A stretch of 63,294 nt of DNA, counting the filler, from Octopus bimaculoides (taxonomy: Eukaryota), in assembly GCF_001194135.2 (NCBI RefSeq). It is 7 parts of 6 records of this genome, joined end to end, with 100 filler letters (N's around TTAATTAATTAA, not from the genome) between each part and the next. Parts side by side here need not be neighbours in the genome. Positions count along the whole stretch, not along the records: positions 1 to 17,810 come from NC_068989.1; 6 more parts are not named here. One strand, written 5' to 3'. This document shows positions 1-63,294 of the stretch, one piece after another. Positions within the stretch are counted from its first letter, which is position 1. Each line of letters opens with the position of its first letter. A program made the translations under genes and the position numbers. The notes under the pieces are model-generated. The model ran no database searches. It was given only the letters and a program-made list of their open reading frames with translations, and was not told the origin of the DNA.

Positions 1-30
1 ACATAGACGTATAGATATATAAACATATGG

Positions 31-63
<33 letters not shown>

Positions 64-64
<1 letters not shown>

Positions 65-890
65 ACCCTGGTAGATAAAGCAATTAAGAATATGAAGGCA
101 GGGAAAGCATCTGGCCCATCAGGAATCACTGCTGAGATGCTTAAAATATCAGGCAGTGTCTTGTCACCCACATCGTAAATCAGGCAGTTCATGAAGGACC
201 ATAGTCAACTGCTACAATGGTAAAGGTGATGCTTTAGACAGCAATAACTACAGGGGTATCAAATTATTGGATCAGGTGATGAAAGTTACAGAGAGGGTCA
301 TAGCCCAACTAATTACAGAGACAGTTAGCCTAGATGAGATGCAGATTGGCTTTGTGCCAGGCAGAAGCACCACTGATGCTATATTTCTGGTAAGGCAACT
401 GCAGGAGAAATATCTAGTGAAAGGTAAACCTCTGTACTTGGCTTTTGTTGAATTGGAGAAAGCCTTTGAGAGGGTCCCACAATCCCTTATCTAGTGGTCA
501 GTGTGGAAACTGGAGATAAACGAGTGGTTGGTAAGAGCTGTACAAGCCCTGTACAGGGATGCTGCTAGTAAAGTGAGTGTTGGCAACAAGTATAGTGAAG
601 CATTCCAATTAGAAGTAGGGGTTTACCAAGGATCAGTCCTCAACCCCCTCTTATTCATTATAGTCCTCCAGGCAATAACAGTGGAATTCAAGACAGGGTG
701 CCCCTGAGAGCTCCTCTATGCTGATGACACTGCTAAAACCAAAGTCTTAGTAAGTAGAAAGGCTGTCAAATCACAAACCCTTTCAGGTAAATGGCTCTGC
801 TTGATCTGTAGAAAAGGTGTAGGTAGAAACTCCATATGATGTACCCAGTGTAAGCAATGGACACAAAAGGTGCTGCGATATCAAAGGAAT
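64..890 (+). mobile_element. RTE-clade LINE, degraded reverse transcriptase fragment
   Basis: Translates to KAIKNMKAGKASGPSGITAEMLK...QIGFVPGRSTTDAIFLVRQLQEKYL...LAFVELEKAFERVP...GVYQGSVLNPLLFIIVL...LLYADD, with in-frame stops. Homologous to the copy at 17525-17810. Confidence 0.9.
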
Positions 891-1160
891 ACAGTTATAT
901 TTAAGAGATGAGGAATTATGTACATTATTTATAATTGACAGATATTTGTCCTCATCTTGTTTGTTGTTAACACAACCTCCAGCCTTCATCAGGTGTCTTG
1001 GGGAAATTTTGAACCTGGGTTCTCATTCCTAAGGTATTTTTCGATGTTGTTGTTGTTATTCTTCTTCTTATTATTATTATTCAGGTCACTGCCTGGAATC
1101 AAACTCGGAATCTTGGGGTTAGTAGCCCACACTCTTAACCACTACGCCATATGCCCGGTG
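890..1160 (-). mobile_element. Short non-autonomous retroelement: tRNA-derived head, (AAT/AAC)n linker, Penelope-like tail
   Basis: Minus strand begins GGGCATATGGCGTAGTGGTTAAGAGTGTGGGCTACTAACCCCAAGATTCCGAGTTTGATTCC (A/B-box-like). The tail contains CTGATGA and matches 62247-62321. Confidence 0.6.
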
Positions 1161-1299
1161 CTGTCATTGGCCATGTCAGCAAATTTGGTTTAGATTTTGA
1201 TTTCACTTGCCTCAATAGATCTTCGCAAGCAACGCATAAGCAGGCTGGTTACACCGATGGCATAGGCCACAGGTTATAGTCTCACTTTTTGTACTCAAA

Positions 1300-4200
1300 C
1301 ACTTTCACATTAGGATAAGCACAATGTACTCTTCCATAGTACATACCTCATGTTGATACCTATACATCAGACTGAATGCTGTTTTATCTCCGAAGTGAAT
1401 ATTGCAAGTAATATTTAAGTAATAAACAGTTCTTTGGCTTTTGCATTTGATGACTGTGGCTTTACGTATTTTATGGAGTGTTGCAGTCCAGCCCAATCAC
1501 TTTGAGTGACTGACCCTGGGCTTTGTTGATGGTCATGACAAAGCTTAGACATACAGGGAACTGTACTCTTTTCATTGGGAATACACAGTCAGTTGGAATT
1601 AGTGGTATTCAGGAAATGAAAACTGTCACCAGTCCCTTGACCCGTTATGATTTCAGCCTCGATAACATCATCCAACAATTGGGTTACAAGCAACTGGGTG
1701 CCATTGTAAAGCCGAGGAGATTCCAAGTTTCTCAGTAGAATAATTGAACCTCCAAGTCTGAGTTTGCAAGGTGGCATTCCTGACGGTTCTTAGGAGTTTA
1801 AAAATTCTGTTGGGTAAACCATTACTTGTATTGGAGCCGTTATTGAATCAATAGATGCATAGATTCGCTCCTGGGTTGGAAGTTGACGAAAGAAGCACAT
1901 GTTAAGAGCTTGGACAGTGGCGTTTGTTGGAGATAAAATGGCCCTTTCACATATCCATTGGTGACTAACGTAGTTTGTTGAAAGGTCAGGGTAAACTGTT
2001 CTGCAAAGATCCTCGTGGCCGGAGACGTAGTTACCGATGGTACTTATATCAGCCTAACCATTTGCGTCCATTGGTAAGTTCCCATTATCAACATCTAATA
2101 ACTTTGCAGCACTCATCACCACCCTCTTGTTGGTGAAGAATCGAGCGCATGTTGATGGTTGACTTTCTCGTCTGGACGAAACATCAAAGATGAGAATGTC
2201 TGATGCAAACTTCTATTTCATCACCTGGTGACCTTTTGGGACGATGGGAAGAGTTTGACGAAAGTCCTCAGCAAGAAGCAAAACAACACCACCGAACGGT
2301 TCGGAGCTGGAGCGCAGGTCTTGTAGTGTTGCATTGATGGCATCAAATGCATTCTTGTGAGGCATTGTTGCCTCCTCCCATACTATCAATTTACATTTTT
2401 GAAAGACAACAGCCTCATCAGAATTCTTCCTTATGTTGGTTGAAGAATTTTCGACATGACTGATGTTAAGAGGAAGCTTAAATGTTGAATGGACTGTTCT
2501 ACTGCCATCTAACAGCATGGCTGCTATTCCTGAAGACGTCATTGCAATGGCTAACTGCCCACGTTGGTGAACTTTGGCAAGAAGGAGGTTGAGTAGAAAT
2601 GTCTTTCCTGTGCCACCTGGCGCATCAAAGAAGATGATGCCACCATTGTATTGATGAAACAAAATTGAAGACATCAGCTTGTTCGGGATTCAACCGGCGT
2701 ACTCGTTCTTGAATGTAGGACAGAAGATTTGAAGCATCATAGCATGTCTCCTAAGTAAGTAAGTGGCAGTTACAAACAGCCTCATTTTCTCATTTACGGG
2801 ACTCGACATAGCTCTTCAAAGGAAGACCACTTATTTGCAAAGTTGTATCTTCTAGAAACATCAGACTGCAGCTGTACATTTCTGGTGTAAACTGCAAATT
2901 CATGTTTGAAGATCCGAAACGGGATTGCATAAGAATGTCGAGACACATGCTGTCATGATATCTATCCCATAAAGAGTGAGGATTTTGGAAACCACTGAAC
3001 ACTAGCATAACGGCAAAAAGCTTGTGAAGAGCTTTTGGTGACTTCAAAGTGGATGCCACATGGAGGGCATGATCATATTGATCATTGTTGTCAAGAAGAC
3101 CTAATTTGGAGCAGGTCACTTTAAATGATGAACAAATATTGCCGTTGACAGTGCGAAGATCAGCGTAGCAAGTTGGACCTGTGATAACATGCAAAAGAAG
3201 ATGGAAGTGAAAGCACTCTGATTTGAGCGGATGAACTGTGTACACTCTTGAGGACATCAGCTTCATGCATTGACGGATCCCTTTGTGAAATACATCCTTG
3301 CTTTCTTTTTTGCCAACAGCAGGGAGAATAATTCCGTGTAGAATGTAGGCATCTCCGCATAAAGAAGGGTTCTCGCTAAAGAGTCAGAACTGCAAAGGTC
3401 AAAGAATCCAATAAGTGTTGATTTTCGAGGTAGTTGTGCACAGTCATGCATATTTTCCTCATTAAAATACACCCGTTGACCATTCTCCAAATGAATACTG
3501 AGGTAATAACTGCAGGTTCACGTTCATGGATTGGAAAACCAAATATGCGCCAAAATGCCTCGTTGGAAGAGATGTAGTGCCCGGTTTGGTAAAACGTGAT
3601 TTCATCTGTGGTGACATCAGAGTTATCTGTCCTAACCAACTCAATAACTGCTCAATCTGATCCCTTATGAACATACTTGCAGATGTTTTGGATTGAATTT
3701 ACACAGTTGCAGAATTCAACGTTTATGTGGGCTGAAAACATTTTACAAATCACCTTGTTTTGTGGCATAACCCATCTGTTGTCGATATTGAAATCTTGAC
3801 CATCAACCGTTGATATAATTGCTGTATGTCCACCCTCTTGTGGTGCCTTGCAACAGTATAAAGGGTAGCCATCATTGCCAGTCTTGGTTTCATGTATAAG
3901 TTTTCATGGGTAACGCTTTGTGCACTTCCCATTGTCCATACATGCAGAGTTACGATTAAGATGGCCACACGGTCCATGGATCACGTTGGTTTTAATAATA
4001 TGAAAAATGACTGTCTTCTTGGGGATTTGGCAATTCAACACTGATAATGGAATCAACATCAGCCAACATGAGTATATGGGCATGTGGAAGTCCTCTCTTC
4101 TGCCATTCAATGGTGTACATGAAACACCGTACTGGTTCAAAAAGTTGTCCACACCTAATAACATCCATCATTTTCTTACGCTCAAGGTGAAACACTCTCG

Positions 4201-6090
4201 ATATGATATCATGCCTGTCTGAAGGATTTTGGCCAGGAAATAGGTGAGACTAGATATCTCTCCATTTAGGATTGCAAGTGAAGGTGATGAAAAGATCAGG
4301 ACGGCCACATTGGCGGACATAGGTAAGAGCATCCTGCATTTTTTCATGTATGATGATGGGAGAATGACAGGAAGCCCAACATCCCAAGCCATAATCTGAT
4401 CATTTTGGTTGACTTCATCATGCAGATTGCCATATTCTTCTGCATGCAGTTCCTTTTGATGGTGTCTAATCCATTGGAGGTGTTCAGTGTCAACCTGGAA
4501 AATGGAAAAAAACTCGTGCTATATAATCTGAGAACTGGCTTAGGAAATTACCATAACGAAATCATAAAAGACGCAATAATTACCTTAGCAAATATGTCTA
4601 TACAATATTGATTGAGGAGCATCCGTGCTCTTTGCAGAATGTTGATGTCGTCTTTGTGAACCTTAAGTCTAAATGTATAAAATTCCATTTGGGAAATAGT
4701 TTTCAATGGTTGAAGATTCATTAAAGTTACCAGATTACACTTTGGTAAGTCAATGCAGTAGCCATCATCACCAAAAGGGAAAAGTAATGGATACTGGAGG
4801 ACATCATATGCAGGATTAAGTTCATTTATTCATTGGAGATGCAAGTTCTGCCATTCAAGAACAAAATCACGTTTTGAAGCACTCTCATGGGGACCCGTTA
4901 TAAGCAGAGCAATCTCGTCTGTTTGGAGACTGTTAAAACAACCCTGATGCTGGCCTGGTGTAGTGTGGTCAGCTTGAATGACAACCTTGAAATGATTAGT
5001 ATTGGCATCTCTGTGCTGAAAAGCAGTTTTGAAAATAGTAACGTAAGGGTTAACAGTATGAAGCATATTTTGAAGGAGTTGTAGAAGAGATGCTATTGTT
5101 CCAGAAATAACTGAGGCTCTTTGTGCAGTTTCTTCAGGGCCATTTCCCATAAAGTAAATCTGAAGAAAACTGTGCTCATTGCCATCTTGTGGAATCAGGG
5201 AACCAATTTGATAGTAAATTTGGCCTTGTACTTTGAATGTGGGCATGTAATTTCCATCTCTTATTGGTTTATGTCCAAAACTGGTCATTTGGAAAGTGGA
5301 ATTGTAGGCTCTTATATTGCGTAGAAAGTGTTTAGAACCTGGGTGGTCACCAAGAAGCAGGGAAGTCAAAGGTTCGGCACCGACTTTCAAATGAAGCAAT
5401 CTAACCGTCCCATTGGAGCAACAAATACCGGCAGATTCTGCTGGTCACCGCATTGCGTTACAATGGACACACACAGTTGACATGCTACCAATGATGATAT
5501 GTGGGTGGGATGCGTAGTCCTCTTGAGGGCTGTCATGGAAAGCCTTGTTAGACCATTAACACAAAGAAACCCTCGGAAAGACATGACATATTTTCCATTG
5601 AGAATCAGCTTCAAGCTTTGTTGCCCATTGGTCAGCAGTCTCTAAAGCACAGCTATTTGACGTGGAAGCAGCATCGCGTGCATGCCAACGGTCAGCTTGT
5701 TCAGGTGTTTCTGAAGCTTTAGCCATCGATGTAGAGGCAGCATCGCATGCACATCAATGGTCATCTTGTTCGGGTGTTTCTAAAGCTCTAGCCATCGACA
5801 TAGAGGCAGCATCATGTCCACGCTGACGGTCAGCTTGTTCAGGTGTTTCTGAAACTCTACCCATCAATGTAGAAGCAGCATCGCATGCACGCTGAAGGTC
5901 AGCTTATTCAGGTGTTTCTGAAGCTCTAGCCATTGACGTAGAGGCAGCAGTGTGTGCACGGCAATGTTCCGTTTGTTCAGCTGTCTCGCTTGCACGCAGT
6001 GAATGCATAACAAAAGCATGTCTTGTTTTATTGCCAAGGTTACTCTTTCTTCCTCGAGGCATCCTATCAAGAAATCTGAAATTCAATAAA
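1300..6090 (-). mobile_element. Helitron RepHel transposase, near full length, frameshifted
   Basis: Ordered minus-strand fragments: N-terminus MPRGRKSNLG plus 23-aa repeats; TFKVQGQIY; HUH Rep motif TIEWQKRGLPHAHIL; HGPCG...CTKRYP; PIF1-like helicase DAPGGTGKTFL, SSGIAAMLL...TVHSTFKLP, FGGVVLLLAEDFRQTLP, IILLRNL...LYNGT. Many stops and frameshifts. Termini not resolved. Confidence 0.95.
5668..5955 (-). repeat. 69-bp tandem repeat (about 4.3 copies) in the Helitron N-terminal coding region
   Basis: GCAGCA anchor at 5668, 5737, 5806, 5875 and 5944; encodes an ASTSMARASETPEQADRQR-like unit. Confidence 0.9.
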
Positions 6091-7539
6091 ACCTAACCAA
6101 ATGAAATCAAAAAATTTACCTCAATGGTTTTTGCAAGCTCTCAATATGGTATCTCAACAAATACCCAGTATGTTTAAAAAGGAATTTTGGCACGATATTG
6201 TCAGCACAAAAATAAACGTAATTGTGAATGAGCAAAGAAGCACGTACAGACAAAAATTATATTAAGAAAATTAACCTCAAAATTTTACGCGTTCTCATAG
6301 ACCTGGGCTGTTTCTTCTCAATAAGGATAATTGATGGATAACAAACCTTAATAACATAATAAGTGAAAAGGACAGAGAAAGAAAGTGAAAGATGTATGTA
6401 CATCTATATGAAATGGACGTGTGTGTGTGCGATTGTGTGTGAGAGAGAGAAAAAGAGAGATAAAGTGAGTGAGTGATGGTGTGTGTCGTGATGATTGATG
6501 TCTTTTAAGGTACACACACATATAGAAAATGTGACTGTTATAGGGACTGTTAGATTTGTTATTCGTCTGATGTCTCATGTTTCAATGTGGTTCGTCTGAG
6601 TTCATTGTTTCATTGTTGTTGTTCTGAATGACTGGGGTAGTAAAATGTCACTGATATATATGGTGGACATGACTTTTGTTTATTAGCATCGAACTTTGAG
6701 TGAGTGCGTTCTTTGTATGTAATTGAATAATAAATGTAATAATTAAATTGTACAACTCGTTGTCTTTTCTCTGCGAGTCTCCCGAGAGGAATACAACGTC
6801 ATTGTATAAAATGTTTACAATAGTTGATTTATGGAAAAGATTATAATGTTAAATATTTGAAATGCAAATATGTGAATGGAAATTAAGTTTAATTAGTAGC
6901 CGGAATAGTACTGATTCTTTGGATACCCCATACATCAAAATTTGTAATTCGGTTTTGGAACGTAATACTGAAATAGTGTGAGATAAGTGATTGCTCTGGG
7001 ATCAAATTAGGCAAGAGATTGGAAATTTTTTTTGGCCCATGACACTGCATGGAAATTGGCTTTTTATTTGATGACTGTTGCTTTAGGTATTTTATTTCGA
7101 TTTTATGTATATATGTATGTATGAGCCAATGAGGGAAACCTCTACCTGGTAGCTAGACCCGGTAGTAATAGCAGCCAAATCTCCCTCAAAACACCGTACT
7201 ATCTTAATCCCACAATTCTGCCTATTATGTAATTTAAATGAGAAACTGTAACTAAAGATTAAGAATATTAACCCCAAAATTCTCCACGTTTTAATAGCAA
7301 TCAATTTTTTCTCTTTTTTTGCTTAATTAGTAGTTTTTCATGTCAGCTGTAAAGGTGAAGAGGGTTAACTTGGACGGTGTTAAGTAGACGAGATGTTTAG
7401 TGATTGTATAGGGTGGTTAATTTTGACTGTTTCTTCTCAATAAGGATAACTGATAGATAAAGAATCTTAACACAATATATAGTGGAATCAGACATCATAA
7501 GAGAGAGAAAGAGAGGAAAAAAGACAGACAGCATAGCGA

Positions 7540-7775
7540 CGGTTTTGGATGACTGTCATCCTGTATTCCTCTTGTTGTTTTTAAAAGAACTTTGAGAAAA
7601 ACAAACAAGGAAGTCACAGACAAAGCTGCTCTGCAACAATTCCTGAGGGTATACAGGGTGACACCGAACCCCAATACACAAGCAGGAAGTTCACCAGCAG
7701 AACTGATGTTCATGAGGAAAGTGAAATCAGATTTTGATAAACTGTTAGTGGTGACAAGAATATTACAGTGGCAAT
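7540..7775 (+). mobile_element. Gypsy-like LTR retrotransposon integrase C-terminal fragment
   Basis: LQQFLRVYRVTPNPNTQAGSSPAELMFMRKVKSDFDKL resembles the YRxTP...SPAELxxGR region that follows the Gypsy integrase core. Confidence 0.75.
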
Positions 7776-7835
7776 AATAATATGCAAGTGGACGAGGATC
7801 CACATTATAACAGATATATATATTTATTCTTTTCT

Positions 7836-8247
7836 TTTACTTGTTTCAGTCATTTTGACTGTGGCTATGCTGGAGCACCGCTTTTCAGTTGAAGAAATTG
7901 ACCCCTGGGCTTATTCTTTGTAAGCCTGGTATTTATTTTATCAGTCTTTTTTGCCAAACTGCTAGCTTATGGGGACATAAACACACCAAGATTGGTTATC
8001 AAGCAATAGTGGAGGGACAAACACAGACACACACATACATACACACACACATATATATATATGTGTGTATATATATATATATANNNNNNNNNNTACGACA
8101 GGCTTCTTTCAGTTTCCGTCTACCAAATCCATACACAAGGCTTTGGTTAGCCCAAGGCTACAGTAGAAAACACTTGTTCAAAGTGCCATGCAGTGGAACT
8201 GTACCCAGAACCATGTGGTTGGGAAGCTTCTTACCACACAGCCATAC
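7836..8247 (-). mobile_element. SINE family A (tRNA-like head, central microsatellite)
   Basis: Matches the recurrent consensus cttttacttgtttcagtcatt...tacgacgggcttctttcagtttcc...cttaccacacagccac found at about ten sites in the window. Confidence 0.85.
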
Positions 8248-8299
8248 AGAGAGAGAGAGAGATAAAGAGAGAGAGAGAGAGAGAGATAAAGAGAGACAG

Positions 8300-9200
8300 A
8301 GATACTGATCTCTGGAAACCTGTTACAGTCTCATTCCTAAGAAGAGCAAGCCCTCTGATCCCCACCAACTACCACAACCCCTTTCTCCAGAAAAAGAAGG
8401 TAACTAATCAAATGACTTGTAATTGAAATGCACGCAGAGCCACTTTCCTTAGTTTTGTGGAGAAAGCATATTTGTCAATATATCGTTGTAGTTAAAATTT
8501 CAAAATACTCAAGAATTAAAAAATTCCATATATAGCATTCTATGCATTGGAGAGTTTGACTTGGAATTTAATTGTCCAACAAGAAAATGGTCTAGTAGGA
8601 TAAGAGCATTAAAAATCAGCATGAAATACAAGTTTGTAACCTTAATCCCAGCCAAAGCACATAAATCTAGCATCTGATAATGGGATCAATAAATTAAATG
8701 AGGTTAATCAGTAAAATTAATCCATGGACTATCTATACCTTTTGTCTTGTCAGTAATTATGTAACAGCTGCCAAAATGTCCAGTAAGGCTAATGCACACC
8801 AAATTATATTTAATTCATTATTTCACCCAAGATGCAGATTTGTCAGCAGCACAAACTAAAATCCAATTCTCCTGTGAAAAACTTGAACAAACAGATTTAT
8901 TTTGCTGGACTTCATCCTCCTTGCAACATACTCTCCATTCTCATAAATTTGTAGCAGGGACTTCCACCCCTTTGTTAAAAGAATCTCTACCAACTTTGCT
9001 GAATTCTATCCAGCACTCCATTTAGGATGGCTCTGTTAATGGCAGTTTTGCTGAAAAGGCCTATTTTCACCCCAACTTTACACTGTATTCTCTGATCAAA
9101 ATGCTTCCCAAACATACTTTCTCTACACTCCCATTCCTATCATGTGAAAATTCCCCCAATTAATCATCCAGTTCAACAAGGTAAGTTAGTGACATCCCTT
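8300..9200 (+). mobile_element. Degraded Jockey/CR1-like LINE fragments
   Basis: PKKSKPSDPTNYH (start of the RT domain) at about 8335-8380; FVKRISTNFAEF...DGS...AEKA linker-like segment at about 8970-9060. Confidence 0.5.
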
Positions 9201-9687
9201 ATATCATCCAAAACAGAATGCACTAGCATTTCCTTCAATCCTCAGCCAACACCTTAGTCTCTCTTTCTCTACAAACATGAAGCTGGACATGAAAACGAAT
9301 TCAAAGACCATAAATTCAATGAAACTGGTATAGCTGGACATGACAATTCTGTGAAAGACCGGAAGAATTAGCTGAATGCATACAAATTTGATAAGAAGCC
9401 ATAATGGAAATGGTGGTGTGATCACCAAAATGCAGTTTTTATACTATTACGATGAGGATACCTTGAACCAAGTTGGAAATATTTACATGAACCTAACAAA
9501 CCCATCAGATTCCTTGAAATTTTCATGGTGGACTATTATTGACTCCATGAGTGATAGTGGATATTTACATCAACTGGTAAAAAAAACAAGGCAGATAAGG
9601 CCACCTATATTTATGCCATCCAATTTAAAACAAGTACACAGCATGCGTAAATCTACATCAACTGATGTCATGAGATTAAAAGTAAAA

Positions 9688-9760
9688 TTAATCTTCCTTA
9701 CCAAAATTGCCATTTTCAAGAGTTTTAGTCACAAATAGTTTATCACCTTGCCGGAGTTTC
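9688..9760 (-). CDS. SGO1: Shugoshin, probable last coding exon (KLRQGDKLFVTKTLENGNFGKED*)
   Basis: Acceptor ttttcttatttag at 9761; the phase-2 join completes TTG(L), followed by KLRQGD, the second half of the shugoshin SGO motif. Stop TAA at 9690-9688. An internal G|gtaagg near 9701 could allow a further exon. Confidence 0.85.
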
Positions 9761-10329
9761 CTAAATAAGAAAAACAATTAAAAAACTTTTAGAATGCAAG
9801 ACAATTAAGAGGAATTAGAACACAAAACATTCTCTTTCATTAACATTTCTTTAAAAATATAACAAAGAAAAACTTCCTTTCTGAAAACAAATTTTAAAAA
9901 TTGAATCATGTTAACTTTTAATAAAGGATGAATTAAAAGTAGTGACAGCAGCAGAGAGAGAGAGAGAGAGTAAGAGAGAGAGTGAGTGAGTGAGTTAGTG
10001 TATGAGTGAGAGTGAGTGAGTGAGTTAGTGTATGAGTGAGAGTGAGTGTGTGTGTTTTTGCTTACAACTGTGCACACTTATATGAAAGACATAGCATCTG
10101 AGTAGTGTTGTCATTAGCACTTTCGTCAATAAATCATCTGCTCCCTTCTTGCCTTTGAAACTGTGTGAAATAAGAGATTCGTTATTTGAAAACCTGCTAA
10201 GGGGAGACATGAGGAAGAATAGCCAGCTGTAAAATAATACCTCAGTAACATATTAGTCTAACTTATACTGGCATGGAAAAATGAACCTAAAAATGGACAA
10301 ACAAAAACAATGCAACATTTTACAGGCAT

Positions 10330-10890
10330 AGAAAAACACAATTTGTATGGGTATAAGAGGCACCAGATGTTGTGTGCGAGAGAGAAAACTGTGCTGGTTT
10401 GGTCAGGTGATGCGTATGGATGAGGACAGCTGAGTAAAGAAGTACTGAGCTCTAATTGTGGAAGGTACCTGTAAAAGAGGTAGACCTGGGAAAACATGGG
10501 ACGAAGTGGTGAGAAAGGATCTTTGGATGCTGGGCCTCACTGAGGAAATGACAAGGGACCGGGAGATGTGGTGATTTGCTGTACTTGATAAGACATGTCA
10601 AGCTAAGTAAAATTGCTGTCTTCCACACATACAGGCTTGTCCTTTCAGGTACCAGTGCTGTGTTAATGCACCCATGCCAGGGCTGCGTAAACGCAAAAGT
10701 GCCAGTGACACATAAAAGGCACCCGGTACACTCTTAAGTGGTTGGTGTTAGGAAAGACATCCAGCTGTAGAAACCATGTATCAACAGACAGCTGGAGTTT
10801 GGGCAGCTCCCTGCCAGCTAGCTCCTTGTCAAACAGTCCAACCCAAGCCAGCATGGAAAGGAGACGTTTAACAATGATGTGTGATAAGAA
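10330..10890 (+). mobile_element. RTE LINE 3' end with 3' UTR
   Basis: RERKLCWFGQVMRM...VEGTCKRGRPGKTWDEVVRKD, then the tail gttaggaaagacatccagctgtagaaac...gcatggaaaggagacgtt...gatg. Confidence 0.85.
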
Positions 10891-13424
10891 CAATCATGTT
10901 AGAGGTACCAGCAGCAATATACCATTATTTGTCTGCTCCATCTTCCTTCGTACCTGGCTAGAAACATTGTAGCTCTTTTTGGGTGGTAGCCTTGATTAAC
11001 ACCACTACCTTGTCCTAGGGTGTTTTTAGCAGAATTCACTCTATTACAAGCAGGATACTGGCCTGAAGATAGCTTGATATGTACATTGCCTCCCCCACCA
11101 CCCTCAGAGGTTCATCAAAAGTCATAGCACTCCTTTCCATCTCTGATTAAGCCATAAATCCATAAATATAGGCAAAAATCTTTAACCAGAAATGTTATCT
11201 TAACCTTTTCTCATACCCAAACTACATTTTATCCCAAATGACTATATCTTCATCTGATTGCCATCCCTTTTTTAATTATTTTAACCACTTCCTAAATTCA
11301 TATTTATTATATCATTCTGGTTTTCCTTCCTTTTTCATATCTTATTTTATGTAACAATACCTTACATTGATGCCAAGTAGAGAAATCCTAGAAGATCAAT
11401 AGTCAGGATCACCAACTTCTATCAAGAGTAGCTAAAATGCATCCATAGGGATGGCATCCATGGTTGGAAAGATTCACTATAACTCAAGCTCAAATTCATA
11501 ATAATGGAACTGCATGGTGACAGAGAATCATGGTAATCCACAAAAGCAGTGCGACTGAATTTTATCTATTTATTTTGCTCTAAGTTTTATTTAAAAGATC
11601 TTTTTTTTTACCCTTGATTCACAATCTATGATATGTAGCTTGTGTGTATAAATGTCTATTGCCACCATCATTTGATGCTATCAATCTGAAAATAAGTTCT
11701 TTTCTTCTTCCCACCAGTATCAAAGGCCCTGAAAAGAAACAGATCTTCATTTCTGACAAAACCATAAAAGAAAAATTAGGCTATACCAATAATCCCCCTC
11801 TTAATTTGCAAATATCACATGATCTACCTTCCATCTTACCCACTGCTCTAAATACTAATTTTGAAGTAAAGTAACCCAGCTTCAAAAGTCTCTTAAACAT
11901 TATATCATGAGCTATGTGATTGGCCCTTCAATATAATTTCATATTCTTGGTTTACATATTTAGTCACAATGGAAATTTCTTATATTAACCAATAAAACAT
12001 GTTAAAATTGGTATAAGTAACTTTCAGCTATCCATTTTGGTTATCATCAATGTTATGCCAACTTTTTCTATGTTGAAATAGGTTAGACAAGTTATTGAGG
12101 CAATACTCTATGGTCACATACCCTTCCAGTTGCCAACCTTACTTGCATTTCAAATATTTTTATTGCACTGATCTTCAAACATCAAAACCAATGAAACTAC
12201 TAAGCTACAGGCTGTGTTGTTCACAGGAGTCATAAACAAATGTCACTGCAGCTCAAATAGTGTTTGTCGAGATATGTAGAAGGGCTGTGCCATGACTTTT
12301 GCAGAACCTCTGAAGCTGGTAGGGCAAACAATGGAGACATCAAGTTATCCTCAGACCAGTGACCTGCTTATAACAGAGTGAACTCTGCTAAAAACACCCA
12401 AATGTGGTATCAGGAGACTATAAAGTAGTTTTACTACCCAAGAAGAGGTACAGTATAACAGGGTTCTATCTACCCAGTTTCATTTACAAGGCTTTAGTCA
12501 ACCAACTACACACACACAATAGGCTTCCATACAGCTTCTGGCAACTGAATTTCATTTGCAGGACATTGATCAGCATGAAGTTATAATAGAAGACTTTGCC
12601 CAAAATACTTCAGACCAAATAAGTGCAAAGGAAACTTTGCAACTACACAGCTATGTTTGCACCAATTCTATCATCATCAAATTTAGTATCTAATAAAATT
12701 TGAATGATCTTCATGCATCTGTGAATTTGAGAAAAAAAACAAAAAAAAAAAACAGGAATGACTTACGCAGACATGACTGACAACAGTTAGCTCAGAAAAC
12801 AAATTTGAAGGTTATCTTTTTGGGGGGAATATTGAAAATACAGGTAGAAAATGTTACAGTTCCACTGTAGACAACTCTAGCAGTAATAATTTCCTTTATC
12901 AGTAGTGGTGAAAATGAAATTGAAGCAATTCATGAAGTAAGTGATGCTTTGCTGTAATATCACTTGGTTTACAAGACTAATACAAAATTGAGAGAGAGAT
13001 TTTTAATATATACTTTTCTCAGCGGCCAGGGAATATGGAAAAGAAACTTAAAAGAATGACTCAAAACAAGGTAAGTGATATGAGCAATTGGTTGGAGCAG
13101 TTGACAAGTGAACTTTGCAACCATATTTCCTTGTCATATTTTCCCATCTGAAAGGACATTATGGATAATGTGGTCCTGGTTACAGTAAATATGAAAAATA
13201 TGAAGATAGGATGGCCATGACAGGTGCAGCTATTCTGAAATAAAACCAATTGGAAGACAGCTGAGATTTTATGACAAGCTTCCCATCTTCACCTATTTTC
13301 TGTATACTGAGTTGTACAAAAGAGGCTAAGTCGTTATAAGATATAGCAGAACAAAACTTTTACAAGTCCTAATTTCATTGACATTTTTATAGCAATTACA
13401 TTATTAAATAATAGTAATACTTAC

Positions 13425-13499
13425 AAATTTAATGCAGGCTCTCTGTATGATATTGATTTAATAGCAGTCCTTCGAGGACGTTTAACACCAAAGGTGTCC
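13425..13499 (-). CDS. SGO1: Shugoshin exon carrying the SGO motif (DTFGVKRPRRTAIKSISYREPALN)
   Basis: 75 nt, acceptor tttttcag, donor gtaagta, phase 2/2. RPRRxxxKSxSYxEPxL is the diagnostic shugoshin C-terminal basic motif. Confidence 0.9.
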
Positions 13500-15739
13500 C
13501 TGAAAAATAAAAAATAAAAACATGTTTAAAATTTTTCCTAATATAGAAGCAAGCTAATGATCCAGGCAAGTGTTTTAACAATTCAGTAATATATTTCATT
13601 TTTATACATATTAATTTGCTGAAAACACATTTAGCCTAACTGTGAAAATAATTATGTTGGGATTATACTACAAACATTTTCAACAACTCCACAACATATT
13701 ACATGAGCTTTGTTAAGTCAGTCATCAATAAGTGTGGGTATGACTTGTTCAAATGCCAACAAGGGAAACTTTACCTTTCATCAATAAATTAGTATCAGTT
13801 AGACACATGTCACAAATTTCAATAGCTGACTATATTGATCCCCAGTATCTATGTTGAAAATTATTTGCTTAGAGAAGTTCCAAACAACTTCTCAGTCTGA
13901 ATCTCTGCAAGTTTATGCATGTAAGAAAAAATTCTAATAGGATACATTTTCCAAAAGGAATGTTTGAGGGGTTGACACTTGGTAGAGATTATAAAGAGAA
14001 GTAGCAAAGGAATTAGGTGGCCTTCAGTAGAGGTGTTACGGAGGTTGCTAGTTGTACTTTGAGGAAAACGAGTGCTGTAAGCTAATGATTGTAGTCTGTT
14101 GGGTTTTTTTTGTCTCCTCATTCACCATTTTCCACAGTTACTACAATTTTGACAGGAACAAAGTCAGAGGAATGTATCATGCTTTAATGTCACATTTTTG
14201 GCTTGGTTTCTACAACTGATTCTCTTCCTAATGCTAACCTCTTTACAAAGTGTATTGGGTGCATTTTACATGATACCAGCACTAATGATGTTGTCATATA
14301 ATTCACAAAACTTAAAAGCCTTTAAGTATATGTTTGACATATTGTTATAAACATTCAATAAATTTTCATTTTCTGTAATGATCAAATATAAAATTATAAA
14401 CAGCCACACAATTCCACAACAACATAAGAGGATCTAATCCCACCTATTAAATTAATTTTATTTTGTTTGTTTCATTCTTGCCATTCACAACCATCACTTT
14501 TGGGCCATGATCCTTTTGCTATGAATTACAATTTTAAATATGTTCCAATATTTTTGAGCATCAGTGGAGAACCCTTTTAGTGTCAAGGTAAATTGCAAGT
14601 GCCTAAGAACCTGTGAGGGAGAGTATAATCTTAACAAAAACAACAATATAGGCTTTCTGGTATGGTTTCTTATTACTGAATAGTGGAATTCTTAAAATGT
14701 GGTAGGTTGGGCAGAATATAAGAAAGTGGACATTAAAGAAACACTGGAAAATGAAGTTAATTTCTTCTGAAGATTCAGAAGTAACACAATCAATAGAAGA
14801 GTTTGCATGGTGTTCTATTTGCATTAGTGATATGCTTAATACCACTAATAATACTACTGTACATAATGTAAGGCAGTATAAAATTAATAATATCTTAAGT
14901 GTAAATGTCAAAATTGATGACCATTAATTTAGAGGAATTAATCATACACATACTTTCTCAAATCATCATCATTTAACGCCTGTTTTCCATGCTGGCATGG
15001 GTTGGATGGTTTGACTGAAAACTGGTAAGCAGGGGAGCCGCAACAGGTTCCAATTTGATTTGGCATGGTTTCTACAGCTGGATGCCCTTCCTAATGCCAA
15101 CCTACACTATGACTATTCACTGAGATATATGTATACCTTTTTTTATGCAACAAATGTATTTTTAATGCATATATATATGAATGTCTGAGGGTGAGGATCC
15201 CATAATATCAACAAAGTGCAACAGGCATTGAACACAAAGTAAAGTTCTGAATAAAGATACCTTGTAGGGTTTTAGAAAATTTAAGATGTCAACAAAAATG
15301 AAGGTAACAGAAGCATTCCCAGTAACAAAAGCATACCATTGATGAGGTAACATAGAAGAGAAAATTAAAAATCTGCAAAGATTTCTCAAAGTGAAAGCAA
15401 CATCAGCCAATTACTTGATAGTACTTGCCAAATAAACTTATATATAGTAATTGTTTTGATAAGTTTATTTTTGCCATTATGATTTTCCTTCATGTCTGTT
15501 GTATTCATGTTCCTAGTACTTGTATTTTCACTTTGTCGTTAAGTGTGTGAATATGTATAAATACATGTGGTCCTAATAAAGTAGGGTTTTATAGTTTGTA
15601 GAAATAGAAAAGCTTACTAATGCTTTCAAGACCAGGAGAAGAATAATGAATTTCTTTTCTCCATGTAGCATCACATATAAAGTGGAAATGTTCTTCATGG
15701 TGAGAAGCAACATATGTAACTATGCATCATCTACATGCA

Positions 15740-16400
15740 ACCTAGACACCACACATTAAATCTGTATTTATTCAACAGAGACCTTGAGAGCATTCCCCAG
15801 CAGAGTTGTGCCAATCTTGTCTCTTTCAACAGCACAAAAGATCAAGTACTACTCATATAAAAAAAAAAAAAAACACATTACATCTCCTATAAACATAAGT
15901 GTTACTCAAATACAGCTTCACTATCACTGAGGAGCTTTCCTGGCGAAAACATCCTTAGTATTGTTAAAACTGCATCCCAACAACTAGCCAGTCTCTTTAG
16001 CACCAAAAGATATTTCCATCCTCAACAGTTGCTGACACTCTACAAGGTTCAAGTGATGCCCACAATAGAGTACAGCTCATACATCTGGGATGGTGCTTCT
16101 GCCATGCAAACTAACATTTTGGATTGCATCCAGAGAAGAACCACTCCACTGACTAGCATTCCATCACTGAAGGAGATACTTCAACTTCTGGTCCACAGCT
16201 GTGTTGATTCCTACTCTTGTCTTTTCTAGCACTATTACAATGGCCACTGCTCCTTGGAGCTGGCTGGTCTCATATCTTTACTGTTCAGGAACTCTCAACC
16301 TACTTGTCTCTATATCTCAATCATTCTTTCCCTGCACTGACCACTATGCTCAATCCTTCATCTCCAGAACACTGGCCTTCTGGAATTTTCTTCCTGCAGG
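15740..16400 (+). mobile_element. Jockey/CR1-like LINE, RT C-terminal fragment (in a shugoshin intron, antisense)
   Basis: DLESI...NLVSFNS...; LTLYKVQVMPTIEYSSYIWDGAS...ILDCIQRR; QSFISRTLAFWNFLP. Confidence 0.8.
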
Positions 16401-17362
16401 TGGTGACCAGCAACAATTTAAATGGAACAGTATTGATTTCACTAGCCTTAAAAGTCTCAGAACCTACAAGGATCATGGGCACTTCCATACCTCCCCCAAA
16501 ATCAGTGAGTGGGAAAAAAACATTATGATCAATGATTAGGCAAAATATTATGTTAATATTATAGCACACAATTCACTGAGTGGCTGATGAAAATTAATTC
16601 AATTAAGCCATTAACTAAATCTGTATGAATGAGATAGCCTCACTAGAACACAAAATATATTTCATTACTTTTTTTAGGAGAAATCTACTCCATATTAAAT
16701 ATTTATATACTATATTCTCAAGCAAACAAAAATATTTTTTACAATATCTTAAACAGCACTTGTCTTCTATATTTATTGCTGAAAGCTATTTAGAAATCTA
16801 TAAACATTTATCCAGGACCTGTTCATTAGCAATGCTTGAATAAACAGCTTGAATTGTTAGTGGAGCCATCAATTTTTTTTAACAGTGAATCACACTGTAT
16901 ATAAGGAGAATGGTTCACATACAATGAACCACAGCAGGAACCGTTATGTGGTCACTGAGCCAATGTGAACATTATTGTATTTACTGAGTCAACAAAGCAG
17001 TCACTGTGACTGCTTCCTCAGCCCACAGCCTATCTAGAAAAAAAGAGACCACATTGAATACTGTAGTCCAGCACAGACTATAGCTGTGGAAGACAAGACT
17101 TTCTTGGTCAACAATACCAACTGAAGGTTAATCAATGACAAGAATGAATCTCAATTATAGACAAATCAAACTTATAGATATTTAAGATAAATGTCAATGT
17201 ATATTTATATTCTAGAATAACCAATAAAATTAGGCAATGAATGAAATTTCTACTTCATATGAAAATAGTTCATAAACATGAAAACAAACATTTTTATAAT
17301 TTCAGAATTTGCAACAAAACTCAAATGGTGATGATACTACATAAAAAGTTTTAAAAATTTAC

Positions 17363-17499
17363 TCATAATTATCTTCAGATAGACGTTTTGAAGAATTTTT
17401 GGAAAGATTTAAAGGACTTGTATTTCTTGAAGTAGCTTCTGGTGGTAAATCAGTGAGTTGCACATCAATATTTTCCTTCATTTCACAAATTAATGTTGC
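17363..17499 (-). CDS. SGO1: Probable upstream shugoshin exon (ATLICEMKENIDVQLTDLPPEATSRNTSPLNLSKNSSKRLSEDNY)
   Basis: Acceptor ttttcttttccag, 137 nt open reading, donor gtaaat. Ends in phase 2, compatible with the SGO exon (GA+G = Glu). The S/T/N-rich sequence fits the disordered shugoshin middle region but is not diagnostic. Confidence 0.6.
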
Positions 17500-17524
17500 C
17501 TGGAAAAGAAAATTTGATTATGAA

Positions 17525-17810
17525 CAACAAACGAGTGAATCAATTTAGATGAGATGCAGTTTGGGTTCGTGCCAGGTAAAAGCACTACTGATGCCTTATT
17601 TCTAGTGAGACAGTTGCAGGAGAAATACCTAGCTAAGGATAAACCTCTGTACCTGGCTTTCGTTGACATGGAGAAAGCCTTTGACAGGGTCCCCCGATCC
17701 CTTATCTGGTGGTCAATGAGGAAACTTGGGATAGAAGAATGGTTAGTGAGAGCTGTGCGAGCCATGTACAGAGATGCTGCCAGTAAGGTGAGGGTTGGAA
17801 ATGAGTACAG
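17525..17810 (+). mobile_element. RTE LINE RT fragment, no stops up to the gap
   Basis: QFGFVPGKSTTDALFLVRQLQEKYLAKDKPLYLAFVDMEKAFDRVPRSLIWWSMRKLGIEEWLVRAVRAMYRDAASKVRVGNEY. Confidence 0.92.
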
Positions 17811-18339
17811 NNNNNNNNNNNNNNNNNNNNNNNNNNNNNNNNNNNNNNNNNNNNTTAATTAATTAANNNNNNNNNNNNNNNNNNNNNNNNNNNNNNNNNN
17901 NNNNNNNNNNGTTGCAAGCTTGAAGAGATGATCAGATGAGATTATGGGATATTCATGCCTCCTCGTGGGGAGTGAGGGGTGTGAGACAGCGGAAAGGGGG
18001 AGGAGCAGGATTGTTATGATGACGGTAGCATTAGGGTGACAATGGAGATGAAGACGATGACGATCAATGAAGATGATGATGATGACGACAACAACGATGA
18101 TGATGATGATTAAGATGACGACAACAATGACAATAATGCTACAGATGCTGATGACAGTAAGCTTCATCACAAAATAGTAAATTTAGAACACATCACCAGA
18201 TGAGATTAGGAGATGTTCATGCCTATCCAGCGCTCAATGGGGTCCTTTTTTAGACAAATACAAAACTTACAAAAGCAAGATTTTTATATTTGATCATTTT
18301 TTTTCTTCTTTTATTTGTTCCAGTCAATAAACACACACA

Positions 18340-18416
18340 ATGCCCGATCTGGGAATCGAAACCGCGATCCTATGACTGCGAGTCCGCTGCCCTAACCACT
18401 GGGCCATTGCGCCTTC
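18340..18416 (-). mobile_element. tRNA-derived head of SINE family B
   Basis: Reverse complement of the head at 23824 (ggcgcaatggcccagtggttagggcagcggactcg...gtttcgattccc). Confidence 0.8.
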
Positions 18417-18814
18417 ACAGTTAATAATAATTAGCAACATAATTAACAACATAATTAGCTGCATTGTTTAAGAAGCCTGCCTCACAACAGCAGTCCTCGT
18501 CTAATCCCACTGAGTTGAGACCCTGGGGCAAGTGTCCTTTGTTGAGGCCTTGCACCAGCCGAATATCCTGTGAGTTAGATCATGATAAGAATATACCAGA
18601 AAGCTAAAGTTTAATGAATTTGTTAACAGAATAATTAAGAGATAATTTATTCAATATTCAGGCTGAAGGAATGTCTCACTGAAATGAAAGCAAAACTTTA
18701 ATTAAACTCGTTATTTCACAAACCAAGTCGTCTTCACAAATATATTATCGTACGTACAAAGGCTGTGTCCCAGGATGGCCTCAGCCTCGGGCAGAAACCA
18801 ATGAATACAGACGT

Positions 18815-19105
18815 CTTTCTTTTACTTATTTCAGTCATTAAACTGTGGCCATGCTGGGGTACTGGTTTGTAGGCTTTTTAGTCAAATGAATCGACCCCAG
18901 GACTTATTTTTTAAAACCTAGTACCTATTGGTCACTTTTGCTTAAAACTACTAAGTTACAGGAACATAAACAAACCAACACCTGTTGTCAACCAGTGGTG
19001 GCAGACAAACGCACGCACACACACACACATATATGTAGGTATGTATGTGTATATGACGGGCTTCTTTCAGTTTCCATCTACCAAATCCACTCACAAGGCT
19101 TTGAT
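18815..19105 (-). mobile_element. SINE family A, partial
   Basis: Matches the family A consensus; head truncated. Confidence 0.8.
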
Positions 19106-19588
19106 CGCATGGCACATTCTACACCTATTCAGGTAATATCGATTTGACGGAGTAAGGTGGTGAGCTGGCAGAAACGTTAGCACACCGGGTGAAATACCTA
19201 GTGGTATTTCGTCTACCTTTACGTCCTGAGTTCAAATTCACCAAAGTCGACTTTCCCTCTCCCCAAATATTTCAGGCCTCGTGCCTTGAGTAGAAAAGAA
19301 TATCGATTCTATGGAGGCAGTGAGCTAATGTATTGGCACATGCAGTTCATAACTATCAACAAACCATTTGTGCAACTCGTCCAGCAAAGGTTGAATGCTC
19401 ATTGGTCATTTACGGTGGGAGAGTCCACCATATACATATATTCTGTATCCACTGTCTACTACTACACGCAGTGTAGTTCCAGTGACAACGCAGTTCCAGT
19501 GACAATTGTGCAATTACTGTGGATGGCACCAGGTAGCCATAAGCAGGGAATGTGCTTTGTTAGCATACTACTATATATAGAAATATAC

Positions 19589-19619
<31 letters not shown>

Positions 19620-19679
19620 TACATACATGCATACATACATACACATATTCAAATAGGAATAATTAGAAGCACCTCAAGG

Positions 19680-20063
19680 CTTATAAACAAAATTGAACAC
19701 ACACACACAGGGTATATATATATATATATATTATATACATATATATATACACATATGAATACACATATATAAATATATATATATATAGATATATTCTTAA
19801 TATTTAATGTATGTGTATGTGTATATATATATATATTAAGAATAATTTATATATATAATATAGCAATACATATTTATACACCCACACACACACATATATA
19901 TAGACGTATCCAAACGACACACACACAAACACTCATGTTCCCAAATTGATATTACATCAGCAGATTTAATTTAAATAACATTCTTCTAATTACTGGCAAC
20001 GAATGAAACAATTGCTTTAAGCTATGAAACAGATTGTAACAAATATACATACATATATGTATG

Positions 20064-20117
<54 letters not shown>

Positions 20118-20156
20118 TACATACATACATATATGCATATATATGTATATATACAT

Positions 20157-20200
<44 letters not shown>

Positions 20201-20291
20201 GATATATAAATACACATATATACATACATATATGTGTGTGTGTATATATACATCTATATATATATATTTATATATACATATATATATATTT

Positions 20292-20324
<33 letters not shown>

Positions 20325-20990
20325 GTATGTATATCTCTGTGTGTGTGCATGTGTGTGTCTCTATGTGTGCATAACCTCCACAGATAGATTAATTAATTTA
20401 TCTAAGTTTAACGGTTTCCCATTTATAAATTCTGTATTTTTATGACCAGAAAATATTTGTTCTTCAAAATAATGTGCAAACAAGTCGATACAAATTTCTT
20501 AGGTTTTTTTTTGTTTTGGCTTGTTTTGTTTTATGCCTAACAACTGGCACATCGCCTCCATATTGGCAATTTGGATTCATTTTATAGATAGCTAGACAGA
20601 CAGACAAACAGATAGATAGATAGATAGACAGGCAGGTAGGTAGGTAGGTAGGTAGATAGATAGTTGGATGGATGGATGGATGGGTGGGTGGTAGACAGAT
20701 AGACAGACGAACAGACGGACGGACAGATGTATTGATAGATGGGATAGGTAGGTATGTAGGTAGGTAGATATGTAGGTATATAGCTAGGTAGGTGGGTGGG
20801 TAGACAGATAAATATACAGAAACACAGGCAGATAGATAGATAGATAGATAGAGAGATAGAGAGACAGACAGACAGACAGACAGACAGGCAGGCAGGCAGG
20901 CAGATAAATAAATAGATAGAGTTAGAGATAGAGACATAGATAAATTGATAGATAGATAGATAGATACATACATACATACATAGAAAGAAA
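19680..20990. repeat. Compound microsatellite block (TA)n/(TATG)n, then (GATA)n/(GACA)n/(GGAT)n/(TAGG)n
   Basis: Read directly from the sequence; source of spurious YI/LSIY ORFs. Confidence 0.9.
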
Positions 20991-21524
20991 AAAAACCAAC
21001 CAAGTTACAGGGACTGATGTTGATTGTTTTTTAGTTAAATCTGTAGCTTTAATCTACCCAGGGTTATCTCTCTTCAGTATTTCCCATTGAGGAAAGTCAA
21101 ATAGCCAGAAACAGCTGTCTGGGAATCCAATAGGAGGAAGCACTGGGATGATATGGTGCTTCCGCACCTTTTACTAAAAGAGAGAATTGTTTTTCTCCAT
21201 GATAATTGCAGTGGTATGTGTATGTGTGTGGTTGTGTGTGCATGTGTGTGTGTGTGTTTGTCCCTCGTCACTGCATGACCACCGATGTTGGTTTGTTTAC
21301 ATCCCTGTAACTCAGCAGTTTGGTAAAAAGAGACTGATAGAATAAGTACCAGGCTTTAAAAAAAAAAATCAAGTCCTGCAGTCAATTCCTTTGACTAAAA
21401 TTCTTGAAGGCAGTGCTCCAGCATGGCCACAGTCCAATGATTGAGACTAATAAAAGTTCAGGGATGTCCTACATGCATTCACCCACACCACCTTAACCCT
21501 TTCGTCACATTGCCTTGAATTAAT

Positions 21525-21840
21525 CTCTCTCACTCTCACTCTCTCGCTCTTTCTCCCTCACTCAACCACTCTCTCTTTCACTCTCACTCTCTCACTCTTT
21601 CTCTCTCGCTCTTTCTCCCTCTCGCTCTTCCTCTCTCCCTCTCACACTCACTCATTCTCTCACTCACTCTCTCTCTCACGCTCTTTCTCTCTCTATTTCT
21701 CTCTCACTCTCTTGCTCTTTCTCTCTCTCTCTCCCCCTCTCATTCTCTTGCTCTTTCTCTCTCTCACTCACTCACTCACCCATTCCCTCTCTCAATCTCA
21801 CTCTTTCTCTCTCCCTCTCTCTCTCTCTGTCCCCCCCCCA
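21525..21840. repeat. (CT)-rich polypyrimidine/polypurine tract
   Basis: About 300 bp of almost pure C/T on the + strand. Confidence 0.9.
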
Positions 21841-23086
21841 CACCTTAATTAGTGCTGGTTGAATATCTGCTGAATAAATGAAGAAGGCAAAGTCTTTCCA
21901 CATCCACACACAGTTTTCGCTTTCCTTCAACTGCCACAAATCTATCAGAGAGTCTCACCGACAATTACAAAACCTATACTCAACGGCCGAGTCAGACAAG
22001 TGCACAAACAGTGAAAAGGAGCAGCACCATCAGCATCAACAACAACAGCATCGGCACCATCAGCAGCAGGGATATTATCAGACAAGGCAAATTGTATGTG
22101 TGACTTACACATTGAACTCAGCTTATCTCTGGAATAATCCTTGAAAAATCTATAATTAAAATAAGCTAATTCGGGTACAGCTGTGGTCATTTGATTGAGA
22201 AGCTCTCCGCTTCAGGGTTCCAAGTTCAATCAACACTGCCCCTCCCCCTCCCCACGCGCACACACAACAGGGCAATGAGTTGTGGATATAGCTTCTGGCT
22301 TCTCTTGGAAGACAACATAACATAGGAAACGGCTGAAACCTTGAGGTGGTCGAAGAATTTTCACAGCTTACAATACAAACAATAAAATTAAGAAAATATT
22401 TAAGTGCAGGAGTGGCTGTGTGGTAAGTAGTTTGCTTACCAACCACATGGTTTCCGGGTTCAGTTCCACTGTGTGTCACCTTGGACAAGTGTCTTCTACT
22501 ATAGCCTCAGGCCGACCAAAGCCTTGTGAGTGGATTTGGTAGACGGAAACTGAAAGAAGAACGTCGTATATATGTATAATATATATATATATATANNNNN
22601 NNNNNNNNNNNNNNNNNNNNNNNNNNNNNNNNNNNNNNNNNNNNNNNNNNNNNNNNNNNNNNNNNNNNNNNNNNNNNNNNNNNNNNNNNNNNNNNNNNNN
22701 NNNNNNNNNNNNNNNNNNNNNNNNNNNNNNNNNNNNNNNNNNNNNNNNNNNNNNNNNNNNNNNNNNNNNNNNNNNNNNNNNNNNNNNNNNNNNNNNNNNN
22801 NNNNNNNNNNNNNNNNNNNNNNNNNNNNNNNNNNNNNNNNNNNNNNNNNNNNNNNNNNNNNNNNNNNNNNNNNNNNNNNNNNNNNNNNNNNNNNNNNNNN
22901 NNNNNNNNNNNNNNNNNNNNNNNNNNNNNNNNNNNNNNNNNNNNNNNNNNNNNNNNNNNNNNNNNNNNNNNNNNNNNNNNNNNNNNNNNNNNNNNNNNNN
23001 NNNNNNNNNNNNNNNNNNNNNNNNNNNNNNNNNNNNNNNNNNNNNNNNNNNNNNNNNNNNNNNNNNNNNNNNNNNNNNNNNNNNAC

Positions 23087-24210
23087 ACCTAATGCTCCAC
23101 GAGGCTCCGGCAGGGGATGGTGGCGAACCCTGCTGTACCACAACTTTCTCTCACTCTTACTTCCTGTTTCTGTTGTGCCTGTAATTCAAAGGGCCAGCCT
23201 TGTCACACTCTGTGTCACGCTGAATATCCCCAAGAACTACGTTAAGGGTACACGTGTCTGTGGAGTGCTCAGCCACTTGCACGTTAATTTCACGAGCAGG
23301 CTGTTCCGTTGATCGGATCAACTGGAACCCTCGTCGCCGTAAGCGACGGAGTGCCAACAACAACAACTTAGAGAGGGGAGGCAATAAAGATATCATGTTA
23401 GTGAAAACGAACAATGAAGCAAGACAAAGTTACCTCCCTTCCGCACAAAGCTTGTCAAATGGAAATACTCCTCTTGTTCTGGTTCTGAATCTCCAGTTCT
23501 TTCTGTGTTGCGTTGCTTAAATATAATCAGCCAGGCCCCTGTTTCCAAACGTCTTTGATAACCCCTTGCCCTTTTCCCTGTCAGAATGGTTTGGGGCAGT
23601 GACTTGTAAGCGCATCCTTTATGTCCAATATACCGTAGCTGTGTGGAACTCGATTCTCATCTATGGATGTCTTTGGACTTTTGCTTCATCTCTTACTTTG
23701 CTTTTACAGCTTATATAAACACACAAACACACACAGAAAGAAAGGTGGAGAGAGAAAGAGAGTGAGAGTGAGAAAGAGAGTGAGAGAGAGAGAAAGGTAG
23801 ATAGATAGATAGATAGACAGGTAGAGGCCAATGGCCCACTGGTTAGGGCAGCGGACTCGCAGTCATAGGATCGCGGTTTCGATTCCCAGACCCGGCGTTG
23901 TGAGTGTTTATGGAGCAAAAAACACCTAAAGCTGCACGAGGCTCCGGCAGGGGATGGTGGCGAACCCTGCTGTACTCTTCCACCACAACTTTCTCTCACT
24001 CTTTCTTCCTGTTTCTGTTGTGCCTGTAATTCAAAGGGTCAGCCTTGTCACACTGTGTTACGCTGAATATCCCCGAGAACTACGTTAAGGGTACACGTGT
24101 CTGTGGAGTGCTCAGCCACTTGCACGTTAATTCCACGAGCAGGCTGTTCCGTTGATCGGATCAACTGGAACCCTCGTCGCCGTAAGCGACAGAGTGCCAA
24201 CAACAACAAC
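23087..24210 (+). mobile_element. Two tandem copies of SINE family B (23087-23368, 5' end in the gap; 23824-24210, complete)
   Basis: tRNA-like head, shared body, and tail gctgttccgttgatcggatcaactggaaccctcgtcgccgtaagcgac...(caa)n. Confidence 0.88.
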
Positions 24211-24250
24211 AGAAAGGTAGATACATACATAGGTATGTATGTACATTTAT

Positions 24251-24617
24251 AAGCGCAGGAGTGGCTGTGTGCTAAGTAGTTTGCTTACCAACCACACGGT
24301 TCCGGGTTCAGTCCCACTGCGTGACATCTTGGGCAAGTGTCTTCTACTATAGCCTTAGGCTGACCAAAACCTTGTGAGTGGATTTGGTAGATGGAAACTG
24401 ATGAAAGAAGCTCATCGTATAATGTGTGTGTGTTTGTCATCGCCCGCCATCGTTTGACAACCGATGTTGGTGTGTTTATGTCCCCGTAACCTAGCGGTGC
24501 GGCAAAAGGGACAGATAGAATAAGTACTAGGCTTACAAAGAATGAGTCCTGGGGTCGATGTGTTCGACTAACGGTAGTGCTGCAGCATGACCGCAATCAA
24601 AATGACTGAACCAAAAC
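24251..24617 (+). mobile_element. SINE family A, complete
   Basis: Head aagcgcaggagtggctgtgtg...gggttcagtccc; tail aatgactgaacc. Further copies at about 21225-21455, 22402-22596, 32665-33230(-), 33722-34136(-), 48255-48830(-) and 53478-53905(-). Confidence 0.88.
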
Positions 24618-25017
24618 AATACGTACACACACAGCGGCGCGTCAAATCAACCTCCGTATAAAGTTAAAAACAGGTTATCTCCCTTGCACTATAAAAGCCT
24701 ACCAGCAAAATAACACCAGGTCTCACCTGGCCGAATGCATCACGGGCATCCACTCTATTTTTCTGTATTATTTTAAAACTATTTTTTTCATTACCTTATT
24801 AAATATAAATTTGATATTCAATATTAAATTCATGGACCTCATAATCACACAGCCATGCAATGTAGCCTTAGATATACCGTGTCTGAGTAAAAGACACAAT
24901 TATTAGGACCCAGAGCACATTTTTTATCATTGGCCTGCATGTCCCCCTGCAGCCTTTGCGATATCCTCAAACCAATGGTTTCTGGATAATTTCACTTCCT
25001 CAGTACAGGACAATCGC

Positions 25018-25198
25018 TGGCTAGAGATGGCAGCTACTCAACCTAGTTCACAGTATATACTTATCAAGTGACACACAGTCACTGACCTCATAATAAGAAA
25101 AACTAGTTTTAAATCTCTGAGCAAGAAACATGTAGTAACAGTACTGGATGGTAAAGTCTATACCGTGAGCGAGGTTGAGTAGCTGCTATCTCTAGTCA
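25018..25198. mobile_element. MITE-like element with 27-bp terminal inverted repeats
   Basis: tggctagagatggcagctactcaacct (25018-25044) versus aggttgagtagctgctatctctagtca (25172-25198): 25/27 complementary. Confidence 0.65.
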
Positions 25199-27584
25199 CA
25201 ATTGTTCTGTACCGAGGAAGGGAAATTAGCCAGAAATAATTGGTCTGCAGGTATTGCTAAGGTTCGAGGGGGAGCATTACTGATGCAATTTTACACAAAC
25301 ATACATACAATCATGAACACATATAAACATACATATATTTACACACACACACATGCAGAAATAATTCCATTTACATACACACAAGTGTGTGTATGCAAAC
25401 ATTTGTTCACACACACACACACACACACAGATTTTGTCGGTAGCCAGCTGGAGAAGATGTTTTCCTGGGGCTAAACTGTAGTAATATCATCCTAAGCAGG
25501 ACAACCAGTTTACGTTGGCAAATAGACTTTACTTTACAGTATTGTTACTATATATTTCTTGCTCAGAAATACTGTTTTCCTCTTTGTTAGGAAGGGCATC
25601 CAGCTGTAGAAACTCTGCCAGATCAGATTGGAGCCTGGTGCAGCCATCCCGTTCACCAGTCCTCAGTCAAATCGTCCAACCCATACTAGCATGGAAAGCG
25701 GACGTTAAACGATGATGATGATAATGATGATATATAAATGTTCCGTTTTTTAAAATATTTTTTTAATTTCAAAGCACTAGAAAAGTATCAACAGTCAACA
25801 TAGAATAATTGTTTACAAATTATTTACACAAATTAAATTAAATACAGACACATACACAGCTTCATTCATATGAAATGTTCTTTTTTGATATTTAACATGA
25901 TGATGGTGGTGGCAGTGATGATGATGATGACGATGAAAAATTTTAGTAAAAACCACCAAAGATGTTAGTTTTTGTGTCTTAATTTTTCTTTTTAACCAAA
26001 AAAAAAAAAAAAAAAAAAAAAAAGAAGAATGAAGGACATTCAACATGAAATAATTACATGTAAGACATAAAGTAGTCAATTATAAGTACAGGAAAATTAA
26101 TCAAAATATACAATTATTACTGATGCAATTTTACACAAACATACATACAATCATGAACACATATAAACATACATATATTTACACACACACACACACATGC
26201 AGAAATAATTCCATTTACATACACACAAGTGTGTGTATGCAAACATTTTTGTTCATACACACACAGACTTTGTTCGTTAACAAAGGTTAATGCCTTCCAT
26301 TTGAGCTTATCGTCCCATGAGGCTTAATGGCTTATCCAAATTTCTAAAGCTGTTAGGCGACTAAGAGTAGCTGACAATTCCCCTGAATAGGAAGCTAACC
26401 CACCACAGGGTAACTCCCAGCTCCTCCAGGCACGCATTTTCAGCTAACATGAAATGAAGTGCCTTGCTCAAGGACGCAATCAACTGCCCGTTTCAAGAAT
26501 GGAATTCACAAACTGATGTTCTTTCACTGCAATCAAAGATGTTAAGGTTTAAAACAACTCAAACAGTTTGAAGAATCTTCTGGATGTCTTTGAGTATTCA
26601 AGAATGTTGGGACTGCCAAGCCATGGCTTCAAGACTGAGAATAACATTGTTTTTAAATATAGCTTCACTTCCTTTTTTTTTTTAATGGCAGAAAAAATAG
26701 AACAAAAACAAAAAATCCAATTGGAGTGTTTAGAATCACAGATGTTGAGTCTTTTTTTTTTTTTTAAATTCCAAGTCTTTCTGAGAGTCAAGAGTCTCAT
26801 GAAGAAACAAAAGTCAACTATAAAATACAAGAGTCATCTGTTGTGCAACTGAAATATCTCATCACCAATTGGAAGGATGACTTTTAAACCATCATCATCA
26901 TCATCCTTTGGATATTGTTGCCGCAAGTCCTGGGACTCATAGGGATGGTCACCCAGTTTATATAAACAACCGGGATCAGAGTATTCTGCCCTGAAGTGGA
27001 CACCAGTCTGTGGCAGGGTGATCCATTTACAGCTGAATGGACTGGGGCAGTGTGAAATGAAGGGTTTTTGCTCAAGAACACAACATACCATCCAGTCTGG
27101 GAATTGAAACCACAATCTCACAATTGTGACTAAAAAACCGTAACCACTCAGCCATGTGCCTTCACTGACTTGTAAATGGTACCTTGAAAACAGGTGTGTA
27201 ATTAATATTTTGGTCAAAGATTGAGATTTACTTTTCAATTTTCTTTTCTTTAACTAACCACAAAAAAAAAAAAGAAAAGAAACTGATATATGTTATAACA
27301 TTGTTAATGTCTCATCCGTAATATTGTTATATATATTTGGCAACAAAGCTAAATAAACGACAGCTGTTCTCAAAATACTTTTCACAAAGCTATTTTCAGT
27401 TGCAGATTTTCTCCAATTACCATATTTGAAAGCACATAAGATGCACTTCTTTCCAAAAAAATGTCTCCTAAAATCACCCAGGGTCTTTTTCTGAATAGGT
27501 GCATCAAATAAACGGGTGTCATCAAATCCATCAAATACAGTATTTGTGGGAGGGACGAGATGCAGGGTGGTGAGATTGTAAGGT

Positions 27585-30500
27585 TTATGAGAGGAACGAG
27601 CTCTTCAATTTTGGTACTGGCATATAACCAAGCTTACTCGAGCTTGCTGATTTCGAACTTTTGTTCATTTGTGAATATTGAAATTTCTTTAAAGAATTCT
27701 TCGCTGTAGTGGAAGCAGCCTTGAATGCTGTGCTTCGTTTTAAAGGTGAAGATCTCTTTGTAGTTTTTCTCCCCTTCTTTCTCTTGTAGGTGCCCTTTCG
27801 ACGAACTGGTTGTTTCCTTTTGATGCTGTTGGCTGAGAAAGTATTTGAAGAATTCCAAGCGAAATACGGGGACTCCCACTCGTCGCTGAAATCCACCGAC
27901 TGCACTGAGGAACTGTGGGTGTTGAGATTGGAATAAAGCATGCAGTACTTGTTGGTAATCTCAAGGAAGCGTTCAGCATTGTACTTGGCAATCTTCTGCA
28001 TAGTGAGGCCGTCGATCTTCTCCTGCATCTCATCAATAGTTAGCGGGACTTCGGTAGCCATGGAGAGTAGCATCGGATTGGGAAACACAGATGCGTAGTT
28101 GTGGATGTGTCTCTCTTGAGCAATTTGTTTGGCTAATTCCAGCAACTCTTGGTAGCAATCATCCAAAAGTTTCTTCTTGTCTGTTACAACCTCGGTGTCG
28201 ACATCGGTGACGACAGTCTTCTTGCCACTATGCACAGGTAGGTTTATTTTCAATTTGTTCATCATCACCTCTTTAGCCCGTGCTCCAAGTTTGACGTAAC
28301 ACACAGTGTGGTCCATTGCTGTGACTGTCAGTTCTTCTCTGAGGATTGTGTCAATAACTAGTTTACGTAGTAACCTGGTGGCATCTTGTGACAAGTAGCT
28401 TTGGCCTCTTCCATGTAAGGAATGCTCATCATGGCCCAGATTTAAGACACCCTTATTACGAGAACCTCGAAACACATCTGTCAGGTAAATAAGAGTACAA
28501 TTTAATTTACGGTCATGGCACATGTCCTTGACAAAGCGTATGATCTCTTTCACGTCGTCAGTGACATCACGAACATGGAAAGTAGTTTTCGATGAACAGT
28601 TATCACAAATAGCTCCAGGAAATTCATTACATATCTCAGTGTTGAAATTATATTCACCGAAATACTGCAGCAACTGACCTCTCCGACAGTCTGCCTTGTT
28701 CTCACAATAGCGCACCATTTGGTAGAGGTTGTCTATGTGAACTTTCTTGGATTCGTATGTACAGTTCCTGTCCAGGTCGATCATCCGACGCAATCGTTTC
28801 ACATCCTGATAATTGTAGAAGAGCGTGCAAGACGCCAAAAGGCCATCACGCCCTGCTCGGCCAGATTCTTGATAATATCCTTCGACAGACTTTGGCATTG
28901 AGAAATGAATGACAAAACGCACATCAGGCTTGTCTATACCCATTCCAAATGCAATGGTTGCACAAATGACTTTCCAAATATCATTCAACCAACCTTCCTG
29001 AGTCTGAGCCCTCTGGCTGTCCAAAAGACCAGCATGGTAAGCAATGGCTTTTATTCCTCTCTTGCTCAAATTCTTCGCTACTTCATCACACTCTTTGCGA
29101 GACAAGCAGTACACGATGCCACTCTGGTTTCTAAACTTGGATTTAATTAATTCAGCAATTTCATCAGTTGTGGATTTGGGTTTCTTCTCTGCAAGGCTAA
29201 ACTTCAAATTGGGTCGGTTGAAGCTTTTCACAAACCACTTTGGAGACTTCATGTGGAGTTGGTGTATAATATCTTTTCGGACGCGAAGAGTGGCTGTGGC
29301 TGTCAGAGCCATCATGGGGACATGCGGAAATTTGTCTCTGAGCATATACAAGCGTTTGTAATCAGGTCGAAAATCATGCCCCCACTGGCTGACGCAATGT
29401 GCTTCGTCGACAACGAATCGACTGAGTAAGCCACGAGCGTTAAGGTTTTCAAACAACGTCATTAACTTGGTGCTGCTGGAGATTTTCTCTGGTGTGACAT
29501 ATACAAGTTTTAGAGGTGGTTCTTTCATGGATAGCTGCATATATACAGAATCAGAGTCTTTCAAGCTTACATCACCAGATAATGATGCAGCTGGAATGTC
29601 TAACGATAAAAGCCGCTCAACTTGATCCATTATCAGGGCTCGCAAAGGCGATATCACAATGCTAACTCCGTTACTAATCAGTGCTGGCAGCTGGTAACAG
29701 AGACTCTTACCGCCACCTGTTGGCATTAAAATGAAACAATCGTGATTAAGTAAGGATGCATTGATGGCTTGCAACTGAGAACCTCGGAATTTCTTCAAGC
29801 CAAACACTTGTCGAAACATCGTCAACATGTCGTCACTGTGTGGGAAATGGAAACCATCGAATTCTGATGATTTGCCGTAAATTTCCTCATCGTCAGATGC
29901 AGATTTCATGGGTTCACTTTGGGAGAGGGCCGATTTAAAAACAGGGCTTGGAGGGGGACTCTTTTTAAGAATATCACTGAGTTTTTGGTTCTCCCTATTG
30001 CGAACTGGAGATAGCATTCCCGAACTAGTGATTCTGTCGTTATCAAAGTTTGATGTTTCTGGTAAAGAAAAATTATCGGAACTTGACCTTCTCTGAAACG
30101 AGTTTTGAACAGCTGAAACGGAATGGTTGTCAGGTTTACTTTTGGAGCTGCTGTCTGAGAGTTTGTAACCAAACTGGAAATTCGACTCTTCATCAACAGA
30201 TGCTATAAGATCATCAGCATCAACATCCGAGAAACCGTCTTCATGACTAAAAGAGTCATCATTAATGCTGATTTCGTTGTTGTTATTATTATTGACAACA
30301 TCATGAGACTCATTAAATTTCGACACAGAAGGAGACATTGAAGTAGAGTTTTTCATGTTTCTATCAAGTGAATTTGGCACAGGAGTGGAATGGCTGGGAT
30401 TTTCATCAAAGAAACTGTCCCCGCACGGAATATGAGAATTGATTACTTTTGCTTTCGAAGGCACAGACAATGGTGAGCTTACCTTGGAAGTCAAGAGACG

Positions 30501-31979
30501 TTTCACAAGGGATGTTTTATTTGATGGTGTAGTCTTGTTAACATCTGGCTCATTCTTATTTTTCTTTGGAGATAGTGTTTTGGCTGGCTTAGTCTTGTCT
30601 TTGAGTAGTTTCCGCGTGAGAAGCAGATGCTGCAAACGCTTGTAATCTTTGAACGCAACATTGATAAGATCAGCTGAAGGGATTTTACTGATAATATCAC
30701 AAACTTCATCCATCGTCATGAACAACAGGATTCTGAGATTGTTGATGTCTTCTTTGGTCAATGATTCCTTTTGCAGCAGTGGGTTTGCTGTGACGTCATC
30801 AAGTTGTTGTTTAAGATTCGATGACTGTGAAGAGGAAGCAGTTGATTCGCTAGCAACAGGGGAACGAGGGGTTTTCTTCATTCGAGAGGCCAATGGAGTT
30901 TTCACAGGTGAATCAAAACTGGATATTTTTGGGTCTCCTTCATTTCGTTTATCACCGCCACCATCAACTTCATCATCATCACTCGATACAACACGGTTCT
31001 TTCGCCGCTTCTTAGGCTTGCACACGATTTCAGTATCATCGTCGACATCACTATCTGGAACCATGATGACGCTGGTGCTGTATTTTGTCTTTGGGGTCTC
31101 TGGTTTCTTTGAAGCGGAGAATTTAGAAGAGTTAGGTCTTGCAGGAGATGAAGTGATGGAAGACGGTTTTGAAGTAGTGTTTGGTGGAAGCGAGGGTACA
31201 TGAAGGGGTGCCTTCTTTCTATTGATAACAGGCGAAACTGCAAAGCTATCGTCGAAATCATCATCATCCTCATTTTTATCACAGTGATGGTCAGGAAGAA
31301 CCAGGCTGTTCGATTTTGGTTTCGCATTGTTTTTGCTTTGCTCGTCGCTACCCAGCTTTCGTTTGGTTGATGAAGTCGGTTGCGCACTCTGTGGCGAAAT
31401 GATTGGTCGAGGGCTAACAGCCTGAATCGGTTTCAGATTGGCCAGCGGCAAATTAGACAAGAAACTGCTCATTGTTTTTTGAACGGGCTTCGGTTCTTTT
31501 GACAAGGACGACGAACCGACATGAGCAGCAGAAGTGACGGTGGACGAATTGACGCAAGATGGTTTGCTCTCCAACGACAAAGGCTGCTTAATCGCCATCG
31601 ATTTGTCTGCATTTGTCATCGCTGGTGCTGTTGACGAGCGATTGAGTTTTGGTAGTAAATTAATAATCGAAGAAGCTGAACGAACCGACGTGTTTGTCGC
31701 GGTGGAAGCTGACAATGGAGTTTGGATTTTATCACAAACATTGCTAGTATCAAATCTATCCGAACAATTGGAAAGTTGGTTACTTACAACGTTATTTGGC
31801 GTAGAATTGGTGGTAGTAATGTCTGTACCTCTGCTGTAGCTACTACTAGTATTGGTCGATGGGTCGCGAGAAGGAAGATTTAGCAGACACGAGATAGAAG
31901 ACGACGGTTTCTGTAAACTCGAAGTCCGTTTGAACTTGAAACCACTTTTATGAACGTATTTGGAATTATTTTCGTCCAT
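27585..31979 (-). CDS. BLM: Bloom syndrome RecQ helicase, single uninterrupted ORF, 1464 aa
   Basis: N-terminal [10 protein letters not shown] (compare vertebrate BLM SGFTFKKKTS); BDHCT-like helix [17 protein letters not shown]...LLLTRKLL; FPHS...FGLKKFR...[14 protein letters not shown]; [19 protein letters not shown]; [19 protein letters not shown]; [10 protein letters not shown]; RQC Zn site CEN...CRR...C...CDNC; HRDC; basic C-terminal NLS-like tract. First in-frame ATG at 31979, stop TAA at 27587-27585. Confidence 0.97.
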
Positions 31980-32099
31980 TTTTGTTATATTTCTGTTTAA
32001 AGATGGAAAGGTTTTCAGAGTAAACGAATCCAGAGGGATCAAACTATCCTCCGATATCGCTACATAACATTGTTTATGAATGAAACACCAAAACACGGT

Positions 32100-32260
32100 T
32101 CCCGCTCTGTTGTTGTCCAACGAAACGGAAGTGGTTACTTCAAGGGGAATAATCTAAGAGTTTTGAGGATTACCTCCCTTCACTTATAAAACTTAGATTT
32201 GTTTCGCCCAAAGATTGGTCCGGGCCATGTCTAACTTAATAGCACCACCTGATTGGATTA
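32100..32260 (-). promoter_or_regulatory. Candidate BLM proximal promoter: ETS core, E2F-like site, two CCAAT boxes
   Basis: CGGAAGT at 32126-32132; TTTCGCCC at 32202-32209; ATTGG (CCAAT on minus) at 32214-32218 and 32252-32256. Motif matches only. Confidence 0.45.
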
Positions 32261-32704
32261 TCTAAATCCTTTTTACAGTCAAGTTTGCTCTATGGTCCAT
32301 TCAAGTAGTGAGTTTTTTTTATTAAAATCATTTAATGTCCCTTTTTCCAGGCTTGTATGGGTCGGACGGAGAGTTTTGAGGCAGATTTTCTATGACCAGA
32401 AGTTATTCTTGTTGCCAGCCTTCACCTGCTTCCAAGCAAGGTGATATTTCCCCATGGCCAGATATATTTTCAAAGAATAGGAATGATAACAAAAGTCAAC
32501 AAGCAGAGATCAGAGATCAATTATATATGAGTGTATATATGTATGTATGTATATATGTGTATNNNNNNNNNNNNNNNNNNNNNNNNNNNNNNNNNNNNNN
32601 NNNNNNTTAATTAATTAANNNNNNNNNNNNNNNNNNNNNNNNNNNNNNNNNNNNNNNNNNNNATACATTTTGTTTATTTGTTTCCGTCATAAGACTGCGG
32701 TCAT

Positions 32705-32801
<97 letters not shown>

Positions 32802-33624
32802 TAGTAGTAGCGGTAGTCGTAGTGGTGATGGTGGTAGTAGTAGTAGTTCTTGAAGAACTTTAGTCGAACGAATCAATCTTAGTATTTCTTTTTCTTTTTC
32901 TTGAAGCCTGATACTTATTCTGTCGGCTTTTTGCCGAACCGCTAGGTTACGGTGACGTAAACGCTAACACCGGTTGATAAGCGGTTGTGTGGGAGAAAAC
33001 ATACGCACAAACATACTCACACGTGCGCATGCACACACACACTCATACACCCTTCCACACACCCCTCCACACACACACACATACACACACATATATACGA
33101 CGGGCTTTTTTTTCAGTATTCGTCTACCAAATTCATTTACAAATGGTACCCCCGAGGCTCTAGTAGGAGACACTTACCCAAGGTGCCGTGCAGTGGGGAT
33201 GGACCCGGAACCGTGTGGTTGAGAAGTAAACAGATCTTTTCTGTTTGGCTGCACCTGAGGAAATTTCAAAGTTTAATGGAAATTTAATATTTGATGTATT
33301 GATGCAACTTTCCATGCCGAACGTCAGAGGATATTTAACTTTTTCCAGAAAATTAAAAAAAAAAATTTACAATGTTTAAAGTTTAATCATTTTTACCCAG
33401 TCAGTAAACAGGATTTGGAAGCTGTCATTTTGTGCGTGACAGTACGTGTTGTCAATTGTAAACAAATGAAATATTGGCGGAATTCTACTTTACGCACGCC
33501 ATAAAAAAACTTTTGTTGCGTGATTTAAGGCTTTTTTAGCTATTATTTTTAACATATCTCACAACCACCATTTAATAAGCGAAAAATGACCGCGTGAACA
33601 AGCAGCTTGGTAACAGCTTGGCTT

Positions 33625-33638
33625 GTTACTATGGAAAC
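33625..33638. promoter_or_regulatory. RFX X-box GTTACTATGGAAAC
   Basis: Matches GTYNCY-AT-RGNAAC. Lies in a unique CpG-containing stretch (33300-33700) that also has TTGGCGGAA. Confidence 0.5.
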
Positions 33639-33922
33639 AGGCATGAATGTGTCCGTGGCTTACGACTGGCTAAAATTACCCAAAATTTGCAAACTTTAAA
33701 AGCTCTTTTATCTCTTTTATCTCTTTTACTTGTTTCAGTCATTTAACTGTGACCATGCTGGAGCACCGCCTTTTAGTCGAGCAAATCGACCCCAGGACTT
33801 ATTCTTTATAAGCCTAGTACTTATTCTATCGGTCTCTTTTGCCGAACCACTAAGTTACGGGGACGTAAACACACCAGCATCGGTTGTCAAGCGATGTTGA
33901 GGGGACAAACACAGACACACAA

Positions 33923-33981
<59 letters not shown>

Positions 33982-34789
33982 CGACGGGCTTCTTTCAGTT
34001 TCCATCTACCAAATCCACTCACAAGGCTTTGGTCGGCCCGAGGCTATAGTAAAAGACACTCGCCCAAGATGCCATGCAGTGGGACTGAACCCGGAACCAT
34101 GTGGTTGGTAAGCAAGCTACTTACCACACAGCCACTAACTTTTTATTTATTGATTTATGGCGAAAATGAATTTTATGTCAATAATTGGCGCAGAAAATTA
34201 CATCTTTACACTTAATATAAATTCAATTGAAATTGAAATTGAAGAAACTGAAAAGTGACAGCCAAGCAGAAAAGACCCAAGCAAGCTTCTTACCACACAG
34301 CCACACCTACGCACATTCAAGTAAAACAATAGTAATACATTCAGGCATCTGTATGGCAGCTATATAGATACTAATATAACAGTATACCAGTATAACATAG
34401 CTGTATAACAACAAATATGGAGCAGTACCATTCCACGTCTTAAAGAGGGTCGTATTGGTCACGGCTGGAAAGCCTTTGTTTATTGATCTGTTTGACAAAG
34501 GCTGACGAAGATGAAAGAACAATAGCGACATCTGCAACAATAAACATATGCCAAAAGGAAACCTCCGCGTGGTCCTCTATCTGCAGAAAGAGCAGTTAAA
34601 TGTACCTCAAATCATAACTTGCCTTCTTAGAATTAGAAGGACATATTGGACAATGTCCTCCTTGATATAAAAAAGAAATATATTGCTACGACTGGATTTT
34701 TTCCGATCGTTGATTTATTAATCACAGCTGACCCGAAACTAAGCAACAATGGCCGCAGTGAACACTCTTAATTAGGACTCAAATCACAG

Positions 34790-35200
34790 TTAAAGAGCCT
34801 GTCCACACAGCTATATAGAACCTGTGATTGTAGAATTAGCAGGAATTGTGTCTTCAACAATAATTGCATTAGAAAGGAAGTAATATATCAATGTGTAGTA
34901 AGTACGCAATCTGGTAATAAGGTATATGTAGGAGCAACCCAGAATAATATGAAACATAGACTTAATCACCATAAATACACCTTTAGAAACAGAAATAGGA
35001 GAAATATGGAATTTAATATAACCTACATTGGTATAAAGAATAGGAAATCTATATTAAGTGCAAATGAAATTTTCTTCATGATTAAAGCCAACCTTCCGCT
35101 TGTTAATTCTCNNNNNNNNNNNNNNNNNNNNNNNNNNNNNNNNNNNNNNNATGAAATTTTCTTCATGATTAAAGCCAACCTTCCGCTTGTTAATTCTCTA
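34790..35200 (+). mobile_element. Penelope-like element, GIY-YIG endonuclease fragment
   Basis: CVFNNNCIRKEVIYQCVVSTQSGNKVYVGATQNNMKHRLNHHKYTFRN: VIY...VYVG plus R-x-x-H pattern of the PLE GIY-YIG domain. Confidence 0.8.
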
Positions 35201-35419
35201 ATGAAATGTTTCCTGCCTTCACAAGACCAAGCACACTTTTTCTAAATACCATTAGTACTAGTTATTTACCCCCCGCCACTAGTACAAGTGCTCCTCCTTA
35301 TTCGTATCATAGTAACAGTATTCCTATTATCAATACCTTCTTGTACATGGTTACCATATAATGTTCACCATATCCCCCTATGGCGCTTTATGCCCTGGTT
35401 CTTCTCACCCTAACTAGTA

Positions 35420-35812
35420 TGTGATTTACCTTTTCCAAGTAGGTATTTGCATATACTTTTGAGTGTATGTATGTATGTATGTATGTATGTATGTATGTAC
35501 GAATGTATGCTGCGTGTGCGGATGTATATACGTATGTCTACATGTATGTGTGTATCTATATATGCGTGTCTGCGCACATATAAGTACATACGATTGTGAC
35601 CCTATTTCTGTGTGTGTAAGTATTTGTAGGTGTAGGGCCTTGTATGTATAGGTGAATACGTATATTGTGTCTGTATGTATGAGTGTGCATTCTTTGAGTG
35701 TATATATATATATATATACATATATGTATGTGTGTGTGTATGTGTGTATGTGTGTATGTATATATGTATGGGTGAGTATGTTTGTGTATATATATATGTA
35801 TGTGTATGTATG

Positions 35813-35873
<61 letters not shown>

Positions 35874-36260
35874 ATGTGTATGTGTGTGTGTATATATATA
35901 CACATATTTGTGTGTGTGTATATATATAAGGCTTATATAGAGATAAGTATGGGCATGTGTATGTATGCATATATGCACATTTATATGGGTATATATGAGA
36001 GACTGTAAGAACCCATATGTTCTTGGATGTTTGCACATATATGTATCCATAATTGGGGAAATGGATATATACATGTGAGCACTGGTGTGGAGATAAGTGT
36101 GTGGGTAAGGGCTAGCATGGATTTGTATGTATATAATCGTGTACACACATGGATATCGGTGTGAATATATACCTGATTGGTATTAGTATAGATATATTTG
36201 TATGTAGCTGGAGTATGAGTATAAACAGGTACAAATAGTAATATCCTATCGTTTGTGTCT
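35420..36260. repeat. (TA)n/(TG)n/(TATG)n microsatellite block
   Basis: Read directly from the sequence. Confidence 0.9.
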
Positions 36261-38264
36261 ACCAATGGTATGTTACTCTATACTCCTACTAGGAATACTC
36301 TACATAAACATGGCTTACACACAATGGCTAAGAATCCCTCCTGTATGAACCTTATGAACCTTTGGAAAATTCACGCGGGACTAGTTTATCATACATACTA
36401 GCACTTAGTAATTAAAATGCACCCTAGAAATGAGCAGAGTAATAATAATAATTATAGTAATATAGCACACTGTCCACTAGCTTAAATTATAAATATAAAC
36501 CATTATGTACAATCGGATAATTGAGTACAATATAATGAAATCTACTGTAGATAAATTATCTAATACATCGTAATAGATGGATGCCTACACACCATAGTTG
36601 ACACCCTTAAGCGAACACAAATACCTCCAATTTGCATCTGCAACTGATATTACCGCTTCCCTTAGACCTAAATTGAGTACCATTCCAATACGGAATTAAT
36701 TAATTAATTAATTAAAGTAGCTAGAAATAATCGGGTTACCCCAACCCCCACCCCTTTAGCTATACACAGAATCACCGATAGCGGTAAATATATATATATA
36801 TATTCATGTAAATATTTTCTTCAAACTACCCCTTTTAAATAAAACACTTAACTTAATAATTTAATACTATAACACAGTGCCATTCCTCTAATACTTTATA
36901 TCTAATATTCTATATTTTACTAGTATAAGTTTTAGCACTAAATAACTATAAGTTAGCGAAACAAACAACCACTACCCTTTCGGTCCGGTCCACTTTTGTC
37001 TTATTCACGAAATCCTCCTCCTTCTTCTGCCTTCCGACAACAATGAATCCCCTATCCAGCTCCTTTATTACGTTTAACCATTTACAGTAGATTCCCCCGA
37101 TAGACAGATATATGTTTTATATTTTTATATTTTTATACGTTTATACTCTTTTACTTTTCTTATGCTGTCTTTTACGATCCTCTGCTCTTCGTCCTATTAT
37201 TTTAGTTATCGCACTTACTCACTTATTTGCTTGTTTTTAATTCTATTTTGCTCTTTTACTTGCCCATACCGGCAATGGTTTATATATTTGTTTGATTTCT
37301 TTTTGTCTTATCTCTTAACCATCAACGAACTGGAAACACGTCATGGTTTTCAAAAAATAGCTGACCAATTAGGTTGTAAGACTGACCATGACCCCCACCC
37401 CACTACACATAAGGATTCAGAGACTTGTTGATCAGCAAAAAAATAACGAACACTAACACCGAACTTTAGTCACCACCTGTTCCTTACTCTCATTAGTACA
37501 CTTATATACCAAATTTTCCCATGATGGGTTCACCATCATAGGTTACTTATGCCATACCATCCGCAATGTTGCACCTACTAGCTGGCACTTTACATATGAA
37601 CTTTCACCTCCGTAACACGGACCCTACCTTCAAATCAACCACTGTATTTCTATGTAAACATGTGAATTTCTATGTAAACATAATGCGAACTACTGCCTAA
37701 ATTCACCCTTCCGAAAAACTCCTCCCAAGAACGACTATACTCGCCTATCCACCATTGGACGAAGTAACATGGATCCTGGAATACATCACGCGAAGTTTGT
37801 AGCTTATTTCCCCGTCTCTATACCTAATTCATTTTAATAAGTTATACTTCTTTCACAGCCTCAGGTCTGCTCCTATTCTTTTTCTGCCCTTTTTCATAAT
37901 GACAAATACACTGTACCTATTGGTTACTGTTTATTATATGTATTATCCCTCTTAACAACTTCAACCTTCTGAAGAAGCCAAGAGGCAAACTCATCATCCA
38001 AACTTTATTTGCCCATCCCTACTGAACACTAAAGAGATGGAGATGGGATGGAGGATTTCGTTGCCTCTTGACAGAAACGGCCGTAAGGAACTGATCTTTT
38101 GCTCTTTTCTGTAATATTAATACATGTCTGTGTAACACATAGTTACTACATGGGTACGTTTTCCTCTAATACTTTCTAATGCTTTGGAATAAATAGACAC
38201 ACTGGAATGTCTACCAGCTGATGTATGTCGTTTTGTATCCTCTCCATTTTCTTATTTGCCGTAA

Positions 38265-38328
<64 letters not shown>

Positions 38329-38358
38329 CTATACACACACACGCATATATATATACAT

Positions 38359-38390
<32 letters not shown>

Positions 38391-38781
38391 NNNNNNNNNN
38401 NNNNNNNNNNNNNNNNNNNNNNNNNNNNNNNNNNTTAATTAATTAANNNNNNNNNNNNNNNNNNNNNNNNNNNNNNNNNNNNNNNNNNNNTATATATATA
38501 TATATATACATATATATACATATATAACGATGCGTCCTGCCCTAACTCTTCGAAACGCCAGTGTTTTAATGGTGGCAGCTGATGAAGAATATGTCCTCTA
38601 TGTGGCCTGCTTGTTTTTTGTACCTTGTTTATCATTTTGTCTATGTTTTTTTGCAACGTCATGTACCAAATATGTATCTATATTTACATGTAGATGAAGG
38701 TATGTACATACATGTACATATGTATGCATATACTCATATATTGTTTATATATATATATATACATACATACATACATACATA

Positions 38782-38830
<49 letters not shown>

Positions 38831-38840
38831 NNNNNNNNNN

Positions 38841-38882
<42 letters not shown>

Positions 38883-38929
38883 ATGTATGTATGTATGTAT
38901 TTATACGACTGTAGTACACGAACGTTCAT

Positions 38930-52792: not shown

Positions 52793-53315
52793 TTTGTGAG
52801 TGTGTACATGCATATGTTTTGGTCTGATTACATATTACATACTTTTCAAACCGTTTACACTTATCAAAAATCTCTGGCCTGGTGTCTAAATAGATATCAT
52901 GGTTATGTGGATATTTAGGATGTCGATTTTTTTTTCGCTATACAAGTATTACATCTTCCATTTCCATTCCAGTAAGGCTTTTCATTGGCAATAATCAACT
53001 ATTTGAAGTTGTAGTCGGAGGCCATTTTATTTGCCAGGTATAGTCAACTAATTCTATTTTGATGTATTTATTTTTCACACTTCATTACTCTTCATCCATT
53101 TACCGCTTTTTTATTTATGTATATATTTATCTATTTTTAGCAATAGTTCATGAGATTCCATACACTTATGTTTACTATCTAAGATTTATGCACCATAACT
53201 ATAGCGAGAATCATTTATTTTTCTGAAACATTAATCTGGTGAAGTTAAAAAGATAAAAGTAGAGATTTGATGAACGTTTTCAAACAGGAAACACGCAGTA
53301 TACATAACACACGCA

Positions 53316-53370
<55 letters not shown>

Positions 53371-53372
53371 AC

Positions 53373-53409
<37 letters not shown>

Positions 53410-54111
53410 AATATACAATTAAACACACACGCGCATATATGTGTGTGTGTGTGTATATGCTTGCAACTATGTATGTTTACTCTTATTCTTTTATTTGTTT
53501 CAGTCATTTGACTGCGGCCACGCTGGAGCATCGCCTTTAGCTGAGTAAATCAACCCCAGGACTTATTCTTTGTAACCCTAGTACTTATTGTATCAGTCTC
53601 TTTTACCGAACCGCTAAGTTACGGGGACGTAAACGCACCAGCATCGGTTGTCAAGCGATGTTGTGGGAGGAGGGACAAACACACACAAGCATATACACAA
53701 AAATACATGCACACACATACATATATATATATATATATACGACGGGCTTCTTTCAGTTTCCGTCTGCAAAATGCACTCACAAGGCTTTGGTCGGGCCGAG
53801 GTTATAGAAGTTACTAGCCCAAGATGCCACGCAAGGGTACTGAAACCAGCACCATGTGACTTTTCTGAAGCATGCTTCTTACCACACAACCACTCCTGCG
53901 CCTATATATATATGTATATANNNNNNNNNNNNNNNNNNNNNNNNNNNNNNNNNNNNNNNNNNNNNNNNNNNNNNNNNNNNNNNNNNNNNNNNNNNNNNNN
54001 NNNNNNNNNNNNNNNNNNNNNNNNNNNNNNNNNNNNNNNNNNNNNNNNNNNNNNNNNNNNNNNNNNNNNNNNNNNNNNNNNNNNNNNNNNNNNNNNNNNN
54101 NNNNNNNNNNN

Positions 54112-54660
54112 CTTCATCGAAACAAAACTCGGACTTTTACGCGAATTTTTAGAAAGGATCACAAAGGTACAGCTCCCAAAATTACTGCAGAGCTTAATGA
54201 CAACCTCGAGAACCCAGATTTCCACAAAAACTGTTTGCCGGAAGCTGCACAGAATTGGTCCCTAGAGCAGTGGAAGAATGTTATTTTCTTGGACGACTCA
54301 TCTTTTACCTTATTTCCGACCACCGGCTGAGTATACGTGTGGAGACAGCTAAAAGAAGCATTTGACCCAGACTGCCTTCTTCCAACTGTTAAACATGGAG
54401 GATCTGTGATAATTTGGGGTGCTATGTCTTGGAAGTTCGCACGCCGGCCCAGTGGTTTCCCTTCATGGCAGAATTAATAGTCAAGAGTATTTAAGCATTT
54501 TATCTGATCAAATTCATCCTGCGGTTGTGGAACTGTTTCCGGAGAGAAACACAATCTTTCAGGATGATAATGCACCAATTGGCACAAGGAACATTCTAGT
54601 GAAGTTGAACGTCTTATCTAGTCCCCAGATCTCAATATTATTGAACATTTATGGTGCATT
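54112..54660 (+). pseudogene. Tc1/mariner transposase, disrupted
   Basis: EQWKNVIFLDDSSF...TVKHGGSVIIWGAMS...GRINSQEYLSILSD...TIFQDDNAPI, with a stop and frameshifts. Confidence 0.92.
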
Positions 54661-55382
54661 TATGGTAATTTTTAGTCTACAGAGAATAAGTCCTGGGGCC
54701 GATTTATTCGAAACAAATATATATACATACGACCATCGTCCATCTTTCTTTTCCGCACGTGATCATCTTTCTTTTCTTTCAGGACTGTCCTAAGGACTGG
54801 ACGTATCCTATCTCTTTTTTCTAGCTTTTCTCTTGTCAAAGAAAATATTTCTCCAGCGTTCGCTATTTTACCCTCGTTCTGATATAACGACCCTCCATGT
54901 TTGTTTTCGTTCGGTCTCCTTGTATGTCTCCACTGTCCTGTTTTTGTTCCCAACTTTGAACTTCCATAAATCCAAAATTTTATTTTGGTACTTATGGAAA
55001 CAGCTGCCTTCGATGACTCATATTCTCATTCAATGCTCGAACTGAGGAGTAGATAGACAGCCGAAAACTGATGAAGGGTCGTTCTTTGTGTTACTTGTCT
55101 TGTTTTGCATTTGATTCTCTCGTTCTTTGCGTATTGAACTCACTTGTTTTCGTATTTCATATTGTTTACTGTTGGTAAACACATAGGCATTTGTGTGTAT
55201 ATACATACTTATATATNNNNNNNNNNNNNNNNNNNNNNNNNNNNNNNNNNNNNNNNNNNNNNNNNNNNNNNNNNNNNNNNNNNNNNNNNNNNNNNNNNNN
55301 NNNNNNNNNNNNNNNNNNNNNNNNNNNNNNNNNNNNNNNNNNNNNNNNNNNNNNNNNNNNNNNNNNNNNNNNNNNNNNNNNN

Positions 55383-55416
<34 letters not shown>

Positions 55417-55979
55417 GAGTAGATCAGATGAGTAAGTGTGTGTGCGTATATGTGTCTGTGCGTCTCTGTGTGTGTGTGTGTTTATGTATAAGTGATTGCT
55501 TATTTTTGCGTGTGTCTGTTTACGTTTGCGAATGTGCATGTTAATGTGTTTGTGTGAGTCGGCGAGTGTCTGAAATATTTGTTGTCAACCTAAAAATGGT
55601 TGCACCAACGGCTTTTCTAGAAAATGAAAATTCGGAATGGTTGAATGAGTTTCGTGAAAATAATTTTTCAATTTCAATTATTATTGCAGTTTATTAGCTG
55701 TTAGGGCGAAATGTGATTAAGGAAAGATATTCGATCAATATACAGTTCTAAAGAGGAAGGATCGATAAAACTTATTAGCAAGATATAAGGATGAAGGTGA
55801 TGGGTGAATGCGAAATGAATGGACCTTAACAGGGCTAGCATAAAGGGAGAAATTTCAGACGTGAAAATGTAATTGCTAAAGGAGTTATAGAAAATACGGG
55901 TTTTGCAGTTAAGATGGTAAGTCAAAGACTGAATTGTTGTTGTGAATATGTAGTTGTTGTTATCGTTGTGGCTGTTGTT

Positions 55980-56017
<38 letters not shown>

Positions 56018-56479
56018 CATCGTTGTTGCTATTGTTGTCACTGTCGTCATTTTTGTTCAGTTTCAAGCCAACCCTGAGAGCGCAGTTAAAGTTCAAAGAG
56101 ATTTCTGACGAAAAAACACCCTTTGTTTTTTGAGGGTTTTGTTTCGGTTTTTTTTTCTGTTTCTTTTTTATATTTTTGTTTTATTTGTGTATCTATGGAT
56201 ACATCAGGCAGCGAATTGGTGTAGACGCTGAAGTATGAGCTAGAAATGCCTTGCAATATTCGTACGGCCTTCCTGAGCTTTGAGTTCAAATTCAGTCGAA
56301 ATCAAATTTGTCTTTCATCTTTTCGGGGTTAATAATTAAAATACCATTTCATAGAAGTGGGTTGGCAAAATTTGTTAGACCATCGAATTAAATGCATCGC
56401 GATATTCCGGTTCTGTGCACACTAAGTTTAAATTTCGCTTAGGAGGGAGAGAGAAGGAGGAGGAGAGAAAGAGACGGAC

Positions 56480-56532
<53 letters not shown>

Positions 56533-57188
56533 TGTTTCTTTATTAGTCACACAGGGCTGAACACAGAGGGGACAAGTTACAAAATAGAGCTTTTCTTTTT
56601 GGGGAGCAGAGGGAAGGAAGAAAAAAAAGGAGGGGTAGATTTTCGATCAAAAGGGATCATAAAAAAAAAAACGATCAATAGGGATCGTGTATCACAGAAA
56701 TGTCATGATGTAAAGTGTAAAGGGGGAAACAGATTAGGTTTATCTGTGGGAAGAAAAGCCTATGGAAAAGACCATGGTAACCTTGGCCAATAATGTCATG
56801 CAGAAAAACACATTGCAGTAAGTGACTCTCTTTTTACCTTTTTTTGTCTGGTTCATAGGGTTATGCTCAAGGTGGCTCCGTCATTCACACGTGCCATCCT
56901 TGCTACATTCACCCATCTTTTCTTGAAGCATTCAGTAGACAGAACTTCCCTCGCTACTCTTACCTTCCTCTTCAAGTGATACTTGAAGAAGTTGATGGGA
57001 GAGATTCACCAGAGAGGAAAGTGTTTGTCTCTAGACCTTTCAGACGCGTCCACCATACGCATTCTTTCGCCATAGCCACAAGTATGATGACAATGGCTTT
57101 TCCTTCCCGTTTCAAGGAAGGAGGCGCGACAATATTCACGATAGACTCGGTTGATAAACTGACTCATCCCACACACGATAGCAGTCGT

Positions 57189-57190
<2 letters not shown>
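56480..57190 (-). mobile_element. Tx1/L1-like LINE 3' end with AATAAA and (TATC)n tail
   Basis: KAIVIILVAMAKECVWWTRLKGL...FFKYHLKRKVRVAREVLSTECFKKRW, then a UTR ending aataaagaaacatatctatctatc. Confidence 0.75.
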
Positions 57191-57241
<51 letters not shown>

Positions 57242-58859
57242 GGATGGATGGATGGATGGATGGATGGATGGATAGATAGATAGATAGATATGTTTAGTCT
57301 AGCGAGGGAGGGAAGAAACAANNNNNNNNNNNNNNNNNNNNNNNNNNNNNNNNNNNNNNNNNNNNTTAATTAATTAANNNNNNNNNNNNNNNNNNNNNNN
57401 NNNNNNNNNNNNNNNNNNNNNTGATGAAGAAAAAAAGGGGTCAGGAATTCTGGAAGGAAAAAAATAAATAAATAAATGAATAAAAATGTGAATATATAAA
57501 TTTGTAATAAACAGATGAAAGTTTGTTGCTAACTACAGGAAGAGAAAAGGAAGGGAGATGATTCAGGGCTGGAAGAAAGGGGACGGTGGGGGGAGGGCTA
57601 CCCCCTTCTGCCGGAAGGACATAAAAACACAGTGTTTGTTGTAAACATCCCATACACACACACACACGCACATACATACATATACTTACAAACACACATA
57701 GACACATACATACATGCACACACATACACTCACACATACATACACATACATATATGTACACACACAAACACACACATTTAGACACATACACTTACATGCA
57801 TACATATACTTACAAACACACACATATATTCACACACACACACACACATACACTCACACATACATACACACATACATATACGTACATACACAAACACACA
57901 TACACATACATTTAGACACACATACATACATACACACATACAGAGATATATACATGTGTGTGTGTGTGATATAACATAAGTAGGTGTATGTGTGTATATA
58001 ACTAAATGAGGCTGTTTTCCAAAATGGAGATGAAAAATATATATATTTTATTTATATGATTATATGATTGAATGCCGCGCATCCATTTCCAAGTAAGTTT
58101 ATCTTAATAATTTCGATGCGACTCTACCCTGTACTGTTCTCTTTCTCTCTCTTCTTTTCTCTAATTCTTTTTTCTCCCCTTCACCATTTTTTATCTGTTT
58201 ATTTCTCTCTCTCTCCCTCTTTCTCCTTTACTCTCTCTCTCGTTGCTCACACGTGACCATCATCCATCTTTCTTTTCCTCACGGTGGCACGTAAAAGCAC
58301 CCACTACACTCTCGGAGTGGTTAGCGTTAGGAAGGGCATCCAGCCATAGAAACTCTGCCAAATCAGATTGGAGCCTGGTGTAGCCATCCGGTTTCACCAA
58401 TCCTCAGTCAAATCGTCCAACCCATGCTAGCATGGAAAGCGGACGTTAAACGATGATGATGATGTGTGCGTGTGTGCATGTATGTACGTATATATGTATG
58501 TGTTCCAAAGAGAGCTGTTGAAGAACTATTTATAAATATTTGGTTATTTAGAAATCCGGAACTCCCTATCAAATAACTTGCACATATTTTTTGAAATAAG
58601 TCACACAATTTTGGGGAAAATCATTCTCTGCACTGACGTAATCAAAATGCTGTGACATCACTTGTTCAAACAATCACCAATCTCTCCCATCTATTTATCT
58701 TTCTATAGCATAGTTTTCTAATACCTTTTATCTTTGTCTCTCTTTCTTCCATTCGTTTTATATAACAAGTCCATCCCTCTGCCTATCTATTTTTAGCTGG
58801 TATCTATCAATCTCTACAAGGGCCTGTCTGTCTCTTTGTCAACTATGTGAGTTTTCTGT

Positions 58860-59268
58860 CTATCTTTGTCTAACTCTCTACTTATCTATCTCTCTGTCTG
58901 TCCGTCTATCCACCCATCCATCCATCCATCCATCCATCTTATCTATCTATTTGTCTTTCTGTCCATCTATCCATTCATCTATCTGTCTATCTCTCTATCT
59001 GTCTCTTGCTCCCTGTATATCTATCTATCAATCTAGCTATCTATTTACCTATCTGCCTATCCATCCATCTCTCTCTCTCTCTCTGTCTGTCTGTCTGTCT
59101 TTCTGTCCATCCATCCATCCATCTATTTATTTATTTGTCTTTCTGTCCATCTATCCATTCATCTATCTGTCTATCTATCTATCTCTCTATCTGTCTCTTG
59201 CTCCCTGTATATCTATCTATCTATCGATCTAGCTATCTATTTACCTATCTGTCTATCCATCCATCCCC

Positions 59269-59302
<34 letters not shown>

Positions 59303-59400
59303 GTCTGTCTGTCTTTCTGTCCATCCATCCATCTATTTATTTATTTGTCTGTCTATCCATCTAGCCATTCATCTATCTATCTCTCACTAAATACCAATAT
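58860..59400. repeat. (CTAT)/(CCAT)/(CTGT) compound microsatellite with internal duplication
   Basis: Read directly; a block of about 190 bp recurs (58940 and 59130). Confidence 0.85.
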
Positions 59401-59804
59401 ACCTCCCTACTTTGTCTTTGTCCATCTACACACATCTCTCTCAACTGCCATTTCTCCCAGTCTCTTCCCATCTTTCAACCAATCAACTAAACACTACACC
59501 AGTTTGTTCACCATTCTCTACTGATTTAATCAACCTGTCTTACATATCTCCTTTACCAACTGTTGGTTAGACCTAGGAAACTGCACCGCTTCCTGTCGGC
59601 CTTGACACATTTCCTGTGTCCTTATGTCTACAAGGGGGAGACAAAACTCATTCCTTGTTCACTTCCTGTGCATATTCTATGGACTGTTCTAGAAGTTTTG
59701 GTTGCTTTTTCTGACGAATTGTAGTTCACCTGAGCACTGTATACAACAAGTTCGTTATTAAGATAAAAAAACACACACCAAACATCATCGATAAATTCAT
59801 TGGA

Positions 59805-60193
59805 TTCCGTGCTAGTGGCCGGTAAATAACACCATTTGAGCGTAATCGTTACCAGTGTCGCCTTCTAGCACTTGTGCTGGTGACACGTTAGAAAATCATT
59901 CGAGCGAGGTCGTTGTCACTGCCGCTGGACTGGCTCCCATGCAGGTGGCACGTAAAAGACACCTTTTTGAGCAAGGTCGTTGCCAGTACCGCCTGACTAG
60001 CCGTCGTACTGGTGGCACGTAAAAAGCACCCACTACACTCTTGGAGTGGTTGGCGTTAGGAAGGGCATCCAGCTGTAGAAACTTTGCCAGATCAGATTGG
60101 AGCCTGGTGCAGCCTCCTGGCTTGCCAGTCCTCAGTCAAATCGTCCGACCCATGCTAGCATTGAAAGCGAACGTTAAACGATGATGATGATGA
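59805..60193 (+). mobile_element. RTE-tail short element (family C)
   Basis: ggcacgtaaaagcacccactacactc...gttaggaagggcatccagctgtag...aaacgatgatgatgat. Other copies at about 14964(-), 25583, 47685(-) and 58283. Confidence 0.8.
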
Positions 60194-61619
60194 CATGTAG
60201 TAATTAGTTTTTTAACAAGAAATAATTAAAGGAACAAAAAACATTTTGATGAAACAAATTTTTAATATCTTCAATGAAATATAATAATACTGCAACAAAT
60301 TTCTCTGATAGTTCGTTAATTCTTTCACTGTGGTAATTAACTTTGGAAAGCGGTTTTATATCCCAATCTGTCTTTGTTGAGGAATGTCATGTTTGGAACT
60401 CTTTTGAGATATGTCAAATTTAATATGACACAAGGTGACTTGCAGAAAATAGCAATTCTATTTTTTGGCAGATATTTAAACATCACAACTGGAATAACCA
60501 AGAAATTTTATTTATCAGTGAAAGGGTTAACATGAAATTTCAATGAAAGGTTTTCGTTTAGATCACATTAAATCAAGGAATTTATGTCATAGAAGCAGGG
60601 GAGATTTCAGGTGATTTGGTATTGAAAAGGTTAAGATAAACAAGATGGGAAGATCAGGAAACTAACTCATATTACTGATGGAATACACTGCTGTTTTTTT
60701 TTTCCAATTAATTTTGAAAATAATATTGTCATTATTAAGTGAACTGGTCTTTGGAACACAAATTAACCCTTTCACAGGAGAAATCACATATACTTGCTCA
60801 AAATTTCATTACCCTTAACTTTGGAAAGCAGTTTTATATCCCAATCTGTTTTTTTGTTGAGGAATGTCACGTTTGGAACCATTCTCTTTTGAGATATGTC
60901 AAATTTAATATGACGCAAGGTGACTTGCAGAAAATAGCAATTCTATTTTTTTTGAAAGATATTTAAACATCATAACTGGAATAACCATGAAATTTTGATG
61001 GAAGAAGGTTTTAATTTAGATCAAGGAATTTGTGTCCATAGAAGCAGGGATGGCCACAGGTGGTTTGGTATTGAAAGGGTTAAGACAACCATGATGGAAA
61101 GATGCACTTATTTCAATTAATTTTGAAAATATTGAAGAATTTAATAAAATAACTTTGTCATTATTAATTAAGCTGGTATTTGGAACATAGATTAACTCTT
61201 TCTCTGTAGAAATCAGATGTGTCCAGTCGAAATTGCATTATTCTTAACTTTGGAAAGTAGTTTTATATCCCAATCTGTCATTTGTTGAGGAATGTCATGT
61301 TTGGAACTATTCTCTTTTGAGATGATGTCAAAGTTTATTATGACACAAGGTGACTTGCAAAAAATACCAATTCTGTTTTTTTTTAAAGATATTTAAACAT
61401 CGTTATGGGAATAACCATGAAATTATATTTCATACTTAAAGGATTAACATGAAATTTTGATGGAAGAAGATTTTAATTTAGATGACTATAAAACAATAAG
61501 TCTGTGTCATAGAACCAGGAATGGGCTCAAAGGGTTACGACAAATACAATGGAAAAAGACCCAGAAGTTAAATCATATGACTAGGATAATTATGATGAAA
61601 AACACTGCTTTTGTTTCAA

Positions 61620-61851
61620 TTAATCCATTAGCATTTAAACCATCTACATCTGGCCCAAATATTCTACCTGTTTTATGTTCAAACTGGCCACGTTTGGCCT
61701 CTCACACCAACCCTACAAGGTCATACTGAAAATATACAATCACATCGTTGAAATCTCCAAAGTTACAAAATAATTCATGATTAATTCAAAACATTGTGAA
61801 TTAATAATAAACATTACATTTAACAGAGTAATCTGAATGCTAAAGGATTCA
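61620..61851. mobile_element. Nested piggyBac-type MITE inserted at a TTAA site
   Basis: Ends ttaa-tccattagcatt ... aatgctaaagga-ttca. The empty site caattaattttgaaaa is present in the other array units. Confidence 0.75.
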
Positions 61852-62436
61852 TTTTTGAAAATAGTAGTGAGGAATTTAATAAAATAACTTTGTCATTATT
61901 AATCAAGCTGGTTTTTGGAACATAAATTTACTCTTTTCTCTGCTAAAATCAGATATATCCACTTGAAACTGCATCATCTTTCAATGCAAGAAGCAGCTGT
62001 ATATCCAAATCTGTCTTTCTTTGAGGAATATCATGATTGAAACTATTTTCTTACAAGATATCAAGTTTATTGGGGCAAAGAGATTTGCGGAAAATACAAA
62101 TTTTGAAAATGTTTTGGTCGATAATTAAACATCATAACTGGAATGACCATGAAATTTAACATAATTTACATTATTAACATTTGATGGATATTTGTTATTT
62201 GTCCTCATCTTGTTTGTTGTTAACACGTTTCGGCTGGTATGCCCTCCAAACAAGATGAGGACAAATATCCATCAAATTGTAAATAATGTACATAATTCCT
62301 CATATCTTAATTATAGAACTGCATGAAATTTATAAAGTTAAAGAAGTGATTTTTTAAATTCTCAATCGCAGAATAATGCTAATAATATAGCCTGAACAGG
62401 ATAAACTATCCCTATTTTGCAGAGAAAAGTGTAGGT

Positions 62437-62510
62437 GGCTAGCTGTGGACTCGAACTCACATCCCCGTGATTACATGTCACGATGCTTTGACCGATTAAG
62501 CTAAGCTACC
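62437..62510 (-). tRNA. tRNA-Thr(TGT)-like gene or pseudogene
   Basis: GGTAGCT-TA-GCTT AATCGGTCA AAGC-AT-CGTGA CATGTAA TCACG...GTGAG TTCGAGT CCAC-AGCTAGC. D-stem and anticodon stem pair perfectly; A33 replaces U33, one base is missing in the T-stem, and there is one acceptor-stem mismatch. Confidence 0.55.
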
Positions 62511-63294
62511 CACTACAAATTCCTCTGCAAATTAAGATATATAAATCTCGCTTTATGAGACGCTCTCATGTTAAATTCAAATTACGACAAACGTAAATAA
62601 ACAAACGAAGTTTGCTTTTAGAAGCGTTGAGATGTCTTTTAGAAAGTTTAAGAAGTTTACATGAAATTTTGATGGAAGAAGATCTTAGTTCAGATCACTT
62701 TAAAACTGGAGATTTTGTATCGTAGAACCAGGAGTGGTGGTCTCAAGTGGAATTGATATCAGAAAGGTTAAGATGAACAAAATTGAAAGATCTGGAAACT
62801 AAACCAGATGACAAGGATATTTCTGTTGAAATACACTGACTTTGTTCAGATTAATTTTGAAAACAATCAAGAATTTAATAAAATAACTAAGTCATTACTA
62901 CTAATTAAGCTGGTTTTTAGAATACTAATTAACCGTTTCACTGAAGTAATTAGATACAGCCACTCAAGATTCCATAACCTTTGGCTGCAGAAAGCTGTTT
63001 TATATACAAATCTGTTTTGTTGAGAAATGTCATGTTTGAAAATATCTTTTGCTGAGATATATCGAGTTTATTATCGAAGCAAAGTGATTTTCAGAAAATA
63101 GTAATTCCAATTTTTTTTTTTTTTTTTAGTAGATATTTAACCTCATTACTAGAATGACCATGAAATTTGATTTCAGAATTAAAGGGTTAACATGAAATTT
63201 TGATGGAAAAAGGTTTTAATTTAGATCTCATTAAAACAAGGGAAGCAGGGGAGATTTCAGGTAATTTGGTATCAATAGGATTAAGACAAACATG

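Follow-up and report, generated by a model that had tools for sequence, protein, structure and literature searches.

The locus raises the question of whether three minus-strand exons of Octopus bimaculoides, separated by long introns, belong to a shugoshin gene. Members of this family carry a C-terminal SGO motif, which binds phospho-H2A, together with a coiled coil at the N-terminus, which binds PP2A/CPC (PMC4301718). Positions 1-17,810 of the window, the part analysed here, are 100% identical to O. bimaculoides chromosome CM046609.1:33,443,941-33,461,750 (GCA_001194135.2). In this part very probably lie three coding exons (the third-, second- and next-to-last) of a single O. bimaculoides shugoshin gene, LOC106875105, which spans 62 kb and lies on the minus strand of the window. 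The exon structure, splicing, expression, motif match, RefSeq identity and conservation among cephalopods are demonstrated in the present analysis.

In accordance with the original prediction, three GT-AG exons on the minus strand join in phase, as confirmed by their borders and an open reading frame (Table 1). The spliced product of exons A, B and C is ATLICEMKENIDVQLTDLPPEATSRNTSPLNLSKNSSKRLSEDNYEDTFGVKRPRRTAIKSISYREPALNLKLRQGDKLFVTKTLENGNF, which contains no stop, and the remaining two frames are full of stops. Exon A matches the proteins P0014 and P0017 exactly. The SGO motif is indeed split by a 3.7-kb intron, which falls inside a leucine codon. The gene had also been described as invisible to the ORF track; this holds insofar as it is a split eukaryotic gene, but is overstated, as a bacterial ORF list was used as the viewer. 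The preceding exon, 1.4 kb long, lies outside the window and stops about 1.9 kb short of exon A, and a 1,032-N assembly gap is located at the end of the analysed part. Rfam and tRNA scans of this part returned nothing, and Pfam searches of the transposon ORFs adjoining a PIF1 helicase gave no match even at E<=10.

Table 1. Coordinates of the exons, introns and neighbouring features (window positions, except for the last exon, which is given in L001 coordinates).
Feature	Position	Strand	Length and borders	Product or remark
Upstream of exon A	17500-17810	-		3' end of the preceding intron
Reverse-transcriptase fragment	17554-17810	+		Within the intron preceding exon A
Exon A	17363-17499	-	137 nt, phase 0 start; acceptor ...TTTTCCAG, donor GTAAAT	ATLICEMKENIDVQLTDLPPEATSRNTSPLNLSKNSSKRLSEDNY plus two bases of the codon that follows; XP_052826535.1 residues 981-1026
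KEN tripeptide in exon A	17470-17478	-		Residue 984
Intron A/B	13500-17362	-	3,863 nt, GT..AG	
Exon B	13425-13499	-	75 nt; acceptor ...TTTTTCAG, donor GTAAGT	(E)DTFGVKRPRRTAIKSISYREPALN plus bases one and two of L71; SGO motif, first half (basic)
Intron B/C	9761-13424	-	3,664 nt, GT..AG	Cuts the SGO motif inside codon L71 (TT/G)
Exon C	9702-9760	-	59 nt; acceptor ...CTTATTTAG, donor GTAAGG	(L)KLRQGDKLFVTKTLENGNF plus base one of V1067; SGO motif, second half
Last intron, first 9.7 kb	1-9701	-	Whole intron ~15.1 kb, including a 2.7-kb assembly gap	
Last exon	L001 63718-63776		~5.4 kb beyond window position 1	VCKDEVKKRNALENVTNMN, then stop; adds 19 residues

Both splice junctions for which RNA-seq reads had been sought (13425>9760 and 17363>13499) are present exactly as predicted. 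The junction 13499>17363, which skips 3,863 nt and has CT..AC on the plus strand (i.e., GT..AG on the minus strand), is crossed by 11 reads with seven start points in the raw RNA-seq run X24. The junction 9760>13425 (CT..AC, skipping 3,664 nt) is crossed by 19 reads in X24 and by one transcript contig in each of X25, X26 and X40. Exon B occupies positions 1566-1641 of a transcript contig, the X25 contig runs from exon B past 13499 into the last 30 nt of exon A, and exon C is covered by all of the mapped X24 reads (23/23) and by contigs in X26, X27 and X40. Transcript contigs were not placed on exon A despite a word share of 1.00. No mapped read or contig covers 17488-17499, even at 80% likeness, and the acceptor at 17499 is predicted from the AG and its polypyrimidine tract, the same-species protein model, and the orthologues (...SKVEGK/ATLICEM..., the slash marking the border). 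RNA depth within the intron between exons A and B is near zero except at repeats. We note that this intron contains a SINE-like repeat of roughly 150 bp at 14961-15111, and that exon A also has a word share of 1.00 in run X30, which is labelled 'termite gut metagenome'. A termite origin, which this label suggested, was discarded in view of the protein matches and the 100% DNA identity to O. bimaculoides.

The gene had been given a lower bound of 9688. This position corresponds to an in-frame TAA only if exon C is read through, and exon C is internal rather than terminal: the GT at 9701-9700 serves as a splice donor, with coding resumed in an exon outside the window. Searches for a downstream exon inside the window by RNA contigs, exact peptide search or tblastn of P0014 and P0017 found none. 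We consider it very unlikely that the bound reflects a real isoform, in which reading would run on from exon C to the TAA at 9688-9690, ending in ...ENGNFGKED, and exon C would be an alternative terminal exon. An in-frame stop does occur four codons into the intron, and isoform X5 of O. sinensis has a different C-terminal tail after ...ENGNF, so that the genus does have alternative 3' ends. Against such an isoform in O. bimaculoides, RNA depth falls to about 0-0.5 directly below 9702, which is also where all the contigs of X26, X27 and X40 depart from the window, running on for 149-167 nt into sequence absent from it, and the three O. bimaculoides protein records (3/3) continue with the product of the last exon. 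The last exon, reached by splicing from exon C, encodes the D-box-like sequence RNALENVTN (RxxLxxxxN) at residues 1075-1083, which is kept in six of the six cephalopod proteins compared. Transposon remains and microsatellites fill the portion of the last intron within the window.

The coding sequence of the basic C-terminal SGO motif, RPRRTAIKSISYREPALNLKLRQGD, is shared between exons B and C. The identification of this segment as the shugoshin C-terminal motif, for which a Pfam search had been proposed, is borne out by the Shugoshin_C profile (PF07557): the 90-aa spliced peptide scores 26.6 bits (E=5.3e-6), above the curated Pfam cut-off of 23.3 bits, with residues 53-74 aligned to profile positions 2-23 of 24. 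The match spans the junction between the two exons, starting at 13480 in exon B and ending at 9751 in exon C. In the complete protein of 1,085 residues, the motif is located at residues 1029-1050, i.e., 36 residues from the C-terminus, and is followed only by the remainder of exon C and the 19-residue last exon. The full-length protein XP_052826535.1 scores 21.4 bits, just below the cut-off, and the orthologues score 17-20 bits.

The N-terminal coiled coil had been reported as absent from the window, and it is: the N-terminal helix has its coding sequence at L001 17373-17585, some 23 kb upstream of exon A. AlphaFold2 predicts one helix over residues 30-126, with pLDDT >90 from residue 41. The core of this long helix, NNKALA.AL, aligns with the helix through which human SGO1 binds PP2A: hhalign of the cephalopod N-terminal profile against 3FGA_D (chain D of 3FGA, the human SGO1 helix solved with PP2A) gave a weak match of 33 columns at 33% identity (P=2.4e-4, hhalign probability 44%), in which the NN pair is aligned; against other SGO-motif proteins, hhalign gave P=5.8e-4. 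The Pfam Shugoshin_N profile (PF07558) had no match at E<=10 in the N-terminal region of XP_052826535.1 and its orthologues, a profile search of PDB sequences with the N-terminus did not retrieve 3FGA, and BLASTP of the N-terminus against the human SGO1 helix returned nothing. What supports homology of the N-terminus is thus a single weak hhalign result, together with a long helix of generic type.

These negative searches, together with a matching Shugoshin_C profile of just 24 positions and full-length scores below the Pfam cut-off, are what favour reading the protein as a large, fast-evolving chromatin protein that acquired an SGO-like basic motif by convergence or chance, and that is neither a shugoshin orthologue nor a recruiter of PP2A. 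We judge the probability of this to be very small. The architecture of the family is present, with a helix close to the N-terminus and the motif towards the C-terminal end, and the hhalign alignment above places the NN[KR]-L--AL core on the helix of human SGO1 that contacts PP2A. In addition, the other motif-bearing matches in the whole-library search are short proteins that share this helix-plus-SGO layout, and the protein searches yielded no second cephalopod candidate.

Orthologues of the octopus shugoshin are found in O. sinensis (87% identity over the 90 aa), O. vulgaris and Argonauta hians, and comprise two transcript-derived cephalopod proteins as well. All of these retain the SGO motif, the helix NN[KR]ALA.ALQ at the N-terminus and the RxxLxxxxN at the end, including O. 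vulgaris A0AA36B610 / CAI9728244.1 and O. sinensis LOC115216772 (isoforms X1-X5), whereas the KEN of exon A is conserved in octopods only. The longer isoforms (1,298-1,313 aa) carry both copies of an internal duplicated segment of ~220 aa, and isoform X5 of O. sinensis differs by its alternative C-terminal tail. It is extremely improbable that the exons belong to a transcribed pseudogene or to a decaying copy of a shugoshin gene that resides elsewhere, an origin that a locus crowded with transposons and assembly gaps might otherwise suggest. The motif, the helix and the terminal D-box-like motif are conserved across octopods and two other cephalopod transcripts, the frame is intact through the 1,085-aa model, several independent runs agree in showing correct splicing, and no other O. 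bimaculoides paralogue was retrieved.

Shugoshins had been described as easily missed in annotation; this gene was not missed. Exons A-C encode residues 981-1066 of RefSeq XP_052826535.1 (LOC106875105, 1,085 aa, "uncharacterized protein"), a model with exactly these exons; the gene model is already known in RefSeq, and only the shugoshin name is absent. As RefSeq already holds the unnamed model, the locus is an ordinary gene. The 90-aa peptide matches exactly within XP_052826535.1, A0A0L8GSC6 (UniProt, partial) and UPI00071C1EEC; a word-index protein search with the same peptide gave no match, which is a false negative, given that the collection holds these three exact carriers. The XP_052826535.1 record has the same sequence as the locus and lists no Pfam domain, and the missing name is probably explained by the full-length Shugoshin_C score lying just below the cut-off. 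The O. sinensis and Argonauta hians proteins are likewise unnamed, probably because the 24-position Shugoshin_C profile falls 2-6 bits short of the Pfam cut-off on the long full-length proteins and the Shugoshin_N profile is silent. The UniProt/UniRef name of the O. vulgaris orthologue is 'Shugoshin C-terminal domain-containing protein'. A literature search on shugoshin with octopus or termite found nothing relevant.

Like human SGO1 and SGO2, the octopus protein combines a predicted N-terminal helix, weakly similar to that of human SGO1, with an NN-x-L-x-x-AL core, a C-terminal basic ..SY.EP.L..KLR.GD segment, and KEN and D-box-type motifs. Beyond the helix and the SGO motif, similarity to the human proteins is nil; the octopus N-terminus fails the Shugoshin_N profile, and, unlike in SGO1 and SGO2, the protein ends with the D-box-like motif as its very last element. 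The octopus protein of 1,085 aa is closer in size to SGO2 (~1,265 aa) than to SGO1 (~561 aa). Drosophila MEI-S332, at ~400 aa, is far shorter, with a comparable layout by description. MEI-S332 is the founding invertebrate member and the sole shugoshin of its genome, in which a coiled coil is combined with a basic motif at the C-terminus (PMC4301718).

All steps of the following likely mechanism are modelled, by homology, on shugoshins that have been characterised; on this basis, the octopus protein would be a protector of centromeric cohesion. The SGO motif would dock the protein on pericentromeric nucleosomes with Bub1-phosphorylated H2A, and the N-terminal helix would dimerise and recruit PP2A-B56 and/or the chromosomal passenger complex, such that centromeric cohesin may be kept unphosphorylated, and hence protected, until anaphase. 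The KEN of exon A and the RxxLxxxxN of the last exon flank the SGO motif and, by motif match only, are plausible APC/C degrons for removal at anaphase; the destruction of human Sgo1 is mediated by KEN and D box (PMC4301718).

We regard as unlikely the broader proposition that the cephalopod shugoshin is structurally unusual, with a length of 1,085-1,313 aa, an alternatively included tandem exon duplication of ~220 aa (in Octopus and Argonauta), a helix that diverges too far for Pfam Shugoshin_N, and an invariant D-box-like motif that makes up the final nine residues, directly following the SGO motif. If it were true, and if there is competition or cooperation between the H2A-binding motif and the terminal degron, release from chromatin could be coupled to APC/C-dependent destruction in a manner undescribed for yeast, fly or human shugoshins. 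More immediately, LOC106875105, LOC115216772 of O. sinensis and the Argonauta hians protein can be renamed from "uncharacterized protein" to shugoshin. The finding opens no new question and has little significance beyond annotation hygiene; to cephalopod cell biologists, it offers a handle on the protection of centromeric cohesion.

The three short minus-strand exons A, B and C splice into one stop-free frame that encodes the 90-residue peptide ATLICEMKENIDVQLTDLPPEATSRNTSPLNLSKNSSKRLSEDNYEDTFGVKRPRRTAIKSISYREPALNLKLRQGDKLFVTKTLENGNF, the same peptide as in the original prediction; the other two frames contain many stops. A Glu codon (GA/G) is divided by the A/B junction and a Leu codon (TT/G) by the B/C junction. 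Shugoshins are divergent outside two defining features (PMC4301718), and the first of these, the basic C-terminal SGO motif, is present in the spliced peptide, where the Pfam profile Shugoshin_C (PF07557, 24 positions) matches residues 53–74 with E=5.3e-6; its score of 26.6 bits exceeds the curated 23.3-bit cut-off. The match crosses the B/C junction, and the motif is therefore truly split by an intron, predicted at ~3.7 kb and found to be 3,664 nt long.

Both predicted junctions are present in RNA. In the raw RNA-seq run X24, junction 13499>17363 is covered by 11 reads with 7 start points, and junction 9760>13425 by 19 reads, the latter also by one transcript contig in each of the runs X25, X26 and X40. 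The two skipped segments read CT..AC on the plus strand (GT..AG on the minus strand), and RNA depth in the introns is ~0 except at repeats. Beyond exon B, the transcript contigs extend another 1,565 nt upstream, which equals exon A (137 nt), a 1,400-nt exon and a further 28 nt and is consistent with the gene model. The first 12 nt of exon A (17488–17499) have no mapped X24 read, so that support for the acceptor at 17499 is indirect, coming from the AG with the adjoining polypyrimidine tract and from protein models in which the sequence is ...SKVEGK/ATLICEM... where intron read-through would give ...SNFLFQ. Contigs of X25, X26, X27, X28 and X40 never aligned onto exon A, though their word share is 1.00 and an X25 contig visibly runs on into it; the missing alignments probably reflect the behaviour of the alignment software.

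The 90 residues match exactly XP_052826535.1, 'uncharacterized protein LOC106875105 [Octopus bimaculoides]' (1,085 aa), and two partial entries, UniProt A0A0L8GSC6 (652 aa) and UPI00071C1EEC (788 aa). Searching the whole library by HMMER with this peptide also gave an Octopus sinensis protein of 1,080 aa (87% identity across the full 90 residues) and an Argonauta hians protein of 1,260 aa. We note that all sampled 31-mers of exon A are present in X30, a metatranscriptome labelled 'termite gut metagenome', which points to contamination between samples, to index hopping or to wrong labelling of the record; records of this type can mislead taxonomic inference.

The genomic locus of XP_052826535.1 (L001, from GCA_001194135.2) includes the entire window: all 17,810 nt are 100% identical, at CM046609.1:33,443,941-33,461,750, and assembly gaps adjoin both ends of the window. 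The gene is 61.8 kb long, its parts were placed on this locus by tblastn of the product, and the SGO motif lies 36 residues from the C-terminus of the protein. The stop at 9688, originally proposed as the lower bound of the gene, is intronic: RNA contigs exit the window at 9702 and extend 149–167 nt further, RNA depth below 9702 is ~0, and peptide search and tblastn found no place in the window that encodes the C-terminal tail peptide or the upstream peptide. Exon C is thus not terminal, and the last exon lies ~5.4 kb past window position 1, preceded by an intron of ~15.1 kb. The RefSeq product of O. bimaculoides uses one copy of the tandemly duplicated large exon. The ~220-aa segment occurs twice in the ~1,300-aa isoforms of O. 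sinensis and O. vulgaris and in the Argonauta protein, which indicates a duplication older than the Octopus/Argonauta split and alternatively included.

Exons of the gene and transposon remains in its introns (L001, locus coordinates; otherwise window positions)
Feature	Position	Strand	Evidence or detail
N-terminal helix exon	L001 17373-17585		tblastn
Large exon, internally duplicated	L001 33393-34187 and 36049-36954		tblastn
1.4-kb exon	end at L001 38913		tblastn; ~1.9 kb upstream of exon A
Exon A	17363-17499	minus	137 nt; polypyrimidine-AG acceptor, GTAAA-type donor
Exon B	13425-13499	minus	75 nt; polypyrimidine-AG acceptor, GTAAG donor
Exon C	9702-9760	minus	59 nt; polypyrimidine-AG acceptor, GTAAG donor
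Exons A, B, C together	residues 981-1066		tblastn
Last exon	L001 63718-63776		tblastn; encodes VCKDEVKKRNALENVTNMN, then stop
PIF1-like helicase fragment ORF	2213-2674	minus	Pfam PF05970, E=2.5e-43
Reverse-transcriptase fragment	17533-17810	+	Pfam RVT_1, E=4.9e-8; cut by window end

The second defining feature of the family is an N-terminal coiled coil for dimerisation and PP2A/CPC binding (PMC4301718). As originally noted, it is absent from the window, the helix exon lying outside, and the feature was therefore examined on the full product of the gene and its orthologues. Pfam Shugoshin_N gave no match on the N-terminal region even at E<=10, a profile search of PDB sequences did not retrieve the SGO1 helix, and BLASTP of the region against the human SGO1 helix found no match. 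With hhalign, a four-sequence cephalopod N-terminal alignment matches 3FGA chain D, confirmed by sequence as human SGO1 complexed with PP2A, over 33 columns (33% identity, P=2.4e-4), placing NNKALAHAL over NNKMLVLAL; the region aligns comparably with the helix of short, unrelated proteins that carry the SGO motif (P=5.8e-4). AlphaFold2 predicts one unbroken helix for residues 30–126, with pLDDT >90 from residue 41. For the putative coiled coil the sequence comparisons thus point both ways, but the architecture is as expected for the family. Overall, we assign the gene to the shugoshins with high confidence.

In the last intron, the PIF1-like fragment adjoins broken minus-strand ORFs at 2790-3266, 3376-3639, 3904-4164 and 4830-5399, for which Pfam gave no match; one of these contains RAYNSTFQMTSFG, which resembles the Helitron Rep motif. 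The stretch 2213-5399 (minus) is probably a decayed Helitron-type transposon. The reverse-transcriptase fragment has a second copy, 99.3% identical, in a different intron of this gene (L001 15310-15587), and assembly gaps adjoin both copies; given its RNA depth of 500-900x (X24), it belongs to a retroelement family that is expressed, abundant and probably young. In intron A/B, a ~150-bp element (14961-15111) has an RNA depth of ~430x per strand (X24), very high k-mer depth in the contig runs and many variant positions, and behaves like a very abundant SINE; tRNA scan and Rfam gave no match to it. A tandem repeat at 5641-5984 has a 69/138-bp period (4.7/2.5 copies, 77–80% matches). Microsatellites of AC/AT-rich units, (AG)n, (GAGT)n or a 30-bp unit occupy 8023-8302 and 9956-10056, and a 10-N assembly gap at 8084-8093 is flanked by microsatellites. 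The high RNA depth at these two microsatellite regions is low-complexity cross-mapping, and an exon there was rejected.

On full-length proteins, the motif scores lower than on the 90-residue peptide: Shugoshin_C gives 21.4 bits for O. bimaculoides, 17.5 for O. sinensis isoform X5, 17.2 for O. vulgaris, 17.9 for Argonauta hians and 20.0 for the transcript-derived protein P0015, all five below the cut-off. Together with the silence of Shugoshin_N, this probably accounts for the 'uncharacterized' label in databases. The expectation that shugoshins are easily missed in annotation thus holds for naming but not for gene finding, the gene being already modelled; in UniRef, the orthologue of O. vulgaris already bears the name 'Shugoshin C-terminal domain-containing protein'. 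In sum, the observation and the shugoshin interpretation of the original prediction stand, whereas its 3′ end does not. The gene is an ordinary, previously modelled member of a well-known family, and in practice the only gain is that three database entries can be named better.

Two candidate APC/C degrons lie on either side of the SGO motif. The KEN tripeptide of exon A (residue 984) is shared by Octopus and Argonauta and is not conserved in the two other cephalopod transcripts. In the last exon, whose 19 residues finish in RNALENVTNMN, RNALENVTN (residues 1075–1083) is a perfect RxxLxxxxN, the D-box consensus, and this pattern is kept as the final element of the protein in all six cephalopod proteins compared. 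Reasoning throughout from the shugoshin family, we infer that RPRRTAIKSISYREPALNLKLRQGD, encoded by exons B and C, would anchor the protein on pericentromeric nucleosomes bearing Bub1-phosphorylated H2A, that the N-terminal helix dimer may recruit PP2A-B56 and/or CPC, and that local dephosphorylation would protect centromeric cohesin until anaphase.

Follow-up and report, generated by a model that had tools for sequence, protein, structure and literature searches.

A BLM helicase gene without introns in coleoid cephalopods: a candidate retrogene replacement

The BLM locus of Octopus bimaculoides

On the minus strand of the window, the 63,294-nucleotide stretch of Octopus bimaculoides DNA analysed here (filler included), is a single open reading frame (ORF, positions 27585–32120). 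Its first ATG, at 31979, opens a single-exon coding sequence of 1464 codons plus stop (27585–31979, minus strand; stop at 27587–27585), supported by the ORF list and a collinear RNA contig. It agrees exactly with the intact 1464-aa ORF of the initial annotation, and matches the gene call on record CM046627.1 of GCA_001194135.2 without any difference. Neither Rfam nor a tRNA scan gave a match in the piece bearing the gene.

The protein contains five domains that exceed the curated Pfam cut-offs, all encoded on the minus strand: a DEAD/DEAH helicase domain (aa 735–902, 29274–29777; PF00270, E 1.3e-24), a Helicase_C (helicase C-terminal) domain (aa 940–1046, 28842–29162; PF00271, E 9e-18), a RecQ zinc-binding domain, RecQ_Zn_bind (aa 1057–1128, 28596–28811; PF16124, E 2.5e-17), an RQC winged-helix domain (aa 1135–1253, 28221–28577; PF09382, E 1.5e-19) and an HRDC domain (aa 1274–1341, 27957–28160; PF00570, E 2e-7). 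In the translation the catalytic motifs are intact, with the Walker A motif (GGGKS) and DEAH box of the first domain and the zinc cysteines all present. This arrangement of helicase core, zinc-binding, RQC and HRDC domains after a long disordered N-terminus is shared with vertebrate and invertebrate BLM, Drosophila Blm (mus309) and yeast Sgs1. In contrast to the BLM subfamily elsewhere, the octopus protein has a strongly diverged, low-complexity N-terminal half, and the gene has no introns where the others have 14–26.

The highest-scoring solved structure is human BLM (E 1e-200, 673 bits), with lower scores for RECQ1 (390 bits), RECQ5 (318 bits), WRN (250 bits) and RECQ4 (168 bits). Clustering of homologues groups the octopus protein with named mollusc BLMs, and neighbour-joining (NJ) trees place it beside other cephalopod BLMs, within the molluscs. 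Sequence comparison thus identifies the locus as a BLM-type RecQ helicase and an orthologue of BLM and, owing to this orthology, its product presumably has a role in 3′–5′ unwinding, double Holliday junction dissolution and crossover suppression.

No vertebrate-defined N-terminal Pfam family (BDHCT/DHBN or BLM_N) scores above threshold in octopus BLM, or in any invertebrate BLM among the homologue-search hits, so these models appear to be vertebrate-specific. The claim that every BLM domain is present is slightly too strong: it holds for the helicase core, zinc-binding, RQC and HRDC domains, and of the N-terminal families there is only a faint, sub-threshold BDHCT-like match (PF08072, E 0.22). 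This match falls on a conserved helical segment at aa ~419–439 (30663–30725, minus strand) that is kept in the decapodiform and Argonauta BLM proteins, and that may be the counterpart of the bundle through which the N-terminus of BLM dimerises.

For BLM, the comparison of O. bimaculoides with O. vulgaris gives a dN/dS ratio of 0.179 overall (dS 0.31) and of 0.059 for the helicase core; the gene is under strong purifying selection. With the gene also transcribed, the function suggested earlier from the intact ORF is upheld, and an untranscribed or neutrally evolving copy is excluded.

Transcript structure

BLM sequence is present in RNA runs, and a 4737-nt RNA contig runs collinearly with positions 27381–32117. 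No intron-like joints were found within the ORF in the raw RNA reads. Transcription starts near 32095–32117; beyond about 32117, three raw-read runs have no RNA depth left. Between this start and the ATG is an unspliced 5′ UTR of about 115–140 nt (31980–32117, minus strand), delimited by RNA depth and by the 5′ end of the X1 RNA contig at 32117. Spliced loose ends at the transcript 5′ end were absent from the same three runs, a check based on the window’s own 5′ end. The RNA data thus bear out the intron-free ORF described at the outset, and show no splice joint in the 5′ UTR either. Immediately upstream is a promoter-proximal block (32118–32187, minus strand) of conserved sequence shared by O. 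bimaculoides and O. vulgaris, with blastn conservation beginning at position 9793 of locus L003, which corresponds to 32187 of the window.

Downstream of the stop codon is a probable 3′ UTR (26060–27584, minus strand), probably at least 1.5 kb long, which is inferred from an RNA contig of matching depth. This X1 contig (26060–27273) has zero mismatches and a depth of 22.8, compared with 22.9 for the BLM contig, and the gap between the two (27273–27381) falls at a T-run. Within the probable 3′ UTR is a SINE-like interspersed repeat (about 26888–27262).

Ancestral exon–intron structure

Exact spliced maps, placed on a common alignment, were obtained for two bivalves, a gastropod, a nemertean and amphioxus. 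BLM has 17 coding exons in Pinctada, 24 in Dreissena, 27 in Haliotis, 15 in Lineus and 17 in Branchiostoma, giving 17–27 in the non-cephalopod molluscs mapped and 15–27 across all five outgroups, as expected from the earlier statement that metazoan relatives are intron-rich. Eight introns match in position and phase in all five outgroups; the count is 13 for agreement among three or more of them and 14 for two or more. Positions and phases held in common from bivalves through amphioxus indicate that the ancestral mollusc BLM was intron-rich. An intronless state ancestral to the molluscs is at odds with this match and with the multi-exon genes of the outgroup molluscs.

None of the 14 conserved ancestral intron sites (each in at least two outgroups) is occupied in octopus BLM. 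The vacant sites span 27929–30614 on the minus strand, at codon coordinates 30614, 29717, 29597, 29483, 29384, 29237, 29099, 28970, 28775, 28586, 28466, 28247, 28121 and 27929, and at 12 of the 14 the octopus protein is ungapped within six residues. An RNA intermediate is the only known route to the precise removal of 14 or more introns, and from the precision and extent of the loss we infer such an intermediate behind coleoid BLM. Complete intron loss through RNA, as first proposed, is supported by the empty sites together with the collinear RNA and the intron-rich outgroups.

Distribution among cephalopods

A single uninterrupted full-length BLM ORF is found in five cephalopod genomes. In O. 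bimaculoides and O. vulgaris the gene is recovered as one collinear tblastn HSP each; Argonauta hians has a single ORF of 1799 aa that starts with the same conserved N-terminus, Sepia pharaonis a single ORF of ~1441 aa on a 480-kb scaffold, and a 222-kb genomic contig of a second decapodiform bears a single 1436-aa ORF. The decapodiform affinity of this last contig rests on clustering with S. pharaonis BLM, with which the NJ tree agrees. The sample covers both coleoid superorders, with Nautilus, vampire squid and cirrates outside it. BLM sequences from ENA and Logan that were considered as possible Nautilus sequences were rejected, as they group with annelids and none with coleoids.

As the intronless gene is common to Octopus, Argonauta and the decapodiforms, including S. 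pharaonis, its distribution places the intron loss before the octopod–decapod split. The event was already held to be old, and on this evidence is older than that account implied.

The full-length homologue query returned 11 hits, swamped by the low-complexity N-terminus, and the search was repeated with the core and with a decapodiform C-terminal query. No second BLM, intron-containing or otherwise, was found in any cephalopod among the scored hits. Within the scope of protein-level annotation and ORF calls, rather than whole-genome tblastn, the octopus gene is the sole functional BLM orthologue of coleoid cephalopods. The initial annotation had offered retroduplication or replacement; with no second BLM found, replacement fits and retroduplication does not.

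The BLM ORFs are embedded in long genomic contigs, with species-specific flanks, in five independent assemblies, and the gene is intact, expressed and constrained. Together with the shared outgroup introns, this leaves virtually no room for the proposal that the intronless state is ancestral in molluscs or is an artefact, be it contaminating cDNA in the assembly or a processed pseudogene.

A gradual origin, by independent deletions or partial cDNA conversions that removed introns singly or in small groups along the cephalopod stem, is also very improbable. A long stem branch leads to the coleoids, and the sampled taxa include no intermediates, which would suit such a history; however, none of the at least 14 ancestral introns is left in five genomes from both coleoid superorders, the flanking residues are ungapped at most of the sites, and other cephalopod genes stay intron-rich, as exemplified by XPO4, whose first exons, next to octopus BLM, span >4 kb.

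Genomic neighbourhood and origin of the gene

Upstream of BLM in Octopus is XPO4, starting about 6 kb away, and the source record has no other gene call within 10 kb of the helicase gene; the shugoshin gene taken earlier as a neighbour therefore lies outside the BLM-bearing piece. In both Haliotis and Lineus the upstream neighbour is RPL36, arranged head-to-head with BLM. RPL36 is absent within 10 kb of BLM at every cephalopod locus examined, and also in two bivalves and amphioxus. XPO4 is not found within 10 kb of BLM in Argonauta or on the decapodiform contig, and outside the transcription unit the decapodiform flanks resemble neither each other nor octopus. Coleoid genomes have undergone heavy rearrangement (PMC9023564, PMC12682272). 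Owing to this rearrangement, and to RPL36 not being seen within 10 kb of BLM in the bivalves and amphioxus, loss of linkage alone is no proof of insertion at a new site, and the synteny evidence for a new BLM locus is at most suggestive.

No sense-strand poly(A) remnant was found at octopus BLM, where the A/T runs belong to interspersed repeats, and no credible target-site duplication, with matches at chance level only (a 13-nt exact match, expectation about 0.4). The same search had come up empty in the initial annotation. Nor was a relic of the multi-exon parent found at the loci covered, the RPL36 surroundings of cephalopods not being among them. Such marks are expected to decay over more than roughly 250 million years, and retroposition of BLM stands without a direct hallmark.

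Conversion by cDNA usually takes out few, adjacent and 3′-biased introns, not all 14 to 26. Erasure in place, in which a full-length BLM cDNA gene-converted the original locus and removed all coding introns, is possible, if doubtful. It predicts the same outcome of precise and total intron loss, a single copy and no parental relic, and is consistent with the full N- and C-termini kept by the protein and with the poly(A) tract and target-site duplication not being found. The XPO4 neighbourhood, in place of that of RPL36, would then result from later and well-documented coleoid genome rearrangements, in line with the widely broken microsynteny of coleoids (PMC9023564) and with bivalve BLM loci that likewise have no RPL36 within 10 kb. 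Less easily accommodated are the disappearance of every one of the 14 to 26 introns, a transcript that has no 5′ UTR intron as well, and the loss of the head-to-head RPL36 arrangement of gastropod and nemertean. As in the cDNA-mediated intron loss of yeast and other intron-poor lineages, introns have been removed precisely, with no change to reading frame or flanking residues; unlike that process, which is typically partial and 3′-biased, the octopus gene is without every coding intron and any 5′ UTR intron.

We lean towards retrogene replacement, with BLM as an orphan retrogene that arose on the coleoid stem. There, before the octopod–decapodiform split, a BLM mRNA with all its introns spliced out would have been reverse-transcribed, and the intronless copy would have inserted at a new locus with what is likely to be its own promoter. 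This copy would then have assumed BLM function, and the multi-exon parent would have been lost.

Comparison with known retrogene replacements

The closest known systems are amphioxus SYCP1 (Garstang & Ferrier 2018, PMC5803294), a retrogene replacement judged by the same criteria, and the ‘orphan retrogenes’ (Ciomborowska et al. 2013, PMC3548309). In common with these, a large gene with a link to the germline or meiosis, split into several exons in most animals, has one coding exon. The coleoid gene is likewise the sole copy, clade-wide, expressed and functional, and it may also lie in a different neighbourhood, which is weakly supported for BLM. It differs in the gene, the BLM helicase, and in the clade, coleoid cephalopods; and no bidirectional promoter tightly shared with the neighbour was found, the start of XPO4 being about 6 kb away. 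The type of event is thus known and, for the BLM gene, previously unreported in the literature searched, which yielded no prior description of a cephalopod BLM without introns.

A second and apparently independent intronless BLM occurs in an annelid-like lineage (L012 and relatives, clitellate-like), which suggests that BLM is prone to replacement by intronless copies. A further conjecture, which we consider improbable, is that independent retro-replacement of BLM in coleoids and clitellate-like annelids is causally tied to the catastrophic genome scrambling of both. If so, either the long multi-exon parent was destroyed in a burst of rearrangement and the essential helicase was rescued by a retrocopy, or altered regulation or dosage of the retro-replaced BLM relaxed the control of crossover and rearrangement and fed the burst. 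In the literature searched, papers on the scrambling of clitellate genomes were not found to mention BLM.

BLM has a central role in guarding the stability of the genome, and on the reading of retrogene replacement a whole major animal clade uses a retro-derived, intronless version of it. Coleoid BLM would be a well-supported addition to the short list of such replacements among essential germline genes, and its intronless state provides a clean, datable molecular character for Coleoidea. The full-length ORFs also correct two database gene models, the BLM of Sepia pharaonis being truncated to 707 aa and that of Argonauta hians artificially spliced.

BLM gene and protein

In sequence from chromosome record CM046627.1 of Octopus bimaculoides (GCA_001194135.2), the minus strand of the window has one open reading frame for BLM (27585..32120), whose first ATG, at 31979, opens 1464 codons followed by a stop. 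The single-exon 4.4-kb ORF of the initial annotation is confirmed, and its reading as a retrogene is supported. It encodes a BLM orthologue in full. DEAD, Helicase_C, RecQ_Zn_bind, RQC and HRDC domains follow one another in canonical order, each over the curated Pfam threshold, and the translation shows Walker A (GGGKS), a DEAH box and zinc-binding cysteines; the top match among all solved structures is human BLM (E 1e-200, 673 bits), with lower scores for RECQ1 (390 bits), RECQ5 (318) and WRN (250). The first 700 residues are of low complexity, and their only Pfam match is a faint BDHCT (aa ~419–439, E 0.22). The statement that every BLM domain is present is therefore slightly too broad as regards the N-terminal Pfam families, which other invertebrate BLMs among the homologue-search matches likewise lack.

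One BLM per cephalopod was found across three homologue searches. Had the annotated proteome of O. vulgaris contained a multi-exon paralogue, it should have come near the top of the last of these, and the gene is read as single-copy. Of the two outcomes originally offered, retroduplication or replacement, the second is retained and the first dropped. The dN/dS check named in the initial annotation indicates purifying selection, not neutrality (O. bimaculoides versus O. vulgaris: dS 0.31, dN 0.055, omega 0.18). Omega is lowest in the helicase/zinc core (0.06), slightly higher in RQC and HRDC (0.09) and highest, at about 0.31, in the disordered N-terminus. Such a pattern marks a working essential enzyme rather than a decaying retrocopy.

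Loss of ancestral introns

BLM proteins of five outgroups were mapped to their own genomic DNA with an exact spliced mapper requiring GT/GC–AG boundaries and perfect translation. An exact solution was reached in all five, giving 17 coding exons in Pinctada imbricata, 24 in Dreissena polymorpha, 15 in Lineus longissimus, 17 in Branchiostoma belcheri and 27 in Haliotis rufescens. In a common alignment, eight introns coincide in position and phase in 5/5 outgroups; the number of shared sites rises to thirteen when three or more species are required and to fourteen when two suffice, and the whole set falls between octopus residues 456 and 1351. Being common to bivalves, a gastropod, a nemertean and a cephalochordate, these positions must be ancestral. 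The octopus ORF is uninterrupted at every one of the 14, and at 12 its sequence is ungapped for six residues on each side. With relatives this rich in introns (15–27 coding exons), the intronless state is not ancestral.

Transcription

Many O. bimaculoides RNA runs contain 87–98% of sampled ORF words, and a 4737-nt contig assembled from one run covers 27381..32117 with two mismatches and zero gaps. Raw reads of two 2026 RNA-seq runs hold no intron-like joints across the whole ORF; the unspliced state claimed earlier is thus borne out by RNA. In three raw-read runs depth falls to zero above ~32117 with no spliced loose ends, so the 5′UTR, of about 115–140 nt, is unspliced. Conservation between O. 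bimaculoides and O. vulgaris begins ~70 nt farther upstream, at window 32187, consistent with a local promoter. A second RNA contig of identical depth extends the 3′ side over 26060–27273, which suggests a 3′UTR of at least 1.5 kb with an interspersed repeat inside.

Within the 5′UTR (32040–32075), O. bimaculoides has two tiny uORFs (ATG TTA TGT AGC…TAG; ATG TAG); both ATGs are absent from the aligned O. vulgaris sequence, and the uORFs are thus probably non-functional. At window 31274, a plus-strand T>C change, which reads A>G in the BLM mRNA, is carried by 3/3 covering reads of RNA run X22 and by a contig with 47.7 of the 70.5 depth in X1, and by 0/14 reads of X21; the site is polymorphic between individuals or else a candidate for A-to-I editing.

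Intronless BLM across coleoids

The BLM coding sequence of O. vulgaris (4449 nt) is also uninterrupted, and that of Argonauta hians is one 1799-aa ORF with the same conserved N-terminus, MNEETSKYVRKSGF (L002:9143-14542). When 1.8 billion representative proteins were searched exhaustively by a profile-free method, one additional cephalopod-like BLM emerged, P0132, whose termini match those of octopus BLM and whose gene is a single 4311-nt ORF within a 222-kb genomic contig. Its close relative P0280 shares a 90%-identity cluster with ‘BLM [Acanthosepion/Sepia pharaonis]’, and a Sepia pharaonis scaffold carries one continuous BLM ORF of ~1441 aa (L010:7781-12124). A neighbour-joining tree places P0132 and P0280 as sister to Octopus and Argonauta; over 885 well-aligned columns, identity to O. 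bimaculoides BLM is 79.5% for Argonauta, 67–68% for the two decapodiform proteins and ~54% for Haliotis. Intronless ORFs in Octopus, Argonauta, Sepia and P0132 imply that the gene lost its introns before octopodiforms and decapodiforms diverged. That split dates to several hundred million years ago. The event is thus old, as first proposed, and coleoid-wide instead of octopus-specific.

Candidate Nautilus BLM proteins were rejected, as trees placed them among annelids. The deposited Argonauta model (1388 aa, ‘partial’) cuts in-frame segments out of the continuous ORF, and the Sepia/Acanthosepion annotation CAE1267221.1 holds just the last 707 aa. Low-complexity expansions (runs of Ser, Asn and Gly), found in both the N-terminal half and the C-terminal tail, make Argonauta BLM ~335 residues longer than its Octopus counterpart.

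Retroposition or erasure in place

The intron loss was, with high confidence, RNA-mediated, complete and ancient, and yielded the sole functional BLM. Immediately upstream of BLM and head-to-head with it in Haliotis rufescens is RPL36 (Ribosomal_L36e; L011:5404-8135), and the arrangement recurs in Lineus longissimus (L006:3839-4576; confirmed by tblastx); by parsimony, the linkage was present in the mollusc/nemertean common ancestor. RPL36 was not found within 10 kb of any cephalopod BLM locus examined, and both Octopus species have XPO4 head-to-head upstream, ~6 kb off, exactly as retroposition predicts. This synteny argument is weakened, however, because RPL36 is also missing within 10 kb of BLM in two bivalves and amphioxus, XPO4 is missing within 10 kb in Argonauta and the decapodiform contig, and coleoid genomes have undergone large-scale reorganisation (PMC9023564; PMC12682272). 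Replacement by a retrogene is the probable route, cDNA-mediated erasure of the introns in place is possible though rather unlikely, and what little remains falls to stepwise loss or artefact. A renewed search at BLM for a poly(A) remnant on the sense strand, or for a target-site duplication, again found neither, as expected at such age.

Retrogene replacement of this kind has been described for amphioxus SYCP1 (PMC5803294) and for ‘orphan retrogenes’ (PMC3548309). Coleoid BLM resembles these in having one coding exon where its relatives have many and in being the sole copy, clade-wide and expressed; a new locus, the remaining hallmark, is suggested in part. Full-text searches turned up nothing on intronless BLM in cephalopods. 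It is a solid and hitherto unreported case, in an important gene, of a known type of event rather than of a new mechanism.

A second intronless BLM

The 1.07-Mb contig ctg15384_426x_l of ENA ERZ25333528, from an AT-rich genome (30% GC), carries a full-length BLM, P0139 (1225 aa), as one unbroken ORF (L012:10001-13678). With P0319, P0016, P0316, P0317 and P0311–P0314, P0139 groups with annelids, beside the leech Helobdella, a placement that points to an apparently independent loss of BLM introns in a clitellate-like lineage; complete BLM intron loss thus probably occurred at least twice in Spiralia. Clitellate annelids and coleoids are the two groups of Spiralia noted for extreme genome scrambling, and a proposed trigger in clitellates is the loss of genes for genome stability (bioRxiv 10.1101/2024.05.16.594344; PMC11371463), with no mention of BLM in either source. 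A causal link between BLM intron loss and scrambling is speculative and very improbable.

Repeats near BLM

Downstream of BLM are short blocks (23931–24192, 25372–25764, 25896–26026 and 26158–26288) with RNA depths of hundreds to thousands, compared with ~3 for BLM; mismatches and chimeric joints are numerous in them. The blocks are not local genes but SINE-like interspersed repeats, whose RNA stems from many copies across the genome; Rfam and tRNA scans gave zero matches. Several copies lie within the piece (for example 22389–22561 and 24238–24409; 23137–23367 and 23982–24210). A SINE-like element within the probable 3′UTR (26888–27262) has a (GAT)n tail and motifs resembling the A and B boxes of tRNA genes (…TGGCTGAGTGG…GGTTTCAATTCCC…), and ARAGORN called no tRNA in it. 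An assembly gap, a run of N at ~22600–23085, is flanked by microsatellite-rich sequence at 19560–21000 and 21480–21870.
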